Positions 1 to 64,000 of a stretch of 64,000 nt of DNA are shown in pieces. The position numbers and the translations under genes were made by a program. The stretch comes from a virus. Lineage: Duplodnaviria; Caudoviricetes. The notes beneath the pieces were generated by a model that was not told the origin of the DNA, did no database searches, and saw nothing but the letters and a program-made list of their open reading frames with translations. The number at the start of each line of letters is the position of its first letter. Positions within the stretch are counted from its first letter, which is position 1. Location of the stretch: positions 4,922-68,921 of IMG/VR virus record IMGVR_UViG_3300037467_001552; one strand, given 5' to 3'.

Positions 1-2
1 AC

Positions 3-308
3 ATCGGTTTCCAGCCGACCTACGTCACGACTTCGTCGACGACGGCGACTGTGCCGAGCTTCAAGAGCCAGTGGATCTACGCGCCCGGCTCCACAACGGC
101 GAGCCTGACCGTTACGCTACCTTCGTTCGCGCGCGATGGACTTCTCCTAGAACTGGTGTTCGCCAATCCTGTTACGAGCCTGACCGTATCGCCCAACTCA
201 GGGCAGAGCATTGTCGGCACGGCTGTCAGTGCCGCGTCGATAGCGGCGAGTACGACGGTCAAGTATTACTACCGCAGCTCGAATAGCAGTTGGTATCGGG
301 CTCAATAA
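3..308 (+). CDS. 5'-truncated tail-associated protein (C-terminal part)
   Basis: Frame is open from nt 3 (IGFQPTYVTTSSTTATVPSFKSQWIYAPG...SNSSWYRAQ*); S/T-rich beta-type sequence directly before the tailspike. Confidence 0.6.
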   Translation: MGFQPTYVTTSSTTATVPSFKSQWIYAPGSTTASLTVTLPSFARDGLLLELVFANPVTSLTVSPNSGQSIVGTAVSAASIAASTTVKYYYRSSNSSWYRAQ

Positions 309-376
309 GCCTTCCGCTTCCCGCCCCAACAGCGGGGAGCCACTAACCCCGCCCGCCCTCAAACCACGGGCTCATC

Positions 377-2938
377 ATGTCCACGACCAACCTTACCGCG
401 CTCGTCGCCTCGTATCAGGCGGCGACGCAGCCGGCTGCCTACCCGACTGATCCGGTCGTGCTCACCAGCGCGCTCAACACTGCGCTCGCGGGCAAAGCGA
501 AGGCCGGCGCCAACTCCGACATCACGAGCCTGACGGGGCTGACCACGCCGCTGTCACAGGCACAGGGCGGGCTTGGCAATGCTCGCGGCGATGTGTCGGC
601 GCTCAGCCTGACGACGACGGGCGCGCCTCCCACCGTCACGGTCACGCTCGCCGACATCCTCGGCGCTCGGGTCGATGTGCATACCTTCGGCGCGATTGGC
701 GACGGCACATCCCATCCTCTGTCGGAGAGGTTCGCCACGCTCGCGGCGGCCCAGGCTGTCTACCCGCACGCCACGGCGCTGACCGATGAGATCGATTGGG
801 CGGCGTGGCAGGGGGCCATCGACTATGTTGGCCGCCTGCCCGGCGGCGGCATCGTGACCGGCCGCGCCAAGACCTACATCGTCCACCTTTCGAACATCGT
901 CACCGTGGTCAGCGGCTACCGTTACGGGGCGCTCTCCGTGCCCTACAGCAACGTCGTGCTGGAAGGCGTTGGCCGCGGATTGACGGTGATCAAGTGCCGG
1001 TCAAATCTCGGCGCCTATGGCTGCATCCAGTTCATTGGCCCGAAGGCGGACGGCTCGCAGATCACGAACGTCGGCACGCAGCCGGCCTATCTGGAAAACG
1101 GCATCATCAAAATCCAGGCGAGTGGTTTCCGGCGCCTGACCTTGGACGGGAATTTCAACGGGTTTGACATCAACGGCGCTTCGGTCGCCGCCGCATGCGG
1201 CATCCGCAACTGCATCTTCACCGATTTCTATCTGAAGAACGGTCGCGGCTATGGCTTCGGCCTGGAGAACGGTGCCTGCCTCGAAAACACGTTCCACGAC
1301 TTCATCATCGAGAACACGGCCCGCGACGGCATCGATATGAAGAACAACGGCGATGTTGGCGGCTTCAATCGGTTCTCCAAGGGCGTCTTGCGCTACATTG
1401 GCAAGGGATCGCTGCCGAGCGACCCGTTCACGGGCCTCGACATCTCTGGTCCCGGCAACATCGTGGAAGATGTCGTGATGACAGACTTCCTCACGGCGGC
1501 GAATGCCGGCCCTTACACGGACCCGGCCACCGGGCTCCAAGTCACCGACCCGGCCACCATCGCCGCCCAAGTCGCGGCGATGACGCTGGAAGAAGTCGTG
1601 CGGATGAAGCAGGGTCTCGTCGGTGACGGCCGCGGGCAGGGCGCGTGGTACAGCCGCGTCTCCGATGTCCGCATTGTCGCCCCGGCGGGCATTTCCTGCT
1701 CCTACGCGATCAGTGTCAAGGATCCGTTCTGCCGGATCCACGCGCCCCACATCCGGGGGCCATTCCCCATCGGCGTTGACGTGACGCAGCCGCATGTGTC
1801 GGTTCACAACCCCGACATCGACCTGTCGATCAACGTCGCTTCGTTCTCGGCCACCACAACCTCCGGCTCTACATCCGTCACCGTTGCCGCTCCGGGCAAC
1901 TACACGAACGGACAGCGGATCGAGGGGCCGGGCATCCCTGCCGGGACCACTATCGTTTCCGGAGCCGGGACGACGACGCTGGTCATGTCGGCTGCGGCCA
2001 CGGCCTCTGCGACTGTCCTCCTGACGGCCAGCACGCCGAACGGGTGGGGCGTGTGCTTTGAGGGGCCGGGCGGCACAAACACCTACGCCTACGCGCAGGC
2101 CGACTATGCCCAGCTTCACGGCGGGTCGATCAAGGGCTGCGTGCGCGGCGCTTCCATCCAGTGCGCCAGCAATGTCGTGAACGAGACAGTCTTCGAAGGA
2201 TGCCTCTCGGACGTGCATGTCACCGGCTCCGGAGCATCGCGCCCCCGGATCATCGGTCCTGGCCCAATCGGCCCGTTTACCCCGGTAGCTTGGGCTGCCA
2301 ATACCGCGGTAACCGCCGGGCAGATCGTACAGAGCAACAGCCGCTTTTACATCGCGGCAACTTCGGGCACGACGGGCTCGACTGCGCCCTCGCACGTGAC
2401 CACGACCGGCCCGGTAAGCGATGGTGGGGTGGGCTGGAACTTCGAGGCGTATAACACCCGCTACCACATGGCCGGCGATGTCTCGCCCGACCTTGAGGTG
2501 CGGTCTGGAACGCGCGGTCGCGCAAAGAAGATCACGACCTCGTCGGGCGCGCTGTCGAACATCATCGAGGCGTTCAACGGCAATCTGGAGTTCATGAGCA
2601 ACTATGCGGGCTCATTCTCCGGATTGACCCGCATGTTGCGCTTGGTCTTCACGTCCGGTTCCGTATCCGGATTGGAAGTCGATCAGGCGATTTCCGGCCA
2701 GCCAGTAGCTCTGAAGCCCTATAGCTCCGACACCAACGTTGACCTTCAGGTCGGCGGGATCGGGACCGGCAAACTCGCGATTGCGACGCCCGCGCAGCTT
2801 CCAGGCTACGCATTCGCTTCCTTGCCTTTGGCAGCCACCTACAGCGGCTGCACGGTTCGAGTCACGGATCGCAGCCAAAGGCTCGCCACCTCGGACGGTA
2901 CGAATTGGCGGTTCGCGGACGGCACAGTTGCCGCCTAA
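377..2938 (+). CDS. Tailspike/tail fibre with pectin-lyase-like beta-helix (putative polysaccharide depolymerase)
   Basis: 853 aa; GANSDITSLTGL fibre motif; DVHTFGAIGDG...DWAAWQGAID pectate-lyase-3-type N-terminal motif; WAANTAVTAGQIVQSNSRFY carbohydrate-binding-like motif; position in tail module. Confidence 0.8.
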   Translation: MSTTNLTALVASYQAATQPAAYPTDPVVLTSALNTALAGKAKAGANSDITSLTGLTTPLSQAQGGLGNARGDVSALSLTTTGAPPTVTVTLADILGARVDVHTFGAIGDGTSHPLSERFATLAAAQAVYPHATALTDEIDWAAWQGAIDYVGRLPGGGIVTGRAKTYIVHLSNIVTVVSGYRYGALSVPYSNVVLEGVGRGLTVIKCRSNLGAYGCIQFIGPKADGSQITNVGTQPAYLENGIIKIQASGFRRLTLDGNFNGFDINGASVAAACGIRNCIFTDFYLKNGRGYGFGLENGACLENTFHDFIIENTARDGIDMKNNGDVGGFNRFSKGVLRYIGKGSLPSDPFTGLDISGPGNIVEDVVMTDFLTAANAGPYTDPATGLQVTDPATIAAQVAAMTLEEVVRMKQGLVGDGRGQGAWYSRVSDVRIVAPAGISCSYAISVKDPFCRIHAPHIRGPFPIGVDVTQPHVSVHNPDIDLSINVASFSATTTSGSTSVTVAAPGNYTNGQRIEGPGIPAGTTIVSGAGTTTLVMSAAATASATVLLTASTPNGWGVCFEGPGGTNTYAYAQADYAQLHGGSIKGCVRGASIQCASNVVNETVFEGCLSDVHVTGSGASRPRIIGPGPIGPFTPVAWAANTAVTAGQIVQSNSRFYIAATSGTTGSTAPSHVTTTGPVSDGGVGWNFEAYNTRYHMAGDVSPDLEVRSGTRGRAKKITTSSGALSNIIEAFNGNLEFMSNYAGSFSGLTRMLRLVFTSGSVSGLEVDQAISGQPVALKPYSSDTNVDLQVGGIGTGKLAIATPAQLPGYAFASLPLAATYSGCTVRVTDRSQRLATSDGTNWRFADGTVAA

Positions 2939-3202
2939 CCCCACCCGCTCCCCGCACCCCAAGGCGCTCAACATGAGATGGTTCGTGCTGCCGTTCTTGA
3001 GCGGGTTCCTGGCCTGCTATCTTGTCGCGTCGCTGGCTTTTGGGGCCACGTTGTACGCTTCGCAGCGGGTCGAGGTAGGGCAGGCAATCGCCTATGGCCC
3101 GCGATGGCCCATGATGATCGGGCTGCTGTGGGGGCGAAGTGAATGGCTTCGCGACCGCGCTGCCCCATGACTAATCCCACCCACTCCCCGCACACCAAGG
3201 CG
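2936..3202 (+). repeat. 31-bp imperfect direct repeats flanking a small membrane gene
   Basis: taaccccacccgctccccgcaccccaaggcg (2936-2966) vs taatcccacccactccccgcacaccaaggcg (3172-3202), 28/31 identical. Confidence 0.85.
2973..3170 (+). CDS. Small membrane protein
   Basis: MRWFVLPFLSGFLACYLVASLAFGATLY..., 65 aa, hydrophobic. Confidence 0.55.
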   Translation: MRWFVLPFLSGFLACYLVASLAFGATLYASQRVEVGQAIAYGPRWPMMIGLLWGRSEWLRDRAAP

Positions 3203-3265
3203 GGAGCGGGTGATCTGACGCCGGGCGGCTGAGCGGCCGGTATTCCTTAAATCGAAAGACCTCCG

Positions 3266-3748
3266 ATGAACCGCTTCCTGGCGGCGCTGGCGCTCGCCTG
3301 CGCGCTGTACAGTCATGCCTGGGCTGCCGACGCGGACGGCATCATCCCGGATCCGAAGCTCTCGCCCGGAGCCCAGCCGACGCAGGATCTGGACATCATC
3401 TGCCACCAGAAGACGGGCGAGCGCCGGCACACGACGGAAGCCGAGAAGAACGCGGTCTACCGCGCCTATGGGCTCAAGACCCACCGCTCTGGCTTCTGCT
3501 CCGGCCCGCACGGCTGCGTCATCGACCACATCACCCCGCTTGAATGCGGCGGGCAGGATGTGACGGCCAACATGTTCCCGCAGAAAGCGGACGGCCCATA
3601 CAATCAAGCGAAGAAAAACAGGCTTGAGGGACTGTGCCACAAGCTGGTCTGCGAAGGCAAGATCACGCCAGCCCAAGGTCAGGCGTGGTTCATGCCGGAC
3701 TGGCGCGTCGAATACGACAAGCGATTTGGCTCGAAAGGCAAGTCATGA
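3266..3748 (+). CDS. Signal-peptide-bearing HNH-fold nuclease-like protein
   Basis: N-terminal signal MNRFLAALALACALYSHAWA; VIDHITPLECGG..ANMFPQ..KNRLE HNH-like motif. Confidence 0.65.
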   Translation: MNRFLAALALACALYSHAWAADADGIIPDPKLSPGAQPTQDLDIICHQKTGERRHTTEAEKNAVYRAYGLKTHRSGFCSGPHGCVIDHITPLECGGQDVTANMFPQKADGPYNQAKKNRLEGLCHKLVCEGKITPAQGQAWFMPDWRVEYDKRFGSKGKS

Positions 3749-4077
3749 CCGGCCCCGTCTCCTGGCTCCTCGCGCGCCCGCTCATCACGCACACCCTGCT
3801 CGCTGCGGGCTACACGCTGCTGATCGCGACCGTGCTCGGGCTGCTCCACGTCGCGCACGCGCCGATCATCGCCACGCTGATCGTCTCGCCGTTCTGGTAC
3901 GGCCGCGAGGCCGGACAGCGCGAGCACGACCTGAAGAACATGGGCGTCTCTCCGCTCTGGGCGTGGCTCGGGGCCGAGTTCGCCTTCAAGTGGGACGTGA
4001 GCAACGCGCAGCAGTGGGGCGTCGCCGCCGGCTCCAGCGCCGTCGTCGCCACGATCCTGACCATCCTGGGAGCGTGA
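3745..4077 (+). CDS. Multi-pass membrane protein (lysis region)
   Basis: ATGA overlap with upstream gene; 3 hydrophobic segments; precedes endolysin. Confidence 0.65.
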   Translation: MTGPVSWLLARPLITHTLLAAGYTLLIATVLGLLHVAHAPIIATLIVSPFWYGREAGQREHDLKNMGVSPLWAWLGAEFAFKWDVSNAQQWGVAAGSSAVVATILTILGA

Positions 4078-4078
4078 C

Positions 4079-4657
4079 ATGGACCTGTCCCCGATCGGGC
4101 GCGCGGCCCTCAAGGCGCGCGAAGGCGAGCGGCTGACCGCCTACCGGGACTCCGTCAACATTTTGACGATCGGGGTCGGGATCACGACGGCCTCCGGGCT
4201 GATCACGGTCACGCCCGGCCTAACGATCACGGCCGCGCAGTCTGATGCGCTGTTCGCCAAGGCGGTCGAGAAGTACGTCGCCCCGGTTCGGGCAGCGCTC
4301 GCCAAGCCGGTGCCGCAGCCGTTTTTCGATGCAGCCGTCAGCCTCTGCTACAACATCGGCCCGGCCAACTTCGCGCACTCCTCGGTGGTTCGGCTTGCCA
4401 ACGCCGGCAACCTGCCGGCGGCGATCGAGGCGTTCCTGATGTGGAACAAGCCCGCCGCGATCGTGAGCCGCCGCCAGGGCGAGCGCGATCAGGCGGCGCT
4501 CGCCTCCTACGATGGCGCGAAGGTCTACGCGCGCCGGGGCGATAAGAAGCCCGTAGCGGCCGTCGCGGCAGCTCCGGCGGTCGCAGCACCCGCGCCCGCT
4601 CCTGCTGCGGGCCTCCTGGCGCGCCTGCACGCCTTCTTCGCGCGAAAGGCCGCCTGA
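4079..4657 (+). CDS. Endolysin, phage lysozyme (GH24)
   Basis: REGERLTAYRDSVNILTIGVGIT catalytic E-x8-D-x5-T pattern; FDAAVSLCYNIG; FLMWNKP..IVSRRQGE. Confidence 0.92.
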   Translation: MDLSPIGRAALKAREGERLTAYRDSVNILTIGVGITTASGLITVTPGLTITAAQSDALFAKAVEKYVAPVRAALAKPVPQPFFDAAVSLCYNIGPANFAHSSVVRLANAGNLPAAIEAFLMWNKPAAIVSRRQGERDQAALASYDGAKVYARRGDKKPVAAVAAAPAVAAPAPAPAAGLLARLHAFFARKAA

Positions 4658-5067
4658 TGTTCGCGATCCTGGGCTTCGTCTTCAATGCGCTCGGCCCGCT
4701 CGTCTCGTCCGTAATGGGCTACTTCACGGCGAAGTCGAACAACGCCGTCGCGACCAACGGCCAGAACGTCACGGGCGATGTCACGGTCGCGCAGGCGCAG
4801 ATCAGCGCCCAGGTCGAGCAGCAGAAGCTCGCGGCAAGCGAGCGAGCGCAACTCGCCGAGAGCGCGTGGACGGTCTGGATGCTCCCGGAAGTGTTCGCGA
4901 TCTCCAGCCTGCACTACGCGACCATCGTCATCGACTCGATCTTTCACCTGAACTGGCAGATCGCCAAGCTGCCCCCGCCCTTCGATGATCTTGAGGTCAA
5001 GATCATCATGACCGGCGCAGGTATCGCAGGCGGCGTCGCGGCCTACCGGCGCATCTTCGGGAAGTGA
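4657..5067 (+). CDS. Lysis-associated membrane protein (holin-like)
   Basis: N-terminal and C-terminal hydrophobic segments, basic C-terminus RRIFGK, coupled to the endolysin stop. Confidence 0.55.
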   Translation: MFAILGFVFNALGPLVSSVMGYFTAKSNNAVATNGQNVTGDVTVAQAQISAQVEQQKLAASERAQLAESAWTVWMLPEVFAISSLHYATIVIDSIFHLNWQIAKLPPPFDDLEVKIIMTGAGIAGGVAAYRRIFGK

Positions 5068-5072
5068 CCCCC

Positions 5073-5243
5073 ATGCTTAACCGACTTTCTGAGCCGTCCA
5101 CCTGGGCGGCGCTCGCTGCCGCGTTCGGCACGATGTCGGCCGGCGCCCCGGCGGGCGCCGCGCCGTACCTCTGGGCCGCGACCGCCCTCTGCACGGTCGC
5201 CGGCATCCTGCTCGGCGAGAAACCGAAATCCGGCGGGAACTGA
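5073..5243 (+). CDS. Small two-TM holin-like protein
   Basis: MLNRLSEPSTWAALAAAFGTM...LWAATALCTVAGILLGEK; the EPSTWA motif is typical of small phage holins; not in the ORF track (56 aa). Confidence 0.55.
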   Translation: MLNRLSEPSTWAALAAAFGTMSAGAPAGAAPYLWAATALCTVAGILLGEKPKSGGN

Positions 5244-5280
5244 GCGCCGATCCCTCCCTCAACGGCGAAGGACCGCGCCT

Positions 5281-5697
5281 GTGAACCAGCTCGACCCGAA
5301 CATCATCATCGAGATCAGCTCGAAGATCTCCGCGATCGACGAGCGGACGCGGGCGCTTCAGGCCGCCGACGCGCAGGCGCAAGTCAACGCCGATCACCGC
5401 CACCGCAACGTCATGGCGGCGATCGAGACCTTCGTGCCGCGGCGCGAGATCGAGGCGGAGCACAAGGCGATCCGGGCCTACGCTGAAGAGCTGGCCCAGG
5501 ACGCCCGCGACCACTGCGACACCAACCGCGAGGCCGTGCTGACGCGCGTGAGCGACGTCGAGGGCTCGCTCGGCGACATCCACAAGACCGCCAAGTCGCT
5601 GCGGAATTGGATCTTGAGCGCGATCGGCAGCGGCTTTCTCGGCGGCCTCGGGCTCCTCGCCACGCACTTCCTGCACCTGAAGGGGTGGGCTGATTGA
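5281..5697 (+). CDS. Coiled-coil protein with C-terminal membrane anchor
   Basis: 138 aa, heptad-like body, C-terminal WILSAIGSGFLGGLGLLATHF. Confidence 0.6.
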   Translation: MNQLDPNIIIEISSKISAIDERTRALQAADAQAQVNADHRHRNVMAAIETFVPRREIEAEHKAIRAYAEELAQDARDHCDTNREAVLTRVSDVEGSLGDIHKTAKSLRNWILSAIGSGFLGGLGLLATHFLHLKGWAD

Positions 5698-6776
5698 TGA
5701 CGGTTGAGGCGCGCGCGCAGGCTGAGCGCGAGATCGCAGCGGTCAATGCTGCCATGATCGAAGGCTGCGGGTTGGGCTTCTGCTCAACGAAGCCCTCCGC
5801 AATCCGCGTTGCCGCGCGCCAGTTGGGTGTCGACCGCAATGCCCTGCGCGAGCGCGTCGGCACGCCCGAGCAGCCCGGCCGGTATTTCCGGCAGCATGGG
5901 CTCATGCCGGATTGGTCGCTGGCGGCCAAGGCTGATCCGATCATCGTGCCGGAGGCGCCGCGCTGGTCCGCGCCGCGCATGTCCGAGGCTCGGCGGCACC
6001 GCCCTGTCGAGCCCCCCCGTCCGGGCGAGACAATCCGCGTCCTCGCTCTCGGCGACGTGCACGCCAAGCCCGGCCGCTCAACTGAAACCGTGACGCTCGC
6101 CGGCCGCCATGCTGCCGCGACCCGCCCGGATCACATCGTTCAGATCGGCGACTGGCTCAGCCTTGATAGCTGCTCCATGCACAGCGCCAAGGGCTCTAAC
6201 GGTCACCAGAAGCTGCCGACCTTCGTAGAGGATCTCGAGGCGGGAGAGGAAAGCCTCGCCGCCTTCGACGCAGAATGCCCGCGCGACATCCCGCGCGACA
6301 TCTGCCTCGGCAATCATGAAAATCGCGGATGGCGCTGGGCGGATGCCGAGCCGAAGATCGCGAGCGACATCCCGCGGCGCATCACGGACCTGTTCGGCTC
6401 CTACGGCTGGACGACGCACGACTACGGGAAGGTGGCGATGATCCACTCCGTTGGGTTCGTGCACGTACCGCTCACCGTAATGGCCAAGCCGTACGGCGGG
6501 AAGAACTCCGAGAACACCATCGCCAACGACCTCACGCATTCTCTGGTGTGGGGGCACGATCACCGCTTCCGGTTCAAGCAAGTCGCCAAGATCGGAGACA
6601 ACAACCGGATCGGGCTCTGTAACCTCGGCACCGCCATGCCATGGGGCGTAACCGAAGACTACACAGTCGGAAATTCTGGCTGGACTTATGGGACCGTTGA
6701 CCTTACAATACGCGACGGTCAATTGGTCGGAGCACGTTTTTTTGATGCGATTGAACTCAGACAGATGTATGGGTAG
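5697..6776 (+). CDS. Calcineurin-like metallophosphoesterase with N-terminal HTH-like region
   Basis: LGDVH, IGDWLSLD, LGNHE, WGHDH motifs. Confidence 0.88.
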   Translation: MTVEARAQAEREIAAVNAAMIEGCGLGFCSTKPSAIRVAARQLGVDRNALRERVGTPEQPGRYFRQHGLMPDWSLAAKADPIIVPEAPRWSAPRMSEARRHRPVEPPRPGETIRVLALGDVHAKPGRSTETVTLAGRHAAATRPDHIVQIGDWLSLDSCSMHSAKGSNGHQKLPTFVEDLEAGEESLAAFDAECPRDIPRDICLGNHENRGWRWADAEPKIASDIPRRITDLFGSYGWTTHDYGKVAMIHSVGFVHVPLTVMAKPYGGKNSENTIANDLTHSLVWGHDHRFRFKQVAKIGDNNRIGLCNLGTAMPWGVTEDYTVGNSGWTYGTVDLTIRDGQLVGARFFDAIELRQMYG

Positions 6777-7293
6777 TCAGATCGGCGTCTCTCGTGCTCG
6801 TGAGGTATTCTCCTACGACCCGGAAACTGGCCGCCTGATATTTCGCGCGAGAGATCCGGATGCGGGGTACAACCACGGCTGGAACAAGCGTTGCGCTGGC
6901 AAGCCGGCCGGCAAGATCGATACGAGGGGATACTACCAAGTGCGCGTCGATGGCGTTCAGGTGCTCGCCCACAGGATCGTCTGGCTTCTGCATCACGGCG
7001 CAATGCCCGACGGGTGGCTCGACCACATCAACGGGGACTCGCGAGACAACCGTATTGAGAACCTGCGCCCTGCGTCCCCCAGCGAGAATGCCCACAACAA
7101 GAAGATCCGTTCGGACAGCCTGACCGGCATCAAGGGCGTCAGCTTCGTGAAGAGGACAGGTCTCTGGACGGCCCGCATCCAGAAAGAGGGACGCCGATTC
7201 AGTCTCGGGTACTTCACCTCGGCAGATCAGGCCGCCGCCGCCTATCGGACCGCAGCCATGAGCCTTCACGGCGACTTCGCTCGTGTTGCTTGA
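6769..7293 (+). CDS. HNH homing endonuclease with AP2 domain
   Basis: YDPETG, LAHRIVW..DHINGDSRDNRIENLR, GIKGVSF..WTARI..LGYF..AAAAY. Confidence 0.9.
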   Translation: MGSQIGVSRAREVFSYDPETGRLIFRARDPDAGYNHGWNKRCAGKPAGKIDTRGYYQVRVDGVQVLAHRIVWLLHHGAMPDGWLDHINGDSRDNRIENLRPASPSENAHNKKIRSDSLTGIKGVSFVKRTGLWTARIQKEGRRFSLGYFTSADQAAAAYRTAAMSLHGDFARVA

Positions 7294-7684
7294 ACACATA
7301 GGTACGACAGTGGACGGAACCCTCATCGCCGATCAGGTCGATAGCGCGGCCCCTGTAACCGCAGAGATCGCTCTGGCTGACACCTTCAAGAAGTCCGACG
7401 CCGGCAAGCCGACTTTCGACCTCCTCCCGTGGGATGCCCTGGCGTCCGTCAGCCGCGTGCTTGAGCACGGCGCCGAGAAGTACGGAGCTGGAAACTGGGA
7501 GAAGGGCACCGACTGGCTGCGCTACTGGAACGCCACCCTGCGCCACCTGACGTCGTGGCTGCGCGGCGAGGACAAGGACCCGGAGACCGGCGAGAGCCAT
7601 CTCGCGCACGCGGTCGCGAGCATCCTGATCCTGCTCGCCATGAGCCAGCGCGGGCTCGGCAAGGACAACCGCGGTCGAAGCTGA
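7283..7684 (+). CDS. dATP/dGTP diphosphohydrolase-like protein (DUF5664)
   Basis: KSDAGKPTFDLLP..VLEHGAEKYGAGNWEKG..ATLRHL..DPETGESHLAHA; true start may be downstream. Confidence 0.82.
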   Translation: MLLEHIGTTVDGTLIADQVDSAAPVTAEIALADTFKKSDAGKPTFDLLPWDALASVSRVLEHGAEKYGAGNWEKGTDWLRYWNATLRHLTSWLRGEDKDPETGESHLAHAVASILILLAMSQRGLGKDNRGRS

Positions 7685-7689
7685 ATTTC

Positions 7690-7724
7690 AAACCCGCCCG
7701 GCAAATCTGCCTGGCGGGTTTTTT
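7690..7724. terminator. Rho-independent terminator between convergent operons
   Basis: aaacccgcccggca-aatc-tgcctggcgggtttttt hairpin plus T tract. Confidence 0.85.
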
Positions 7725-7741
7725 CATGCCTGCAATCCGGC

Positions 7742-8023
7742 TCAGCACGGATGCCGCCCCCGATCGCGACGGTGGGTCTGATAAGCGAGCCCGGCCAGCT
7801 TGAGCCGTTGGGTTCGTGTCATGGTGAGCAAGATTTCCGCAAGCGCGCGCCCCTCCTCGTCGCCACGCTCGCGGGCAAGCTCGATACAGAACCGAACGTC
7901 GGCGTTTTTCACGTTGCCGTCGTCGAGGACGATGTGCAGCGCCCCCCATGCCGGTTCGTGCCAGCGATAGGCGCGAAAACGGTCGAGCACTTCGGGAATG
8001 GTCGGCCTGTTGACCGTCGTCAC
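7742..8023 (-). CDS. Hypothetical phage protein
   Basis: MTTVNRPTIPEVLDRF..WGALHIVLDDGNV; part of leftward operon; start approximate. Confidence 0.6.
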   Translation of the reverse strand: MTTVNRPTIPEVLDRFRAYRWHEPAWGALHIVLDDGNVKNADVRFCIELARERGDEEGRALAEILLTMTRTQRLKLAGLAYQTHRRDRGRHPC

Positions 8024-8064
8024 TGTTGATCCTTTCGTGATGGCGGAGCCCCGGTCCGCCATAC

Positions 8065-8298
8065 TCAGGCCAGCACCGCGTCGATCATCCGCGTGAAGCA
8101 CAGCGGCAATCCGCGTGGTCCTGTCCCGCTCACGTTCCGCTCGTGCAGCCCTTCGGCAAGCATGACCTCGCTCGGCTTGCGCAGTTCGGCGAGCACGGCG
8201 CGAACAATGGCTTCGCGACCTGCGTCGCTCAGGTTCCCGTAATCGCCTGTCTCGGGATCTGCGAAGCAATCACAGAGGCGCTTCATATCGTCGTTCAC
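8065..8298 (-). CDS. Hypothetical protein
   Basis: 77 aa ORF in the leftward operon. Confidence 0.55.
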   Translation of the reverse strand: MNDDMKRLCDCFADPETGDYGNLSDAGREAIVRAVLAELRKPSEVMLAEGLHERNVSGTGPRGLPLCFTRMIDAVLA

Positions 8299-8361
8299 TG
8301 CCGTCTCCCTGGTATTTCGGAGGCCCCGTCCGTCTCACTGTTTAGCCGGGGCTAAGTCGGC

Positions 8362-8534
8362 CGCAGATCGAACCGGACCAATGCGGGGCGGCGAACCGCC
8401 AACCTGCCGGCGTCACTATGACCGGATCGCGTGCGCATCTTCCAGCCGAAGCCAGGGCGCCGTTGAGGTCAGGGAGTTCGTTTCGGGTTCCTGCCCCGTG
8501 CTCGGGTTGCCGCATTGGTCCGGTTCGATCTGCG
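8362..8534 (-). ncRNA. Candidate structured RNA closed by a perfect 25-bp helix
   Basis: cgcagatcgaaccggaccaatgcgg (8362-8386) is the exact reverse complement of 8510-8534; internal hairpins on the minus strand carry UUCG loops. Confidence 0.55.
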
Positions 8535-8543
8535 CCGAAGCTC

Positions 8544-8750
8544 TCACTTCGGCTCAAAGAACCGCTCGCGATGGTCGCTCTGCCAGTTTACGGCGTCAGG
8601 CTTCGGCTTGGTCGCGATGCTGATGAGCTGATTGCGCGTCAGCTCAGGGCCGCCGTTGATCCGGTACAGGCCGGGAATGTTCTCGCGCGTAACCGTGTGC
8701 CCGAGCCGTTCAAGCTGGCGGATGGCCGCCTGTGTCAGATCCGTTTCCAT
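8544..8750 (-). CDS. Hypothetical protein
   Basis: 68 aa, RBS gaggacgac before ATG. Confidence 0.6.
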   Translation of the reverse strand: METDLTQAAIRQLERLGHTVTRENIPGLYRINGGPELTRNQLISIATKPKPDAVNWQSDHRERFFEPK

Positions 8751-8813
8751 GTCGTCCTCGCTAGTATGGGGGAGATCGCTACTTCCTGAAATCGTTCGTA
8801 AGCCGTTGAAGTA

Positions 8814-9137
8814 TCAGGCGGCAGGCGTGGGAAGATCACCGCCGGCCACAACAGAGGCCCCAACAGCGGCACGTTCAAGCAGGACGGCCCCGAAATCCTG
8901 CAAGAGATCCACGATCACCTCTTTATGGTAGCCGTCGCGCTTCTGAAATGCCTCAAGAGCGTCGGCAATCAGCGCCTCTTTTGTCTTATTCTCGGCCCCA
9001 TCAGCGGCCCCAACTTGCGCGGCGGATTGGGCGGACAGTTTGGCGATTGCCTCGCGCACGGTATTGGCTTCGCGATGCATACCGTGTGAGACTAGGTAGA
9101 GCCTGATCCCCTCTAGTCTTTCATGGAATGGCAACAT
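8814..9137 (-). CDS. Hypothetical protein
   Basis: 107 aa, RBS gaggag. Confidence 0.6.
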   Translation of the reverse strand: MLPFHERLEGIRLYLVSHGMHREANTVREAIAKLSAQSAAQVGAADGAENKTKEALIADALEAFQKRDGYHKEVIVDLLQDFGAVLLERAAVGASVVAGGDLPTPAA

Positions 9138-9195
9138 GCTTTGTGCTCCTCAGAATTACTTGCCGAAACGGCTGTGATCGCTTCCGTCGAACCCC

Positions 9196-9318
9196 CTAGC
9201 GGCCGAACAGGTAGTCGGTGAGGGCGCAAAACTCCTCGTGGTCAAGGTTCTCGACCTCTTCCCGCGTCATCCCGAACAGCCACGCGACCATTTCGACAAG
9301 GTGCTTGATGTGATGCAT
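9196..9318 (-). CDS. Small hypothetical protein
   Basis: MHHIKHLVEMVAWLFGMTREEVENLDHEEFCALTDYLFGR*. Confidence 0.45.
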   Translation of the reverse strand: MHHIKHLVEMVAWLFGMTREEVENLDHEEFCALTDYLFGR

Positions 9319-9381
9319 TGCGCTTCCCCTGGTATGGCGGAAATCCCAGAAATCGGAAATTCTCGTTAAGTGCCTGAAGTA

Positions 9382-9747
9382 TCAGGCCGCAGCCGTTGTT
9401 TGATCCTCGTCGGTCCCAACTTCGGCCCTAACAGTGAGCGCGGCTTTGGCTCGTCGAAAATCACGGCCCCGCAGCTTCTCGCTCACCGGCACCTCGGCCC
9501 TGGTTGAAAGCTCCAGCACCTGATCGTCATTGACGTACTTCATGTGCTCCGCGTCGCAGACGGCAGCGAAGGGCTCTAGCGCCGCTCGCAACTGATCATT
9601 CTCGGCCCCAACAATGGCCCTAACTCGCGCTGCGCGAAGGGCGGAGATTTCATCGGCAGCCTCGCGTACGACGGCGGCCCATGCACTGCTCCGGCAATCC
9701 TCTAGTTCTGACGATACATCATGAAGCCTTTGCAGAAGGTCCGACAT
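9382..9747 (-). CDS. Hypothetical protein
   Basis: MSDLLQRLHDV..., RBS ggagaacaaagaaATG. Confidence 0.6.
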   Translation of the reverse strand: MSDLLQRLHDVSSELEDCRSSAWAAVVREAADEISALRAARVRAIVGAENDQLRAALEPFAAVCDAEHMKYVNDDQVLELSTRAEVPVSEKLRGRDFRRAKAALTVRAEVGTDEDQTTAAA

Positions 9748-9800
9748 TTCTTTGTTCTCCGCTAAAATACTTGCCGAAAGGTCCGCAATCCCATCCGCCA

Positions 9801-10001
9801 TCAGCGGCGGAAGCTGTAGTGCCAGCACAGCCGCATCTGCGCGCCCTCATACCGGCGGTCGAAATCGCGTGTCGGGCGCTTGACCCGCATCAACAGCCGC
9901 GTCGCGAGGCTGTAGTGCCAGGGGCGCAGGCTTCGGCGCTTCGTCTTGTATCGCTTGATCATCTGCTCCCCCGGTTCGTTTCCTACCGTCTCCGCCATCA
10001 T
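9801..10001 (-). CDS. Small basic hypothetical protein
   Basis: 66 aa, coupled to the upstream gene. Confidence 0.45.
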   Translation of the reverse strand: MMAETVGNEPGEQMIKRYKTKRRSLRPWHYSLATRLLMRVKRPTRDFDRRYEGAQMRLCWHYSFRR

Positions 10002-10228
10002 CCGGCGGCGTTGTCGGCGATGGCTGCGTCACACTTGGCCGTCAGGTACGGCGAGCAGCACCGCTTGGCGCACCGCCTGACCTCGGCCTCCAGCCGCTCC
10101 GCACGGGCGAGGGCGGCGGCGAGATCAGCCTTGGCCTCGCGGTGCCAGAACTTCAGGGTGTTATGCTCGGCGGCGAGTTCGTCGTGCTGCTTGATCCAGT
10201 AGGCGACGGTGTCGGGGTCATCAGACAT
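9998..10228 (-). CDS. Hypothetical coiled-coil protein
   Basis: 76 aa. Confidence 0.55.
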   Translation of the reverse strand: MSDDPDTVAYWIKQHDELAAEHNTLKFWHREAKADLAAALARAERLEAEVRRCAKRCCSPYLTAKCDAAIADNAAG

Positions 10229-10347
10229 ACGTTTTCCCTACGATAGAATATCCGACAGGTTTTCCCGACAGGATCGAGGCCGGTTTGACCGGCTCCGGGC
10301 GGCCCCGGCGCACTGTCGGAAAAACGGCCGCTTTCGCTACACGTCGC

Positions 10348-10605
10348 TTAGGTTGCGACCTCGACCAGCCGCCCCTCGCGGTAGGCGTTGACGAGTGCGG
10401 CGACGAAAGCCGCGTTGGCCTTGCCCGGAAGCGGCTCAAACTCATCGGCTCCGGTCGCGCAGTAAAAGTTGCCGAGTTCCGCCGGGTAGCCATGCGCGAT
10501 CCCGACGACATCGGCTTCATCGAAGTTCGGCCCTGGCACGTACCGCCACGCGCCCGGCGTAGCGGCATCACTCAGTTGTTTCAGGTCGCTCACCTTGGCC
10601 CCCAT
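10348..10605 (-). CDS. Phage early protein of TPG(P/A)W...ANA family
   Basis: DAATPGAWRY...KANAAFVAALVNA. Confidence 0.6.
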   Translation of the reverse strand: MGAKVSDLKQLSDAATPGAWRYVPGPNFDEADVVGIAHGYPAELGNFYCATGADEFEPLPGKANAAFVAALVNAYREGRLVEVAT

Positions 10606-10628
10606 TTCTGATGTCGTGAATACGACCG

Positions 10629-10886
10629 TCATTCCGGCGCGGCCGGCGCGTCCGTTTTGTCGGACAGCGGCTCATAGACGGGCTTGTCGAGCGCATACAG
10701 CATCTCCGTGAGCTGCCAGCGCAGAGAGGCAATCGGGTCGTCGCCCTCTTCCTCGTCGCATGCCTCGACCGTCACCGCGTCAGTGTAGCCGCCGCCGGTA
10801 TAGACCTCGGAGATGAAGTATCGGCCGTAGGGCTCGCCCGTGACCGGGTGCTTGTGCTCCGTCTTGACGACGCGGTACGTCCACAT
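10629..10886 (-). CDS. Hypothetical protein
   Basis: MWTYRVVK..LTEMLYALDKPVY; RBS gaggtgtagagATG. Confidence 0.6.
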   Translation of the reverse strand: MWTYRVVKTEHKHPVTGEPYGRYFISEVYTGGGYTDAVTVEACDEEEGDDPIASLRWQLTEMLYALDKPVYEPLSDKTDAPAAPE

Positions 10887-10936
10887 CTCTACACCTCTGT
10901 TCCTGATGTCGTGAATACGGCCCGGTTTTCCGACCA

Positions 10937-11269
10937 CTAGATATTGTGGTCGAGCGGGGCGCCGGTCGCCTTGGCGATAGCTTTGCGGATGAGCGCGTGC
11001 GTGCGGCTGCCGTAAGTGGCCCTGCGGTCGCATTCTAGGATCATCTGTGCATGCTTCAGGGCGGCCAGCATGTCCGGTGCGGCGGCCATAAGCCGGGCGT
11101 TCGCCCGCGCTTCCTCCAAGGTTGCCGTCATCGCACGCCCCATGCTCGCAACCTCGATGTGATCGGGGGTCACACAGGAGACCGTCACGTCATGCGGGCC
11201 TGGAGCATCGGAAACAGCCGGGTCCGCGAAGTCATGGACGAACCAGGGACCGGGCGTGTGCTTGCTCAT
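10937..11269 (-). CDS. Phage early protein of HTPGPW...ANARLxAAAP family
   Basis: MSKHTPGPW...ANARLMAAAPDMLAAL. Confidence 0.7.
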   Translation of the reverse strand: MSKHTPGPWFVHDFADPAVSDAPGPHDVTVSCVTPDHIEVASMGRAMTATLEEARANARLMAAAPDMLAALKHAQMILECDRRATYGSRTHALIRKAIAKATGAPLDHNI

Positions 11270-11344
11270 TGATACCTCCTGGCCCTAGTCGGCCGGCTCG
11301 ATGCCGCTGGCCTGAAAAACGACCGTTTGGCCGACACGGACGAG

Positions 11345-11521
11345 CTATGCGTCCCCGTCTTCCTCTTCGCACTCAAGGTCGGACACCGCCTCAAACAGCA
11401 GGTAGGCGTCATCACGGTCGTCGAATTTGATCGTCACGGCATCGCGCGAGCCGCCATCCTCCGGGTGCAGCTCGACGCCCGACGCGCGGGACAGGAGCTT
11501 GATCAGCTTCACGGGGTCCAT
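11345..11521 (-). CDS. Small acidic hypothetical protein
   Basis: MDPVKLIKLLSRASG...EEEDGDA*. Confidence 0.5.
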   Translation of the reverse strand: MDPVKLIKLLSRASGVELHPEDGGSRDAVTIKFDDRDDAYLLFEAVSDLECEEEDGDA

Positions 11522-11575
11522 CTTGGGTTCTCCAGGGTCGGGTGCGGGGTCATTCCGAACGCAAGCTAAGGGGCA

Positions 11576-11899
11576 TTATCGTGCGTTCGGCGGGGCGAGC
11601 GGTCCCGCGTAGGTGAACCACTGATCGCCCGGCTCAGCGAATGACGGCCCGTGCTTCTCAGGGTCGTACTTGCCCTCGGTCAGCAGCCCGTAGTGGACCG
11701 CCACGCGCTGGATCGTGCCGCCGTCCACGTCTTGGCCGTCAAAGGCGGGCTCGATCATCTCTCGGGCAAAGGCGGCCAGCTTGGCATTCTCGGCCTCAAG
11801 CCCGCGCAGCCGCGCCAACTCCTCAACCGGCACCATCTCGCCGACGAGTTCTGTCGCGCTGATCAGCGCCGCGTTCAGGGCTCGGTCTAGCTCGCTCAT
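11576..11899 (-). CDS. Hypothetical protein
   Basis: 107 aa, RBS gagagga. Confidence 0.6.
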   Translation of the reverse strand: MSELDRALNAALISATELVGEMVPVEELARLRGLEAENAKLAAFAREMIEPAFDGQDVDGGTIQRVAVHYGLLTEGKYDPEKHGPSFAEPGDQWFTYAGPLAPPNAR

Positions 11900-11908
11900 C
11901 TCGTCCTC

Positions 11909-12127
11909 TCAGTGCGCGGTTGGCGCGGCCAGGGCGGCGCGACCGGCGTCCGTGATCGAGTAGATCGGCCCGTCGTCGCCGAGATCCTTCCCGACGAGGC
12001 CACGCTTCACGAGCCCGAGGAACAGGAGATGCGCGCACATCACCTCCTCGCTCTCGATCTCGCCGGGCGCGTCCGGCCCGTGTGTCAGAAATTCGAGCGC
12101 CTGCCGCTCAACGGGTGTTAGGGCCAT
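11909..12127 (-). CDS. Small winged-helix-like protein
   Basis: MALTPVERQALEFL...LVKRGLV...YSITDAGRAAL. Confidence 0.55.
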   Translation of the reverse strand: MALTPVERQALEFLTHGPDAPGEIESEEVMCAHLLFLGLVKRGLVGKDLGDDGPIYSITDAGRAALAAPTAH

Positions 12128-12156
12128 GTCCTGTCCTCTCAGTCCTGCGGGGTGTT

Positions 12157-12678
12157 TCATCCGGTTGAACGCGTCTGACCGGACGAGACGGCGGCGCCCC
12201 ACCGCGTCAGTGCCGCCTCCAGCGGGCTCTGCTCGCCAGAAATCAAACCCCTGCTGGAAGCGTTCTTTTTGGCTACCAGGGCCGAGCGCCGCTCGGCCTT
12301 CTCTCGGCGGGCGCGCGCGATCCGGTTGGCGGTCTCGAACACGACCGCGAACGCGGCGCCGATCTGCCACTGAACGGGTTTGCGCCGCAGCCCGGCCTCC
12401 GTCCGCCGGTAGGGCGAGCCGGGCGCAGCCAGCCGGGCCACGAACCCGATATCCTCCAGAACAGCCAGCGCACCCCTGATCTGGGCTGCCGACAAGTCCA
12501 GCTCGGCGTGCGCAGCCAGCGCGATCCGGTCCACCGGGAAGCTGCGGCCGAGCCGGCCCGGCGCGGTGTGGAAGCGCGCCAGGAACACGGCCAGCCGCAT
12601 CACGGCCTCGCCGTTCCGCAAGCCCCTGCATGCCTCGGTCAGCCGCTGCGCGATGACGCGCGGTAGGCGGTATCTCAT
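12157..12678 (-). CDS. Winged-helix protein, plasmid replication-initiator-like
   Basis: MRLAVFLARFH...LDLSAAQIRGALAVLEDIGFVAR wHTH-like; divergent from parA; resembles proteins I recall from Methylobacterium plasmids (unverified). Confidence 0.45.
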   Translation of the reverse strand: MRYRLPRVIAQRLTEACRGLRNGEAVMRLAVFLARFHTAPGRLGRSFPVDRIALAAHAELDLSAAQIRGALAVLEDIGFVARLAAPGSPYRRTEAGLRRKPVQWQIGAAFAVVFETANRIARARREKAERRSALVAKKNASSRGLISGEQSPLEAALTRWGAAVSSGQTRSTG

Positions 12679-12939
12679 CCTTCCCGGTCCCTGTCGGGCC
12701 GCGGTCCAGGGTCCAGGCAAGCCTCTCCTGTTGCCGGAATTGCCGTTCCGGCTTGACGCCAGGGGCGCCGTGTGGCTTGTAGGAGGTCTCACACGGTCTC
12801 CTACAAACCATCAGGTTTTCGACAGCCTCGTCCTTGCCGGGACGGGGCTGTTGGCTTTTGTGGGCTATCTCGCGGCGTTGCGCTCCTGCTTCGTGACCGC
12901 TCATGTCGGCCGAGCCGCGGCGAAAAGTCAACGACACGT

Positions 12940-13060
12940 TACCGACCCCAGCACAAGCATGCTGTCGTGCTAGTACGCTAGCATCCAGGCGTGCCGGCGC
13001 ACTGCCGTAACGGTTTGCTAGGATGGCTGTGCATAAGTATGCCAGCCTGCCAGCAAACCA
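12940..13060. promoter_or_regulatory. Short GCTAG/GCATG/GCCAGC repeat cluster upstream of parA (possible parS/operator)
   Basis: agcatgctgtcgtgctagtacgctagcat..tttgctaggat..tatgccagcctgccagc; related gctagtgtgctggtatgctg just after the ParG-like gene (13972-13991). Confidence 0.35.
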
Positions 13061-13072
13061 GTGGGGCCGCCC

Positions 13073-13732
13073 GTGCGCGTTCTGACCCTCGTCACCCAGA
13101 AGGGTGGCACCGGAAAATCCGCCTTGACCGTGAGCCTCGCCGTCGCGGCCGAGGCTGCCGGCGAGCGCGTCTGCGTCCTCGATCTCGACCCACAGGGCAC
13201 GTCCGCGAGCTGGTACGAGACCCGTACCGCCGAGACGCCGGCTGTGCTCGACCACAACCAAGCGGGCTCGGTGCCCGAAACGCTGGCGCGGCTGAGCGCT
13301 GCCGGCTTCACCCTGACGATCATCGACACGCCGGGCATCGACAGCCATGCGACGCGCGGGGCGATGCGTGAGGCCACGCTGGCCCTCGTTCCCGTCCGGC
13401 CGAGCGAGGCCGACGTAAAGGCCACGATGCCGACCGTGCGCGCCCTGGAGGGCATGGGGCGGCCGTATGCCTTGGTCATCAATCAGGCCCCGACCAACCG
13501 TCAGGCGCGGCTCACGACGGCCGTCACGATGCGGCTGAGCACGTCGGGCGAGGTCGCCCCCGTGCCGGTCGCCGCGCGGATTGATCACCAGTACGCCTAT
13601 GCCTTGGGGCAGGGCGTCCATGAGTATGCCCCCGCCGGTAAGGCTGCGGCCGAGATCGGCGAGTTGTGGGCATGGGTCAGCAAGCGAATGGGAGCGCGCG
13701 ATGGCACCGCCGAAAAGAAACGCCGCGCTTGA
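13073..13732 (+). CDS. parA: ParA family partition ATPase (short, type Ib-like)
   Basis: TQKGGTGKS deviant Walker A, VLDLDPQG, IIDTPG, INQAP. Confidence 0.93.
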   Translation: MRVLTLVTQKGGTGKSALTVSLAVAAEAAGERVCVLDLDPQGTSASWYETRTAETPAVLDHNQAGSVPETLARLSAAGFTLTIIDTPGIDSHATRGAMREATLALVPVRPSEADVKATMPTVRALEGMGRPYALVINQAPTNRQARLTTAVTMRLSTSGEVAPVPVAARIDHQYAYALGQGVHEYAPAGKAAAEIGELWAWVSKRMGARDGTAEKKRRA

Positions 13733-13976
13733 GGCTCTGGGCGGGGCGCCGAAGGTGACAGAGGCCCCGGCCGCCGCCGAGCCGGCGCCTGCACCCGTCA
13801 AGCCCGCGAGAGATGTGGCTAAGGTCATGCTCTACCTGCACCCGAAGGTGGCGCGGAAGTTCAAGGAGATCGCCTTCACGGAGGACCGGAAGGCGCACGA
13901 CGTTTATCTCGACGCCCTCGACGCCTACCTGACGGCGCAAGGGCACGGTGGGCTCACTGGCGTGATAGGACGCTAG
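13701..13976 (+). CDS. ParG-like ribbon-helix-helix partner of ParA
   Basis: Overlaps the parA end; flexible N-terminal tail then KVMLYLHPKVARKFKEIAFTEDRKAHDVYLDALDAYL (RHH pattern). Confidence 0.75.
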   Translation: MAPPKRNAALEALGGAPKVTEAPAAAEPAPAPVKPARDVAKVMLYLHPKVARKFKEIAFTEDRKAHDVYLDALDAYLTAQGHGGLTGVIGR

Positions 13977-13991
13977 TGTGCTGGTATGCTG

Positions 13992-14531
13992 TCATGCCGC
14001 CTCCTGCTCGGCTACGTCGCCGTAAAACCCGCGCGCGTTGAACCAGCGCAGCAACCGCTTGGCCTGCTTCTGCGCGGAGGCGTCCTGGGCCTCGCGCTCG
14101 AACCCATGTTCCATCATCGGGAGGAGCATCGTCAGCGCCTCGCCCATCTTGGAGCCCTCGACGACCTCCAAGACGCCGCGGGCGAGCAGATCCTCGACGA
14201 AGTAGTAGTAGGTCATGGCGAACTTGACCGACGACTGCCCCTCGAAGCCCATCTCTTTGATGCAGTCGGCGCAGAGCGCGGTCGTCATGTTGAGCAGCCG
14301 GCGCTGACGCGCGTTGGACAGATCGATGAAGGGCTCTCGCAGGCAGTCGATCAGGAGCGCCTGGAGGTGCTTGCCTTGCCGCTCGACCTCCGCCGGATCG
14401 CCGCCGAAGACGTTGGCGAAGGCGAGGGCCGCCGCCAGCGAGGCGGGGATCGCCAGCTCGATCCGCTGCCGCTCGGTCAGAGCAGGCGGGGGGACGTAGC
14501 CGGCGGCGAGCCGGCGCTTGGCCTCGCCCAT
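13992..14531 (-). CDS. Hypothetical protein
   Basis: 179 aa, MGEAKRR start motif. Confidence 0.7.
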   Translation of the reverse strand: MGEAKRRLAAGYVPPPALTERQRIELAIPASLAAALAFANVFGGDPAEVERQGKHLQALLIDCLREPFIDLSNARQRRLLNMTTALCADCIKEMGFEGQSSVKFAMTYYYFVEDLLARGVLEVVEGSKMGEALTMLLPMMEHGFEREAQDASAQKQAKRLLRWFNARGFYGDVAEQEAA

Positions 14532-14893
14532 TAGGCGGCCTCCCGCGACTGGGCGGCCTGGGCCGCGAGCATCCGCCGATAGTGCCGGATCGACCCGGAC
14601 AGGCTCCTGGCGCTCCGGTAGCCGTATCGCTCGACCAGGCCCTCGACCGTGCCGGCGCGGCCCGAGATCGCATTCTCGTAGGCGGTCACGACCTGTCTGG
14701 CCCGTTCATAGTCGGGCGCGCGCGGGGCCCACTTGCGAAGGCCGCGCACTGCGCCGGCGACCGCCGCCTGGCTGCGGCCCATCTCGTCCGCGGCTTCGTA
14801 CGTCGTCATTCCGCGCTCGACGCACAGGTATCGCGCTCTGGCGCGCTCATCCGCGGACAGCGGTGTTCGGCCCCAGTTATATCGGACGCTCAT
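14531..14893 (-). CDS. Tandem HTH DNA-binding protein
   Basis: GMTTYEAADEMGRSQAAVAGAV and ERYGYRSARSLSGSIRHYRR. Confidence 0.65.
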   Translation of the reverse strand: MSVRYNWGRTPLSADERARARYLCVERGMTTYEAADEMGRSQAAVAGAVRGLRKWAPRAPDYERARQVVTAYENAISGRAGTVEGLVERYGYRSARSLSGSIRHYRRMLAAQAAQSREAA

Positions 14894-14918
14894 GGCGCAA
14901 CCTTTCGAGGGAGTGGGA

Positions 14919-15257
14919 TCAGGCGGCGGCCTGCATTTCGGCCATGCGCATCTGCCGACGGATATGAGAGACGCGCACCCGTAGGGAGAGCCCGCTTGAG
15001 AAGCCGAGCCGTCCGGCCAAGGCGAGGCGCTCACCGCGCGGCGTCGCCTCGTAGGTCTCGACGATCCAGCGGGCGCGCTCAGCAACCCCGGACGGCGTCG
15101 GCCGCCCCCTGGCGGCACGAACGTCATCCCCGGCGTAGCGGTAGACCGTCGCCGGGCTGCACCCGATATCGATCGCGATCCTGGAGACCTTGCGGCCGCG
15201 CGCGACCATCTTCCGCATTTCGGCGATGTCGTGATTGGTGATGAAGCGGCCCCGCAT
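14919..15257 (-). CDS. Tandem HTH DNA-binding protein
   Basis: GRKVSRIAIDIGCSPATVYRY and LAGRLGFSSGLSLRVRVSHIRRQ. Confidence 0.7.
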   Translation of the reverse strand: MRGRFITNHDIAEMRKMVARGRKVSRIAIDIGCSPATVYRYAGDDVRAARGRPTPSGVAERARWIVETYEATPRGERLALAGRLGFSSGLSLRVRVSHIRRQMRMAEMQAAA

Positions 15258-15850
15258 CACGCCGCCTCGCGCAGTTCGACGAGATCGGCGGACTGCTGCA
15301 TGTACTTGCGCACGGTTTTGTGGTTGCGCTGCATCTCTCGCGCGATCTGCCTGAAGCTCGCGCCATCTCGCGCAAGCTCGTGCATGCGGGCGATGTCCTG
15401 TTCCGAGACCCGGCGCCAAGGCAACAAGCCTCGCTGCCGACGAAGCCTATGGACCGCGACGTGGAGCGACGTGACGCTCGCGTAGCCGTACCGCTCTGCC
15501 AGGTCCTGAAAATTGCCCCGCTCGGTGGCTGCGTGATCCCGCAGTAGCCTCTCTAGCTTGCTGCGCTTGCGGTCCTTCCTGATGTCGTGTGCGTAGCGCC
15601 GCGGCGGGCCCTCGCTGCAACCGACTTCGGCGGCAATGTATGCGTAGGAACGCCCGGACGCGGCGAGAGACCGGATGCGCTCGACGTCGACCTTCCGACG
15701 CTGCCCTTTGGGGATCAGGTCTCCAGTGTACTGACGAACGGTCCCGTGGTGGCGCTTTGTTGCCCGCGCGATCTCAATGATGCCAAGGCCGGCGCGCGCC
15801 ATCGCGCACATGCGCTCGACCTCAAGCGTCGTGACTGGCTTGATCCGCAT
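15257..15850 (-). CDS. Four-HTH DNA-binding protein
   Basis: GLGIIEIARATKRHHGTVRQY; GRSYAYIAAEVGCSEGPPRRY; LAERYGYASVTSLHVAV; GASFRQIAREMQRNHKTVRKY. Confidence 0.7.
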   Translation of the reverse strand: MRIKPVTTLEVERMCAMARAGLGIIEIARATKRHHGTVRQYTGDLIPKGQRRKVDVERIRSLAASGRSYAYIAAEVGCSEGPPRRYAHDIRKDRKRSKLERLLRDHAATERGNFQDLAERYGYASVTSLHVAVHRLRRQRGLLPWRRVSEQDIARMHELARDGASFRQIAREMQRNHKTVRKYMQQSADLVELREAA

Positions 15851-16803
15851 CACGCCACCTCTCGTCCCGCGGCACGGATCGCCCGCTCTCTCGCCCGAGC
15901 CCGGTCCCGCCGTCGCTGCTCGCCCAAAGCACTGCGCACGGTCGACTCCTCGGTGTTCAGCACAGCCGCGATGCGCTCGACGTCGAAGTCGGGCTCGAAT
16001 GTGTGCAGGGACTCGATCTGCCGCTGCTGGTACAGATCCGACCGCGACGGCGGCTTGGGGTATCGCGAGATCAGGTCGAGGAACCAAGTCTTCGTCTGTG
16101 CCACCTCGATCTTCGTGAAGGTGACCTTCTCGGGATTGAGCAGGATGAAGGCGGCGAGATCTTCCTCGGCGATGCAGACCGCCCTGCCGCTCCCAGTCTG
16201 GGCGGCCGAAGCGGAGTCCGGATCGCGCGGCTCGGCGATCAGCAGACCCGTGTGGATCCAGCGCCGGATCGTCGTGAGGCTCACGCCGAGCGCGGCGGCG
16301 ACGCCGAGGCCACTCATGTAGCTTGTGTCGGTCCCGGACAGCCCGCGGCGCTTGAGGTGGTGCTCGACAGCGAACTGCGTCCGCGGCCAGCCGTTCTCCT
16401 GCATCGCGGAGGCGAGGCGATGCGCCGGCCAGTGAAGGCGCTGTGTGACGAACGCCTCCTCGGCGGCCGACCAAGGGCGCCGCTCGACGCTCCGCGCCCG
16501 CAGTCCCAGCTTGTTCGCGCGGCGGCGCACCCAGCTCCGCGTCCGGCCAAGGGTGCGCGCTGCATCCGTCCACGGGTTCTGGCTGCCGCTCTCGTGCGCC
16601 CGCCGGATCACGGCATCGGCCCACTCGGACGATGGCTCTTGGATGTCGGCGGCGCGCTGCGCGATCCCGTACCGGCGCGCCGTCTTGATCACGGCCTCGG
16701 CGGTCGCGTTGCCGAAATGCTCCGCGCACGCCTTGGCGCCGAGCGTGAGATAGTTCTCGCGCAGCCACGCGATCTCTGTCGACTTCCAGACGCGGCGGGG
16801 CAT
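15850..16803 (-). CDS. Myb/SANT-like repeat and MerR/Xis-like HTH protein
   Basis: WKSTEIAWLRENY, PWSAAEEAFV repeats; VAAALGVSLTTIRRWIHTGLL. Confidence 0.65.
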   Translation of the reverse strand: MPRRVWKSTEIAWLRENYLTLGAKACAEHFGNATAEAVIKTARRYGIAQRAADIQEPSSEWADAVIRRAHESGSQNPWTDAARTLGRTRSWVRRRANKLGLRARSVERRPWSAAEEAFVTQRLHWPAHRLASAMQENGWPRTQFAVEHHLKRRGLSGTDTSYMSGLGVAAALGVSLTTIRRWIHTGLLIAEPRDPDSASAAQTGSGRAVCIAEEDLAAFILLNPEKVTFTKIEVAQTKTWFLDLISRYPKPPSRSDLYQQRQIESLHTFEPDFDVERIAAVLNTEESTVRSALGEQRRRDRARARERAIRAAGREVA

Positions 16804-16807
16804 CGCC

Positions 16808-17137
16808 TCAATCTCCGAAGAACGTGCCGACGTTCGGCAGCGCGAAACGCTTGGCGGTGATGGTCCGGTTGCGCCGCAACCAGTCGAGCTGCTCGCGCAT
16901 CTGCTCGATGAGGTCGGTGATCTCGGCGAAGTCGGTGATGTCGAGGGACTCGGTGATCCGCTCGGCGTCGTCTTGCGTGAGCGTGAACGTCACCGTGGCG
17001 AGGCGCTCCTGATGCGCCAGCACGACTCGGCGCAGGACCTCATGAAAGCTGTCGTCGGCACCGAGCGCGGAGATCAGCTCGCCGTACTCTGCGCGGGTCG
17101 CCCAGATGATCAGCGGCATGCGGTTATCGCCGGGCAT
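16808..17137 (-). CDS. Hypothetical protein
   Basis: 109 aa. Confidence 0.6.
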   Translation of the reverse strand: MPGDNRMPLIIWATRAEYGELISALGADDSFHEVLRRVVLAHQERLATVTFTLTQDDAERITESLDITDFAEITDLIEQMREQLDWLRRNRTITAKRFALPNVGTFFGD

Positions 17138-17378
17138 AGCCGTCCTCCGGGATCGCCACGTTGAGCGCCCGCTCGATCGCGATCCTGGCGCGCCGGACGC
17201 GCTTCTGCGCCTCGTCTGACAGGCTCGCGCCGCTGATCGCCTTGCTGGTCAGGGTGATGGCGCCGAAGGCGTCCCGCGCCTCGCAGAGCGCTTCCCAGAC
17301 CTCGGACGAGACACCGATGCTATTCGGATATCGAACGATGCTCGAGGCGCATTGATTTACGACGAAACTCGATTTCAT
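17124..17378 (-). CDS. Hypothetical protein
   Basis: RBS ggaggagactATG. Confidence 0.55.
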   Translation of the reverse strand: MKSSFVVNQCASSIVRYPNSIGVSSEVWEALCEARDAFGAITLTSKAISGASLSDEAQKRVRRARIAIERALNVAIPEDGYARR

Positions 17379-17483
17379 AGTCTCCTCCAGCATTAATGTA
17401 TGTTTCTGTTCAGTAGATCGCCGAATTCCCGCCTGCATTCGCGCGCATTGCGCGAAGCTATGCGCAGAGTCTATGGCAGCCGC

Positions 17484-17768
17484 TCAAATCACATCGGCTT
17501 TCGTCAGCCGATGTTCATCATTGGGGTCGCATCGATCTGGCGCGCGTAGGGTGTCTGAGACCAAAATGCGGAGTTCGTCGTTTCTACGGGCCAGCCAGTA
17601 CAAATTTCTGGCTTGGTTCAGGCTCACGAGAGCCGCGTCGATGCCCTTCAGCGTCGATGTGACGTCCCGGCGGTCCTGGCAGAGAAGGAGCGCAGTCAAT
17701 GCTGTGGAGGCGTCCAACAAGCGGTCGTGAGCGTCGGCCAGGCGCCGCTCCTTCGGGGACGTGTGCAT
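17484..17768 (-). CDS. Hypothetical protein
   Basis: 94 aa helical ORF. Confidence 0.5.
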   Translation of the reverse strand: MHTSPKERRLADAHDRLLDASTALTALLLCQDRRDVTSTLKGIDAALVSLNQARNLYWLARRNDELRILVSDTLRAPDRCDPNDEHRLTKADVI

Positions 17769-18091
17769 GGGATTGGTCTCGGGGTGGCGAAAGCGCCATC
17801 AACAACTTGATCCTAGATCAGGATCGTGAAACGGCGCAAGGGCTGTTTCAGGAAATGAAAAAAATATCGGGATGTGGCCTCGCCGCCCCTCCACAGGGAA
17901 GCGGGGCTGTGACATATAGCGCTCGCTACTCCTGATACGTAGCCGCCCGCATCGGCACCATCTTGCAGGTGTATAAAAAGAGGCGCACGCAACCGCCCCG
18001 CCGTTTAATCCCCGGCCGCGCGAAAAAGTCATCCACAGGCGGCCGTCCAACCCTTGGCTTGTTCTCTGTTTGTTCCTACCATGAGAAAACA

Positions 18092-18478
18092 ATGTCGGAG
18101 AGAGAGGAAATGATCCGGGTTCGGACGGCGTACCAGATCGTCGGATCTCTCCCGATCGACAACTTCCCGCGCGCAGCGGCTGTGCTGCGCAGGGTGATCC
18201 GCATCCTCGACAACAATTACGCCGATTGCTGGGGCGCCAAGATCGGGATTGACGCGTCGGTTCTGGACACCTTCGCGACGGACCCTGTCGACAGCGATAT
18301 CGTCGACGCCGCGCTGGAGATCGTGATGAGGCTCCCGCGGGATAATATGCTGGAGACGCGCGTGATCCTGGATCACGTCGTTCGGTATTTTGTCTCCGAC
18401 GTCCAGAAGCACTGGAGCCAGATCGGTCGCGGCCCGATCCGCGAGCTGCTGCGCGTGATTGAGGGCGGCGCGGCTTAA
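18092..18478 (+). CDS. Hypothetical protein with internal duplication
   Basis: IVGSLPIDNFPRAAAVLRRVIRIL..W and IVMRLPRDNMLETRVILDHVVRYF..W. Confidence 0.6.
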   Translation: MSEREEMIRVRTAYQIVGSLPIDNFPRAAAVLRRVIRILDNNYADCWGAKIGIDASVLDTFATDPVDSDIVDAALEIVMRLPRDNMLETRVILDHVVRYFVSDVQKHWSQIGRGPIRELLRVIEGGAA

Positions 18479-18861
18479 CGCGCGCTCGCCAGATGGTTCG
18501 ACCGCTTCGGGGCAACCGGTCCGCCGCCCATCATGTCGCGCTTCCGCTTCCGGGCATGGCGGATCTCCTGGATCCGCTCCCGGTACGAGGGGAGAATGGT
18601 CCCGTCGAGCCCGCGATAGATCCAATCAGTCGTGAGGCCGGGGAAGCGGTCACAGATCGCGATGGCGGCGTCGGACGTGATTTTGTGGATGTCCCGCTCG
18701 TACTGCGACCAGGCCGGCTGCTTGATCCCGACGACCGCACACCAATCCTGCTGCACCGTGTACCCGAGGGCTTCGCGCAGGATGCCAAGCCGAGCCGCGG
18801 TTGCCTCCCTGGATGAGGGCGGGAAATCCGTGTCGATCACCAGAGCCTCTTTCTTTGGCAT
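18475..18861 (-). CDS. XRE-family HTH repressor (CI-like, no S24 peptidase domain)
   Basis: RLGILREALGYTVQQDWCAVVGIKQPAWSQYE..TTDWIYRG; divergent from a Cro-like gene. Confidence 0.8.
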   Translation of the reverse strand: MPKKEALVIDTDFPPSSREATAARLGILREALGYTVQQDWCAVVGIKQPAWSQYERDIHKITSDAAIAICDRFPGLTTDWIYRGLDGTILPSYRERIQEIRHARKRKRDMMGGGPVAPKRSNHLASAR

Positions 18862-19004
18862 GCCTAAAACATATGCCGCCGGCCCGCGAATCGCGAGGGC
18901 CGCAGATGTATGACACACCCCACCAGTTTCAGAAACGTAAACCATAGCCGTAGCCCCTCCAAGGCCCCTTGCGCCGATATAAACTTCCTGATATCCGTTT
19001 CAGG

Positions 19005-19244
19005 ATGTTGAAACAGATCTTCACCCCCAGCGAGGCGTTCGACGCCCTTGGCGGCACCGACGCCGCCGCCAAGATCGTTGGGCGGTCGAAGCCCTGGGTC
19101 TCCAACCGCCGCAAGCTTAACCGTTTGCCGGCCCATACGTTCCATACAATGTATCCAGCATTAATTGAGGCTGGTTACAAGCCGGATTTATTGATTTGGG
19201 AGGCCATACCTCCCGAATTTCTAGAGATTGGCGGCAAGACCTAA
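19005..19244 (+). CDS. Cro-like HTH protein
   Basis: FDALGGTDAAAKIVGRSKPWVSNRR. Confidence 0.75.
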   Translation: MLKQIFTPSEAFDALGGTDAAAKIVGRSKPWVSNRRKLNRLPAHTFHTMYPALIEAGYKPDLLIWEAIPPEFLEIGGKT

Positions 19245-19357
19245 GGTCTGCCGCCTCGCGAGGCCCCTCGGGGCGGCTCCCTATGGAGCGTTTCCTCCCT
19301 ATGACTGGCTCGGGCTTCGGCCCGAGCCCCTTTCCTCCGAAAATCGGTAGTTTAGGG

Positions 19358-19795
19358 ATGGAATGGTCCGAGCACCTCTATGGGTTCGCCACGCAAGCGG
19401 CCAAGAAGTCGAAGGACTCGACCAAGGTCGGCGCTGCTCTGATCGCTCCGGATGGCAAGACATGCTTGCTGCCTGCTTTCAACGGGCCTCCAATCGGCGT
19501 CGAGGATCTTCCCGAGCGCTTTGAGCGGCCGGCGAAATACCTGTTCGCCTCGCATGCTGAGCAGAACCTGATCTCGTTCGCGGCGCGGCACGGTATCCGC
19601 ACCGACGGATGCCACGTCTATGTGACACATTTTCCGTGTGCCGGGTGCTCCCGTTCGCTGATCCAGGCCGGCATCCGCAAGGTCTTCTTCGGCCCCGGCA
19701 CGACCAGCATGCCCGCCGAGGAGTTCGAGGCCGCCCGCGAGATGTTTTTCGAGGCCGGCGTCGAGTACCGGCCGATCACCTGCGAGGCCCTCTAA
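19358..19795 (+). CDS. dCMP deaminase (ComEB/CDD family)
   Basis: HAEQN and VTHFPCAGCSRSLIQAGI zinc-deaminase motifs; KVGAALI. Confidence 0.9.
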   Translation: MEWSEHLYGFATQAAKKSKDSTKVGAALIAPDGKTCLLPAFNGPPIGVEDLPERFERPAKYLFASHAEQNLISFAARHGIRTDGCHVYVTHFPCAGCSRSLIQAGIRKVFFGPGTTSMPAEEFEAAREMFFEAGVEYRPITCEAL

Positions 19796-20217
19796 TGGCC
19801 CGCGGTCCCGAACACGCGGTCCAGACCCCGATCGTGAAGGCGCTGCACGCGCTGTACGACTGCCGGGTCGCCTCCAACAACAACGGTGGCTACCGCACCC
19901 GCACAGAGGCGTATGCGCTCGCCGATCTCGGCACCTGGGCGGGCTATCCCGACCTGTCGATCTTCGGCCGGCTTGAGCGGATGTTCTTCATCGAGTGCAA
20001 GGCCAAGATCCAGGCCCGCGAGCGGGCGGTCTCCCCGTTCGACCGCTTCTGGTCGCTGTCTGCCTCGCAGAAGGTCGCCATCCCCGAGCTGCGGGATCGC
20101 GGGTTCCGGGTCGCCGTCGTCGACAACGTCGAGGAGGCCATCGCGGCCGCCCGCGACTTCGGCCTCGGACCCAAGCTCAAGATCGTGGCGCCCGCGCGCC
20201 TTGCGACGGGGTTTTGA
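19795..20217 (+). CDS. VRR-NUC-type nuclease
   Basis: AGYPDLSIF..FFIECKA..LSASQK..LRDRGFRVAVVDNVEEA. Confidence 0.85.
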   Translation: MARGPEHAVQTPIVKALHALYDCRVASNNNGGYRTRTEAYALADLGTWAGYPDLSIFGRLERMFFIECKAKIQARERAVSPFDRFWSLSASQKVAIPELRDRGFRVAVVDNVEEAIAAARDFGLGPKLKIVAPARLATGF

Positions 20218-20218
20218 G

Positions 20219-20449
20219 ATGGCCGACGAAGCTCCCAAACCGGGCAAGCGCGTCCAGCGCATCTTGGATCGCTGCGAGCGCGGGCAGGTGCTCTGCCGCG
20301 GCCACCGCCCCGAGACGTGGTGGTTCGAGCCGTCGGGCATCGCCTGCGGCTCAACCAGCGCCCGCAAGGCCGTCGATCTCGGCCTCGTCGCCCCGATCTC
20401 CGGCGACCTGTTCGGCGACGGCACGGCTCAAACCTACGGAGTGGCGTGA
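20219..20449 (+). CDS. Hypothetical protein
   Basis: 76 aa, coupled operon. Confidence 0.6.
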   Translation: MADEAPKPGKRVQRILDRCERGQVLCRGHRPETWWFEPSGIACGSTSARKAVDLGLVAPISGDLFGDGTAQTYGVA

Positions 20450-20586
20450 TGCTCCTCGCCTGCGTCCTGTGGCTGCCCTTCCTCTGCTCGACGCTCGTCG
20501 CGTGCGGCGCGATCCTCGGCGTTCGGCCGATCGTCACGATCATCCTGCTCGCGATCATCATCGACCTTGCGCTGGTGATCTCGTGA
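20449..20586 (+). CDS. Small membrane protein
   Basis: 45 aa, entirely hydrophobic. Confidence 0.45.
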   Translation: MLLACVLWLPFLCSTLVACGAILGVRPIVTIILLAIIIDLALVIS

Positions 20587-20837
20587 GCTGCCCCGAGTGC
20601 AATTCCGGGCTCTGGATCCCGGCGTGCGGAATGCGCCTGTGCCTGCCCTGCGGCACGCGCTTCGTGGCGCCGTCAGGCGGCAGGGCGGCGGTCGACGCCC
20701 GCGAACGCGCCAGGCGGACGCCCGAACGCATCCGCGAGCAAACCCGCCGTGGCTACCTGCGCCGGCAGGCCCGCGCCGAGGCGGCCGAGAGCGGTCGCCC
20801 GGTCGAGCAGATCTATGCCGAATGGGGGGTCGCATGA
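20583..20837 (+). CDS. Zn-ribbon protein
   Basis: CPEC...CLPC at the N-terminus. Confidence 0.55.
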   Translation: MSCPECNSGLWIPACGMRLCLPCGTRFVAPSGGRAAVDARERARRTPERIREQTRRGYLRRQARAEAAESGRPVEQIYAEWGVA

Positions 20838-21058
20838 GCCGCCGCAACCCCTGCCTCGACGCCGCGATCACGGTGCTCCTGGAGCACGGCCTCTCCTACA
20901 TGGTCGAGTACGGCGGCAAGCATATCAAGCTGCGCTACTCGGTCGGCGGCCGCGCGTGCTGCCAGACCGTCCCCGTGTCCGGCAGCGACAAGCGCGGGCC
21001 GCTCAACACCCGCGGTCAGGTGCGGCGGTGCATTCGCGATGCGGGGGTGGGCGCGTGA
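20834..21058 (+). CDS. HicA-like small protein
   Basis: YGGKHIKLRY..TVPVSGSDKRGPLNTRGQVRR; HicA-type G-x-H motif. Confidence 0.55.
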   Translation: MSRRNPCLDAAITVLLEHGLSYMVEYGGKHIKLRYSVGGRACCQTVPVSGSDKRGPLNTRGQVRRCIRDAGVGA

Positions 21059-21507
21059 CCAACCCCTTCCTCGACCTCGCCGAAGCCCAGACCCCGCGCC
21101 CGGTGAAGGCGCGCCAGCAGGCTGCCCGCAAGGCGGCCGAGACCCGCGCGAACAACAAGCAGGAGGAGGAAGATCGCATCCTGCTCAGCCAGTTCCTGGC
21201 GCATCGCCGTGAGGAGCGCGAGAGCCTGCTCGCCGGCCCGTTCGGCGCCGAGGTCAAGGGCCTGCTGTCGTTCGCCCGGACCATGACGCTCCAGTCCGCG
21301 CCCGAGCTGATCGAGCGCGTCGCCCGCGCCGAATGGATCAAGACCATGTCGGTCGATGATAAATTTGTGCTCCTCCGAGTCATCAATACAGCAATCGTGA
21401 ATTTGCGGGTCCGCAATGGATTGGCGCCGTTAGACGATGCGCTTTGGTGCGATAGCCCGCGCGCGTTCCACATAGTCAAGACTCTGCTTGGGCTCGACGG
21501 CAAATGA
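21055..21507 (+). CDS. Hypothetical protein
   Basis: 150 aa, coupled to the nuclease gene. Confidence 0.65.
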   Translation: MTNPFLDLAEAQTPRPVKARQQAARKAAETRANNKQEEEDRILLSQFLAHRREERESLLAGPFGAEVKGLLSFARTMTLQSAPELIERVARAEWIKTMSVDDKFVLLRVINTAIVNLRVRNGLAPLDDALWCDSPRAFHIVKTLLGLDGK

Positions 21508-22580
21508 TCAAGAAAGCACTTGACCAGTTCGCCGCAGCCTCTAACAAATCTTGGCTCTTGGAGCGCTCCGCCACCGTTGGCGCATCGTCGGTCGGCCAAT
21601 GCGCGAGGAAGGTCTGGTTCGAAAAGAACGCGGACGATCCCGAGAGCCCGCAGCCTGATCCCGAGTACGTCGACCGCTGGGGGGCCAAGGAGCGCGGCAC
21701 CTTCTACGAGACGCACTTCTGGAACCCGGCCATGAAGATGGCCTTCGGGGACGACGCCCTCTTCTGCGGCGACGATCAGCGCACCCTCGTTCTCGACCTG
21801 CTCTCTGCGACCTCGGATCTCCTGCTCATCAATCGCGAGCGCGACTGCCTCAAACATCTCGGCGTTGAGGACATTGAGTCCGACTGCATCGTATCGGATT
21901 GCAAGACGAAGGATAGCCGGATCAATCTGGACAGCCTGCCCAAATCAGAAAACGTCTTCCAGATCCACACGCAGATCGGCTTGATCCGCGCCCTCACGCC
22001 GTACAAGCCCGTCTACGGCATCCTTTCGTACACGGATGCCTCGTGGTGGGACGAAGTTCACGAATTCCCCGTCCGCTTCGACCCGCAGGTCTTCGAGCAG
22101 GCCAAACTCCGCGCCCGCGACATCATGCTGGCGCAGAGCGCGCAAGCCCTGAAGCCGGAAGGCTTCATCGCCGGCGGTAAGGATTGCGACTACTGCGCGT
22201 TCACCCGCGCCTGCGGATCGGCGCGCGCGTCGTTCGTCCCGCGTGAGGAGAAGCCGATCGATCCGGCCACGACGGACAAGATCGCGAACCAGGCCAAGCT
22301 GGTGAGCGCGCTTGAGGAGAGCGCCGAGAACTACGCCAAGGAGGCGCGCGAGGCGAAGGCCATCCTGCGCGACATGCTCTCCGAGGCCGGAACGCGGCGG
22401 GTCGAGGGCGAGGGCGTCAAGGTTCGCTGGACCCAGACCAAGGGCAGGAAATCCGTCGACAACAAGGCGCTTCGCGAAGCGGCGGAAGCCGCCGGCATCG
22501 ACGTGAGCGCCTTCAACAAGATCGGCGCAGAGGGCGACCAGCTCGTGATTTCGGTCGGAGGCTCCGATGCAGCCGCGTGA
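21504..22580 (+). CDS. Cas4/AddB-like PD-(D/E)XK exonuclease with Fe-S cysteines
   Basis: [36 protein letters not shown]. Confidence 0.82.
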
Positions 22581-23106
22581 CATCACGGGCGAGCGGTTCG
22601 GTCGCCTTACGGCCCTCCAGTTCGTGGACCGCGACGCGCGAGGGCAGCACACTTGGCTGTGCCGTTGCGAATGTGGAACGCTCACGGTCGCTAGGAAGCC
22701 CCACCTCATTAACGGCAACACGAAGTCGTGCGGCTGCCTTCAAAGAGAGAAGACGTCGGCCGCCAACAGTCGCGAGAGCCCCATCTACAAAGGCCCGCAC
22801 GCTCGCTTGTATGCCGTTTGGAATCAGATGAGGGCTAGATGTCACAGCCCTAGGAACCCCTCGTATTACCTGTACGGCGCTCGTGGGATCTATGTCTGCG
22901 ACCGCTGGCGCAATGATTTTCATGCCTTTGTTGCGGACATGGGCGAGCGCCCCTCTCCCCAGCACTCTCTCGACCGCATCGACAACGACGGGCCGTACTC
23001 GCCCGAGAACTGTCGGTGGGCAACCCATCGCGAGCAGCAAGAAAACAAGCGGCCCCGCCGCGATGCTCGCGTCAAGACTCCCAGAGGGGAGAGGGCGAAC
23101 CCGTGA
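22567..23106 (+). CDS. HNH-type homing endonuclease
   Basis: [44 protein letters not shown]. Confidence 0.88.
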
Positions 23107-23142
23107 TCGGGTCGCCTAGCAAGCACAAAAGAAAGCGAGAAA

Positions 23143-23883
23143 ATGAACGATCTTACCCCCATTAAGTCGTCTGGTGCGCTTGTCGCCGCTGCGCCTAACA
23201 ACTTCGAAGCCTACTCGGAAGCCGCCAGCGGCAACCGCATTATTGGCGATTTGTTGAAATTTTCGAAGGGGGACTGGCTTTTTGGCCGTAACTCCGACGA
23301 AATGGCGCGCGGCACCCGCCTCGTCGCGAACATCGCCGACCTGAAGGTCGGGATGGTGAAGTGGGAAGGCGGCAAGCCGGTCGACGCGGAGATGGGCCGG
23401 GTGGCCGATGGCTACCGCATGCCCAAGCGCGAAGACCTCGGCTCGACGGACAAGGACCTCTGGGAGCGCGATGAGGTTTCGGGCCAGCCCCGCGACCCGT
23501 GGCAGCTCACGAATGTCCTGATCCTCAAGGCCGAGAAGGGCGACCAGCTCTTCACGTTTTCGCCTTCCAGCAAGGGCGGCGTCGGCGCCATCGCAAAACT
23601 GGCAGGAGAGTACGGCAAGCGGGTCCGCTCGCACCCGAACGATCTGCCGATCGTGGCCCTCGAGGTCGACTCGTACTCGCACCCGAACAAGGCGCTTGGC
23701 CGCATCAAGGTGCCGGTCCTGAAGATCGTCGGGTGGACTGCGAGCGCCGGCTTCGAAGACGCCCTCGCCGCCGAGGCTGCCGAGGCGGAGGAGATGTCGG
23801 ATCTCCCTTTTGATGAAGCGCCCGCCGCGGCTGTGACCGCGACGGGCCGGGGCGGCAAGCCGTCCCGTTCGGCCGAGTTCTGA
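23143..23883 (+). CDS. Single-stranded DNA-binding-like protein
   Basis: LLKFSKGDW..DPWQ..FSPSSKGG..LPIVALEVDSYSH..GRIKVPVLKIVGW, acidic tail; sits between exonuclease and primase. Confidence 0.65.
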   Translation: MNDLTPIKSSGALVAAAPNNFEAYSEAASGNRIIGDLLKFSKGDWLFGRNSDEMARGTRLVANIADLKVGMVKWEGGKPVDAEMGRVADGYRMPKREDLGSTDKDLWERDEVSGQPRDPWQLTNVLILKAEKGDQLFTFSPSSKGGVGAIAKLAGEYGKRVRSHPNDLPIVALEVDSYSHPNKALGRIKVPVLKIVGWTASAGFEDALAAEAAEAEEMSDLPFDEAPAAAVTATGRGGKPSRSAEF

Positions 23884-23955
23884 TCAACCCAACCAGCGCC
23901 GCCTCGGGCTCCTACCCCCTTGGCGGCGCGCCTACCTGACCACCCAGGCGCGCGC

Positions 23956-26667
23956 ATGTCGATTGAAACTCCATCCCAATTTCTGCGCGCTTTCTTCGGA
24001 GCCTACTCCGAGGCGCCTGTCTTCCTCGTCTCCCTACCGAACACCGATGAGCGCGAGGGCCAGGCCGGGCCCAAGGAGGTCCTGTCGCGCGATCCCGCAA
24101 CCATCGACGGCTTCGTCCAGCGCTGGGATCGCAAGGGGCGGGGCCTCTACTTCTGCGTCGGCACGATCAAGGAAGGCGCCATGCCGAACCGCCCCGGCGG
24201 GTCGCGGCGCAACAAGGAGAACCTCGCCGAGCTGGTCACGGCGCACGCCGAGGTCGACGCCAAGGAGATCCTGTGCTCGCTCGACGAGGTGATCGAGGCG
24301 GTCTGGAACCTGCCGCACCCGCCGTCGATCACCATCCGCTCCGGCAACGGCCTGCACCTGTACTGGCTCCTGTCCGAGAACCTGCCGGCGGACTCCGAGA
24401 GCATCTACCGCCTGGAGCGCCTGAACGAGCAGCTCGGCGAGCTGGTCGGCGGCGACGACGTGCAGGACGCGACCCGCCTGCTGCGCGTGCCCTTCACCCA
24501 CAACACCAAGAAGGGCACGTGGAAGCCCGTCGAGATCGTCGAAGCCAAGTTCGAGCCGCGCCACGAGATCGAGGATCTCGAAGAGATGGTCGCGATGCTG
24601 TCGCCGGTGGTGAAGCGCAAGCCGCCCGCGCCGCGCGCCGACGGCGGCACTTCGCCGGCGGACAACCCGTTCCTGCGCGTGGCGGCCGAGCACGGCTACA
24701 AGCCGCCGCTCGACGTCAAGGCCGAGGTCGAGGGGCTCGCGCTCGGCTCGATCAATCAGACGCTCTGCCGCCTGACAGCATCCCTGTCGTCCAAGGGCGT
24801 CGGCGTTGAGGACATCGTCGATTACCTCATGCCGGCGGTCGAGCGCGCCAACCGCGTCGCCGACGGCGATTATCCCGAGCGCAAGGCACGCCACGACGAG
24901 CGCCTGATCCGCAACCAGTGCGCGTCGTTCCGCCGGAAGAACCCGGGCCTGCCGAGCGATGTCGCGATTGAGGTCGCGCTGGGGCTCAACGTCCCGCAGA
25001 TCGAGATCCCGGAGCAGACCAACGTCGTCCAGCTCTCCGTAGCCCAGGCGCGCACGACCCAGAAGGACGAGACTGTCGTCGGCAAGGCCGAGCCGGTCGA
25101 GCAGGTTGTGAACGGCGCCAACGTCGTCCCGTTCGCCGGCAAGGCCGAGAAGAAGCGCGGACGGCCGGAAGGATCCGGCGGCCCGAAGCCTTCCGAGGTC
25201 GCCGCCCTGATCTCGGACGGCGTGATCGAGGCGCTGCGGCAGGACGGCCGCGACATGATCCACACCGAGGGCGACACCTTCCTCTACGGCGAGGGCGTCT
25301 GGTGTGGCGCCGGCCCGGCCGAGCACCAGTTCCTCAAGGTCGTCGTCCAGCGCGGCTGCGAGGCGCTCGGCCACAAGGGCGACGCCCGCGCGGCCAACGG
25401 CGCCCTCAAGCTCCTCCTGGAAAGCCCCGCCCTCTACGTGCCGGTCGTGCCGTGGAACACGGGCGACAGCGTGGCGCTCGGCAACGGCATGCTCGAGCTG
25501 CGCACCCGCCGGTTCGGATCCTTCTCCTCAAAGGCGTGGTGCCGCATGAAGATCAAGACGCCCTACGAGCCGCGGGCGGCCTGCCCGATCTTCCTCAAGT
25601 TCCTGGAGAGCGCCTTCGCCGACCGCGAGCCCGACGAGCGTGCCAAGATCATCACGCTGATCCAGGAGTTCTTCGGCTCCATGCTGGCGGTCTCGACGCT
25701 GCACCGCGAGCAGCGCAAGGCGCTCCTGCTGTTCGGCCCGTCCCGCTCGGGCAAGACCGTGCTCAGCTCGGTCGCGCGCCTGCTGATCGGCTCGCGCATC
25801 GCCTCGCCGTCGATCGCCGACATCGGCAAGGATTTCGGGCTCCAGTTGCTCGCCGCCGCCAACGCTTGGGTGCGCGACGACGCGGTCTCCGAGGGCGACC
25901 GGATCGACCCGGCCCGCTTCAAGGTGCTGGTGACCGGCGAAGGCCTTGAAATCAATCGGAAAAATCAGGCGCCGCTGACCTACTCGTGCAACATCCCGAT
26001 CCTGCTCACGACCAACGTCCTGCCGAAGGCCAAAGACTCGTCGGACGCGCTCTACAACCGCTGCATCGTCCTCGACATGCGCTCGGTGGTCGAGGAGGAG
26101 CGGTCTCTTGAGGCCAAGCTGGCGCTCGGGATCCCCGCCGAGGCCGGCGTCGCGGAATACATCGCCGAGCACGAGGCGTCCGGCATCCTGAACTGGGCCC
26201 TCGACGGCCTCGATCGGCTGCGCGAGCGCGGGCGGTACGACATGCCGAAGTCGGTCAAGCAGACCATTGAGAAGTTCAAGGCCAGCAACAACCCGGTTCA
26301 GGAGTGGTTCAACGCCTGCGTCGAGGTTGATCCCGAGTACATGGTCTCCCGCGCCGACCTTCGCTGCGCCTTCCACGGCTACGTGAAGGAGGAGGAGGGC
26401 GACGGCGCCAGGGCGATGGGCGGCGCGCACTTCCTCAAGGCGCTCGAAGCCTTCGCGTACCTGGGCATCGATGTCGAAGGCAAGAAGGACGGCCGCGGCA
26501 TCCGCATGGTGATGGGCCTGAAGCTGAACGACGACGGCAAGCGGCTTTGGGAGGACCACAAAGCCAAGCCGCTCAACTCGGGCTGTGAGGGCTCGTCCAC
26601 GAGCAAGGATGAGATCAACCGCGCGTGCGATGCGCGGCGCACCAGCGAGTCGAAGTCGGAGTTCTGA
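23956..26667 (+). CDS. Primase-helicase (RepB-like primase N-terminus plus D5/SF3 helicase)
   Basis: SGNGLHLYWLL, DATRLLRVPFT; FGPSRSGKT Walker A; LLTTN. Confidence 0.9.
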   Translation: MSIETPSQFLRAFFGAYSEAPVFLVSLPNTDEREGQAGPKEVLSRDPATIDGFVQRWDRKGRGLYFCVGTIKEGAMPNRPGGSRRNKENLAELVTAHAEVDAKEILCSLDEVIEAVWNLPHPPSITIRSGNGLHLYWLLSENLPADSESIYRLERLNEQLGELVGGDDVQDATRLLRVPFTHNTKKGTWKPVEIVEAKFEPRHEIEDLEEMVAMLSPVVKRKPPAPRADGGTSPADNPFLRVAAEHGYKPPLDVKAEVEGLALGSINQTLCRLTASLSSKGVGVEDIVDYLMPAVERANRVADGDYPERKARHDERLIRNQCASFRRKNPGLPSDVAIEVALGLNVPQIEIPEQTNVVQLSVAQARTTQKDETVVGKAEPVEQVVNGANVVPFAGKAEKKRGRPEGSGGPKPSEVAALISDGVIEALRQDGRDMIHTEGDTFLYGEGVWCGAGPAEHQFLKVVVQRGCEALGHKGDARAANGALKLLLESPALYVPVVPWNTGDSVALGNGMLELRTRRFGSFSSKAWCRMKIKTPYEPRAACPIFLKFLESAFADREPDERAKIITLIQEFFGSMLAVSTLHREQRKALLLFGPSRSGKTVLSSVARLLIGSRIASPSIADIGKDFGLQLLAAANAWVRDDAVSEGDRIDPARFKVLVTGEGLEINRKNQAPLTYSCNIPILLTTNVLPKAKDSSDALYNRCIVLDMRSVVEEERSLEAKLALGIPAEAGVAEYIAEHEASGILNWALDGLDRLRERGRYDMPKSVKQTIEKFKASNNPVQEWFNACVEVDPEYMVSRADLRCAFHGYVKEEEGDGARAMGGAHFLKALEAFAYLGIDVEGKKDGRGIRMVMGLKLNDDGKRLWEDHKAKPLNSGCEGSSTSKDEINRACDARRTSESKSEF

Positions 26668-26669
26668 CC

Positions 26670-27149
26670 ATGGATCCCTTCAACAAGACGCTCGACCAAC
26701 TGAACGCTGATATCGCCCGCGCCGCCTCGGCCTATGAGGTGCGCTGGTCCTGGCTGGCGCTGCACCGGGTCAGCCCGGTGATCGCCGAGAAGCTTGAGCG
26801 CCAGCGCAATCTCTACGACGCCGCCAAGGCGAGCGGCTCGATCTCCGAACTGCGCACGCAGGGCGAGGGGCTCATCCGCGGCTACCGCAAGGCGGTCGAG
26901 GTGATGGAGGAGGAGCGCGAGCCCGAGGACAACTATCTGGTCGGCCAGTGCCCCGCGACCGGCTGGCGGATCGTCATTGGGCACAACCCCGCCCAGGCGC
27001 AGCTCGGTGGCGAGGCGGAAGGGTGTGCGTGGTTCACGCCGGATGAAATCGCGGCGCTGTTCGCGGAGTCGCGGGCCGCAAAGCTGATGCTTGAGGTCAA
27101 GCGGGCCTTTCGTGGGTCGTCGATCGCGAGCGTGAAGGAGAGCGTGTGA
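26670..27149 (+). CDS. Hypothetical protein (primase-associated)
   Basis: 159 aa directly after the primase. Confidence 0.7.
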   Translation: MDPFNKTLDQLNADIARAASAYEVRWSWLALHRVSPVIAEKLERQRNLYDAAKASGSISELRTQGEGLIRGYRKAVEVMEEEREPEDNYLVGQCPATGWRIVIGHNPAQAQLGGEAEGCAWFTPDEIAALFAESRAAKLMLEVKRAFRGSSIASVKESV

Positions 27150-27382
27150 TGGGCCAGCCCGACAACGAATGGATCCCGGTCGCACGCATGCCGGACAGAT
27201 TTAGGGACGGTCGAGCGTTGTTCGTCTGGGCGGAGGGTCGCCCGTTCATCGTCCGTTTTGAAGGCAGATACTGCGTTGTCGTGGACGACTACCATCCAGC
27301 GGGCGGCAACTTGGACGTCTCTACCATCACGCACTTCGCACCGATGATGCTCGGTCCGAACAACGAAGAGGCCGCGTTCTGA
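27149..27382 (+). CDS. Hypothetical protein (DUF551-like)
   Basis: EWIPVARMP..DGRALFVW..ITHFAPM. Confidence 0.55.
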   Translation: MGQPDNEWIPVARMPDRFRDGRALFVWAEGRPFIVRFEGRYCVVVDDYHPAGGNLDVSTITHFAPMMLGPNNEEAAF

Positions 27383-27675
27383 TGCAGCACTCAGACTTCA
27401 AGATCGGCGGGCATTTCTACAGCGGCCGGTCTGACGGCAGGCTGCGCAAATGGCGCTGCACCGACGTCGGAACGCGCGTCGTCGTCGCGATCCGTGTCGA
27501 TAGCGCCGTCATCCACGAGTACGACTTCGCCGCCAAAAAGAACGCACCCAGGATCGTCTCTGAGGCGGAAGCGGAGCGGCTCGGCTGGTTCAATGGACCG
27601 CCCTACGCGGGCGTAGAGTACATCTTCGACGAAGACGACTTCGAGGGTTGCGCCCTCAGTCCCGACGAGCTGTGA
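27382..27675 (+). CDS. Hypothetical protein
   Basis: WRCTDVGTRVVVAIR..GPPYAGVEYIFDEDD. Confidence 0.65.
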   Translation: MQHSDFKIGGHFYSGRSDGRLRKWRCTDVGTRVVVAIRVDSAVIHEYDFAAKKNAPRIVSEAEAERLGWFNGPPYAGVEYIFDEDDFEGCALSPDEL

Positions 27676-27738
27676 GTGTCGGCCCCGTATCAAGTTCCTG
27701 AAAAAAACTGCTCAGCTCCCCGGAATGAGATTGACAGC

Positions 27739-27768
27739 GTTGCGTTGGGATTTTAGTTCTCGCCATAT
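27739..27768 (+). promoter_or_regulatory. sigma70-like promoter upstream of the NusG-paralogue operon
   Basis: ttgaca-17 nt-tagttc. Confidence 0.5.
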
Positions 27769-27773
27769 CAGAG

Positions 27774-28007
27774 ATGCGAGGGTGTTTCGTGTTGTATGCG
27801 GTCACCCTTGAGGCAGTCGAGCAGAGCTTCCTAGACGAGGCCATGCGGTCCATCTCGGTCCGCTCTTTCCTCGTTCGCCGCGCCGCCCTCGGGTACGCCG
27901 AGCAGATCTGCGCCGAGTTCCCGCATCCGGCCAATCATGAAACCGTCAATGAGATGCGTGCCCGCCTGAAGGCCGCGCACCGTGCCCTCTTTCGCGTGGT
28001 GAAGTGA
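27774..28007 (+). CDS. Hypothetical protein
   Basis: 77 aa. Confidence 0.5.
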   Translation: MRGCFVLYAVTLEAVEQSFLDEAMRSISVRSFLVRRAALGYAEQICAEFPHPANHETVNEMRARLKAAHRALFRVVK

Positions 28008-28008
28008 C

Positions 28009-28734
28009 GTGGCGAACAAGCTGAACAAGATCCGCAAGCGGCTCGAGGCCAAGGCCACGCCGCAGCACAACAGCCGGATCGAGGCGCCCTATGTCGCCGC
28101 GCAGGTCCGCTATGTGCCGCTCGGCGAGGATGAGCGGATCTCGCCGCCCGCTATCGCCAACGACCTCACCTGGTACGCGATCATGGTCCGCCCCGGCACG
28201 CATCGCCGGGTGCTGGCGGCCATGAAGCGCGCCGCGATCGTCACCTACTGTCCGGTCGAGACGCGCTGGGCGTTCCGCGCCCGCTCGAACGTCAAGGAGG
28301 AGACGCAGCGCCCGCTGTTCGGCTCGATCCTGTTCATCGGCACCGATGAGCGCACGAACTGGGTCGCGATCCGGTTCAACGATGACGTGCCCGGCGTGCT
28401 TTCGAACTACGGCAAGCCGATCGCGATCCCGCGCGATGACCTGCGCGCGCTGGCCGACCGCGAGCGTTTCGGCGGGTTCAAGGGCGGCAAAGAAGACCTG
28501 CCGAAGCCCGCGGTCGAGCCCGAGCCCGTAGTGGTCACAGCCTCGGGGATCAAGCTCGGCGATGTCGCGCAATTCGGCGAGGGCATCTTCGTCGGCGCCG
28601 AGGTCGACGTCGTCGGCCTCCAGGATAACGAGGCCAAAGTGGTGCTCAAGCACTTCCGGTCCGCCTCGATCATGCGCGTGCCGGTGAGCATGTTGCAGCC
28701 GGTGGCGAAGGTTGAGGTCGAGGTAGTGGCATGA
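28009..28734 (+). CDS. NusG/RfaH-family transcription antiterminator
   Basis: NGN domain WYAIMVRPG..RPLFGSILFIG; KOW domain IKLGDVAQFGEGIFVG. Confidence 0.85.
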   Translation: MANKLNKIRKRLEAKATPQHNSRIEAPYVAAQVRYVPLGEDERISPPAIANDLTWYAIMVRPGTHRRVLAAMKRAAIVTYCPVETRWAFRARSNVKEETQRPLFGSILFIGTDERTNWVAIRFNDDVPGVLSNYGKPIAIPRDDLRALADRERFGGFKGGKEDLPKPAVEPEPVVVTASGIKLGDVAQFGEGIFVGAEVDVVGLQDNEAKVVLKHFRSASIMRVPVSMLQPVAKVEVEVVA

Positions 28735-28880
28735 CGGAGAAGGAGCGCGCTAGCCGCGCTCAAACCCGACGCGTTCTGCTGATCCGATTGAAGCGGCTGG
28801 AAGACACGATCCGGCTGGCGCGGTCTGACATGACCTACATCCGCAAGCTCATCGCCGAGCTAGAGGCGGGCGAGCAATGA
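28731..28880 (+). CDS. Small hypothetical protein
   Basis: ATGA-coupled, 49 aa. Confidence 0.45.
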   Translation: MTEKERASRAQTRRVLLIRLKRLEDTIRLARSDMTYIRKLIAELEAGEQ

Positions 28881-28963
28881 CCGCCTTCGACGTCGTCCGC
28901 ACCGTCGCCGGCTACGTCACGGTCGCTCTGATCGTCTACATCTCGACGTTTCTGTACATCTGA
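28877..28963 (+). CDS. Small membrane peptide
   Basis: MTAFDVVRTVAGYVTVALIVYISTFLYI*. Confidence 0.4.
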   Translation: MTAFDVVRTVAGYVTVALIVYISTFLYI

Positions 28964-29086
28964 CGCTTGCGCGACGGCCCGATCAGGCTATCGTGCAAGC
29001 ATAGTCGCGCCCATATACGTGTATATACTCTTAGTTTTATTTAACACTTTCAATTTTATGAGAAGAATTTCTTAACAACAACAGGC

Positions 29087-29114
29087 TTGACAGGGCAATC
29101 GGCGCTCATATACT
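29087..29114 (+). promoter_or_regulatory. Strong sigma70 promoter with AT-rich upstream region
   Basis: ttgaca-16 nt-tatact; 28990-29085 is very AT-rich. Confidence 0.75.
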
Positions 29115-29119
29115 TGAGG

Positions 29120-29530
29120 GCATAGCGAGTGTTCCGGCCAGAAGGCGAACGCCTCAACGCTGCCGTAGAACCTGTCGCCGCGCCGCCCGATCGGGCAGAG
29201 CACGTCGACCGCAAAGTGCGAAGCTATGCTTTCGCGATCCCATGAAATTCCAAGTTTGATGCCGGCGCGATGCGGGGGTCTTGCCCGATTGACCCGCTGA
29301 GTGCTGGCATCAATCTCTTGTCGCTGAGGACGGAATGCCGCCGTCGCCCCTGCTGTGTTGTCCGGCGGGGGAGAAGCCGAGTTTAGCGCCGGCCAGCGTC
29401 AATCCCATCGACCACGCCGGAACAACATCCCTCGGACAGTAAGAGTCCGCGCCTCTGGTCGACCTTCGATGCGGCAGTACCCTGCCGGTATCCGGCTCCT
29501 GGCGAGCCCGCATCGACCCCTTTCCCCGAG
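29120..29530 (+). ncRNA. Candidate long structured leader RNA
   Basis: No credible ORF; helices 29120-29126/29223-29229, 29256-29266/29303-29313, 29466-29474/29508-29516. Confidence 0.45.
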
Positions 29531-29536
29531 ACCGCC

Positions 29537-29650
29537 ATGCGCAAGATCGCCCAATATGCTGCGGCGGCCTCGACGGCTGCGTTCGGCCTGCTCCTGGCGG
29601 CTCACGCCTATGCGGACTGGTATGTCTCGCACGCGCTGAGCATCGGCTAA
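29537..29650 (+). CDS. Small membrane/secreted peptide
   Basis: MRKIAQYAAAASTAAFGLLLAAHAYADWYVSHALSIG*. Confidence 0.45.
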   Translation: MRKIAQYAAAASTAAFGLLLAAHAYADWYVSHALSIG

Positions 29651-29895
29651 TGGCCAAGGTCACGGCTGCGGCCGCCAATGCCTGGGCCGACGCGCGCAAG
29701 CCTGTCGCCTTCTGGCTCATCGAGCACGCCGCCTCCGACATCGCCGATCCGCTCTTCTATGCGGACTGGGCTCGGCCCAATCCCTGGAGCGTCGAGAAAG
29801 CGCGCGCCAAGCGCTGGTCGACCCGCGAGGCGGCCTGGGACTACGCGTACGCCAATCTCAACCAGACCCTTGTGCGCGTGAGGCGCCACTTCTGA
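29650..29895 (+). CDS. Hypothetical protein
   Basis: 81 aa, Trp-rich. Confidence 0.55.
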   Translation: MAKVTAAAANAWADARKPVAFWLIEHAASDIADPLFYADWARPNPWSVEKARAKRWSTREAAWDYAYANLNQTLVRVRRHF

Positions 29896-29905
29896 TCGGA
29901 GGCTG

Positions 29906-30097
29906 ATGCCGATGACCCAGACCGAGCGCATCCACAACCTGCAACGGCTCTGGGGCACGATCGAGGCCCGCATAGCGAGCGACAGCGACCTTCGCGAGAA
30001 GGTCGAGTTCCGCATGCTCAACGAGCTGATCAAGGGCTTGCACGGCCGCCCGGAGTTGACCGTCGTCGTCAACAACGTCGTGAAGCTGCGCGGGTAG
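29906..30097 (+). CDS. Hypothetical protein
   Basis: 63 aa, RBS ggagg. Confidence 0.55.
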   Translation: MPMTQTERIHNLQRLWGTIEARIASDSDLREKVEFRMLNELIKGLHGRPELTVVVNNVVKLRG

Positions 30098-30101
30098 GGC
30101 G

Positions 30102-30428
30102 ATGCTCTACCGCGAGCTGCTCGTCCGCCTCATCATGGTGTTGCTGGTCTTGGTCGCCGGCGAGCTGCTGGTCTCCGCGATCGAGCGCGCCCACGCTGCG
30201 ACGGTCGGCTACCGGATCGAGGTCCGGGTCTGCGATGACAGGTTCTGCGCCCAGATCCGCACTGCCGAAAGCCTCTGGGCTGGCCAGTACGCTTGCGCCA
30301 AACGCGCCGGCACAATCCAGGGCTTGGCCGTCGACTTCCTGAACGACCAGCGCTTCGAAGGAGCGCGCCCCTCTCTCAAGGTCGGCGCCGAGTGCGTCCC
30401 GGTTGTCAGCGACAAACAGGGGGCGTGA
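30102..30428 (+). CDS. Secreted/membrane-anchored Cys-containing protein
   Basis: N-terminal hydrophobic segment, 4 Cys. Confidence 0.55.
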   Translation: MLYRELLVRLIMVLLVLVAGELLVSAIERAHAATVGYRIEVRVCDDRFCAQIRTAESLWAGQYACAKRAGTIQGLAVDFLNDQRFEGARPSLKVGAECVPVVSDKQGA

Positions 30429-30429
30429 C

Positions 30430-30627
30430 ATGCTCGCCGTCATCCTGATCTGCGCCTCCGCCCTCTCTCCCGACGCCTGCACGCGCCAGACCGCGCTCGA
30501 CGTCCAGACGCAGCCGGTGCCGACGCCCTTCGCCTGTATGGCCGCAGGGCAGGCGATCCCGGCCCGCGATGGCCTGGCACCCGGCACCTTCGCAAAGACG
30601 CTGTGCGAGCGGCGCAAGCAATCCTAG
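30430..30627 (+). CDS. Small secreted Cys-containing protein
   Basis: MLAVILICASALSPDACTRQTALDV..FACMAAGQA. Confidence 0.6.
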   Translation: MLAVILICASALSPDACTRQTALDVQTQPVPTPFACMAAGQAIPARDGLAPGTFAKTLCERRKQS

Positions 30628-30733
30628 GGGCATCCGGCATGATCGAGGCACTGTCCATGTTCATGCTGTCCTGCCTGATGCTCGGCGGCACCTTCGCGAT
30701 CATTCTGGGCGTCGCGCGCCGCCAGGGGCGGTG

Positions 30734-30895
30734 ATGCTCGACCATATCGCCCGCGCGATCCTGCTCAGCGTCACGCCCGCACAGCTCCGCGGGCTGAAGC
30801 GGCTGCTCGAGGCCGTCGCGCATGCCGGCACGAACGCGATCGAGCGCGGCACCGCCGCCGAACTGCTGAAAGCCATCCGCGTGCGGAGCGATTGA
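30734..30895 (+). CDS. Small hypothetical protein
   Basis: TGATG-coupled, 53 aa. Confidence 0.45.
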   Translation: MLDHIARAILLSVTPAQLRGLKRLLEAVAHAGTNAIERGTAAELLKAIRVRSD

Positions 30896-31039
30896 TGCCC
30901 CGTCAGGATGTGACGCTCGACCAGCTCGTCGGCCTCTGGGCCGCCCTGGCACAGACCTACTTCGCCTCGCTGCCTTGGGTGCCGCATGCGGTCCTTCGAT
31001 ACTACGCCGGATGCTACGGCGGACGGTCTGACGAGGCCG

Positions 31040-31207
31040 ATGGCGGCAGCGCTCGTTGAGGCCGGCATCATGCCGGTGTCCGAGTTCGTCCGCATGTGCG
31101 TCGAGGGCGCCTTTAAGCCGCCGCTTCGGCTCGTGGTCGACAATACCAAGTCGCGGCCCTTCCAGGCGCAGCGGCGCGAGTCTCCGCAGCCGATGCTGCC
31201 GGTCTGA
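31040..31207 (+). CDS. Small hypothetical protein
   Basis: MAAALVEAGIMPVSEFVRMC..PPLRLVVDN. Confidence 0.45.
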   Translation: MAAALVEAGIMPVSEFVRMCVEGAFKPPLRLVVDNTKSRPFQAQRRESPQPMLPV

Positions 31208-31666
31208 AAGGCCACGCCCGATGGCGCTCGTTTCCATTCTCAATCCGCTCACCGGCCAGACGGTCGTCATCGACACCGAGACCGGCAAGCGCCGCTGAGC
31301 GCGGGCGGCATCGGACAGCAACCCTCCGGTGTCGCCCCCGCTTTGCGGGTTCGCATCAGCGCGAAGCCCCGGGCCAGCCTAGCCGCTGGTCTGGGGTCTC
31401 GGGCTCACACGTTCGGTGGCACGATCCCCCGTTGTCCCGCTCGGCCTGGGACTGTTCGGATAGAGAAGGGGATCGTTGAGCGCCTCCTATCCCAGCCTGT
31501 TGACCTGAGTAACGGCGGCTCCGGCCGCGCCTGCGAAAGGCGAGGGTGCCGGGTGCATCAGGTACGCCGAAGTCGCGACGCCACCGAAACCTTCCCCTTT
31601 CAACGCTCTCCCCTTCGGAGCCCTCCCGCGCCTCACTGCCAGCGCGCCCGCTGATCAGGATCCCCG

Positions 31667-32089
31667 ATGCTCAAACGCAGCCTCGTCGCTGCGGCGCTCG
31701 CTCTGTGCGTCGCAACCCCCGCGCATGCGCTCGATGTGAGGAGCATCATCGCTGATGCGGCTCGCGCAGTCGGTGTTCCGATCCCCCTGGCGCAAGGCTT
31801 GGTGACGGTCGAGACCGGGCATCGCTGTGGCCTGATCGGCCGCGCTCTCGAAAGGGGGCCGGCCCAGATCAAGCCAAAAACGGCCAGGGGCATCGGTTAC
31901 CGCGGTCCTGACTCCGGCCTGAGTGACTGCCGCACGGGCGCACTCTGGGGCATGCGTTATCTGCGCCTTGCCCTTGACCGCTCTCATGGTAACTGGATGG
32001 CCGCGGCGACTAGGTACAATGCTGGCCTGGGCACTCGCCGGACTTCTTCCGAGTACGGACGCAAAGTCATCGTCGCTTCAAGACGATAA
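31667..32089 (+). CDS. Secreted lytic transglycosylase (SLT domain)
   Basis: Signal peptide; LVTVETG catalytic Glu, GPAQIKPKTA, GMRYLR, AATRYNAG. Confidence 0.85.
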   Translation: MLKRSLVAAALALCVATPAHALDVRSIIADAARAVGVPIPLAQGLVTVETGHRCGLIGRALERGPAQIKPKTARGIGYRGPDSGLSDCRTGALWGMRYLRLALDRSHGNWMAAATRYNAGLGTRRTSSEYGRKVIVASRR

Positions 32090-32128
32090 ATTGGGTTTAA
32101 TCTGATCTCGTCTATGGTATAGTGAGCC

Positions 32129-32824
32129 ATGGCGAAGATTGAGACCGCCGATCTGATCGGCAAGACCTTCGGTGGCGTCACGATCGTCGCAGACGCTGGC
32201 TATGGCGGGCGCGGCTGGGGCCCGATGGTCCGGACTCGTTGCTTCTGCGGCACCGAAAGCGTGTCTCAGCGCCGCGCCGTCGTGTCGGGCAAGAAGAAGT
32301 CCTGCGGGTGCGCGCAGCGAGCCGCGTTCGAGCGCAATCGAGCGCCGAAGCACGGGCACACGGCTGGTGGCGGGGCGTCGCCTACGTGGCGCTCCTGGAA
32401 CTCGATGATGACCCGCTGCTACAACGAGCGGCACGAGCACTTTGCCGAGTACGGCGGTCGCGGCATCAAGGTTTGCGAGCGCTGGCACGAGTTTGCCAAC
32501 TTCCTGGCCGACATGGGCGAGCGCCCTAAAGGCAAGACGCTTGATCGCTATCCCAATGGGGACGGCGACTACGAGCCCGGCAACTGCCGATGGGCAACGC
32601 CAAAGGAGCAGGCAGCGAACCGGCGCGCATCGCCAGAGCGCGCCAGCAGGCGGCACTTCGAATACCGCGGGCAGGTCCGCCCTATAGGCGACCTCATCAA
32701 AGAGACGGGCTGCCCGGTCCCGCGGCAGACCGTCATTGATCGCGTAAAGCGCGGCTGGAGCATCGAAGACGCTCTTACGCTGCCCTCCGATAGGGCGCGG
32801 AGAGTACAAGCCGCCGCGAGGTAG
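32129..32824 (+). CDS. HNH-type homing endonuclease
   Basis: CFCG..SCGC, YGGRGIKVCERW, TLDRYPNGDGDYEPGNCRWAT. Confidence 0.88.
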   Translation: MAKIETADLIGKTFGGVTIVADAGYGGRGWGPMVRTRCFCGTESVSQRRAVVSGKKKSCGCAQRAAFERNRAPKHGHTAGGGASPTWRSWNSMMTRCYNERHEHFAEYGGRGIKVCERWHEFANFLADMGERPKGKTLDRYPNGDGDYEPGNCRWATPKEQAANRRASPERASRRHFEYRGQVRPIGDLIKETGCPVPRQTVIDRVKRGWSIEDALTLPSDRARRVQAAAR

Positions 32825-32825
32825 C

Positions 32826-33026
32826 ATGACGTTCCAGGAAGCGGTTGCACGCCTCGTCCGCGCCATGCAGGCCGAAGGCATCGAGCCTGTCGACGGCCGC
32901 TATGTCCTGCATCTCCCGATCCAAGGCGTCGCCAAGGCGCATGCCCCGCGGTCGAGCTATCGCATGGGCGCAATGACCAAGCGCCAGGCGCGCCGCCTTT
33001 CCACCGCGTGGCTGTACCTGCCCTAG
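32826..33026 (+). CDS. Hypothetical protein
   Basis: 66 aa. Confidence 0.45.
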   Translation: MTFQEAVARLVRAMQAEGIEPVDGRYVLHLPIQGVAKAHAPRSSYRMGAMTKRQARRLSTAWLYLP

Positions 33027-33050
33027 ATCCTATCCTGATAGGGACGCGTC

Positions 33051-33302
33051 ATGCACCAGCCCGTGACCATCAGCATCCCTGTCGACGGGTCGCCGTTCTC
33101 GGATGAGATCTCGCACCTGATCCCGGCGTTCATCGCCGCGTCGTCCGATGCGCTGGAGGATGGCCATAGTGCAGAAGCGGTTTCTGCCGCGCTGTCGTTC
33201 GCAGCGTGCCTCGTTGCGGGCCAAAAGCCCGACAGCGAAGTGTTCCTCAAGTATTGCCAGCGGCTCGCCCGAAAGTATCGCGGCGCCAAGCTCAGTTCGT
33301 GA
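33051..33302 (+). CDS. Hypothetical protein
   Basis: 83 aa. Confidence 0.45.
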   Translation: MHQPVTISIPVDGSPFSDEISHLIPAFIAASSDALEDGHSAEAVSAALSFAACLVAGQKPDSEVFLKYCQRLARKYRGAKLSS

Positions 33303-33328
33303 TCTGGTCGAGGCGCCCCGCAGGGTGC

Positions 33329-33664
33329 CTATGACCTTTCTGGAGATGCTGGCCGAGGACGAAGCGACACCAACTGCGCCGCACGTTCCGGACCAAGACG
33401 CCGCGCCAGCTCGGCCCGCATGTCGGCGCCGTCGGGGCCGTTGACCGCCCAGGCCGCGCCGAAGCTGATCGACCAGAACACCATCAGCCGCATGTAGCCG
33501 AGCGCCCATTCCGGCGGCGCGGACTTGCCCTTGTAGAACGCCTTGGCCGCGTTCTCGGTCGAGCCCGTCAGCTCGGCAAACTCGGCAACACTCATCCGGA
33601 GCAGGGCGAGCCCGGCGCGGAACTCTTCACAGGCTTGCGCCTGGGCTTGCTCTTCTGGGGTCAC
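33329..33664 (-). CDS. HTH-containing protein
   Basis: FRAGLALLRMSVAEFAELTGSTENAAKAFYKG. Confidence 0.65.
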   Translation of the reverse strand: MTPEEQAQAQACEEFRAGLALLRMSVAEFAELTGSTENAAKAFYKGKSAPPEWALGYMRLMVFWSISFGAAWAVNGPDGADMRAELARRLGPERAAQLVSLRPRPASPERS

Positions 33665-34002
33665 GCGGCATCCTCTTCCGCCTCAGGCAGACGAAAGCCG
33701 TCCGCCTCGAGGCTCTTGATCAGGCGATAGACGATTTCGGCGTTCATGGAGCGCCCGTTCGCGCTGGCGATGGTCGCGATCTGGGCGCGCAGCGCTTCCG
33801 GCATCCTGATCTTGAACTGTGGCGAGTCCTGCGGGACGATAGGCATGGGCCTCATGAACGGGGAGGGCATCTTCTCCGTCACTGTCACTGAAGCCTCCGT
33901 GTCCTGAAAGTGACTCCAGATCAGTTCGAGCAGTGCGCGCGCAACGGCCTGATCGTCGCCGTCCGCGGCCAGTTCGACTAGGAAAGTGCGCTTCGACATC
34001 AC
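33661..34002 (-). CDS. Arc-like DNA-binding protein
   Basis: PQFKIRMPEALRAQIATIASANGRSMNAEIVYRL. Confidence 0.85.
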   Translation of the reverse strand: MMSKRTFLVELAADGDDQAVARALLELIWSHFQDTEASVTVTEKMPSPFMRPMPIVPQDSPQFKIRMPEALRAQIATIASANGRSMNAEIVYRLIKSLEADGFRLPEAEEDAA

Positions 34003-34553
34003 TGCGCCTCCAAAATCCGAAACACGCTGCGCGTGCCGATCCCAACGCGGCGCGCCGCCTCGGCCTTGCTGAAGCCTTCCGCGATCAGGGCCCGCACCTG
34101 ATCGGACTTGGCGAGCGCGGTCGGCGCACGGCCCTTGTACTTGCCCGCGGCTTTGGCCTTGTCGACGCCTTCGCGCTGGCGCTCGAGCATCATTTCCCGC
34201 TCGAACTGGGCGATCGAGGCCATGAGGTTCATCTGAAGTTTCCCGGTTGGCGTGCCGGTGTCGATGCCCAGGCTAACGACCCGGAGCGCTGCGCCCTTGG
34301 CCTCAAGCCGCGCTTGGATCGCGCAGAAATGCTGCACCGAGCGCGCAAGGCGGTCGAGCTTGGTCACGACCAACGTGTCACCCTCGCGGCAGTAGTCGAC
34401 CGCCGCCTCGAGCTGCGCGCGCGACGCGACCGATGACACCTGTTCCTGAAAGACCTTCTCGCAGCCGAGCGCTTTCAGGTCTCTGATCTGGGCCTCGAAA
34501 CCGGCGACTTGCTCGGCGGTCGAGGTGCGGGCGTAGCCGATAAGCATGGTCAC
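33999..34553 (-). CDS. Small serine recombinase (resolvase/invertase)
   Basis: IGYARTST catalytic Ser, VVTKLDRLARS, ERQREG, C-terminal HTH. Confidence 0.95.
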   Translation of the reverse strand: MTMLIGYARTSTAEQVAGFEAQIRDLKALGCEKVFQEQVSSVASRAQLEAAVDYCREGDTLVVTKLDRLARSVQHFCAIQARLEAKGAALRVVSLGIDTGTPTGKLQMNLMASIAQFEREMMLERQREGVDKAKAAGKYKGRAPTALAKSDQVRALIAEGFSKAEAARRVGIGTRSVFRILEAQ

Positions 34554-34852
34554 GCCTCCTCTTCACCGAGGCCGAGCGCCTCAGAGACCGCTTGATCGGC
34601 GAGCGCTAGAACGGCGTAGGCCCCTTCCCGCGTGTCGCCCTCAAGCCAGTTTGCGGCAATCTGGAGCGCATCTAGGAGCGCGGGCGCCGCAGCGATAAGG
34701 CGAGCATTCGCGGCAGCCTCTCGGCGCGGGACCTGGCCCGCCCAGACGGTCGCGATGCAGTGCTCGCCCATATAGACCGCGGGATGGTTGATCCCGTCGT
34801 CGTCTAGGTCCGAGGGCTCCCACGGTCCCGGCGTGTGTACTGGCTTGTTCAT
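34550..34852 (-). CDS. Phage early protein of HTPGPW...ANARLxAAAP family
   Basis: HTPGPW...ANARLIAAAPALL. Confidence 0.7.
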   Translation of the reverse strand: MNKPVHTPGPWEPSDLDDDGINHPAVYMGEHCIATVWAGQVPRREAAANARLIAAAPALLDALQIAANWLEGDTREGAYAVLALADQAVSEALGLGEEEA

Positions 34853-34885
34853 GATATCCTCTGGGCATCTGCCCGGTTGCGATGG

Positions 34886-35326
34886 TTAGATCTTAGCGTT
34901 CTGTTTGGCCGTGTCAACTGCGGACTTGAGCTTTCGCTGGCCTTCCTCAACAGCCGCCTCAATGGTCTCGACGCCGAGGCCGAGGCAGGCCAGCAGATAG
35001 AGCTGCATGGCCTCCGGTGCCGTTGACGTGCCGTTGGCGTACTTCGCCACGGTGACCGGGTGCGCGGCGACCAGCTCGGCCGCCTGGTCGTTCGTCAGCT
35101 CGAGCAGGTCGAGCACCTGGCCGAATGGCGCGCGTTCCTCGAACGGCTTGACCGGGCCAGGCCGACGCCGCGCCGGGATCTCGCCGCGGAAATCCGACTT
35201 CAGGCCGTTGGCCTTCAAGACCTGGCGCACACGCTCGCGCGATATGCCGAGGTCGTCCGCGATGGCCGATGTGTTCTTGCCCTTGGCGACGTTGTAGAGG
35301 GACAGGATCTGGTCTGCTGTGGACAT
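34886..35326 (-). CDS. Double-HTH DNA-binding protein
   Basis: IADDLGISRERVRQVL (sigma70 region-4-like) and XRE-like QAAELVAAHPVTVAKYANG. Confidence 0.75.
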   Translation of the reverse strand: MSTADQILSLYNVAKGKNTSAIADDLGISRERVRQVLKANGLKSDFRGEIPARRRPGPVKPFEERAPFGQVLDLLELTNDQAAELVAAHPVTVAKYANGTSTAPEAMQLYLLACLGLGVETIEAAVEEGQRKLKSAVDTAKQNAKI

Positions 35327-35366
35327 GGTGGCGGTTCCTTTGAACCCCTCAAGGGGATGGCTGATG

Positions 35367-35567
35367 TCAGTCGGCTAGTCCGCGCTGGCGCAGGAAGTCT
35401 TGAGCCATCGCCTTGAAGTCCGCGTTGTCCGGCAGGTCTTTATCCGCCGCGATGCATTCCTGGATGGTCATAAAGATCAGGTCTCGCTCATCCTCGGAGT
35501 CCGCATCGCGGTAGGCTTTGGCTAGCTCATCCCACTTCGGTTCGCCATTCTCGATTAAGACTTGCAT
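35367..35567 (-). CDS. Small acidic hypothetical protein
   Basis: MQVLIENGEPKWDELAKAY...; RBS ggaggatagg. Confidence 0.55.
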   Translation of the reverse strand: MQVLIENGEPKWDELAKAYRDADSEDERDLIFMTIQECIAADKDLPDNADFKAMAQDFLRQRGLAD

Positions 35568-35652
35568 CGTCCTATCCTCCGGTTTCGTGCCCCGACCTTC
35601 AGCGCACGGCGCTCCCCATCTGGCGTGATGGGGAGAACGGTGGGCTGTGGGG

Positions 35653-35955
35653 TCAACGATAGAACCGAACGGTTTCGGGCGCGTCATGCTCGGCCACAAC
35701 GTGAGCCTTAGCCGCCTCCCGATCGCGGGCCCGGAAGAACACCGTTTCGCCCGTGTGATCCATCGCCACCCAAAGCGCCTGGCCGAGGCCCCAGTAAGCG
35801 CCGCCGGCATCGTAACCGCCCGAGTTGAGGCGGACGCGCTGGAGCTGGAGCCGCTCGGCCGTATCCAGGTTGACCATGGTGCCGGAGCGCCGGCCCATCG
35901 GGGCGCCGTAGCGGCTGGAGACGTCCGGGGTCGGGTTGAAGGTCTGAGCGGTCAT
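35653..35955 (-). CDS. Conserved phage hypothetical protein
   Basis: SRYGAPMGR..LQRVRLNSGGYDAGGAYWG. Confidence 0.75.
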   Translation of the reverse strand: MTAQTFNPTPDVSSRYGAPMGRRSGTMVNLDTAERLQLQRVRLNSGGYDAGGAYWGLGQALWVAMDHTGETVFFRARDREAAKAHVVAEHDAPETVRFYR

Positions 35956-36030
35956 TGATCCGGTTCCTTCTGTTGGGCTGCTGCCCGGTTGCGATGAAGC
36001 TAACTTAGCTCACTGATTTCATCGTGTCAA

Positions 36031-36068
36031 CTAGGCCCCGACAAAAAAGTTGCGGGGCCTAGCGTTTT
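36031..36068. terminator. Hairpin abutting the -35 box of a cassette promoter
   Basis: ctaggccccg...cggggcctag then cgttttt. Confidence 0.5.
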
Positions 36069-36075
36069 TCTGGCC

Positions 36076-36192
36076 TCAGGGATCGTACCGCATGCGCCAG
36101 GCGAGCGCGGCCGATGCCAGGAACAGCATGGCGCACGTCGTGAGCACGCCCGAGCTGTAGGACAGGATTTCGATCGTCGTTTGCGCGTGCAT
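36076..36192 (-). CDS. Small membrane peptide
   Basis: MHAQTTIEILSYSSGVLTTCAMLFLASAALAWRMRYDP*. Confidence 0.4.
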   Translation of the reverse strand: MHAQTTIEILSYSSGVLTTCAMLFLASAALAWRMRYDP

Positions 36193-36196
36193 GGCG

Positions 36197-36607
36197 TCAC
36201 CGGGCCGGGACGCGATGCGGGAACGGCTTGCGGCAGTAGCGGAACTCCGCATCCACCTCGGCCTGGCGGCAGTCGAAGCGCGCGGGGTTGGCGGGGGATG
36301 AGGCTGGCAGCTCGCCGGCGCACCATTCCACTTCGGTGTCGGTCGCGGCGCGGCTGCAATCGTTCAGGCCGCCCCATTGGTTGCGGAAGTAGGCTTGAGG
36401 CGCGCCGTCCGCCTCGTCGTCGTCGGTCTCCGCATAGTCGGCGGGCGTTGCGCCAACGCATGCCTCTATCTGAACCGCGGTCGCGCTGGCCTTGCAGTAG
36501 CGTGCGCCGTCGACCGTGGTTCGCGTATGCGCATCGGCCGGCGTTGCGAGATAGACCGTGGCCGCCGTGGCGATGCCGCATGCGGCCGCAATGAGGATGG
36601 CGCGCAT
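36197..36607 (-). CDS. Secreted Cys-rich protein
   Basis: Signal peptide MRAILIAAACGIATAATVYLATPADA; several Cys. Confidence 0.55.
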   Translation of the reverse strand: MRAILIAAACGIATAATVYLATPADAHTRTTVDGARYCKASATAVQIEACVGATPADYAETDDDEADGAPQAYFRNQWGGLNDCSRAATDTEVEWCAGELPASSPANPARFDCRQAEVDAEFRYCRKPFPHRVPAR

Positions 36608-36817
36608 GTTAGCGGTTCCCCTTGCTGGCGTCACGGGCGTTGAGGATGGTGTGACCTGCCGCCCAGAGGGCACCGGTGGCCGTTGCCGCGCATGCGAGCG
36701 CTATTGCGATGATGGCTGTCATTGTCGTTCCTTGGGCTGCTGCCCGGTTGCGGTGTGATGTGAGCTAGGCACATCGTGCGAGGCCGGTTCGCACACCCGG
36801 CCTCGAGGCGATGGGTC

Positions 36818-37144
36818 TTAGCGGATGGCGCCGAGCAAGCGCGAGAGGCGGTTGTAGCTCGCCGGTGTGATGTTGCGCGGCGGGTGGAGCGAATAGCGGG
36901 TCTCTGCGCCAGTGTGAAAGTTGGTGTCCGTCCAGGTCGCCTCAAACCAACGGCCGCAATCCCAAACCGAGCTAGAGACCTGGCGAACCGCGCCGCGGAG
37001 GTCGAAAGCGTAATCGTTCAGATCCTCAACCCGGTCGAGCGTGTCACGGCCGCCGTTGGGGTGAACATAGCCGCGGTCAGCCGCGTCGCCTTCCTCCGCG
37101 CTCTCGGGGGTGACGGTCTCGTAAGTGACATGAAAGCGGACCAT
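36818..37144 (-). CDS. Hypothetical phage protein
   Basis: VTYETVTPESAEEGDAADRG..GAETRYSLH; RBS taggag. Confidence 0.7.
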   Translation of the reverse strand: MVRFHVTYETVTPESAEEGDAADRGYVHPNGGRDTLDRVEDLNDYAFDLRGAVRQVSSSVWDCGRWFEATWTDTNFHTGAETRYSLHPPRNITPASYNRLSRLLGAIR

Positions 37145-37239
37145 TTCCGTATCTCCTAGGGCTGCTGCCCGGTTGCGATGGGTGTAAGTTAGCCGATTGA
37201 TTTGGTGGTGTCAACTGGGGCCGGTGAAATTTTTTCGGG

Positions 37240-37356
37240 TTACAGCTTGAAGAAACGTGCCCGCAGGTAATCGGCATGCGCCGCGGCCTGCTCACGGGTG
37301 CGGAAGTCGAGGTCGAGGACACCGCCGGTCGGGAGAATGAAGCGGTAGAAGGTCAT
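37240..37356 (-). CDS. Small hypothetical protein
   Basis: MTFYRFILPTGGVLDLDFRTREQAAAHADYLRARFFKL*, first gene after the outermost cassette promoter. Confidence 0.5.
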   Translation of the reverse strand: MTFYRFILPTGGVLDLDFRTREQAAAHADYLRARFFKL

Positions 37357-37504
37357 TGGCTTGGCTTTCGTTTGGGCGGCTGCCCGGTTGCGATGAAGCT
37401 AACTTAGTCGATCGGTTTTGCGGTGTCAACAGGGCATCGCGATTTTTTTTCGGTGCGCCTCGAGCTGGCGTGCGACCGCCCGGCGAGCCTGCGGCGGCGA
37501 TGGC

Positions 37505-38037
37505 GGATTCTAAGAGATTTCTAAGAAATCGCCCGGTTTCGACGGCACTTCGCCGAGCAAGTGCCGTAAAGTGCCGTAGGTTCGCAAACGCCGATTTCTG
37601 GTGTCCCGCCAAGGGGTTAGCCGCGCAGCGAGCCTCCGCGGGGTACGGCAGTACGGCAGTTGGTACGGCACTTCGTTTTCGGAAGTGCCGTAGGGTTAAC
37701 CGCCTGAACCGCAAGGGGAATTCCCGCCGGTACGGCACTACGGCACTTTTTCCCTTACTCCACGTAGGAGAGGAAAATAGGAAAGGGGCGCGCCTGCCTG
37801 CCCGCGGGTGTGCGGGCCCGCGTTTATTCCCCGTGTAGCGCCAAGTTGGGTTTTTGGTGCCGTAGTGCCGTAAACGGCTCGGCAGCGCGGTTAAGTGCCT
37901 GCGGGGCAACGAAAAAAAGTACGGCACTTGGTACGGCACTTGGTACGGCACTTGTGGTTTCGAAGTGCCGTAAAGTGCCGTAAATGGCCCATTTCTGAAC
38001 GGACGTTCAGAATTTTCTTAGAAATCTCTTAGAATCC
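37505..38037. repeat. Iteron-rich non-coding locus bounded by perfect 24-bp inverted repeats (candidate pac/cos, ori or centromere)
   Basis: ggattctaagagatttctaagaaa (37505-37528) and its exact complement (38014-38037); 13 exact GTGCCGTA/TACGGCAC copies inside. Confidence 0.9.
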
Positions 38038-38060
38038 TTAGAAAGCGTGAGGGACAGCGG

Positions 38061-38675
38061 ATGGCTGGCACAAAGAGGCCGGCGACGGCGCCGGCTGATG
38101 CCAGCGACGCGCCTAAGGCGAAGCGGACCTACGCCAAGAACGGCGCGACCAAGCGCGAGGCGATGGAGGCTGTGCAGGCCGCTCGAGCTGCGACACCGAA
38201 GACCGGCAGGCCGCGCGAGTTCACGGCGGAGATGAAGGCGGAGATCATCCGCCGCATCGAGGCCGGCGAGCGCATGACCGCGATATGCCGGGATGCACAC
38301 CTGCCCGACGCGGCAACGGTCTACAGGGCGCGGTACAGCGACGTCGTCTTTTGCGCTGAACTCGCGCGCGCGAAGGAGGTGGCGGCACTGATCATGCTCG
38401 ACACCATGTTCGACGTGGCGTGGGACGATCGCCAGGACTGGGAGGCGGTCGAGCGGCGCGGCGCGACTGAGCACCGGGTCAACCGGGAGGCGGTCGAGCG
38501 GTCGAAGATCAAGATTGACCTCTGCAAATGGACGATGGCTCGCCATTACAAGGCGTTCTTCTCCGACGATGCCACCAAGATCACAGCGGAAACCGGAGAC
38601 GCCGCCTCGACGATCAAGCAGGACGCGACCGTCATCGCCCCGGACGAGCCTGGCCCTGACAAGCCTGTGCTGTGA
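38061..38675 (+). CDS. terS: Terminase small subunit
   Basis: GRPREFTAEMKAEIIRRIEAGERMTAICRDAHLPDAATVYR HTH; VERSKIKIDLCKWTMAR; position before terL. Confidence 0.85.
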   Translation: MAGTKRPATAPADASDAPKAKRTYAKNGATKREAMEAVQAARAATPKTGRPREFTAEMKAEIIRRIEAGERMTAICRDAHLPDAATVYRARYSDVVFCAELARAKEVAALIMLDTMFDVAWDDRQDWEAVERRGATEHRVNREAVERSKIKIDLCKWTMARHYKAFFSDDATKITAETGDAASTIKQDATVIAPDEPGPDKPVL

Positions 38676-38952
38676 CCGTGCCGCACGGGCGGGGTCTAGC
38701 GGCACGCCCTGCCGCCTGCCCTCGCACCGTGCCACACGGGTCGAAGGCAGGCTTTTGGCACGGTCGTGCCTCAGGGTCCGGAGCCTAGCGGCACGGTGGG
38801 AGCCAGCAACCGTCGGCGGGCAGGGGGAGGGCCTCGACCACCCCCCCATGGTGTAGGTCGAGCGCGCCGGGGCGCGCACCCCACCCCGCACAGCACACCT
38901 CGTGTGTGACGGCTAGGAAAAAATACCAGTATCGCGCGTGACGGAGGCTTCG

Positions 38953-39105
38953 ATGGACCTGTGGCACATCTTCATGGCCGCGCTCACGATCGGCATGGGC
39001 TTCCGGCTCGGATCGCTCGCGGTTGAGGGCCTCTCAGATCTCTGCACGTTCACGATCGCCTGGTCGTTCGAGCGCTCCTCAGAAAAATCCACACATCGCG
39101 CGTGA
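38953..39105 (+). CDS. Small membrane protein
   Basis: MDLWHIFMAALTIGMGFRLGSLAVEGL...; its stop codon lies in a repeat copy. Confidence 0.5.
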   Translation: MDLWHIFMAALTIGMGFRLGSLAVEGLSDLCTFTIAWSFERSSEKSTHRA

Positions 39106-39165
39106 CGACACCCGAAATCCGTCTGCGCCCCAAAAAACCACCCCCTCGCGTGTGACGGAGGCCCG

Positions 39166-39423
39166 ATGGCTGACCCGATTATCCACGAAGCCCTCGTGAT
39201 CGAGGCTGCGGTCAACGGCGGTTACATCGTGACCAGTCACGGCACGCAAGGTTACCGTCCCGCCAACCTGTTCGCCGGCACGCTCGACGAGTGCTTCGCG
39301 TTCATCCGCAAGAGCATCCGGAAGGTCGAGGCGCCGAAGCCGCGCGCCGGGATGACGATCGACGTCAATGGCGAGCGCTTCAAGACCTTCCAGAAGATGG
39401 ATGGCAGTACCTGGTTCGCCTGA
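39166..39423 (+). CDS. Hypothetical protein (paralogue of next gene)
   Basis: LVIEAAVNGGYIV..FAGTLDECFAFIRK. Confidence 0.65.
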   Translation: MADPIIHEALVIEAAVNGGYIVTSHGTQGYRPANLFAGTLDECFAFIRKSIRKVEAPKPRAGMTIDVNGERFKTFQKMDGSTWFA

Positions 39424-39455
39424 AAACCACCCCTACGCGCGTGACGGAGCCCTCG

Positions 39456-39689
39456 ATGTCCGACACCCCTCCCGACATGCTGAGCATCGTGGCGGCCCGG
39501 GACGGCGGCTACTACGTCGTCGGCCGGGACAAGGTGGTCCGGTTCGCGGGCGACCTGGCGGCGGCGACGAGCTACGTGACCCGCACGATCCTGAAGGTCG
39601 AGCGCCCGCTCCCGCAGGTACGGTCGTACCAAGACTTCGGTCATGAGCCGGTCAAGCCGACCACCTGGCGGCCTTCGCTGTTTGCCTGA
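39456..39689 (+). CDS. Hypothetical protein (paralogue of previous gene)
   Basis: LSIVAARDGGYYVV..FAGDLAAATSYVTR. Confidence 0.65.
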   Translation: MSDTPPDMLSIVAARDGGYYVVGRDKVVRFAGDLAAATSYVTRTILKVERPLPQVRSYQDFGHEPVKPTTWRPSLFA

Positions 39690-39729
39690 CCCCAAAAAAT
39701 ACCAGACCCATCGCGTGACGGAGCCCCTG

Positions 39730-39927
39730 ATGCCGACCTGCGAGACCTGCAAGCTCTGGCGCCCGGAGGACCGTGCGGTCGAGGGCGAGCGGGAGCCCAA
39801 GCATCCCCGCGGCCGGTGCGGCAGTCTGGACGAGCGCGTCCCGGTCGGACCGGGGCACGGCGCCTTGAGCACGTTCCATGATTTCGGGTGCGTGGCGCAC
39901 GAGCCCAAAGACCCGGAAATCCATTAG
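39730..39927 (+). CDS. Small Cys-rich protein
   Basis: CETCKLW..GRC..FGCVAH. Confidence 0.6.
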   Translation: MPTCETCKLWRPEDRAVEGEREPKHPRGRCGSLDERVPVGPGHGALSTFHDFGCVAHEPKDPEIH

Positions 39928-40103
39928 GAAGCCCCAGGACGGGCGCGAGCCGTCCCGCTAGGGAATCTACCGTCCGTGAGCGCCAAAGCCGCCAGCGCGC
40001 CGGATTTCGCAAGCTAGGCCATATCCAGAGAATGGCACCACTGCTCTGCCGCGCTGCGGTTGAGCCCAAAAGCCCAAACCCCAACCCAAGTCTATCGGAT
40101 GAC

Positions 40104-41420
40104 ATGACTGACGGCATCAAGCTAACCCCAAAACAGAGTAATATCTACTATTGGGGATGGCAGCCGGAAGCAAGGTTTAGATATGCTTGCTGTGGTCGAA
40201 GGTTTGGCAAGTCGTTTTTGACGACGGCCGAGATTAGACGAGCGCTTAGACTTGCCGTTGAGCGCAACGTTTCTACCGACGACGAGGTCTGGTACGGATG
40301 TCCGACCTTCAAGCAGGGCAAACGTGTATTCTGGTCTAGGATAAAGCGAGCCATTCCGCGTTCGTGGATCCGCTCGACGAACGAGACCGAGTGCTACATG
40401 ACCTTGAAGACGGGCCACGTCTTCCGGATCGTCGGCCTCGACAACTACGACGCCTTGCGCGGATCCGGATTGTGGTTCTTCGCGGGCGACGAGTGGGCGG
40501 ATTGCCCTCCGCAAGCTTGGGACGAAGTTGTTCGCCCGATGCTGAGTACAGCTCAAGGTCATGCACTGTTCATCGGCACTGGAAAGGGGTACAATCACTT
40601 TTACGATGGTTGGCTTGCAGGTCAACCGAATGGCGACCCCGAGACAAAATCCTGGCTATACACCACGCTTGACGGCGGCAACGTTCCATCTCACGAGATT
40701 GAGCGCGCAAAGCGCGAGCTAGACCCAAGAACATATCGCCAGGAATACGAGGCAACCTTCGAAAGCTTCGGCGGACGAGTTTATTACTCGTTCGACCGCA
40801 AGGAAAGCGTCAAGCGCTGCGAGTTCAACCCGAACCTGGATGTCCGGGTCGGCATGGACTTCAACGTGAACCCGATGAGCGCCACGATCTGGCAGACTCA
40901 AGAGAACGGGGAGGATTGGCAAGTTCACGAGATCCAGATCCCCTCGTCGAACACGCACGAGATGTGTTTGGAACTCAAGCGCCGGTATGCGCGCACGAAC
41001 CTCATGCCAGAGCAGCAGGTCAAACACGTTCACATTTTCCCGGATCCGGCCGGCGCGCAGCGGCGCACCTCGGCACAGGGCGAGACGGATATCGGCATCC
41101 TCCGCAAGGAGGGGTTCACGGTGTTCGCGATGTCGAGCCACCCCTTGGTGCGCGACCGCATCAACGTGATGAACGCGCGGTTCCAGAACGCGGCAGGTGA
41201 GCGCAAGGCGTTCGTCGATCCGTCGTGCAAGAAGTCGATCGAGTCTTACGAGCGCCTCTCATTCAAGGAAGGCACATCGGACCCGGACAAGACGCAGACG
41301 TTCTTGTCTGACTCGTCAACTACGATTGATCATTTGCCCGATAGCGCGGGCTACATGTTCTACACCCTATATGGGAAGAACCCGACCCGCGCGATACATA
41401 TGCCGTTTATGGGAAGATAG
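40104..41420 (+). CDS. terL: Terminase large subunit
   Basis: CGRRFGKS Walker A, GDEWAD Walker B, GMDFN, DPAG, DHLPDSAGY nuclease acids. Confidence 0.95.
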   Translation: MTDGIKLTPKQSNIYYWGWQPEARFRYACCGRRFGKSFLTTAEIRRALRLAVERNVSTDDEVWYGCPTFKQGKRVFWSRIKRAIPRSWIRSTNETECYMTLKTGHVFRIVGLDNYDALRGSGLWFFAGDEWADCPPQAWDEVVRPMLSTAQGHALFIGTGKGYNHFYDGWLAGQPNGDPETKSWLYTTLDGGNVPSHEIERAKRELDPRTYRQEYEATFESFGGRVYYSFDRKESVKRCEFNPNLDVRVGMDFNVNPMSATIWQTQENGEDWQVHEIQIPSSNTHEMCLELKRRYARTNLMPEQQVKHVHIFPDPAGAQRRTSAQGETDIGILRKEGFTVFAMSSHPLVRDRINVMNARFQNAAGERKAFVDPSCKKSIESYERLSFKEGTSDPDKTQTFLSDSSTTIDHLPDSAGYMFYTLYGKNPTRAIHMPFMGR

Positions 41421-41473
41421 TTGACGCCGTCGACACGACAGGTTACTTTTCATGCAACATACACGAGGTTGGC

Positions 41474-42091
41474 ATGAAACAGCACCCTATTGTGATCAGC
41501 GATACGACCCAGGAATTCCTCGGGCGGCGCTACTACCTTTGCGGAAGGTACTTTCAGGATGCGGGCAAGCGCCTGCACCGTGCTGTTTGGGAACACCACA
41601 ACGGCGCGATCCCGAAGGGCATGCACGTCCATCACAAGGACGAGGATCGGTGCAACAACCGAATCGACAACCTCGAACTCATGAGCGCCTCCAAGCATAT
41701 GGAGCATCACATGAGCAGCGAGGAGCGGATCGCGTCAGCTCGCGAGGCCCTTAAGATCGGGCAACTTGCAGCCCCGGCCTGGCACGCCAGCGCCGAGGGC
41801 AAAGAGTGGCATCGGCAGAACTGGGAGAAGATGAAGCATCATCTCTTCAAGAAGATCCGGGCCACATGCACCTGCTGCGGGCGTGAATACGAAGCTACGG
41901 ACAACGGCAAAGATCACAAGTTCTGCTCAAAGAACTGCAAGGCGCAAGCCAGAAGAGACTCTGGCATCGACAACATCGAGAAGACTTGCCAAAGATGCGG
42001 CGGCAAGTTCATGCATAACAAGTATGCAAAACGAAAGTTTTGCTTTGCTTGTCAGGAAGATCGCGTGAACGCGCTCCGGTCGCAATCATGA
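41474..42091 (+). CDS. HNH homing endonuclease with C-terminal zinc ribbons
   Basis: LHRAVWE..VHHKDEDRCNNRIDNLEL; CTCC..CSKNC..CQRC..CFAC. Confidence 0.88.
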   Translation: MKQHPIVISDTTQEFLGRRYYLCGRYFQDAGKRLHRAVWEHHNGAIPKGMHVHHKDEDRCNNRIDNLELMSASKHMEHHMSSEERIASAREALKIGQLAAPAWHASAEGKEWHRQNWEKMKHHLFKKIRATCTCCGREYEATDNGKDHKFCSKNCKAQARRDSGIDNIEKTCQRCGGKFMHNKYAKRKFCFACQEDRVNALRSQS

Positions 42092-42115
42092 GGTAGCTTA
42101 AGGGGCCGCCATAGT

Positions 42116-43657
42116 ATGTTCAGAACCATCTACGGCGGCATCCAGCGCGATACGGACTACCCCGAGCGGCAGTTCACCCTGGACGTCTACAACCGCGTCC
42201 TTGAGGGCGCGATCTACGAGCACCTTCCTTACGGCTTCCACGAAGAGAAGTCGCCGAGCCAGGAGTACATCCCGCTCCGGCAACGGCGGCCGTGCGTGCG
42301 CTCGAACCTGGCGCGCGTCGTGGTCGAGGACGTCGCCTCGCTGGTGTTCGGCGAGGGTCGGTTCCCGAAGGTCGATTGCGGTGAGAACGCCGACGCCGAG
42401 GAGGCGTTGCTGCGCCTCTCCAAGGACGCACGGCTCAACGACATCATGGTCGACGCGGTCACCCGCGGCTCGGTCGGCTCGATCGCGATCCACATGCGCG
42501 TGCTCAAGCAGCGCGAGGGCAAGGACCGCTACCGCGCCTTCTTCGATGTCCACGACACGCAGTTCTTGGAGCCTGAGTTCGACCCGACCTGCCCCGACCG
42601 GCTGATCGCCGTGCGGGAGCGCTACAAGGTCAAGGGCGAGCAGCTCAAGGCGCTCGGCTATGAGATCCCCGACGACGCCGGGGCGCTCGATTTCTGGTTC
42701 GGGAGGGACTGGAACGAGCAGGAAGAGATTTGGTGGCAGCCCTGGCCGGTCTCGGCCGAGGAGCCCGCCATGGTCAAGGACGGCGCGCGGTCCGTCCCGC
42801 ACGGCCTTGGATTTTGTCCGTGGGTGTGGGTGAAGAACCTGCCCGGCCGTTTGCGCCTGCTGCCGGAGATCGGCCTGACCGGATCCGCCATGCGGTTCAG
42901 CGATGTCGATGGCACCTGCACCTTCGCGGCTTCGATCGAGACCGTGATGGAGATCGACTACCTGCTCAGCCAGGGCGGCCGCGGCCTGAAGTACAGCATG
43001 GACCCCATGCTGATGCTCAAAGAGCCGGCCGCTCCGATGGACTCCAACGGCGAGATCCTGAAGAGCCCGAGCAACGTGCTGATCACCTCCGAGAAGGGTG
43101 ACGCCAAGCTGCTTGAGATCTCCGGCAACGGGTTCACGACCATGCTGGAGTTCGTGCGGACGCTCCGCGAGACCGCGCTCGAGGCGATCCACGGCAACCG
43201 CGCCAGCCCCGAGAAGCTCAGCGCCGCCCAGTCGGGCCGGGCGATGGAACTGCTCAACATGGCGCTGATCTGGTTGGCGGAGAAAAAGCGCTCGACCTAC
43301 GGCGAGGGCGCGCTCTTGTCCCTGTTCCGGATGGCCTTGGCGGCGAATGAGAAATTCCCGCTTTACGCCGCCGGCAAACAGCTCGGGGACTTCGCTCCCG
43401 AGACCGCCATGGCGCTCAAGTGGCAGCCGTGGTTCACGCCGACCTTCCAGGATCGCAAGGACATGGCGCTGACCGTGACTGAGCACCGGAAGTCGCACAC
43501 CCTGTCGCGCGAGACCGCCGTGAAGGCGGTGGCCGGCATGTACGACATTGAAGATCCCGCCAGCGAGATCGCCAAGATCACGGCTGACGAGGCTGCGGAA
43601 GTCGCCCTGCTCGCGACCCTGAAGGGCGCCGGTCAGGTCCGCAACAACGACGTGTAA
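42116..43657 (+). CDS. Portal protein
   Basis: 513 aa after terL; PHGLGFCPWVW, SGRAM motifs of SPP1-like portals. Confidence 0.85.
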   Translation: MFRTIYGGIQRDTDYPERQFTLDVYNRVLEGAIYEHLPYGFHEEKSPSQEYIPLRQRRPCVRSNLARVVVEDVASLVFGEGRFPKVDCGENADAEEALLRLSKDARLNDIMVDAVTRGSVGSIAIHMRVLKQREGKDRYRAFFDVHDTQFLEPEFDPTCPDRLIAVRERYKVKGEQLKALGYEIPDDAGALDFWFGRDWNEQEEIWWQPWPVSAEEPAMVKDGARSVPHGLGFCPWVWVKNLPGRLRLLPEIGLTGSAMRFSDVDGTCTFAASIETVMEIDYLLSQGGRGLKYSMDPMLMLKEPAAPMDSNGEILKSPSNVLITSEKGDAKLLEISGNGFTTMLEFVRTLRETALEAIHGNRASPEKLSAAQSGRAMELLNMALIWLAEKKRSTYGEGALLSLFRMALAANEKFPLYAAGKQLGDFAPETAMALKWQPWFTPTFQDRKDMALTVTEHRKSHTLSRETAVKAVAGMYDIEDPASEIAKITADEAAEVALLATLKGAGQVRNNDV

Positions 43658-43690
43658 CGCCGCCGAGGCGGCTCAATCCTTCGAGGACAG

Positions 43691-44281
43691 ATGTCTGAGA
43701 CCATCGACGCCCCGGCCAACGAGCCGGCGGCGACCCCTGCGCCTGCGCCCGTCCCGACCGGCGCGAAGCGCGATCCCGATACGTTCTCGCGCGACTACGT
43801 CAAGGATCTGCGCGAAGAGCTGAAGGGCTGGCGCCTGACCGCCAAGGATCACCAGACCAAGCTGGAGGCCGCCGAGGCCGCCCGCGCCGCCGCGGAAGCC
43901 GCGATGGCCGAGAAGGTGTCCGCCGCGGAAGCCGCGCTCGCCGAGAAGGTCTCGGCCGCCGAGAAGGCTGCCAACGACCGGATCCTGCGCGCTGAACTCA
44001 AGACTGCCGCCCTGAAGGCCGGCATGGTCGATCTCGACGGCCTGAAGCTCGCCGACCTCACGAAGGTCACGCTCGATGAGAGTGGCGAGGTCCAGGGCGC
44101 CGACGAACTGATGGCCTCGCTCAAGGAAGCGAAGCCGTACCTGTTCGGCCAGCCCGTCCAGGGCACGTCCTCGACCGCCCCCGCGCCCAAGCCGGGCGAT
44201 GTCAAGCCGAAGACGGCCAAGGAAATGTCCGCGGAGGAGCGCGCCCGCTTCCTGCGCGAGCATAGCGCCAAGCACCGCTAG
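43691..44281 (+). CDS. Capsid scaffold protein
   Basis: YVKDLREE, Ala-rich coil, LKEAKPYLF. Confidence 0.8.
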   Translation: MSETIDAPANEPAATPAPAPVPTGAKRDPDTFSRDYVKDLREELKGWRLTAKDHQTKLEAAEAARAAAEAAMAEKVSAAEAALAEKVSAAEKAANDRILRAELKTAALKAGMVDLDGLKLADLTKVTLDESGEVQGADELMASLKEAKPYLFGQPVQGTSSTAPAPKPGDVKPKTAKEMSAEERARFLREHSAKHR

Positions 44282-44400
44282 AGAGCGGACCAGCGCCCCG
44301 TATTCGTCGCGCGAGCCCAAGTCTCCGCGCCGCCAAGCCCAAGAGCCTGATGGCTGAGGGCAAATTCATCCATCTCATCCATCAGGATTAAGAGCCAACC

Positions 44401-45720
44401 ATGGCAATCCAGTCGTTCCCGGCTGCCCTCCAGCCCATCATTCAGGCCGGTTTCCTCGAGCAGAAGTTCGAAGAAGGTCTCTCGTCCGTCCTCGGCTACC
44501 GCCAGGCCGCCAAGCGCGAGAACTTCCGGACCAACATCGGTGAGACCCTCACCAAGACCCGTCCGGGCCTCAAGGCGCCGGTCACCGCGCCGCTGACCCC
44601 CTCGGCGAACACGAACTTCGACAACGGCCTGTCGGCGTCCACCTGGACGATCGAGCAGTACACCGCGACCCTGCGGATGTACGGCGACACCCAAGACCTG
44701 AACATGGTCACCAACCGGGTGGGCATCGTCGACCAGTTCCTTCACAACGCCCGCGTCAACGGCGTCCAGGCCGGTCAGTCGCTCGATCGCCTCGCCCGCA
44801 ACAAGCTGTATGCGGCCTACATGGGCGGCAACACCAGCGTGCGCACGACCCTCGGCTCGCCGGCCGCCACCATCGCGGTGGACGACATCACCGGCTTCGC
44901 GACCGTCCTCGTGAACGGCCAGCCGACCCCGGTGTCCGGCTCCAACCCGCTGAGCGTGGTCGTCGGTTCCAACACCTACTCGCTGACCGGCGTCACCGCT
45001 GACGGCTCCAACGTCTCCAAGGCGTTCAACGGCGTCTCGGGCACGCTGACCTTCTCGGGCAACGTCACCGTCAACGACGCCACTGCCGGCAACGCGGTCG
45101 TCTCGGTCTACGCGCCGAAGATCCTGCGCCCGTCGGGCCGCACCACCACGGGCGCCCTCCAGACCGGCGACCTGCTGACCATGGGCCTCGTGCTCGACGC
45201 CGTCGCCCAGCTCCGCTCGAACGCCGTCCCGGCCATCGACGGCTACTACAACGTTCACCTCGACCCGATCTCCGGCCGCCAGCTCTTCGCGGATCCGGAC
45301 TTCAAGCTGCTCTTCCAGGGTCAGTCGGCCTCGAAGGAGTTCGCCATGGGCCGCGTGATCGAGCTGCTCGACTGCCGCTTCATCCCGACCACCGAGGCGC
45401 CGGTTCAGGCTCACCCCTCGACCGCCAACCTGAACGTGCGTCGCCCGATCGTCGTCGGCGCCGAGTGCCTGCTCGAGTGTGACTACGAGGGCATGGGCGC
45501 GGATGACATCGCCCGCGGCGACAGCATCGTCGACATGGTCGACGGCATCGTCCAGGTGACCCGTGAGCCGCTGGATCGCCTCCAGCAGATCATCGCCCAG
45601 TCCTGGTACTGGATCGGTGATTTCGTCGCCCCGTCGGACTTCACCGTGAACCCCACGATTGTGCCGTCCGCCTCTCAGGCTTATTTCAAGCGCGCTGTCA
45701 CGCTTGAGATTGCCGGCTAA
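44401..45720 (+). CDS. Major capsid protein
   Basis: 439 aa, strongly biased codons, after scaffold, followed by a terminator. Confidence 0.85.
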   Translation: MAIQSFPAALQPIIQAGFLEQKFEEGLSSVLGYRQAAKRENFRTNIGETLTKTRPGLKAPVTAPLTPSANTNFDNGLSASTWTIEQYTATLRMYGDTQDLNMVTNRVGIVDQFLHNARVNGVQAGQSLDRLARNKLYAAYMGGNTSVRTTLGSPAATIAVDDITGFATVLVNGQPTPVSGSNPLSVVVGSNTYSLTGVTADGSNVSKAFNGVSGTLTFSGNVTVNDATAGNAVVSVYAPKILRPSGRTTTGALQTGDLLTMGLVLDAVAQLRSNAVPAIDGYYNVHLDPISGRQLFADPDFKLLFQGQSASKEFAMGRVIELLDCRFIPTTEAPVQAHPSTANLNVRRPIVVGAECLLECDYEGMGADDIARGDSIVDMVDGIVQVTREPLDRLQQIIAQSWYWIGDFVAPSDFTVNPTIVPSASQAYFKRAVTLEIAG

Positions 45721-45733
45721 GGCATAAATACTT

Positions 45734-45767
45734 GGGCCGGGCGACAATGCCCGGCCCTTCCTCTTTT
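45734..45767 (+). terminator. Terminator after major capsid gene
   Basis: gggccgggc-gacaat-gcccggccc ttcctctttt. Confidence 0.7.
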
Positions 45768-45778
45768 GGGAGGCGCGC

Positions 45779-46015
45779 ATGCCGCTTGGAACAACTTATA
45801 TCCCTGAGACGATCACGGACGTTGTCAACGGCGTTCATGTGGCTCGCACGGCGACCGCTTTCAGCGCTGCCCATCCCGGCGCGACCCTGACCCCGAGCAA
45901 GTCGTTCCGGTTCAGCTACAACGGCGCGACCCTGCACTTCACCAAGGGCGTCCCGTTCGTCACCGACGCCAAGCTCACCGCGGCGCTCACCGCCGCCAAC
46001 GCCCCGGTGGCGTGA
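45779..46015 (+). CDS. Small virion/head protein
   Basis: 78 aa after the capsid gene. Confidence 0.6.
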   Translation: MPLGTTYIPETITDVVNGVHVARTATAFSAAHPGATLTPSKSFRFSYNGATLHFTKGVPFVTDAKLTAALTAANAPVA

Positions 46016-46221
46016 TGGCGCGCGCGCCCCGCAAGCCCGAGGCGCCCGAGGCGGCGCCCCAGGCGGATCTGCCCAAGGCCGTCCGGCTCACGCACCCCTA
46101 CGCCTACTTCACCGACACGAACGTCCTGCGCGCGTGGGACGTCGACCATGTCGAGACCGATGCCGACGAGATCGCCACGCTGATCGAGCGCGGCGCCCCG
46201 GTCGTCGAGCATCAGGACTGA
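46015..46221 (+). CDS. Small head-associated protein
   Basis: VRLTHPYAYF..W..D..EIATLIERGAPV. Confidence 0.6.
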   Translation: MARAPRKPEAPEAAPQADLPKAVRLTHPYAYFTDTNVLRAWDVDHVETDADEIATLIERGAPVVEHQD

Positions 46222-46244
46222 ATCCTCACTTATAGGTAACGGCG

Positions 46245-46637
46245 ATGTCGTTCACTGCCAGCCAAAAGGTAGACATTCGCCGTCACGCAGGTTATCCGGC
46301 CTTCGGCAACGTCAACAGCGTTCAGGGCGGCTTTCAAAGCTTTCGCTTTTTCGCCGCTTACGGTGAACTAGAGTTCCGCATGAACAACATGGCCCCCGAA
46401 GAGGAGACGGTTGTTCTTAACTACGTCACGGAACTCAACACGCTGGAGACCGACATCTTCGGCACCCGGACCAACCTCGACATCAAGAAGGCCGCCGTCT
46501 ACGAGGCCAACCCGCAAGAACAGCTTCAGCGCGAGGCGCTCTACGCCAGCTTCCGGCGCAAGCTGTGCGCCTTCCTGGGCGTGCCGGCCGGGCCGGGCCT
46601 CGGCGTCAGCGGCAACAGCGCCACGATGGTGGTCTGA
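46245..46637 (+). CDS. Head-tail adaptor
   Basis: KVDIRRHAGYP..LEFRMNNM..RRKLCAFLGV; synteny. Confidence 0.65.
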   Translation: MSFTASQKVDIRRHAGYPAFGNVNSVQGGFQSFRFFAAYGELEFRMNNMAPEEETVVLNYVTELNTLETDIFGTRTNLDIKKAAVYEANPQEQLQREALYASFRRKLCAFLGVPAGPGLGVSGNSATMVV

Positions 46638-47296
46638 TGGACGCCGCCACGATCCAGGCTAAGATCTACAGGGGTTACGGCCTGGCGGCATCGAGGCTCG
46701 GCTACCCCTACGCGGTCTACCGCCCGGCCGGTCCGACGGCGCCGCTCGGCACGCTCCTCAACCCGGCGCTGAACGCGACCTTCACGTCGGCGTCCACGCA
46801 GGATTTCAACTTCAATCGCAGCACCGACCGCGAAGTGCCGGACTACCACTGCATGGCCGACATGACCGGCCTCGCAGCGAGCGACATCTTCGTTCATCCC
46901 GAGTGGGGCACCTACTTCATCACGGCGCTCGACCCGCTCCTGCCGCCGCGCGCGATCCGCGCGACGCAGACGATCAGCGTGACGCGGCCGGGCGAGCAAC
47001 CCGGCTTCGGCGCGCAGCCCTATGGCGGATCGACCCCGTCGACCGAGGTTCCGGTGATGACCGGCGGCTGGCCGGCGGCGATCCTGACCGTCAAGGCCCG
47101 CGGCGAAGGCTCGGAGGTCAACCTGCCGGGCGACGTCCGCACGCCGGGCTACACGATCTACCTGCCCTACCTCGAAGGGACGCTGCTGCGCTCCTCCGAC
47201 ATCGTCGTCGACAGCCTCGGGCGGCGGTTCATCGTCAGTAGCGCCGAGCTTACCGATCAGGGCTGGAACATGGTCACCCGCCAGGCGGAGACATAG
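46637..47296 (+). CDS. Head closure/neck protein
   Basis: MDAATIQAKIYRGYG..; synteny. Confidence 0.6.
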   Translation: MDAATIQAKIYRGYGLAASRLGYPYAVYRPAGPTAPLGTLLNPALNATFTSASTQDFNFNRSTDREVPDYHCMADMTGLAASDIFVHPEWGTYFITALDPLLPPRAIRATQTISVTRPGEQPGFGAQPYGGSTPSTEVPVMTGGWPAAILTVKARGEGSEVNLPGDVRTPGYTIYLPYLEGTLLRSSDIVVDSLGRRFIVSSAELTDQGWNMVTRQAET

Positions 47297-47299
47297 CCC

Positions 47300-48142
47300 A
47301 TGGCGGACGAATCCCAGGTTCTCGACACGCTCGTCGGCGTCATCTCCGGGGCGCTGTATCCCAACGGCACGAGCCAGCCATCGGCCGCCGGCATGCCCTG
47401 CCGGGTCTATGCGGGCTGGCCGAACGCGGCGCAGCTCGACAAGGATCTCCGGGACGGCGTCTCGAACATCTCGGTGTTCGCGCGCAACGGTGTCGAGCAG
47501 GTGGTGACCCGCTATCCCCGCGAGTGGGAGACGCTGACACCGCCTGCGCACACGATCACAGCGACCATCGTCGACGACAAGTGCACGTTCGGCGGCACGA
47601 TCTCGACGCCACAGAACGTCGCTGTGCGGATACCGGGCCACGACCCGGTCGTCTACGCTGTCCAAGCCACGGACACTCTCAGCGGCCTCGCCAGCGCAAT
47701 CCAGGCCCTCTTGAGCGCCAAGGGTGCGACCTGCTCGGCCAACGGCGCGGTCCTGACGTCGCCCAGCGGCTTCAGCTTCGCCCGCATCGGCGGTGTCGGC
47801 ACGGCGATCCGCGAGCTGCGGCGCCAGAACAAGTCGATCCAGGTCACACTCTGGTGCTCCAGCCCCAGCAATCGCTCTGCGGTCGCGAGCGTCATCGACA
47901 CAGCGATGGCGCTCCTGAACTTCATCAACCTTCCGGACGGTTCGTCTGGTCTGGTGCGCTACGAGCGGACCACGACCGACGACGCGCCCCAGAAGGAACT
48001 GCTCTGGCGGCGCGACCTGTTCTACTGGGTCGAATACCCCACGACGCAGGTCATCTCGGCCACCGAGATCCTCGACACCGTCTCCAACATCACGGGCAGC
48101 CAAGTCCCCAGCGCGGCGCCTCCCGTTTCCTTCAATTCGTGA
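47300..48142 (+). CDS. Tail completion/neck protein
   Basis: RVYAGWP..ELRRQ..LWRRDLFYWVEYPT; precedes the sheath. Confidence 0.6.
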   Translation: MADESQVLDTLVGVISGALYPNGTSQPSAAGMPCRVYAGWPNAAQLDKDLRDGVSNISVFARNGVEQVVTRYPREWETLTPPAHTITATIVDDKCTFGGTISTPQNVAVRIPGHDPVVYAVQATDTLSGLASAIQALLSAKGATCSANGAVLTSPSGFSFARIGGVGTAIRELRRQNKSIQVTLWCSSPSNRSAVASVIDTAMALLNFINLPDGSSGLVRYERTTTDDAPQKELLWRRDLFYWVEYPTTQVISATEILDTVSNITGSQVPSAAPPVSFNS

Positions 48143-48150
48143 GGTTCCTC

Positions 48151-48342
48151 ATGTCTTTCGAGCTGACCGTCCTGCATGCCTTCGGCCAGTACGCCAAGGG
48201 CGCGTACATCTGGGTGAAGGAGGAGGTCGAGGCGATCCTGAACTCCGAGCACGCCCATCACGTGATCAAAGTCCCCGTCGGCACGCACACCGCCGCCGAG
48301 GCCGCTGCCGAGCCCGCCAAGGCCGAGGGCGCCGAGGGCTGA
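48151..48342 (+). CDS. Small virion protein
   Basis: LTVLHAFGQYAKG.. Confidence 0.55.
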   Translation: MSFELTVLHAFGQYAKGAYIWVKEEVEAILNSEHAHHVIKVPVGTHTAAEAAAEPAKAEGAEG

Positions 48343-48571
48343 TCGCGGCCGAGAGCTGCGTCGCCACACCGAGTTTTCTGCCGGCGCGGTGAGCCCGCCG
48401 GTCACTCCTTAGACCTGCGACCCCTCTCCTCTGCCTGCGGCCGATGCCAGCGGCGGAGCGAGACCGCTCGTGCTCACGAGACCGCGGTCTGCTCCCCACA
48501 GCGCTGGCAAGTCTTCATCCCGGCTTGGGGTGGTGCCTGCGCGCATTCCCCAAGCACAATCAGGATAAAAG

Positions 48572-50110
48572 ATGGCTCAGGTTGTCCAGCAGGGGCAGAT
48601 TAACACTGCCGCATTGCAGGTTAGCGATGTCTATGTTTCCGTAATCGCGCCCCAACTACTGATTAACGGCGTCGCCACCAACGTCATCGGCGTGGTCGGC
48701 ACCGCTTCGTGGGGTCAGGTCGGCGGCGCGCCGGGTCTCATCGGCAGCTACGCGCAGCACGTCGCGAACTACGGCCCGATGAAGGCCCGCACCTACGACG
48801 GCGCCACCGCGGTGTTCAACATTTTCCAGCAGGGCACGCAGCCGGTCGTGCGGTTCGTGCGCGTCACCGACGGCACCGACGTCGCCGCGACGGCCTCGAT
48901 CCAGACGAGCTGCCTCACGATCACGTCGAAGTATACCGGCTCGCTCGCCAACAACGACACGGTCTCGATCGGACCGGGCTCGGCGGCCAACAGCTACCGC
49001 GTCGTGGTGGCCCGCCCCGGCCAGGTCGGTGAGGTCTACGACAACATCACCGGCACCGGCAACGCGCTGTGGGTGAACATCGCCGCCGCGATCAACGGCG
49101 GTCAGTCCGGCCTGCGCGGCCCGTCGAACCTCGTCGTCGCCACGGCCGGCGCCGGCTCGACCGCTCCGACCACCGCCACCTACACCCTGACGGGCGGCAC
49201 CGACGGCGTGACCACGATCACCTCGGCTGTGATGGTCGGCGTCGACAGCCTGCCGCGGACCGGCATGTACGCGCTGCGCGGCTCCGGCTGCTCGGTGGCG
49301 ATGCTCACCGACGTGTCGGACTCGACCACCTACGCCACGCAGATCAGCTTCGGCGCCGCCGAGGGCATCTACATGATCGCGACCGGCCCGTCCGGCGACA
49401 CGATCACCAATGCCGTCTCGGTTAAGGCGAGCGCGGGCGTCGACAGTTACGCCCTGAAGCTCATGCTGGGCGACTGGGTCTACTTCCTCGACAGCGTCAA
49501 CGGCGTCACCCGCCTTGTGCCGTCGCAGGCGTTCGTGGCTGGCCTGCTCGGCAACCTGCGGCCGAACGAGAGCACGCTCAACAAGCAGATCTACGGCGTT
49601 GTCGGCACCCAGAAGTCCTACACGGGCGTGCCCTACACCAACGCCGAGCTTCAGGTGCTCGCCCAGGCCGGCATCGACGTGGTCTGCAACCCGGTGCCGG
49701 GCGGCAACTACTTCGGCTGCCGTAACGGCCGGAATACTTCGAGCAATGCTTCCATTCATGGTGATAACTACACCAGAATGACCAACTTCATCGCGTTTAC
49801 CATCGCGTCGGGCGTCGGCAAGTATGTCGGCACGCTCCAGACCGAGAGCCAGCAGCGCAAGGCGAAGGTCACGCTGGATAGCTTCTTCGCCAACCTCCAG
49901 CAGCAGGGGCTGATCGGCGACGTCAACGGCCCGAACGCTTGGAAGGTGCAGTTGGACAAGAACAACAACCCGTTCTCGCGGGTCAGCCTCGGCTACGAGC
50001 AGGCCGACATCCAGGTCACCTACCAGAGCGTCACCGAATACTTCCTCGTCAACATGCAGGGCGGCCAGACGGTCAGCATCGACCGCACGACCACGGCGGT
50101 GAGCTTCTAA
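48572..50110 (+). CDS. Tail sheath protein
   Basis: 512 aa; GVVGTASWG, VRFVRVTDGTD, AGIDVVCNP; followed by tube gene. Confidence 0.85.
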   Translation: MAQVVQQGQINTAALQVSDVYVSVIAPQLLINGVATNVIGVVGTASWGQVGGAPGLIGSYAQHVANYGPMKARTYDGATAVFNIFQQGTQPVVRFVRVTDGTDVAATASIQTSCLTITSKYTGSLANNDTVSIGPGSAANSYRVVVARPGQVGEVYDNITGTGNALWVNIAAAINGGQSGLRGPSNLVVATAGAGSTAPTTATYTLTGGTDGVTTITSAVMVGVDSLPRTGMYALRGSGCSVAMLTDVSDSTTYATQISFGAAEGIYMIATGPSGDTITNAVSVKASAGVDSYALKLMLGDWVYFLDSVNGVTRLVPSQAFVAGLLGNLRPNESTLNKQIYGVVGTQKSYTGVPYTNAELQVLAQAGIDVVCNPVPGGNYFGCRNGRNTSSNASIHGDNYTRMTNFIAFTIASGVGKYVGTLQTESQQRKAKVTLDSFFANLQQQGLIGDVNGPNAWKVQLDKNNNPFSRVSLGYEQADIQVTYQSVTEYFLVNMQGGQTVSIDRTTTAVSF

Positions 50111-50166
50111 GCCCACCGTCCAAGTCCTGAACCCTGACCCATCCCTGCATTTTCTGAGGCAAGCTT

Positions 50167-50595
50167 ATGCCTGGTCCTTTTAATACCGGCCGCGACGTAT
50201 CCATCGACATCGCCGGCCCGAACGGCATCATCAACCTCTCGATCGTCACCGACTTCAACTCGCACCAGATGGTGTCCAAGCTGAAGTCGTCGGCCATCGA
50301 CGGCGTCACCCGGTTCTTCAACGTCCCGGACGGCTGGGGCGGGTCGGTTTCGATCGACCGCGCCAACCGCGCGCTCGACGACCTGATCACGCTGTACGAG
50401 AACGCCTACTATCAGGGCAACACGTTCGTCTACGGCTCGATCACCGAGACCATCCTCGAGGTCGACGGCTCGATCTCCCAGTGGCGCTACACCAACGTCG
50501 TGTTCAGCTGCTCCGATGCCGGCAACTGGCGCAAGGACAGTAACGTCACCCCGAAGCTCGACTGGGAAGCCTCCCGGCGTATCCCGATCCAGTAA
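50167..50595 (+). CDS. Tail tube protein
   Basis: 142 aa after the sheath. Confidence 0.75.
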   Translation: MPGPFNTGRDVSIDIAGPNGIINLSIVTDFNSHQMVSKLKSSAIDGVTRFFNVPDGWGGSVSIDRANRALDDLITLYENAYYQGNTFVYGSITETILEVDGSISQWRYTNVVFSCSDAGNWRKDSNVTPKLDWEASRRIPIQ

Positions 50596-50675
50596 TCCTT
50601 TCCGGGGCCGCCGAGCATGAGGCGCGGCGGCCCCGCGCTTTCCCGCGCTGAAGCGCTTTCACCACCAGGAAAACC

Positions 50676-51041
50676 ATGGCCAAGGTCACAGTCCACGCCG
50701 CCGATGCGGCTGAGGTCAAGTCCACCGAGCCCGGCACCGCCCGCGTCGTCGGCCCGTCGGGGCGCACCTACAAGGTCAAGCGCCTGACCCCCTTCGACCG
50801 CATGCTGGTGTTCGAGGCCATTGGCTCCGAAGCCAGCCAGAACATTCCATTTTTGACCTACGCCCTTGTCGCCTTCTCGGTGAAGTCGATTGACGAGGAC
50901 GAGTCGTTGCCGCGCGCGTCCAAGAACCAGATCATGGCGATCGTGAAGCGGATCGGCGATGACTGGGATAGCATTAACGAAGCTCTTCGTTCCCTGAACC
51001 CCGTCGATGACGAAGACGAGCGGGCCGCGATAAAAAACTAA
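50676..51041 (+). CDS. Tail assembly chaperone
   Basis: GRTYKVKRL; ends at A AAA AAC TAA slippery site. Confidence 0.7.
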   Translation: MAKVTVHAADAAEVKSTEPGTARVVGPSGRTYKVKRLTPFDRMLVFEAIGSEASQNIPFLTYALVAFSVKSIDEDESLPRASKNQIMAIVKRIGDDWDSINEALRSLNPVDDEDERAAIKN

Positions 51042-51217
51042 CCGAGGCACCCGGCCTGACCGAGATGATCGAATTGAGTCGGGCTGGGGTGCCGTGGCAC
51101 ATCGTTGAATCTTTGTCGGACCGGATGAGAACGGCGCTGTATATCCTCGCTGTGGAGGCGAAGGGAGAGGCGAAGTTCAACTTCGGGACTTGGTCTTGGG
51201 ACAGGCGGGAGGGGTGA
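51032..51217 (+). other. Programmed -1 frameshift extension of the tail chaperone (gpGT-like)
   Basis: A-AAA-AAC at 51032-51038; -1 frame is open: LTEAPGLTEMIELSRAGVPWHIVESL...WDRREG* to 51217. Confidence 0.7.
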
Positions 51218-51679
51218 GTGGCGCAGTCCTTCTCAAGCATTTCCGCCTTCGTCGCGCACATGCAGCGAGTGCTGAACACCTTACCGACCGTGCAACATCA
51301 CGCGCTGGAAAGATCTGCCGACCTTGTCGAGAAGGACGCGCGCGCGCTCATCGGGACATACGATGCGGGATGGGCGCCACTTGCGGAATCAACACTTGAG
51401 GGCTTCAAGGGTTTCCCAGGCAAGGTCGAGTTGGGTTACGCGCCGCCCGACAATCCATTGTTGCGAGACGGCACGTTCCGCGACAGCATCCAGCACAAGG
51501 TTGTGGACGCCAATCACGCCGCTGTCGGATCTGACGACAAGCGCGCAGAGTGGTTTGAGCTAGGGACACCGCACATGCCGGCACGCCCTGTCATGGCGGC
51601 GGCTGGAGCCCGGAAAGCTGAAGAGGCGGCCCATATGATCGGCAATGCCGTCCATGCCCACCTTGTCGGTCGTGGCTAG
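51218..51679 (+). CDS. Virion morphogenesis protein (HK97 gp10-like)
   Basis: WAPLAESTL..PLLRDGTFRDSI..EWFELGTPHMPARPVM. Confidence 0.75.
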   Translation: MAQSFSSISAFVAHMQRVLNTLPTVQHHALERSADLVEKDARALIGTYDAGWAPLAESTLEGFKGFPGKVELGYAPPDNPLLRDGTFRDSIQHKVVDANHAAVGSDDKRAEWFELGTPHMPARPVMAAAGARKAEEAAHMIGNAVHAHLVGRG

Positions 51680-51843
51680 GCCCACAGCCAGATGTTCAGA
51701 GCCACGAAAGCGGCCAGCACGATGATGTATCGGTAATCGTAGACAAAATCGCGCCCAGATTGACCGATTACTTCCGCGCCTAATCTGCCGGTGAACGCGA
51801 TCGTCAGGGCCAGAAATAAGACGCCTATTATGGCGACGAACAT
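51676..51843 (-). CDS. Small two-TM membrane protein (moron-like)
   Basis: MFVAIIGVLFLALTIAFTG..YIIVLAAFVALNIWLWA; antisense to the structural operon. Confidence 0.55.
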   Translation of the reverse strand: MFVAIIGVLFLALTIAFTGRLGAEVIGQSGRDFVYDYRYIIVLAAFVALNIWLWA

Positions 51844-51844
51844 G

Positions 51845-52018
51845 CTACTGCTCCAGGGCGCGCAGCGCCTGCGCCGCGAGACGGCGAAGCGCTTCCGGCC
51901 TCGTCGGCACATCCTCTTGCGCGGCTCTATAACGGTCAAGCGCTGCGAGTTGATCCGGCTGAAGCCGCACACCGATTAGTTCGCCCGCCTGGGCTGCGCG
52001 CGGCTTTCGTGTTTTCAT
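51845..52018 (-). CDS. Ribbon-helix-helix (CopG-like) regulator
   Basis: IGVRLQPDQLAALDRYR..PTRPEALRRL. Confidence 0.75.
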   Translation of the reverse strand: MKTRKPRAAQAGELIGVRLQPDQLAALDRYRAAQEDVPTRPEALRRLAAQALRALEQ

Positions 52019-52048
52019 GATATCGCCAGTTGACGCCATCGCGCTGCC

Positions 52049-53398
52049 ATGCCATCGTGTTATCACGAAACGGCAGCGGAACTCAAGGCAATGCACGAAA
52101 GGGCGTACTACCAGTCGGCAGCTTGGCGCGACCTGCGCCAGAAGGTGTTGGAGAGAGACGGGCTCAGGTGCCGCGGCTGCGGGGCAACGACGCGACTTGA
52201 GATCCATCACATTCGCTACGCCGCAGACCCCGCAGATGACTCGATAGAGGATCTGATAACACTCTGCGGCGGCCCGAACGGCTGCCACCGCGCGATCACG
52301 GCGGCCATTGAGAGGCGCGCCTACGACACTCGAAATCGAGATCGCGTCGTCGAAGAGGCCGCAAAGGCGCTCGCAGACAAGGCGACGGCTCGCAAGCTGA
52401 CCAAGATGGAAGCGGAGCCGAGATGCTCGTCCAATCTGCGCGACGTATTCGGCTATGACCCAGACTCGGGAGTTCTGACATGGAATGCGCCTGTCAGCCG
52501 CAAGCTTAAGGTCGGCCAAGAAGCTGGCTGCTTTCACAAATCGGGCCGCAGGATCGTCAACATATCAGGCGCCCTCGTCTATACTCACTGCATAGCGTGG
52601 TATCTGCACTACGGCACGTGGCCAGAAAAGCACATTACGCATATTGACGGCGATTTGGCAAACAATAGCATCGCAAATCTGCGCTATGCCAATCCAGCGA
52701 CTGATCTGAGGTTCACCAAGATCCTGCGCAGGGACAGCAAGAGCGGATTTAAGGGCGTGTCTAAACACGCCGACAATCTATACAGCGCCAGAATCTACAT
52801 CAACGGTAAGAGAATTAACCTCGGAGCATTCCGAACCGCAGAAGAGGCATCTCAAGCGTACCGCGACGCTGCAAGCAAGTATTTTGGTTGGAACTTCGAT
52901 GAGCCCGCATCGAAGTCGCCCGATGTCGCTGATCGGCTCTTCTCGTATGATGCGGAGAATGGCTCGCTGATTTGGCGAGTCTCGACCTCACCTAGAAACA
53001 AAATTGGATCGCCGGCAGGCTGCACCAACTCGATGGGCTACCGAGTTGTACAGTTTTGCGGGAAAACTGTCTACTCCCACCAGATCGCTTGGCTGATGAC
53101 CTATCGTGTTTGGCCAGACCATGAAATTGATCATATAGACGGCAATCCCAGCAACAATGCAATCAGCAACCTGCGCGCTGCAACAAGAACCGAAAACAAT
53201 CGCAACACCGGCATTCGCAGTAACAACAAGCTGGGAGCGAAGGGAGTGCTCAAGCATAGCGACGGCAGGTTCCGGGCGCGTATCATGGTTGATAGAAAAA
53301 CTATACATTTAGGTCTTTTTGACACAATCGAAGAGGCCGCCTCCGCCTACGCGGCGGCATCCGAACGCTACCACGGATCGTTCGGGAGGACAGAGTAG
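52049..53398 (+). CDS. Multi-domain endonuclease: Cys-type HNH plus two HNH-AP2 units
   Basis: CRGC..EIHH..LITLC..CH; THIDGDLANNSIANLR+AP2; DHIDGNPSNNAISNLR+AP2; lower GC than flanks. Confidence 0.85.
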   Translation: MPSCYHETAAELKAMHERAYYQSAAWRDLRQKVLERDGLRCRGCGATTRLEIHHIRYAADPADDSIEDLITLCGGPNGCHRAITAAIERRAYDTRNRDRVVEEAAKALADKATARKLTKMEAEPRCSSNLRDVFGYDPDSGVLTWNAPVSRKLKVGQEAGCFHKSGRRIVNISGALVYTHCIAWYLHYGTWPEKHITHIDGDLANNSIANLRYANPATDLRFTKILRRDSKSGFKGVSKHADNLYSARIYINGKRINLGAFRTAEEASQAYRDAASKYFGWNFDEPASKSPDVADRLFSYDAENGSLIWRVSTSPRNKIGSPAGCTNSMGYRVVQFCGKTVYSHQIAWLMTYRVWPDHEIDHIDGNPSNNAISNLRAATRTENNRNTGIRSNNKLGAKGVLKHSDGRFRARIMVDRKTIHLGLFDTIEEAASAYAAASERYHGSFGRTE

Positions 53399-53427
53399 CG
53401 CGCAGTACAATAATACGGATGTGACCT

Positions 53428-56151
53428 ATGGATGTTTTTAAGATCCAAACTTCCATAGATTTGCACGGCAATCTTGCCAAGGAATTGCGTGCCGTACTTG
53501 GCACGATGGAGAAGATCGAGGGCAAGGCGACTGCCGTCAAGACCCATATCGAGTCTTGGACCGGCGCTGCGAGCAGGGCACTCGCCGAAATCCGTCGGGT
53601 GCATGCAGCCCTGGAGGGCCTGCACGGGATCAAGCGGCGCAACCCGTTCGGTCTAGCAAGCGGACGTAACGCGGGCGGAGCCGAGGCCGAGATCAAGAAG
53701 GTTAAGGCCGAAGTCGAGAGTCTCACGCTCGCATTCGGCGGCATGAAGAAGGCGTCAAGCGGCCTCACGACCCGCTTCGGCAATTGGGCCACTCGCCTGG
53801 AGTCAGCGGCCAGCCACGCACAGACCCTCCACAGGGCGCTTGAGGGCGCCAAGAACGCCTCCTCCGGACTGAGGATCCCGAGGGGCGGCGGCGGCGGAGG
53901 CAACGGCGGCATCCGGCAGCCCCGCGGTGGCGGCGCGCATGGAGGCTACGGCCCTTACGTCGCGGCCGGCGCTGCGCCCGGCATGATCGAGCACGCTCTT
54001 CATCCGGGCGTTGATCTCAATGCGGAGATCTCCAACTATCGCCTGAGTGGCGCGTCGCCAGCCAACGTCAGGGCGGCCGTAGAGGCATCCTATGCGGCCT
54101 CGTCGCGGGTTCCGAGCATCGGCGTTGCCGAGAACCTCGAGATGCTCCGCGAAGTCGCGGGTGAAACCGGAGACGATGCCGGGGCTCGTGCCATCATCAG
54201 CGATCTCGCCCAAGCGCGCGCAGTGCTGGGGCGCGCAACAGGCAAGAACAGCAAACAGGACATGGTCCGGCTGTTCAAGTTCATCGGCCTGCGCGGCGGC
54301 GCGATCGACGAGAAGAACCACCGCATCGACGTGGGCAAGTTCCGCGAGGAACTCGATGGGTCAACCCGCGCTCTTGTTGCGGGTCAGGGCCTGATCACGT
54401 CGAACGACCTGAACCAGCTTGCGCGGCAGGCTGGTCCGATGGCCAAGGGCATGTCGCTCGACGACCTGTTCGCCGCCACGCTCGCGTCCATCGAAGACAT
54501 GGGCGGCTCGCGCACCGGCACGTCGATGACCGCTATGGGCCGCCAAGTGCTCGGCGGCATCATGACCGGCAAGGCCACCAAGCACTGGAAGGAGCGCGGG
54601 CTCATCCAGGGCAAGGAGGACGTGGACTGGCACGCGACAAAGGCCGGCGGCATTGTCGTCGACAAGCCTGAGAACGCGATAGCGGGCTACGACGTCCTGA
54701 TGAAGCAGGGCGTCAAGGCGTGGGTGGATCAGATCGCGCGCCCCGCCATGGAGCGCGCCGGCATCACGGATCGGACGAAGCAGAACGCCGAACTGTATCA
54801 GTGGGGCGGCACCGAGACCTCTCGCCGCCTGCTCAGCCTTGCGCTGACCGGCGGCGAGCAACTCGAAGCCGTCGCCGAGCGGTACAAGAAGGCGATGGGC
54901 ATCGGCGGGTACGACAAGGTGCTCGCCGGGCAGGATCTTGGAACCTCCATTGAGGGGCTCAAGAAATCGCTCGACACGCTCACGACGTCGCTCACCAATA
55001 CGGGCGGGTTGGCGGGGCCGCTCAACACCTTGGCGACGACGATCGCGTCCTTTGCGGAATCGACGTCCAAGCACCCCATCGCGGCTGAGATCGGGACGGC
55101 GGTCGGGCTCGCCCTTGCGGGCGGCGCGGCCACGGCCGGCATCGCGGCAGCCATCGCTGCGGGCTTCGCCGCACTTCCGACGCTCGCTGTTGCGATCGGC
55201 GCTGGTGCGACCGTGACGATCCTGGGCGCGCTCATCCCGTGGCGGGAGATCCTGCCCAAGTGGATGCTGGAGCCCGACAACCAAGCGATCGTCAAGGCGC
55301 AGCAGGATCTCAAGAAGGCCAATCCTGAAGACCTCGATACGATCCTGAACCGGGCATACAAGTCCAAGCGGGACATGCTTCTCGACCCCGAGGGGCATCG
55401 TGGCCAGGAGATGCTGCGCCGGGACGCGCGTCAGCGTGAGCTGGAGCAGCTCGAGAAGATCCCGCCGAAGACGGACGGCGCAACGCAGAAGCTCGGCGAG
55501 CTTGAGGGCGCGATCGGGAAGCTCGCGGTGACCGCCTCTGTCGCCGGAGCGATGATCCAGAACGCTGCGTGGGCGTCACTCGGCGGCGGCGGATCCGGCA
55601 TCCAGAAGGCGAACTTCACGCCAGGCGGCGGCGGACTGGGCGGCGGCAACGGCATCGTCCCTCCCGGCATCACGGGCAGCGACGCCAACATGCTTGGGCT
55701 GATCTCGAAGTACGAGAGCGGCGGCCGGAACGTGATGAACTACATCGGCGACCGGACGCACACGGCGCAGGGCTACTACCAGATCACCAACTCGAACTGG
55801 CGCAAGATCGCGCCGAGGCTGGGGATCACGGCGCCCAACGCCATGTCGGCGAGCTTGGCGGATCAGGCCCGTGTTGCACGGGTCCTGCTGCACAACGGCA
55901 AGGGCATCCGGAACTGGTCGGACTACAATCCGAGGCTCCGCGGTGCGCTCCAGCGCGGCGAGACCTATCACGGTCCTGCTGTCCCGCCGCCCCCGCCCGC
56001 CCCCGCCCGTGGCGAGCAGAGCGTGCAACTGCACGTCGACGGCCAGCGTCTCGCGAGCATCATGACCCGGCACCAGTTCCGGTCAGGCAATCGACCGGCA
56101 ACCGGCGCCAACATCGCCGACATGTCAGAGATCTACCCGGTCGTCGGCTAA
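53428..56151 (+). CDS. Tape measure protein with C-terminal lysozyme-like (Rpf/transglycosylase-type) domain
   Basis: 907 aa, Ala/Gly-rich helical; ISKYESGG..AQGYYQITNSNW..DQARVARVLL..NWS. Confidence 0.85.
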   Translation: MDVFKIQTSIDLHGNLAKELRAVLGTMEKIEGKATAVKTHIESWTGAASRALAEIRRVHAALEGLHGIKRRNPFGLASGRNAGGAEAEIKKVKAEVESLTLAFGGMKKASSGLTTRFGNWATRLESAASHAQTLHRALEGAKNASSGLRIPRGGGGGGNGGIRQPRGGGAHGGYGPYVAAGAAPGMIEHALHPGVDLNAEISNYRLSGASPANVRAAVEASYAASSRVPSIGVAENLEMLREVAGETGDDAGARAIISDLAQARAVLGRATGKNSKQDMVRLFKFIGLRGGAIDEKNHRIDVGKFREELDGSTRALVAGQGLITSNDLNQLARQAGPMAKGMSLDDLFAATLASIEDMGGSRTGTSMTAMGRQVLGGIMTGKATKHWKERGLIQGKEDVDWHATKAGGIVVDKPENAIAGYDVLMKQGVKAWVDQIARPAMERAGITDRTKQNAELYQWGGTETSRRLLSLALTGGEQLEAVAERYKKAMGIGGYDKVLAGQDLGTSIEGLKKSLDTLTTSLTNTGGLAGPLNTLATTIASFAESTSKHPIAAEIGTAVGLALAGGAATAGIAAAIAAGFAALPTLAVAIGAGATVTILGALIPWREILPKWMLEPDNQAIVKAQQDLKKANPEDLDTILNRAYKSKRDMLLDPEGHRGQEMLRRDARQRELEQLEKIPPKTDGATQKLGELEGAIGKLAVTASVAGAMIQNAAWASLGGGGSGIQKANFTPGGGGLGGGNGIVPPGITGSDANMLGLISKYESGGRNVMNYIGDRTHTAQGYYQITNSNWRKIAPRLGITAPNAMSASLADQARVARVLLHNGKGIRNWSDYNPRLRGALQRGETYHGPAVPPPPPAPARGEQSVQLHVDGQRLASIMTRHQFRSGNRPATGANIADMSEIYPVVG

Positions 56152-56169
56152 ACAAAAGGCAAGTCGTTC

Positions 56170-56922
56170 ATGGCCGTTACATTGGGCGGCTTCGCCTTCG
56201 CCAATCTCGAGATCCCGGAGGAGATGCCCTTCTCCGGGTCAAAGCATCTTATGATGCACCACCTGATCGGCGGAGATCGGGTGTTTGATGACATGGGCGA
56301 CAACCCCGATCCGATTGAATGGACCGGCGTATTCCTGGGCGGCAGCGCCTCGGCGCGCGCCCGGCAGCTCGACGCGATGAAGCAGGAAGGCGGGCAGTAC
56401 CTGCTCACCTGGGGAAGTTTCGCGCGCCAGGTCGTGATCCGGCACTTCAAGGCCCGCTATCACTACGAGTATAGGGTCAGCTACTCGATCTGCGTCGAGG
56501 TGGTGCCGACACAAGCGGCCGGCATCCCGTCGATCGCGGACCTGATCGCGGGCGACTTCGCCACGCTCGCTGGCATGGTTCTCGACCCGGCGAGCGCCGC
56601 GCTCGTCAGCACAGCGCAGATCGCGGTCTCTGGCGCTGCGGCTGCGGCCGCCACGGGCCAGTTCGTGGATGCGCCGCTGCCCGCGCTGCTCAACGCCTCG
56701 GCGACCGTCCAGGCGGCCGCCAACGGTCTCTTCGGCGCCATGGATGCGGCCGACGTCGCCCAGCCGGAACTCGATCTCACGGCGCTCTCCGGCCTGTCGC
56801 CGACGGACGCGAGCGCCACGCTTCTCAATCTCGTGAACACGAGCGCCGCGGTGGCCGACACGGCCGCGGCCGCGGGCTATCTCGGCCGCATCGCAGGCAA
56901 CGTCGCTCTCTACGGGGGATAA
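56170..56922 (+). CDS. Baseplate hub/tail tube initiator protein
   Basis: LGGFAFANLEIPEEMPF..IEWTGVF..LTWG; position after TMP. Confidence 0.7.
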   Translation: MAVTLGGFAFANLEIPEEMPFSGSKHLMMHHLIGGDRVFDDMGDNPDPIEWTGVFLGGSASARARQLDAMKQEGGQYLLTWGSFARQVVIRHFKARYHYEYRVSYSICVEVVPTQAAGIPSIADLIAGDFATLAGMVLDPASAALVSTAQIAVSGAAAAAATGQFVDAPLPALLNASATVQAAANGLFGAMDAADVAQPELDLTALSGLSPTDASATLLNLVNTSAAVADTAAAAGYLGRIAGNVALYGG

Positions 56923-56925
56923 GGC

Positions 56926-57189
56926 ATGACGACCGTCCCGGCGCGCACGCCGCAGGGCGCGCGCACGATCACGGTTGTGAACGCGAACCTCTTCCAGGTC
57001 GCCGAGGAGTATCTCGGTAACGCAACGGCGTGGGGTCGAATTGCCGATATCAATTCGGTCCCCGGCGTCGCGCCCGACTTCATCCTGACCGGCCCGACGA
57101 CGCTCATTCTGCCACGCTCCGGCTCCGGCTCGGATGACGGCACGACCGGCGTCGCGCCTGAAACGATCCTGTTCGGGGTCAATCCCTGA
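56926..57189 (+). CDS. LysM-like baseplate protein
   Basis: NLFQVAEEYLGNATAWGRIADIN..LILP. Confidence 0.7.
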   Translation: MTTVPARTPQGARTITVVNANLFQVAEEYLGNATAWGRIADINSVPGVAPDFILTGPTTLILPRSGSGSDDGTTGVAPETILFGVNP

Positions 57190-58352
57190 TGCCGTCCCAG
57201 GTCCGCCAGCCGCGCTTCCAGATCCTGATCGAGGGCAACCCCGTCCCGCTCGTGGAGGGGTCGGTCAACACGTCCCGGCACGCGCGCGCCGATACGTTCC
57301 AGGCGTCGACCGCATTGCAGGCGACCGGCAAACCGCTCGGCTACTGGGCCAGCGTCGGCCCGGTCGAGTGCATCGTGCAGGGCTGCAACGATGCGGAGGG
57401 CGGCTGGGTCACGCTTTTGAAAGGCCGATTGGACTCGGTCGAGGTCAGGGCAGACGCTCGCGAGGGCGCGAAAATTCATTTTTCTGGCCGCGACAACTCG
57501 GCCCGGCTGATCGACGGCAAGACGACCGCCAAGCGGCTCAACAAGAAGTCGAGCGAGATCGTCAAGGAACTCGCCGAGAAGTATGGGCTCCAGGCCGACG
57601 TGGACGATACGTCCGACGAGTCCGGCAAGGTCCACACGCAGGACCACGCTCACCTTGAGGACAACGAGACCGCCTGGAACACCATCGCGCGGCTTGCCGA
57701 GCGTGAGGGCGCGTTCTTATACTTTAAGGACGACACGGTTTACTTCAAGCAGCCCGGCAGCGACAGCCAGGGCGGCACCTACCCGATCCGGTTCACGCCA
57801 CCCGATGACGAGGCGACTGCGATCGGAAGCATCATCGCGATCCAGTTGACGCAGAATGTTCACCTGAACAAAGGCGTCAAGCAGACCGTAAGATCTTATC
57901 ACACCCGCAAAGAAAAGAACATCTGCACCACCAAGGAAGCAGAGGCTGCGAGCTACGGCGAGCCGCTGGAGTTCATCGACCACATTCCCGGCCTGACGGA
58001 CGATCAGGTCGAGAAGATCGCCACCAAGAAGCAGATCGAGCGCCAGCGCCACGAGATGCAGATCGAGGTGGTCATGCCGGGCGACGTGAATTTCGACGCG
58101 CGCATGATGGTCGAACTGTCGGGTACGGGATCGGCGTGGGACCAAGAGTACCACGTCAATACTTGCACGCATCAGTTTAACACGTTCAACGGTTATACGA
58201 TGCGGATCTCGGCCCAGAATAAGAAGGGCGGAGAGGGCGGAGGCGAGGACGGCGGCGCGGGCGGCACGGATCCGAACAGCGTGCCTGAGACCGCCGGGCC
58301 GAACGCGCCGCAGACCGTTCCGTTGCCCCCGACACGGCCGCAGGGCTTGTGA
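57189..58352 (+). CDS. Baseplate hub protein (late control D/gp44-like)
   Basis: FSGRDNSARLID..SEIVKELAEKYGL..WNTIARLAEREG. Confidence 0.8.
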   Translation: MPSQVRQPRFQILIEGNPVPLVEGSVNTSRHARADTFQASTALQATGKPLGYWASVGPVECIVQGCNDAEGGWVTLLKGRLDSVEVRADAREGAKIHFSGRDNSARLIDGKTTAKRLNKKSSEIVKELAEKYGLQADVDDTSDESGKVHTQDHAHLEDNETAWNTIARLAEREGAFLYFKDDTVYFKQPGSDSQGGTYPIRFTPPDDEATAIGSIIAIQLTQNVHLNKGVKQTVRSYHTRKEKNICTTKEAEAASYGEPLEFIDHIPGLTDDQVEKIATKKQIERQRHEMQIEVVMPGDVNFDARMMVELSGTGSAWDQEYHVNTCTHQFNTFNGYTMRISAQNKKGGEGGGEDGGAGGTDPNSVPETAGPNAPQTVPLPPTRPQGL

Positions 58353-58361
58353 GGCACCTTC

Positions 58362-59135
58362 ATGCACATGGAGCAGATCAAGGCGCTTGTTCGCCTTGAG
58401 GTCGAGCGCGTCACGGCACGCCGCAAGCACACCCGGAATGCGATCGTCACCTCGGTCGACCCGGACACCTACTCGGCCAAGGTGCGCTACGAGCCGCACG
58501 ACCCGAACGATCAGGACAACGCCGAGTCCGGCTGGATCCCGATCCAAGCGATGGCGACGGGGCAGGGCTACGGCATCTACAGCTTGCCGAAGGTCGGCCA
58601 CCCGGTGGAGGTCAGCTTCCAGGAAGGCGATCACGAGACCGGCCGGATCGTCCAGCGACACGCGAGCGAACAGCACCAAGCCCCTGAAAACATGAAGGAA
58701 GGCGAGCACTGGCTCGTCCACGAGACCGGTTCGGCGATCAAGTTCGCCAAGGACGGAACGGTCTCCATTCTCGGCGCGGGCTCGATCCCGAACCGTCAGG
58801 GCAAGGACGCCTCGACCGGCAAGGACGGCACGTCCCAGCAGAGCCAGCAGCCGGAAGGAAAGCAGACCTTCACGGTCAGCCCCGACGGCTCGTTCTCGTT
58901 CGCGCACAAAGGCGGCACGACGATCTCGGTCGACAGCAACGGCGCGGTGACGATCAAGGCCAAGGATCAGGCTGTGACGGTCGATGCCGGATCCGGCTCG
59001 ATCACCTACAAAGCGCAGTCGCACACCTTCCAGGGTGATACGAACATCACGGGCGGCCTGACCGCCAGCGGCAACGTCACGTCCAGCGGCACTGTCACGG
59101 GCGCGATCGTCACCAACGGCGCGCACACCCTCTAG
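58362..59135 (+). CDS. Baseplate spike protein (gpV-like)
   Basis: OB-fold AKVRY..SGWIP..LPKVGHPVEVSF; beta-repeat C-terminus ending in HTL. Confidence 0.8.
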   Translation: MHMEQIKALVRLEVERVTARRKHTRNAIVTSVDPDTYSAKVRYEPHDPNDQDNAESGWIPIQAMATGQGYGIYSLPKVGHPVEVSFQEGDHETGRIVQRHASEQHQAPENMKEGEHWLVHETGSAIKFAKDGTVSILGAGSIPNRQGKDASTGKDGTSQQSQQPEGKQTFTVSPDGSFSFAHKGGTTISVDSNGAVTIKAKDQAVTVDAGSGSITYKAQSHTFQGDTNITGGLTASGNVTSSGTVTGAIVTNGAHTL

Positions 59136-59147
59136 CAGCAGGCGAAA

Positions 59148-59540
59148 ATGGCCGACCTGAACCACTTCTGGGGCGGCGACCTCGCGCTGTCTCCGACGGG
59201 CGATCTCGCGACCGTCGATGGCGCGCTCCGGGGCGAGCAGAGGATCATCCGCCGGCTCTGCACCAACGGCCGGGACGCGCTCGGCCAGAAGGTCGGCGAG
59301 TACCTGTTCCACTCGGACTACGGCGCCGGGATCCCGCGCTATGTCGGCGAGCCCGATCCGTCCGCGCGCGTCGAGGGCGTCTGCCGCGAGCAGATGCTCA
59401 ACGAGACCGCGGTGGTGCAGTCGCCGCCGCCGAGCGTGGACGTCGCGATCAATCAGCTCGGCACGCTGACAATGACCATCGCCTACACCGATGCCCCCTC
59501 CAAAACGCCCCGCACCTTGTCTTTCGATGTGAGCGCATAA
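59148..59540 (+). CDS. Baseplate wedge protein (gp25/gp46-like)
   Basis: DLALSPTGDL..RRLCTN..YGAGIPRYVG. Confidence 0.75.
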   Translation: MADLNHFWGGDLALSPTGDLATVDGALRGEQRIIRRLCTNGRDALGQKVGEYLFHSDYGAGIPRYVGEPDPSARVEGVCREQMLNETAVVQSPPPSVDVAINQLGTLTMTIAYTDAPSKTPRTLSFDVSA

Positions 59541-59544
59541 GAGC

Positions 59545-60699
59545 ATGGCCGCCCCGACCACCAAGAAGCACGCGACCCTCGTCCAGGACGCGGCGGCGGC
59601 GGCCCAGGCGACCAGCCAGACCCCGCTCGACTTCACGCAAGGCTCCGTCTTCCTCGCGCTGGCGGAAGCCGCCGCGGGCGTGGGGACGTGGTTTCAGAAG
59701 CTCTACATCTTCGCGCTGTCGGTCACGCGCCTCGCCTCGAGCCAAGGCGTCTGGGTCGACACCTTCGTCAACGCCTTCGGCATGACCCGGCTGGCGGCTG
59801 TTGCGGCGACCGGCCTCGTGCAGTTCTCCCGCTACTCCACGGTCGGCAACATCGCGATCCCAGTGGGCGCGCAGGTCGTCACGACCGACGGCAGCCAGGT
59901 CTTTCAGGTCTACGCGGACCTGACCAACGCCGCCTACTCGGCGACGGCGACCGCTTCAGGCGGCCCCGGCTACGTCCTGCTGGCCGGCGCCAACACGGTT
60001 GCGGTGCCGGTGCAAGCACTCAACGCCGGCACGGTCGGCAACGTGCAGGCGCAGGCGATCACCAAGCTGCGCACGGCGGTGTCGGGCATCGACGCGGTCG
60101 TCAACACGGCCGCGTTTACGAACGGCGCGAACCAAGAGAGCGACGCGGCCGTCAAGGTCCGGTTCGTCCTCTACATCGCCTCGCTCCAGAAGGCGACGCG
60201 CAACGCGCTCGCCTACGCGATCTCGGCGATCGGCCTGAACCTCCAGTCCCAGTTTGCCGAGTTCACGAGCCCGCAGGGCACGGCGGATGACGGCCAGAAC
60301 AGCATCTGGGTCGACGACGGCTCCGGCAATCCGCCGACCGCGACCGTGACAGCGGCAGCCGCGGCGGTGAACCAGTACCGTGCCTTTGGCGTGCGGATCG
60401 GGGTCTACGGCGCAACGACGCTCGGCGCGACGGTCCAGATCGCGGTCAACATCGACCCGACCTACAACGTCCAGGCCGTCGTCGCCGCAGTCCAGGCGGC
60501 GATCACCACCTACGTGAACGGCCTCGGGCTCGGCAACACGCTCCGCTACACCCGGCTGGAGCAGCTCGCCTACGACGCCTCGACCGGCGTGACCAACGTC
60601 TCCTCGGTCTCGCTGAACGGCGGCACGTCCGACCTCGTCCCGGCGCTCGGCCAGACGATCAAGATCTCGAGCGTCTCCGTCAACCCGACGAGCCCGTGA
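59545..60699 (+). CDS. Baseplate J-like protein
   Basis: GSVFLALAEA, AATGLVQF, ALNAGTVGN, GANQESDAAVKVRF. Confidence 0.88.
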   Translation: MAAPTTKKHATLVQDAAAAAQATSQTPLDFTQGSVFLALAEAAAGVGTWFQKLYIFALSVTRLASSQGVWVDTFVNAFGMTRLAAVAATGLVQFSRYSTVGNIAIPVGAQVVTTDGSQVFQVYADLTNAAYSATATASGGPGYVLLAGANTVAVPVQALNAGTVGNVQAQAITKLRTAVSGIDAVVNTAAFTNGANQESDAAVKVRFVLYIASLQKATRNALAYAISAIGLNLQSQFAEFTSPQGTADDGQNSIWVDDGSGNPPTATVTAAAAAVNQYRAFGVRIGVYGATTLGATVQIAVNIDPTYNVQAVVAAVQAAITTYVNGLGLGNTLRYTRLEQLAYDASTGVTNVSSVSLNGGTSDLVPALGQTIKISSVSVNPTSP

Positions 60700-60706
60700 G
60701 GCCAGC

Positions 60707-61354
60707 ATGGCAACGCCTGACATGCCGAGCAGGCTGAAGAGCCTGCTGCCGCCCTCGTGGTTCGGCGACGGCCCCGCGCCGGTCCGGGACGCGATCCTGG
60801 CCGCGCTCGGTGCGCCGGCCTCCTGGGCTTACAGCCTGTACAGCTTCGTCCTAGCGCAGGCGCGGCTGACGACGAGTTCGGGCATCTTCGTCGACCTGTT
60901 CGGCCTCGACTTCTTCGGCAGGAACCTGCCGCGGCGCACGGGCGAGACCGACGACAGCTACATCCCGCGGATCAAGGCCGAGCTGATCCGGCCGCGCAAC
61001 ACACGGGCGGCGATGAGCCAGGCGCTCACGGACCTGACCGGGACCGCGCCGACCCTGTTCGAGCCGTGGAACACCGGCGACGCGGCCGCGCTCGGCTACA
61101 CCTTCGGCGTCGGCGTCGGCGCCCCGCTCGGCTCGCTATCCGAGCCGAACCAAGTCTTCATCACCGTCAAGAGCCCCGGCTACTCGGGCGTCCCGAACAT
61201 CGCGGGCGTCGGCACCAGCGCGGGCGGCGTCGGCGTCGGCGCGCTCGCCACCATCGGCTCCCAGCGCACGGGCGGCGTCACCAACGCCGAGATCTACGCG
61301 ACCGTGCTGCGCAACGTCGCGGCCGGCGTCCGCGCCTGGGTCAAGATCACGTAG
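60707..61354 (+). CDS. Baseplate wedge protein (tail protein I-like)
   Basis: LFGLDFFG..RRTGETDDSYIPRIK; follows gpJ. Confidence 0.75.
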   Translation: MATPDMPSRLKSLLPPSWFGDGPAPVRDAILAALGAPASWAYSLYSFVLAQARLTTSSGIFVDLFGLDFFGRNLPRRTGETDDSYIPRIKAELIRPRNTRAAMSQALTDLTGTAPTLFEPWNTGDAAALGYTFGVGVGAPLGSLSEPNQVFITVKSPGYSGVPNIAGVGTSAGGVGVGALATIGSQRTGGVTNAEIYATVLRNVAAGVRAWVKIT

Positions 61355-61435
61355 TTCGGCGCCCCACGCCACCCCTCCTCAATCGTCCCGCTCCGGCCGC
61401 GCTGATCCGCGGCGCGGTCGCGCGCGGAGTTTTCC

Positions 61436-62932
61436 ATGGATCGTCAGGCATTTACGACCGGGCAGCTCGTTCCCAACACCCAGTTGCTGGGCATGGAGAA
61501 GGGCAAGCTCATCGCGCTCGGCTACGCGATGGACGCGACCTTCGGCGCCGGGCCGGTCGTCTCCGGCCTCGCCTGTACCCAGACCGCGTCGCCGTCCCTC
61601 TCCGTCGTGGTCGGCCCCGGCTCGATCATGACCAAGACCGCGATCGACTCGACGACCGCCTACAGTGATCTCGGGACGGACACCAACGCGACGGTCAAGC
61701 AGGGCATCCTGCAAGAGCCCGGCGCCACCCTGACCCTGACGGCGCCCAGCACGGCCGGCTACAGCCAGGTCTACCTGATCCAGGCGACGCAGTCTGACGT
61801 TGACGTCACGACCACGGTGCCGTTCTACAACGCCGCCAACCCGGCGGTGCCCTATAACGGCCCGAGCAACTCCGGCAACGCGACCCTGACGTTGCGGCAG
61901 TCGAAGTGCGTCGTGTCGCTGAAGGCGGGTGCGGCCGCGACCACCGGCTCGCAGACCGCGCCGTCGCCGGATGCGGGCAATGTCGGCCTATACACGATCA
62001 CGCTGGTCAACGGTCAGTCGACGATCACGACCGGCCAGATCTCGGTCTATCCCGGCGCGCCGTTCGTTCCGGACACGCTGCCCGGCATCCCGGCGGCGAT
62101 CCAGAAGGGCAAGTACACCTCCTACAACGCCACCGGCACGGCGAACGCGCTCGTGATCACCCCGACCCCGGCGCTCGCCGCCTATGGGTTCGGCGCGTCG
62201 TTCACCGTCGTCCCGTCGGCGACCAACACCTCGGCCAGCGTCACCCTCAACGTGTCGGGCCTCGGCGCGCGCACGATCCTGAAGCAGGACGGGACGCAGC
62301 CGGCGATCGGCGACATTCGCCAAGGCGTGCCGTTGCGCGTCTTCGACAACGGCACGAACTACCTCGTTCATGGCTCGCTGCCGAGTGACGTGGTGCTTCC
62401 GGGCAACCTGACGGCCACGCAGCGCATGGCGGTGTTCCTGTCGAGCGGCACCTACACGATCAAGTCGTCGGCGATCAAAGTCACGCTGGTCGGCGGCGGC
62501 GGCGGCGGCAACAACACCTACGGCGGCGGCGCGGGCGCCGAGCTGATCGGCTACGTCACGGGCCTGACGATCGGCAACACGCTGGCGGTCACGATCGGCG
62601 CGGGCGGCACGGGCTTCGTCGGCACAGGCAGTGCTGGCTCCCCCGGCGGCTCGACGACCCTGGACAGCGGCACGCAGTCGATCACGACCCTGACAGCAGG
62701 CGGCGGCAACGGCTCCCCCGGCGGCTCGGGCGGCACGGGCGGCACCGCGACCGGCGGTCAGATCAATTCTGTCGGCAACGGCGGCGGCACCGGCATCGGC
62801 GGCATCGCCGCGCCCAATCCGCCCTTTGGCAACGGCGGCGGCACGGCCGGCAACGGCATCACCGTCAATGGCTCGATGGTGATCAACAACAACGGCGTGC
62901 AGGGCATCGCGATCATTGAGGCGGTGGCGTAA
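61436..62932 (+). CDS. Tail fibre protein with glycine-rich C-terminus
   Basis: TGTANALVITPTP..VTLNVSGLGARTI; LVGGGGGG..GGGAG glycine-rich domain. Confidence 0.8.
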   Translation: MDRQAFTTGQLVPNTQLLGMEKGKLIALGYAMDATFGAGPVVSGLACTQTASPSLSVVVGPGSIMTKTAIDSTTAYSDLGTDTNATVKQGILQEPGATLTLTAPSTAGYSQVYLIQATQSDVDVTTTVPFYNAANPAVPYNGPSNSGNATLTLRQSKCVVSLKAGAAATTGSQTAPSPDAGNVGLYTITLVNGQSTITTGQISVYPGAPFVPDTLPGIPAAIQKGKYTSYNATGTANALVITPTPALAAYGFGASFTVVPSATNTSASVTLNVSGLGARTILKQDGTQPAIGDIRQGVPLRVFDNGTNYLVHGSLPSDVVLPGNLTATQRMAVFLSSGTYTIKSSAIKVTLVGGGGGGNNTYGGGAGAELIGYVTGLTIGNTLAVTIGAGGTGFVGTGSAGSPGGSTTLDSGTQSITTLTAGGGNGSPGGSGGTGGTATGGQINSVGNGGGTGIGGIAAPNPPFGNGGGTAGNGITVNGSMVINNNGVQGIAIIEAVA

Positions 62933-62934
62933 TC

Positions 62935-63345
62935 ATGGCTATCTTCGCACAGATCGCTGACGGCAAGGTCGTCAACCGCGCAGTGTTCGGCGACGAGCCG
63001 CACGAGGGCTGGGTCGACCTCTCCGGCCTCGCCCCCGAGCCGCAGATCGGCTGGAGCTACGACGGGACGGTGTTCACCGCGCCCGTCGAGCCCGCGCCCG
63101 CGCCCGTGACCCGCTACGACTTCCGCGGCTTCCTCGGCCTGTTCACGGCCGACGAGCAGGGCGCGATCGTCAACGCCACCGACACGCAGGTCCGCGTGCT
63201 TTGCCTGATCGGGGCGGGCACGAACGTCGTCGACCTGACGGACGCGCGCACGATCCAGGATGTCGATCACCTGGAAAGCCTCGGCCTGATCGCCGAGGGG
63301 CGCGCCGCGCAGGTCCTCGCCGGACTGACGCCCTCCGCCGCTTAA
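62935..63345 (+). CDS. Tail fibre assembly-like protein
   Basis: FAQIADGKVVN..PQIGWSYDGTVFTAP; GLIAEGRAAQVL. Confidence 0.7.
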   Translation: MAIFAQIADGKVVNRAVFGDEPHEGWVDLSGLAPEPQIGWSYDGTVFTAPVEPAPAPVTRYDFRGFLGLFTADEQGAIVNATDTQVRVLCLIGAGTNVVDLTDARTIQDVDHLESLGLIAEGRAAQVLAGLTPSAA

Positions 63346-63364
63346 GCCGGGTCAGAACGCCAGC

Positions 63365-64000
63365 ATGTCGTACTTCACCGCCGCGGAATTGGCCAACGTC
63401 CAGGCCAATCCGCAGAGCTATGTCGCCATCGTGTACGGCAACAACCGCTCTCGGTTCATGCAATCCCTCGGCCCGTTGCTGTCCTTCCTGTCGGAAGATC
63501 ACGTCAAGCTGATGTTCTGCGGGCTGTTGGCGTTTGATCTAAAGCCCTACGGGGACAGCGCGGCGTCCTGCTTGGCCGAAATCCTCGCGGAGCCGGCCCT
63601 GAACTGCTTCAACTACACGCTGCTGACGCACTACCTGTTCGACATCCTCGACCCGGCGCCGGTCGCCCCAAACTTCCAGATCGTACACGTCGGCTGGAAC
63701 GGCGGCGCGGTCGGCAACCACAGCCAGATCTTCGTCGAGAGCGAGCCCAATCCGGGCGGCGCGAACGCCGTCGTCGATCCGACCTATGGGCTCATGATCG
63801 GCGGGATCGGCAGCGACTGGGTCGTGGCCGGGAAGCCGATCGGCGCGGGCTTCATCGCCGATTTCCGCGGCTACAAGAGCCAGCCCGCATCGGTCGCGGC
63901 GGCGGCGGCCACGACCCTGAACGCGCTCCAGACCGGGGCCTACAGGTTCAGGCACTCCGCCTACTACTACCGCACCGCGGCGCTGATGGCGGCCCAAGCC
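63365..64000 (+). CDS. 3'-truncated protein with transglutaminase-like Cys-His-Asp motif
   Basis: Open from ATG 63365 to window end (absent from the ORF track): ALNCFNYTLL..GNHSQIFVE..VVDPTYG. Confidence 0.6.
   Translation, partial: MSYFTAAELANVQANPQSYVAIVYGNNRSRFMQSLGPLLSFLSEDHVKLMFCGLLAFDLKPYGDSAASCLAEILAEPALNCFNYTLLTHYLFDILDPAPVAPNFQIVHVGWNGGAVGNHSQIFVESEPNPGGANAVVDPTYGLMIGGIGSDWVVAGKPIGAGFIADFRGYKSQPASVAAAAATTLNALQTGAYRFRHSAYYYRTAALMAAQA

Follow-up and report, generated by a model that had tools for sequence, protein, structure and literature searches.

Why a phage should carry one short sequence block in several copies, each ahead of a different small gene, is the question raised by the phage genome W, analysed here over a window of 64,000 nt (the whole virus record spans 68,921 bp). 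Sequence scanning revealed five matches to a 22-nt block, all co-oriented on the minus strand with 0–2 mismatches (Table 1). None is expected by chance (100 dinucleotide shuffles of the window), and no copy was found outside these five in the entire record. The five-copy array described in the initial annotation is thus real, and the promoter hexamers assigned to four of its copies are correctly placed. The –35/–10 spacers of modules 1, 2, 4, and 5 are 17, 17, 17, and 16 nt, respectively; exact TTGACA-16/17-TAnnnT sites number only five genome-wide, four of which are these array modules. In 4/5 copies, the leader lies 5 nt behind a TAAGTT-type –10. The third copy has no –35 and is preceded by a GC hairpin, which has a counterpart with a few changes at the equivalent position in three close relatives from IMG sample 3300037467, R1, R2, and L285. 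One copy had also been reported to overlap the end of the upstream open reading frame. Such an overlap indeed exists at the fifth copy, but the overlapping part is the promoter and not the 22-nt block, given that the stop codon of the upstream helix-turn-helix (HTH) gene occupies 34886–34888 and the leader begins at 34884.

On consensus prediction, the TTGACA modules are putative promoters with a predicted +1 at CATCG. The 22-nt repeat would then be the leader transcribed from a recurring ~90-nt expression module, in which an A/T run or a terminator-like hairpin is followed by TTGACAC, a spacer of 16–17 nt, a GCTAAGTT-type –10, the predicted +1, a short GC hairpin, a Shine–Dalgarno sequence (SD), and an ATG, often as ATG-ACC. 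An A/T run of at least 6 nt lies upstream of the –35 in 16/22 modules, vs 2.2% of background 30-mers. The start codon is ATG in 56/58 modules, and the second codon is ACC in 9/28 and 20/30 modules, vs 6/113 genes in the genome. The block ends 10–20 nt from the ATG, and the SD lies outside it. What is repeated is the entire module of about 65–80 nt. Across 15 promoter-bearing modules from three genomes, identity was highest in the –35 (100%), the leader (88%), and the –10 (79%), and lower in the spacer (53%), the 12 nt following the leader (40%), and the gap (35%); TTGACA is invariant in 15/15, with a 16–17-nt spacer and a TAAGTT-type –10. The leader thus stands out, at 88% identity, from flanks of 35% and 40%, which indicates that it is constrained on its own, even though TerS proteins are only 49%–53% identical among the compared genomes. 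Furthermore, copies lacking a recognisable promoter occur in three kinds of context, so the leader must do more than mark a transcript start. No Rfam family was found in the window.

Table 1. Coordinates (in the window) of the modules, leaders, and genes of the array
Feature	Coordinates	Strand	Description
Module 1	37349–37453	–	A-run, –35 37424–37429, –10 37401–37406, leader 37374–37395, no clear SD, ATG 37354–37356
Gene A, 38 aa	37240–37356	–	Scaffold; in R1 (94%) and R2 (73%)
Module 2	37134–37238	–	A-run, –35 37209–37214, –10 37186–37191, leader 37159–37180, SD, ATG
Cargo B, 108 aa	36818–37144	–	ORFan, W only; R1/R2 slot holds unrelated genes
GC hairpin	36780–36804	–	8-bp stem, no U-tract; precedes promoter-less leader
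Leader copy 3	36734–36755	–	No sigma70 –35; heads C cluster
C cluster (C1, C2, C3)	36076–36722	–	
C1, 37 aa	within C cluster	–	Hydrophobic (by inspection)
C2, 136 aa	within C cluster	–	Signal-peptide-like, Cys-rich (by inspection); common to both phage groups
C3, 38 aa	within C cluster	–	Hydrophobic (by inspection)
Module 4	35950–36060	–	–35 36025–36030, –10 36002–36007, leader 35975–35996, SD, ATG
Terminator-like hairpin of module 4	36033–36060	–	
Cargo D1, 100 aa	35653–35955	–	Unique ORFan
Non-coding element, 86 nt	35565–35650	–	Between D1 and D2; 95% identity in R1
Cargo D2, 66 aa	35367–35567	–	Unique ORFan
Two-HTH protein, 146 aa	34886–35326	–	Scaffold; 3' end holds module 5 promoter
Module 5	34838–34917	–	–35 34912–34917, –10 34890–34895, leader 34863–34884, SD, ATG
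Cargo E1, 100 aa	34550–34852	–	phrog_1273, function unknown
Distal genes read from module 5	33329–34547	–	Conserved
Small serine recombinase (resolvase/invertase)	33999–34547	–	Conserved distal gene
Arc/RHH protein	33661–33999	–	Conserved distal gene
111-aa protein	within 33329–34547	–	Conserved distal gene

A GGGC-N4-GCCC hairpin is predicted in 19/20 leaders, with about 9 nt between the predicted 5' end and the hairpin in W and a loop in the W group of four nucleotides of the form A-R-N-N. The fold energy of single leaders, with their 4-bp stem, is ordinary relative to shuffles (z from –0.1 to –2.3). The stem never varies among the close lineages, so that covariation comes from one lineage-level change and from a second phage group. 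In L285, one stem pair is changed from G-C to C-G and an outer G-C pair is added. The second group possesses analogous modules with a hairpin that is presumably homologous to the W leader. This hairpin begins at predicted nt +2 and differs among copies in both sequence and length, with complementarity kept; its stems span 5–9 bp and its loops 3–8 nt. Among 24 distinct hairpins, pair 5 is G-C in 17, C-G in six, and U-G in one, and pair 6 is C-G, U-A, U-G, or A-U. These pairs were counted by script from the stem base, since RNAalifold on a MAFFT alignment misaligned the variable interior and detected only the invariant base. The observed pairing was reached by only 8/5000 partner shuffles. A hairpin that varies yet stays complementary favours an RNA or single-strand structure over a fixed double-strand operator. 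Most second-group modules also carry an upstream terminator-like hairpin with the –35 within its loop; such upstream hairpins accompany only some modules of W. A role of the leader as "RBS insulator" is not supported, the modelled SD-to-ATG accessibility being equal for native, shuffled, and deleted leaders.

Comparison with the close relatives revealed arrays of eight (R1), seven (R2), and ten (L285) copies in the same place, namely the interval from terS to the plasmid-type resolvase gene. Gene A, C2–C3, the HTH gene, and the resolvase gene form a scaffold common to all four genomes, and the cargo differs. For instance, E1 is missing from R1, in which the leader directly precedes the resolvase gene, and is replaced in R2 by an unrelated 77-aa gene. 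In the W/R1/R2 comparison, 8/8 downstream losses of homology fall between leader–7 and ATG+9. The left edges of the homology blocks in the W group lie mostly at gene ends or in conserved genes rather than at a second module; gene-boundary mosaicism of the ordinary kind explains part of the breakpoint pattern. In the second group, block edges are also at modules, and the cassette order is permuted between two of its contigs, L283 and L284. Gene content is thus not fixed among relatives and homology breaks within the modules, the opposite of a static array; the earlier proposal of self-contained promoter–leader cassettes, analogous to the promoter-early stem-loops (PeSLs) of T4-type phages and reshuffled at the repeat, is supported by this comparative evidence. 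Farther afield, megablast and blastn against cultured phages gave no match, and scans of genomes and metagenome contigs with a 17-base core pattern gave single chance matches only, and no additional relatives, among the matches listed. No array was seen in the DNA examined of capsid-based relatives (52%–72% identity), and Ralstonia phage Raharianne has the structural module alone in common with W.

Two further suggestions of the initial annotation fared less well. Neither Pfam nor PHROGs assigned the cargo a function, the ESM Atlas gave no usable match, and an anti-defence role is unsupported for these ORFans. For an alphaproteobacterial host there are only hints from the resolvase DNA and the capsid relatives: the resolvase gene, the only W gene matching plasmids (megablast/blastn), has its closest counterparts on Methylobacterium plasmids, and the most similar capsids among cultured phages are those of Ralstonia and Komagataeibacter phages. 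W, with a GC content of 65% and a ParA gene, is probably a temperate phage. It also encodes a CI-like repressor (18475–18861). The module driving the resolvase gene in this ParA-bearing phage could equally serve expression in the prophage state or early expression.

Taken together, the array is probably a set of PeSL-like plug-in expression modules that double as recombination seams, with a hairpin most likely working at the RNA level. Each module would provide the small gene behind it with autonomous transcription by the host RNA polymerase and with strong translation signals. Being near-identical and co-oriented, the modules may in addition provide stretches of homology that travel with each cassette. 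Crossovers from one module to another, whether inside a single phage or among relatives infecting the same cell, would add, delete, replace, and reorder cassettes, and would thereby turn the terS–resolvase region into a hyperplastic ORFan bank. We infer that the hairpin most likely acts on RNA, where a stem-loop close to the 5' end would protect or mark short mRNAs.

It is rather unlikely that the leader is mainly a site for a phage regulator that binds RNA or modifies RNA polymerase (nut/boxB-like, ops/LoaP-like, or a translational operator), by which all cassettes would be switched or antiterminated together. One candidate is the NusG paralogue at 28009–28734, which has an NGN domain and for which the search found no related viral loci. 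Like nut and ops/LoaP elements, the W leader is a conserved small hairpin behind promoters with phage-specific variants, and W encodes a NusG paralogue as ops/LoaP-type systems do; an NGN-domain protein is encoded in L285 as well. Genomes that are otherwise strongly diverged share a near-invariant 5' flank CGCAAC, stem, and first loop base; the promoter-less copies point to a function not tied to transcript start, and hairpins lacking a U-tract lie between cassettes. Leaders are 94%–95% alike within a genome vs 84% between W and R2, and the variants are genome-specific, as in cognate nut sites; however, module duplication and gene conversion alone can give such uniformity. Loop-specific recognition is at odds with the second group, in which loop and upper stem vary freely within one genome. 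The boxB element has a GNRA-like pentaloop with a cognate arginine-rich N protein, whereas W lacks a GNRA-like pentaloop, and no N-like protein was found among the scanned proteins. The W leader likewise has no apparent match to the E. coli ops consensus, from which the sites of other NusG paralogues may differ. Moreover, nut and ops elements stand in 1–2 copies before long operons and the W-group leader in 5–10 copies before very short ones, and the NusG paralogue has a clearer candidate target, namely the strong promoter (29087) that closely follows its gene and has a leader of ~410 nt. A bolder idea, which we hold to be unlikely, is that the leader hairpin is a recognition element co-evolving with the NusG paralogue or the array HTH protein, in a gene-capture platform of a phage-plasmid. 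If so, any gene recombining behind a resident leader would immediately come under a phage-wide switch, and the platform would come with a promoter and a regulatory address tag of its own.

The remaining alternatives place the function in DNA or dispense with it. A double-strand operator from +1 to +22 (lacO1- or stoperator-like), at which a repressor, possibly the two-HTH protein encoded within the array, would silence all cassettes in one state of the life cycle, is improbable. A position directly downstream of the –10 is a classic one for a repressor, the HTH protein is conserved within the array in 4/4 W-group lineages, and the W group conserves strict sequence rather than structure alone. 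The site is also asymmetric and co-oriented in this group, as are L5 stoperators and P1 C1 operators. Nevertheless, stoperators (L5 gp71, P1 C1) have a fixed length and the second-group element does not: it keeps just the base of the inverted repeat, with an arm spacing that varies by several nucleotides, which a rigid dimer site would not allow. No HTH gene or resolvase gene adjoins the array in the second-group contigs examined, the compensatory change in L285 fits a folded strand, no dyad symmetry extends beyond GGGC/GCCC, and the promoter-less copies have nothing to repress. Very improbable is an integron-like excision and insertion of cassettes, with the repeats as crossover sites of the adjacent serine recombinase, although the last leader lies directly upstream of the recombinase gene in 4/4 W-group lineages and cassettes differ among relatives with junctions near the repeat. 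By inspection, dyad symmetry in the block stops at 4 bp, short of the extended symmetry that a dimer-bound serine-recombinase site should have; junctions are scattered from leader–7 to ATG+9 with no single fixed point, and the second group shuffles with no recombinase beside the array (contigs examined). The affinity of the recombinase DNA to Methylobacterium plasmid resolvases, together with the phage ParA, fits plasmid multimer resolution instead. Integrons, for comparison, employ the tyrosine recombinase IntI on promoterless cassettes ending in a folded attC, whereas the W cassettes have their own promoters, the repeat at the 5' end, and a serine resolvase/invertase as neighbour. A functionless leader hitchhiking in a recently duplicated promoter segment is scarcely credible. 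Modules are repeated whole and residual similarity among spacers is visible, which speaks for hitchhiking, but the leader is far better conserved than its flanks, persists across genomes with TerS about 50% identical, is present without a promoter in three contexts, and has an analogue kept by covariation in the second phage group.

The expression modules proposed here resemble several known elements in part. A stabiliser of the ompA 5' UTR type places a GC hairpin at the 5' end of an mRNA or close to it; the modules likewise have a 5'-near GC hairpin immediately ahead of the ribosome site, which in the second group starts at predicted nt +2. The ~9 unpaired nt preceding the hairpin in W exceed the distance at which ompA-type stabilisers work and would weaken such protection. 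In Cluster K mycobacteriophages, the SAS is a 13-bp GGGATAGGAGCCC that contains the SD and lies 3–7 bp from the start codon (Pope et al. 2011, PMC3203893). SAS/ESAS and the W block are both short asymmetric GGG...CCC repeats in one orientation, located in the non-structural part of the genome just upstream of the (mostly ATG) starts of unrelated genes. The W block differs in sequence, lies 10–20 nt from the start, excludes the SD, and comes with a promoter. Hairpins are unsupported for ESAS (PMC3203893), whereas those of the W type are supported by covariation.

The closest counterparts are PeSLs, described in the T4-type phages RB49/phi1, T4/PST, and KVP40/nt-1, where recombination between flanking elements excises mini-circles (Arbiol et al. 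2010, PMC2839356; Comeau et al. 2014, PMC4122927). Both PeSLs and W modules are small repeated cassettes that combine a strong sigma70-like promoter (predicted in W) with a GC stem-loop; both lie between ORFans in a hyperplastic region with an A/T-rich tract upstream of the promoter, and in both the indel or replacement junctions of relatives fall between the –10 and the start codon. The PeSL idea, that small regulatory repeats both express ORFans and serve as shuffling seams, would thus extend to GC-rich, probably temperate, plasmid-like phages. Such modules mark exchangeable cargo at single-gene resolution in uncultivated phages and provide a practical pick list of candidates related to host interaction or defence. 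The invariant and the covarying, sequence-unrelated versions of the module constitute a natural experiment on the role of a 5' leader hairpin in accessory genes. W is nonetheless an unrelated type of phage with unrelated sequences, and some of its copies are promoter-less. The PeSL stem-loop lies upstream of the promoter as terminator of the preceding gene, whereas the conserved hairpin of W lies downstream of it, which sets the W modules apart from published PeSLs as a different architecture with the hairpin in the mRNA leader.

The window contains five minus-strand copies of a 22-nt block (Table), as the initial annotation had stated, with 0-2 mismatches; none is expected in shuffles, and no further copy occurs in the whole source record, a 68,921-bp IMG/VR virus record graded complete. 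The consensus promoters reported ahead of four copies were also recovered, with TTGACA-16/17-TAAGTT, TAACTT or TAAGAT lying 5 nt upstream of the block. Promoter, block (a 22-nt hairpin leader), SD and ATG make up a module that heads a small gene cassette. The upstream gene's end is indeed overlapped at copy 5, but by the promoter and not, as previously noted, by the block. An Rfam search of the window found no family. Copy 3, heading the C1-C3 gene cluster, has no -35 and is preceded by a GC hairpin (36780-36804). The region 36770-36800 (the hairpin, then ...CCTAGCTCA...) shows little change across four lineages, namely this phage (W), its IMG/VR relatives R1 and R2, and contig L285; another sigma factor's promoter (GAACC-17-CTAGCT), rather than none, could lie upstream of this copy. 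Exact TTGACA-16/17-TAnnnT sites number five genome-wide, four of them in array modules. The fifth, TTGACA-16-TATACT at 29087 on the plus strand, follows the gene of a NusG NGN-domain protein and leads into about 410 nt without a called gene (window 28009-29536); protein and promoter/leader are likely an antiterminator-target pair.

Alignment of 20 modules from W, R1 (71,155-bp record, eight block copies) and R2 (70,369-bp record, seven copies) revealed an invariant core, CGC-A-AC-N-GGGCA-R-NN-GCCC. Over the 15 promoter-bearing modules, pairwise identity is 100% in the -35, 53% in the spacer and 79% in the -10. Judged from this alignment, the leader (88%) is an island of constraint, because the 5-nt gap before it reaches 35% and the 12 nt after it 40%; the same values led us to reject a passenger of recent duplication. 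This constraint persists although the TerS proteins of the three phages share only 49-53% identity. Leader identity is 94-95% within a genome versus 84% between W and R2, whose leaders have their own loop variant. Of 22 modules, 16 have an A/T run of at least 6 in the 30 nt ahead of the -35; among random 30-mers the share is 2.2%. Genes behind 56 of 58 modules begin with ATG, and ACC as second codon is far commoner behind modules than genome-wide.

Positions of the block copies and of genes in the array and its genomic setting
Feature	Position	Remark
Block copies 1-5	37374, 37159, 36734, 35975, 34863	minus strand
Small terminase gene (terS)	38061-38675	Sf6-type
E1	34550-34852	cargo gene
Small serine recombinase	33999-34547	first of three conserved genes at array end
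Arc-type protein		second of three
111-aa protein		third of three
NusG NGN-domain protein	28009-28734	241 aa
CI-like HTH_31 protein	18475-18861	
ParA/MinD-type ATPase	13073-13732	
Primase-helicase		encoded by W
RecE-like nuclease		encoded by W

Predicted transcription of the array starts in a 600-bp control region adjoining terS and runs leftward. Between its first promoter and terS, TTCTAAGA-like units form a 24-bp inverted repeat without mismatch (37505-37528 and 38014-38037); a promoter-like site immediately ahead of terS shares sequence with the right arm. The 485 bp between the arms are packed with GTGCCGTA/TACGGCAC 8-mers in both orientations, and candidate roles for region 37505-38037 as a whole are a pac or TerS-binding region, an origin and an operator field. 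Directly after the large terminase gene, and ahead of the portal gene, comes an HNH endonuclease gene (PF13392, 41474-42091). Given the ATPase, the CI-like protein and the small resolvase, and as no integrase turned up in the proteins scanned, W looks like a plasmid-prophage. By DNA sequence, the recombinase is closest to resolvases of Methylobacterium plasmids, in keeping with a plasmid-like phage. Among cultured phages, the nearest capsid relatives are Ralstonia (67%) and Komagataeibacter (51%) phages, so the alphaproteobacterial host proposed in the initial annotation is putative.

The arrays of W, R1 and R2 share a scaffold of gene A, the C2-C3 membrane or secreted pair, the HTH gene, the resolvase and a distal gene, and the slots right behind leaders hold unrelated ORFans. 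E1 is missing from R1, where a leader abuts the resolvase start, and its slot in R2 holds an unrelated gene; a 190-aa cassette sits between two modules in R1 and R2, not in W. Neither Pfam nor PHROG gave a function for the cargo proteins, and no Atlas neighbour was informative. All eight downstream losses of similarity fall between leader-7 and ATG+9. Similarity usually picks up again where the next conserved gene or hairpin begins and not where a second module lies, so part of this pattern is ordinary mosaicism at gene boundaries. The comparisons bear out the core of the proposed reshuffling of cassettes in the manner of promoter-early stem-loop (PeSL) elements, since cargo differs between relatives and downstream breaks lie at modules. 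Between cargo genes D1 and D2, an 86-nt non-coding segment (35565-35650, minus strand) with a 21-nt imperfect inverted repeat (35600-35620 and 35627-35647) is 95% identical in R1 though the genes either side differ; we regard it as a second conserved boundary element.

Further contigs were reached via homologues of C2 and the HTH protein. L285 (35.9 kb) is syntenic, with terS, array, HTH gene, resolvase and, further along, a NusG paralogue. Its ten co-oriented modules carry the leader CATCGAAAC followed by GCGGC-AGAC-GCCGC; compared with W, one stem pair is C-G instead of G-C and there is an extra outer G-C pair. L279, a 2-kb contig, has a degenerate leader ahead of its resolvase. A second phage group (L280, L282-284 and L286-288) has, on its longer contigs, arrays of four to eight cassettes with one gene each; the module sequence is different, usually a hairpin with the -35 in its loop, then a TATAAG-type -10 and a leader of CATCGG, variable interior and CCGACC. 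In each of the 31 leaders of this group the hairpin starts at predicted nucleotide +2; the stem spans 5-9 bp and the loop 3-8 nt. In 24 distinct sequences, with pairs numbered from the base of the stem, G-C occupies pair 5 in 17, C-G in 6 and U-G in 1, and pair 6 is C-G, U-A, U-G or A-U; the observed pairing was reached in only 8 of 5000 partner shuffles. Homology blocks start and stop at modules here too, and L283 and L284 carry two cassettes in swapped order. The two groups carry the C2 cargo family behind different leader types; therefore, cargo moves while the resident leader type stays. In L280, a gene matching Acb3 (anti-CBASS) in Pfam (149-994) lies a few kb from the array. L286 has three genes (241-879, 2003-2593 and 3258-3881) whose LAGLIDADG matches are faint or weak; they fill array slots without a leader module and may be homing endonucleases inserted among cassettes.

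A hairpin acting as a folded single strand, most simply mRNA, is favoured by the varying arm spacing and the compensatory changes, which speak against a rigid duplex operator and, in the second group, also against loop-specific protein recognition. Folding models gave no support for insulation of the RBS. A 5'-proximal protective stem-loop on the mRNA would fit the second group well; in W, where the stem comes after about 9 unpaired nucleotides, the fit is poorer. There is room in the W group (W, R1, R2 and L285) for recognition of the leader by a specific factor, as CGCAAC and the stem are strictly conserved, leader variants are genome-specific and promoter-less copies exist. This factor might be the NusG paralogue, although the promoter at 29087 with its long leader is a more obvious target of that protein. 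The nearby serine recombinase might instead use the repeats as its sites, which is unlikely because the block has no dyad symmetry, junctions are scattered, and the second group shuffles cassettes with no recombinase adjoining the arrays on the contigs examined.

Taken together, these observations support modules that would serve as repeated plug-in expression units and double as recombination seams, as PeSLs do in T4-type phages, here in the GC-rich setting of a plasmid-like phage. The paired leader types, one invariant and one covarying, could be used to probe the role of the hairpin. In published PeSLs, described for T4-type phages only, the stem-loop precedes the promoter and serves as a terminator (PMC2839356, PMC4122927). 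The W modules, with the hairpin downstream of the promoter, are not PeSLs in the strict sense because this architecture differs, yet the working principle is the same. A second, likewise partial, analogue is the SAS element found in Cluster K mycobacteriophages (PMC3203893).

Follow-up and report, generated by a model that had tools for sequence, protein, structure and literature searches.

What is the repeated sequence that precedes the small genes lying between the two terminase genes of this virus, and what might it do there? The window, by which we mean the whole 64,000-nucleotide stretch of DNA that was analysed, comprises bases 4922-68921 of an IMG/VR record from an uncultured phage, 68,921 bp long and judged complete by CheckV; the genome has a G+C content of about 65%. 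Three genomes were compared, the window's own (G000) and those of two relatives, G001 (70.4 kb) and G002 (71.2 kb). Two of the three share one sample, and all three are collinear, with nucleotide identities of about 70-90%. The window's large terminase, TerL, is 85% identical to that of G001 and 81% identical to that of G002, and its gene has a local G+C of 0.566, versus about 0.65 elsewhere. The small terminase, TerS, is just 49-53% identical to its counterparts in both relatives. The interval between the two genes measures 1428 nt in the window and contains four small ORFs, g1 to g4, none of which matches a Pfam or PHROG family. The features of the region are collected in Table 1.

Table 1. 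Features of the terS-terL region and other loci discussed in the text (positions counted from the first base of the window).
Feature	Coordinates	Strand	Details
RecE-like recombination exonuclease	21504-22580		encoded by the phage
Serine recombinase, invertase-type	33999-34553	-	about 5 kb from the array
The phage's other cassette array	34863-37429	leftward	unit of about 100 nt, TTGACA-17-TAAGTT, conserved hairpin leader
terS (small terminase, Sf6-like)	38061..38675	+	204 aa; Pfam PF20901 (Sf6_terminase) 9.3e-19; phrog_1482 4.7e-23
Non-coding spacer	38676..38872	.	abundant GGCAC/GTGCC dyads; outside the repeat family
Array head	38873..38917	+	C/A-rich stretch and partial copy R0 (38896-38912)
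R1	38918..38955	+	A6, spacer, core, GGAGG, ATG of g1
g1	38953..39105	+	50 aa; small hydrophobic protein; starts in R1
R2	39082..39130	+	relic copy that retains A5, spacer and core but lacks SD and ATG; its tail is conserved as far as about 39130
R3	39132..39168	+	A6, spacer, core (Y = T), GGAGG, ATG of g2
g2	39166..39423	+	85 aa; ORFan; paralogue of g3; starts in R3
R4	39423..39458	+	A4 beginning in the g2 stop codon, spacer, core, GGAGC, ATG of g3
g3	39456..39689	+	77 aa; ORFan; paralogue of g2; starts in R4
R5	39694..39732	+	A6, 12-nt spacer, core, GGAGC, ATG of g4
g4	39730..39927	+	65 aa; small four-cysteine protein; starts in R5
Spacer ahead of terL	39928..40103	+	A/C-rich, G-poor leader (CCCAAAA-type words); no repeat copy
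terL (large terminase)	40104..41420	+	438 aa; phrog_2 1.4e-36
HNH endonuclease	41474-42091	+	downstream of terL
Portal gene	42116-43657	+	

The interval is organized around a direct repeat at 38896-39732, of which there are five strong copies (R1 to R5) and one partial copy (R0), every one on the plus strand. The unit is about 40 nt long and consists of an A5-6 tract (A4 in R4), an 11-12-nt spacer that is nearly free of G, and an 11-nt core, CGCG(Y)GTGACG, which abuts the SD. In R1, R3, R4 and R5 the core runs into GGAG(G/C)C, and an ATG follows after a further 3-5 nt, leaving a gap of 5-7 nt between GGAG and ATG. A repeat search grouped five copies of 31 nt that are 62-87% identical and whose start-to-start spacings are 164, 50, 289 and 274 nt; R3 and R4 are the most alike pair of leaders (87%). 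These observations bear out most of what the initial annotation had described. All six of its motif copies are present, with the reservation that the copy at 38896 is partial; four of them supply the ribosome-binding site and start, that is, the GGAG and ATG of the 50-, 85-, 77- and 65-aa ORFs; the proteins of 85 and 77 aa are paralogous (33% identity, E 3e-7); and one gene, the 50-aa ORF g1, does stop inside a repeat, its TGA (39103-39105) falling within the GTGACG of R2, the copy at 39082.

The copies differ in how far they are shared among the three phages. R0 is the core alone, with no A-tract, SD or ATG, and has a profile score of 7.7 bits; the array head that contains it nevertheless forms, together with the A-tract of R1, a stretch of about 49 nt that is identical in all three genomes, even though G001 has unrelated DNA ahead of this stretch, where CGGAC-type repeats replace the spacer behind terS that G002 has in similar form. 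The core and A-tract of R1 are the same in G001 and G002, while the spacer between them is different in each. R2 scores 25-28 bits in all three genomes, and its tail in G001 and G002 resembles the R3 leader minus one G, with ATG changed to AAT. R3 is found in G001, but G002 keeps its 5' half alone, inside a hybrid repeat. Finally, R5 is letter-identical in G002 from the A-tract through the ATG, and it is missing from G001.

Behind these leaders stand genes of diverse origin. The g1 orthologue in G001 is 76% identical, with identities of 0.84, 0.94 and 0.74 at the three codon positions, the third being the most variable. The protein encoded by g4, the sole array gene found in all three phages, is 86-91% identical among them, and its third codon positions likewise vary most; across the array gene orthologues, third positions are 61-85% identical. 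As third positions in g1 and g4 vary more than first and second positions, at least these two are real genes. Where g1 stands in the other two phages, G002 has an unrelated 88-aa ORF, gX. A g2 orthologue is present in G001 (59% identity) and missing from G002, and a g3 orthologue is present in G002 (65% identity), with none in G001. The paralogy of g2 and g3 becomes clearer when the G002 orthologue is used (41% identity, E 9e-11). With this exception g1, g4 and gX are related neither to g2 and g3 nor to one another, so that four protein families stand behind one leader. The g4 family is the largest, with 69 matches at E<=1e-3, mostly proteins of 60-107 aa; in an alignment of 50 of the 69 matches, C4, C7, W10, C30 and C54 are invariant and His57 is nearly so. 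The AF2 model of g4 has a pLDDT of 81; the leads for the protein, all weak, are to HiPIP and benzylsuccinate-synthase small subunits, and g4 looks like a metal-cluster protein rather than a nucleic-acid binder. We had considered g4 as a Com-like RNA-binding zinc finger that reads the core, and set this idea aside because the weak leads point to HiPIP-like metal-cluster folds.

Is the repeat maintained, or is it the residue of past duplication? Among orthologous copies, 1 of 48 A-tract positions and none of 88 core positions differ, whereas 25 of 73 spacer positions (34%) do; between SD and ATG the count is 14 of 95. The contrast between spacer and core is plain (Fisher test, 2e-10), though the copy pairs are not fully independent. 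The letters of the spacer are free and its length is kept. Since the A-tract and core are frozen while the spacer drifts, as do the codons of the adjacent genes, we conclude that the repeat is under selection, and the pattern reads as that of a functional two-part motif and not of recent shared descent or decaying duplication. This result bears directly on the suggestion, made in the initial annotation, that the array arose by serial duplication, in which case the repeats would be functionless relics of the tandem duplication of one leader-plus-gene unit. Part of that suggestion stands: g2 and g3 are paralogous, their leaders R3 and R4 form the most similar pair, and all of the leaders are homologous through to the ATG. 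However, g1, gX and g4 are unrelated to g2 and g3, four unrelated families thus sharing the leader; paralogues have fallen to 33% identity while their cores remain identical; and the absence of any core change set against 34% in the spacer cannot be neutral. The repeats are too conserved for relics, and as an account of the whole array duplication is largely refuted and, in our view, very unlikely. Likewise, the motif does not reduce to an ordinary ribosome-binding site, since its part upstream of the ribosome-binding site is conserved well beyond it.

How widely does the motif occur? CGYGTGACG is found five times on the two strands of the 64-kb window, always on the plus strand and always within the 786 nt from 38935 to 39720; the count is ordinary (4.0 expected), and it is the clustering that is unusual. 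Across all 68,921 bp of the genome the word CGYGTGACGGAG is found four times, always in the array, and one extra GTGACGGAG, at 33874 on the minus strand, sits within a coding frame. Runs of five or more A are scarce: the two strands of the window have 37 between them, and the array accounts for four of these. With a profile built from 12 repeat copies of the three genomes, those copies score 21-29 bits and the next best match on either strand of the three whole genomes scores 8 bits. The genome-wide search that the initial annotation had proposed accordingly places the copies in the array alone, and a genome-wide regulatory motif was rejected, as there is no further copy in the three genomes on either strand. 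Beyond them, the pattern AAAA-N8-14-CGCGYGTGACGGAG-N5-8-ATG retrieved from IMG/VR the two relatives, the window's own genome and no other contig. In JGI metagenomes the same full pattern gave 13 single matches, none similar to these phages, and a search with the bare 14-mer gave single chance matches only. The repeat was not found in 148 loci around related terL genes. One 11.5-bit match, in locus L025, falls among leftward ORFs some 1.5 kb ahead of terL and appears to be due to chance. Searches via terS and g4 yielded no further relatives besides G001 and G002, and a distant g4 homologue (L217) has no such leader ahead of the gene. The TerL relatives, at 67% identity or less, come mostly from Acetobacteraceae assemblies; others are from Ralstonia, Moraxellaceae and Acidobacteriaceae assemblies and from Ralstonia and Komagataeibacter phages, and none of them carries the motif. 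As the repeat is restricted to the two relatives and the window's genome, the element belongs to one small clade.

Comparison of the three arrays shows how their gene content has changed. The window's array reads R0, R1-g1, R2, R3-g2, R4-g3, R5-g4. That of G001 reads R0, R1-g1, R2, R3-g2', g4; here R4, g3 and R5 are missing and g4 overlaps the g2' stop (ATGA). That of G002 reads R0, R1-gX, R2, then 103 nt of unrelated filler, the hybrid repeat, g3 and R5-g4. All array genes point in the same direction. The exchange of g1 and gX spans from just past the ATG of R1 to the A-tract of R2, which forms its right-hand border. Where G002 lacks g2, the remaining repeat combines the 5' flank and A-tract context of R3 with the 3' part of R4. 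Recombination between these two copies might have deleted g2 in G002, or the reverse event might have added it; because the junction holds the 103-nt filler, the history of G002 is not one clean crossover. The deletion in G001, at the g2'/g4 junction, is not at a repeat. In all, three of the four gene-content differences among the three phages start and stop at repeats.

The interval as a whole varies as well, from 1428 nt in the window to about 2041 nt in G001 and about 6409 nt in G002. The extra DNA in G001 encodes a 78-aa ORF and, by eye, an apparent leftward ORF; that in G002 holds a leftward HNH gene, a block of virion structural genes and a second HNH gene. The initial annotation had asked whether the interval varies between conserved repeats, and had stated that terS and terL are usually adjacent. 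Both points were confirmed: the interval varies (1.4, 2.0 and 6.4 kb) with most content differences at conserved repeats, and among 22 distant phages with a locatable terS C-terminal motif, terS ends within about 40 nt of the terL start in 19, where the terL start is extrapolated from tblastn and terS overlaps it in a few. The other three have an HNH gene or two small ORFs between terS and terL. The ancestral state is thus one in which terS abuts terL. Since outgroup junctions also hold insertions, the junction is a general insertion point, and the repeat-headed array was built there by this clade alone.

Could the cassettes have been captured as in an integron, as the initial annotation had offered among its possibilities? 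By that account promoterless cassettes were inserted at attC-like sites by a site-specific integrase, and the co-oriented, promoterless single-gene cassettes, variable among relatives and parted by a recurrent site, do fit it. The repeats themselves do not. They are direct, lie 5' of the genes and lack the paired inverted repeats of attC; we found no inverted-repeat arms or dyad symmetry in them, and they are unstructured as RNA on either strand. Nor is there a recombinase gene in or beside the terS-terL interval, and hence no adjacent integrase; the one recombinase checked is an invertase-type serine enzyme 5 kb off on the other strand. An invertase crossover site was considered in turn, since AAAACC resembles gix/hix half-sites, and rejected, the gix-like AAACC-NN-GGTTT dyad being absent from the window. 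Integron-like capture thus finds no support as proposed, and we hold it to be highly improbable.

Does each repeat start a transcript of its own? A promoter in every copy, whether read by a phage-specific or alternative sigma factor or composed of an A-tract UP element and a -35-like GTGACG, would make each cassette a separate transcription unit. Two blocks at a fixed 11-12-nt spacing resemble promoter design, R2 is conserved with neither SD nor ATG, the TTGACA of the neighbouring leftward array is likewise preceded, at a distance of about 15 nt, by an A-tract, and GTGACGG is similar to the Caulobacter-type -35 element TTGACGS. However, the core touches the SD, so that transcription would start at or after the SD and the leader could not contain it. 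There is also no common -10, since the sequence 16-19 nt downstream of GTGACG is coding and different in every copy, with nothing shared among them. No sigma70-like promoter was found in 38896-39927, and the sole plus-strand candidate between 34.5 and 42.2 kb is at 38006-38035, upstream of terS. The confinement of the motif to one place in 69 kb is unlike a phage promoter class, and its similarity to the promoter units of the leftward array is not significant (47 of 300 shuffles score as well); a common origin with the promoter-hairpin units at 34863-37429 was set aside for want of significance. We consider a promoter function improbable. A sigma54 promoter at TGGCACGGTCGTGC (38757) was examined separately and rejected by inspection, as its GG-to-GC spacing is one base short and a GGCAC/GTGCC dyad fits better.

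Does the repeat act through a folded RNA? RNAalifold found 0 pairs in a consensus structure of the repeats, single-copy folds on either strand are no better than shuffles, and the repeat has no Rfam match. On these grounds a structured RNA or terminator was rejected; the terminator-like matches on the minus strand depend on G-T pairs and are not common to all copies. Similarly, a search of the reverse strand of the three phages for an antisense copy of the core, as an sRNA partner, found nothing above 7 bits. What the array starts do share is a lack of structure: windows from -40 to +20 fold at -7.6 to -10.1 kcal/mol, versus -16.9 +/- 6.0 kcal/mol for 38 heuristically chosen other starts, and the start window of terL is the least structured among those tested. 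To our knowledge, the core has no convincing pairing with the alphaproteobacterial 16S 3' tail past GGAGG, a tail that may not be that of the host.

We propose that the repeat is a portable leader of about 40 nt for accessory ORFans gathered between terS and terL in a rightward packaging operon, with roles at both the RNA and the DNA level, and we put the probability of this reading at roughly one half. As judged from the sequence, its most likely function would be that of a translational-control element. The array genes, lying within the rightward packaging operon, would require nothing more than a start of translation. The A-tract and G-poor spacer may give the ribosome an unstructured place to land on a messenger of 65% G+C, and the invariant core beside the SD would be the putative site at which a trans-acting factor, whether protein or RNA, governs translation of all the genes jointly. 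We take the core to be a regulator site because ribosome contacts leave an invariant, GC-rich core unexplained. At the DNA level, the direct copies would supply 15-40 nt of homology through which the recombination functions of the phage, which encodes a RecE-like exonuclease, or those of the host could delete, swap and probably import single-gene cassettes, in the manner of the PeSL elements discussed below.

The main weakness of the RNA-level reading is R2. As R2 keeps its A-tract and core with neither SD nor ATG, conservation does not strictly need a downstream start; it favours a DNA-level or RNA-processing role, or else reflects partial coding constraint from g1. For this reason a DNA-level site is still a serious rival, if an unlikely one. 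A sequence-specific protein would then recognize the repeats as double-stranded DNA, whether as a packaging or terminase recognition array, as a set of operators, or as the target of a dedicated site-specific or homing recombination enzyme that moves cassettes. Consistent with such a site, about two helical turns separate the A-tract from the 11-bp core, both of them invariant, with a free spacer in between, and the partial R0, like R2, is conserved without a start codon; the array adjoins terS, where other DNA repeats abound, and HNH endonuclease genes recur in the interval in G002 and in outgroup phages. A DNA site, however, leaves the fixed fusion to SD and ATG unexplained. Moreover, the repeats stay identical in three phages whose terS differs by about 50%, they lack dyad symmetry and offer no gix-like site to the serine recombinase, the interval has no recombinase, and the deletion in G001 lies off the repeat. 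Two bolder readings, one at the DNA level and one at the level of translation, are in our view improbable. If the repeat were a dedicated DNA target of a putative phage recombination or homing function, with the terS-terL interval as a cassette acquisition platform, the interval would be an integron analogue in a phage, built on a different, 5'-leader-type site. If instead a novel translational regulator used the core as its operator, it would switch the accessory genes, a mobile set, as one regulon.

How does the portable leader that we propose compare with known systems? The start-associated sequences (SAS) of cluster K mycobacteriophages, which the initial annotation had cited, are asymmetric, SD-containing motifs located 3-7 bp before mostly ATG starts (PMC3203893, Pope et al. 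2011). First described in 2011, they were still without an experimental test of function in 2025 (PMC12699233). As an analogy the comparison is fair. The array unit is likewise asymmetric, contains the SD core, has one orientation and lies a few nucleotides before a start codon that is mostly ATG; in four plus-strand copies, GTGACGGAG(G/C)C ends 3-5 nt ahead of the ATG. Like SAS, it fronts unrelated gene families, is conserved past 16S pairing and is absent elsewhere. Membership does not follow, on grounds of both consensus and dispersal. The SAS consensus is 5'-GGGATAGGAGCCC with at most 2 mismatches (PMC3203893, PMC12699233), and the best array copies, R4 and R5, share just GGAGCCC with it, by eye. 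In contrast to the SAS 13-mer, the array unit is different, longer and two-part, an A-tract followed after 11-12 nt by the core. SAS are present in 7-19 copies over the non-structural arm, whereas the array has 5-6 copies within 840 nt between terS and terL. The inverted repeat of the ESAS type is absent from the array unit, and, unlike SAS, the array copies coincide with the borders of gene gain, loss and swap. The host here is Gram-negative-like, and the phage lineage is unrelated to that of the SAS phages.

With respect to gene turnover, the closer parallel is the PeSL (promoter-early stem-loop) elements of T4-type phages, repeated regulatory units whose recombination shuffles ORFans (PMC2839356, Arbiol et al. 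2010; PMC4122927). As with PeSL, short repeated units flank small, non-essential ORFans in a hyperplastic region, and insertions, deletions and replacements between close relatives coincide with the units, in keeping with recombination from unit to unit: three of four content differences are bounded by repeats, and the interval of 1.4, 2.0 or 6.4 kb compares with about 40 nt or less in most outgroups. A PeSL unit, however, consists of a strong sigma70 promoter and a terminator stem-loop, and the excised mini-circles carry one unit and a gene (PMC2839356, PMC4122927). The array has no promoter-like site and no common -10, and its unit shows no consensus pairs, no fold better than shuffles and no Rfam match; in place of promoter and terminator it carries an SD and an ATG. 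The leftward array of the same phage also places a repeated control unit ahead of small genes, and in both arrays the unit opens with an A-tract just past the upstream stop codon. The likeness to integrons is confined to co-oriented, promoterless single-gene cassettes whose number varies among relatives. An integron has an intI-type tyrosine integrase with attI and a Pc promoter next to its cassettes; the interval here is made up of terS, four ORFans and terL, and the sole recombinase examined is of the serine type. As there is no inverted-repeat arm, the array repeat is not attC-like: its copies are direct and have no RNA structure in folds with RNA parameters, and whereas attC lies 3' of its cassette, the array repeat lies 5' and includes the ribosome-binding site. 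Similarly, the unequal spacings (164, 50, 289 and 274 nt), the protein-coding intervals and the 62-87% likeness of the copies set the array apart from CRISPR.

Finally, we note where this comparison places the array. By its presumed mode of working it is closest to SAS and PeSL, but its unit belongs to neither. Repeated leaders linked to gene starts are being recognized in many phage lineages, and the array adds one more case to a kind of system that phages were already known to have. It leaves established views unchanged; what is new is the sequence variant, the unusual location and the clear two-part constraint. With 5-6 copies and three genomes it is compact and clean, and it separates a constrained A-tract and core from a drifting spacer. 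One locus thereby shows both a leader under selection and most gene swaps at copies of that leader. The array is therefore well suited as a model, both for the question of whether leaders of this sort act as translational operators and for showing how phages add ORFans inside an essential operon without breaking it.

The terL protein is 81–85% identical to its counterparts in the two relatives G001 and G002, whereas terS is 49–53% identical (just 49% in G001 and 53% in G002), and the G+C content across terL and the adjoining HNH endonuclease gene (window 40001-42000) is 0.566 versus approximately 0.65 for the remainder. The lower G+C content, together with the contrast between terL and terS, places a mosaic junction at the array's right-hand boundary. 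The terL leader (window 40040-40135) is A/C-rich and G-poor and repeats CCCAAAA words; among the starts tested, the terL start region shows the weakest predicted structure, at −5.3 kcal/mol.

Between the array and terL, G002 carries approximately 3.5 kb of additional genes (L006:1520-5040) that have no nucleotide match in G000, the genome of the window; among them are two PHROG "virion structural protein" matches and an alanine/threonine-rich repeat protein. The break in the G001 record is also located between the array and terL. The ends of this record (L205 and L208) overlap one another by approximately 168 nt at 98.8% identity, so the record is effectively circular or terminally redundant despite its linear label.

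GGCAC/GTGCC dyads are present in the window at 38676-38872 as well as at 37505-38037 (CCGTGCCGCACGG, GGCACGGTCGTGCC, and two copies of TAGCGGCACG). Because the dyads also run on downstream of terS, the gene is bracketed by a GTGCCGTA iteron field. At the equivalent site G001 contains CGGAC-type repeats unrelated to these dyads, while G002 retains the GGCAC type despite its divergent terS. Thus, a simple link between terS and the GGCAC/GTGCC sites is not obvious.

Genes for HNH endonucleases turn up repeatedly near the terminase genes: in the window, in G002, and in two outgroup phages. The table also lists two genes located elsewhere in the window. Next to the RecE-like exonuclease gene, a 252-aa ORF (20749-21507) has no family match; it could encode the annealase.

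Positions of HNH endonuclease genes and of predicted recombination and antitermination genes
Feature	Position	Strand	Remarks
HNH endonuclease gene	window 41474-42091		between terL and portal
HNH endonuclease gene	L213:5621-6133	−	terS-terL interval of G002
HNH endonuclease gene	L006:5454-6035		terS-terL interval of G002 (second of the two there)
HNH endonuclease genes	L021, L032 (two outgroup phages)		directly between terS and terL
RecE-like recombination exonuclease	window 21504-22580		phrog_434, 2e-11
"Transcription antiterminator"	window 28009-28734		PHROG match

Finally, the g4 protein (window 39730-39927) belongs to a family with 69 matches at E≤1e-3, mostly 60–107 aa in size. Residues C4, C7, W10, C30, and C54 are invariant in 50 aligned members and H57 is nearly so, giving the pattern C-x2-C ... 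C ... DFGC-x2-HE. The AF2 model of g4 has a pLDDT of 81. Its sole leads, each of them weak, are HiPIP and benzylsuccinate synthase small subunits, so g4 could be a small phage protein of the Fe-S or metal-binding type.
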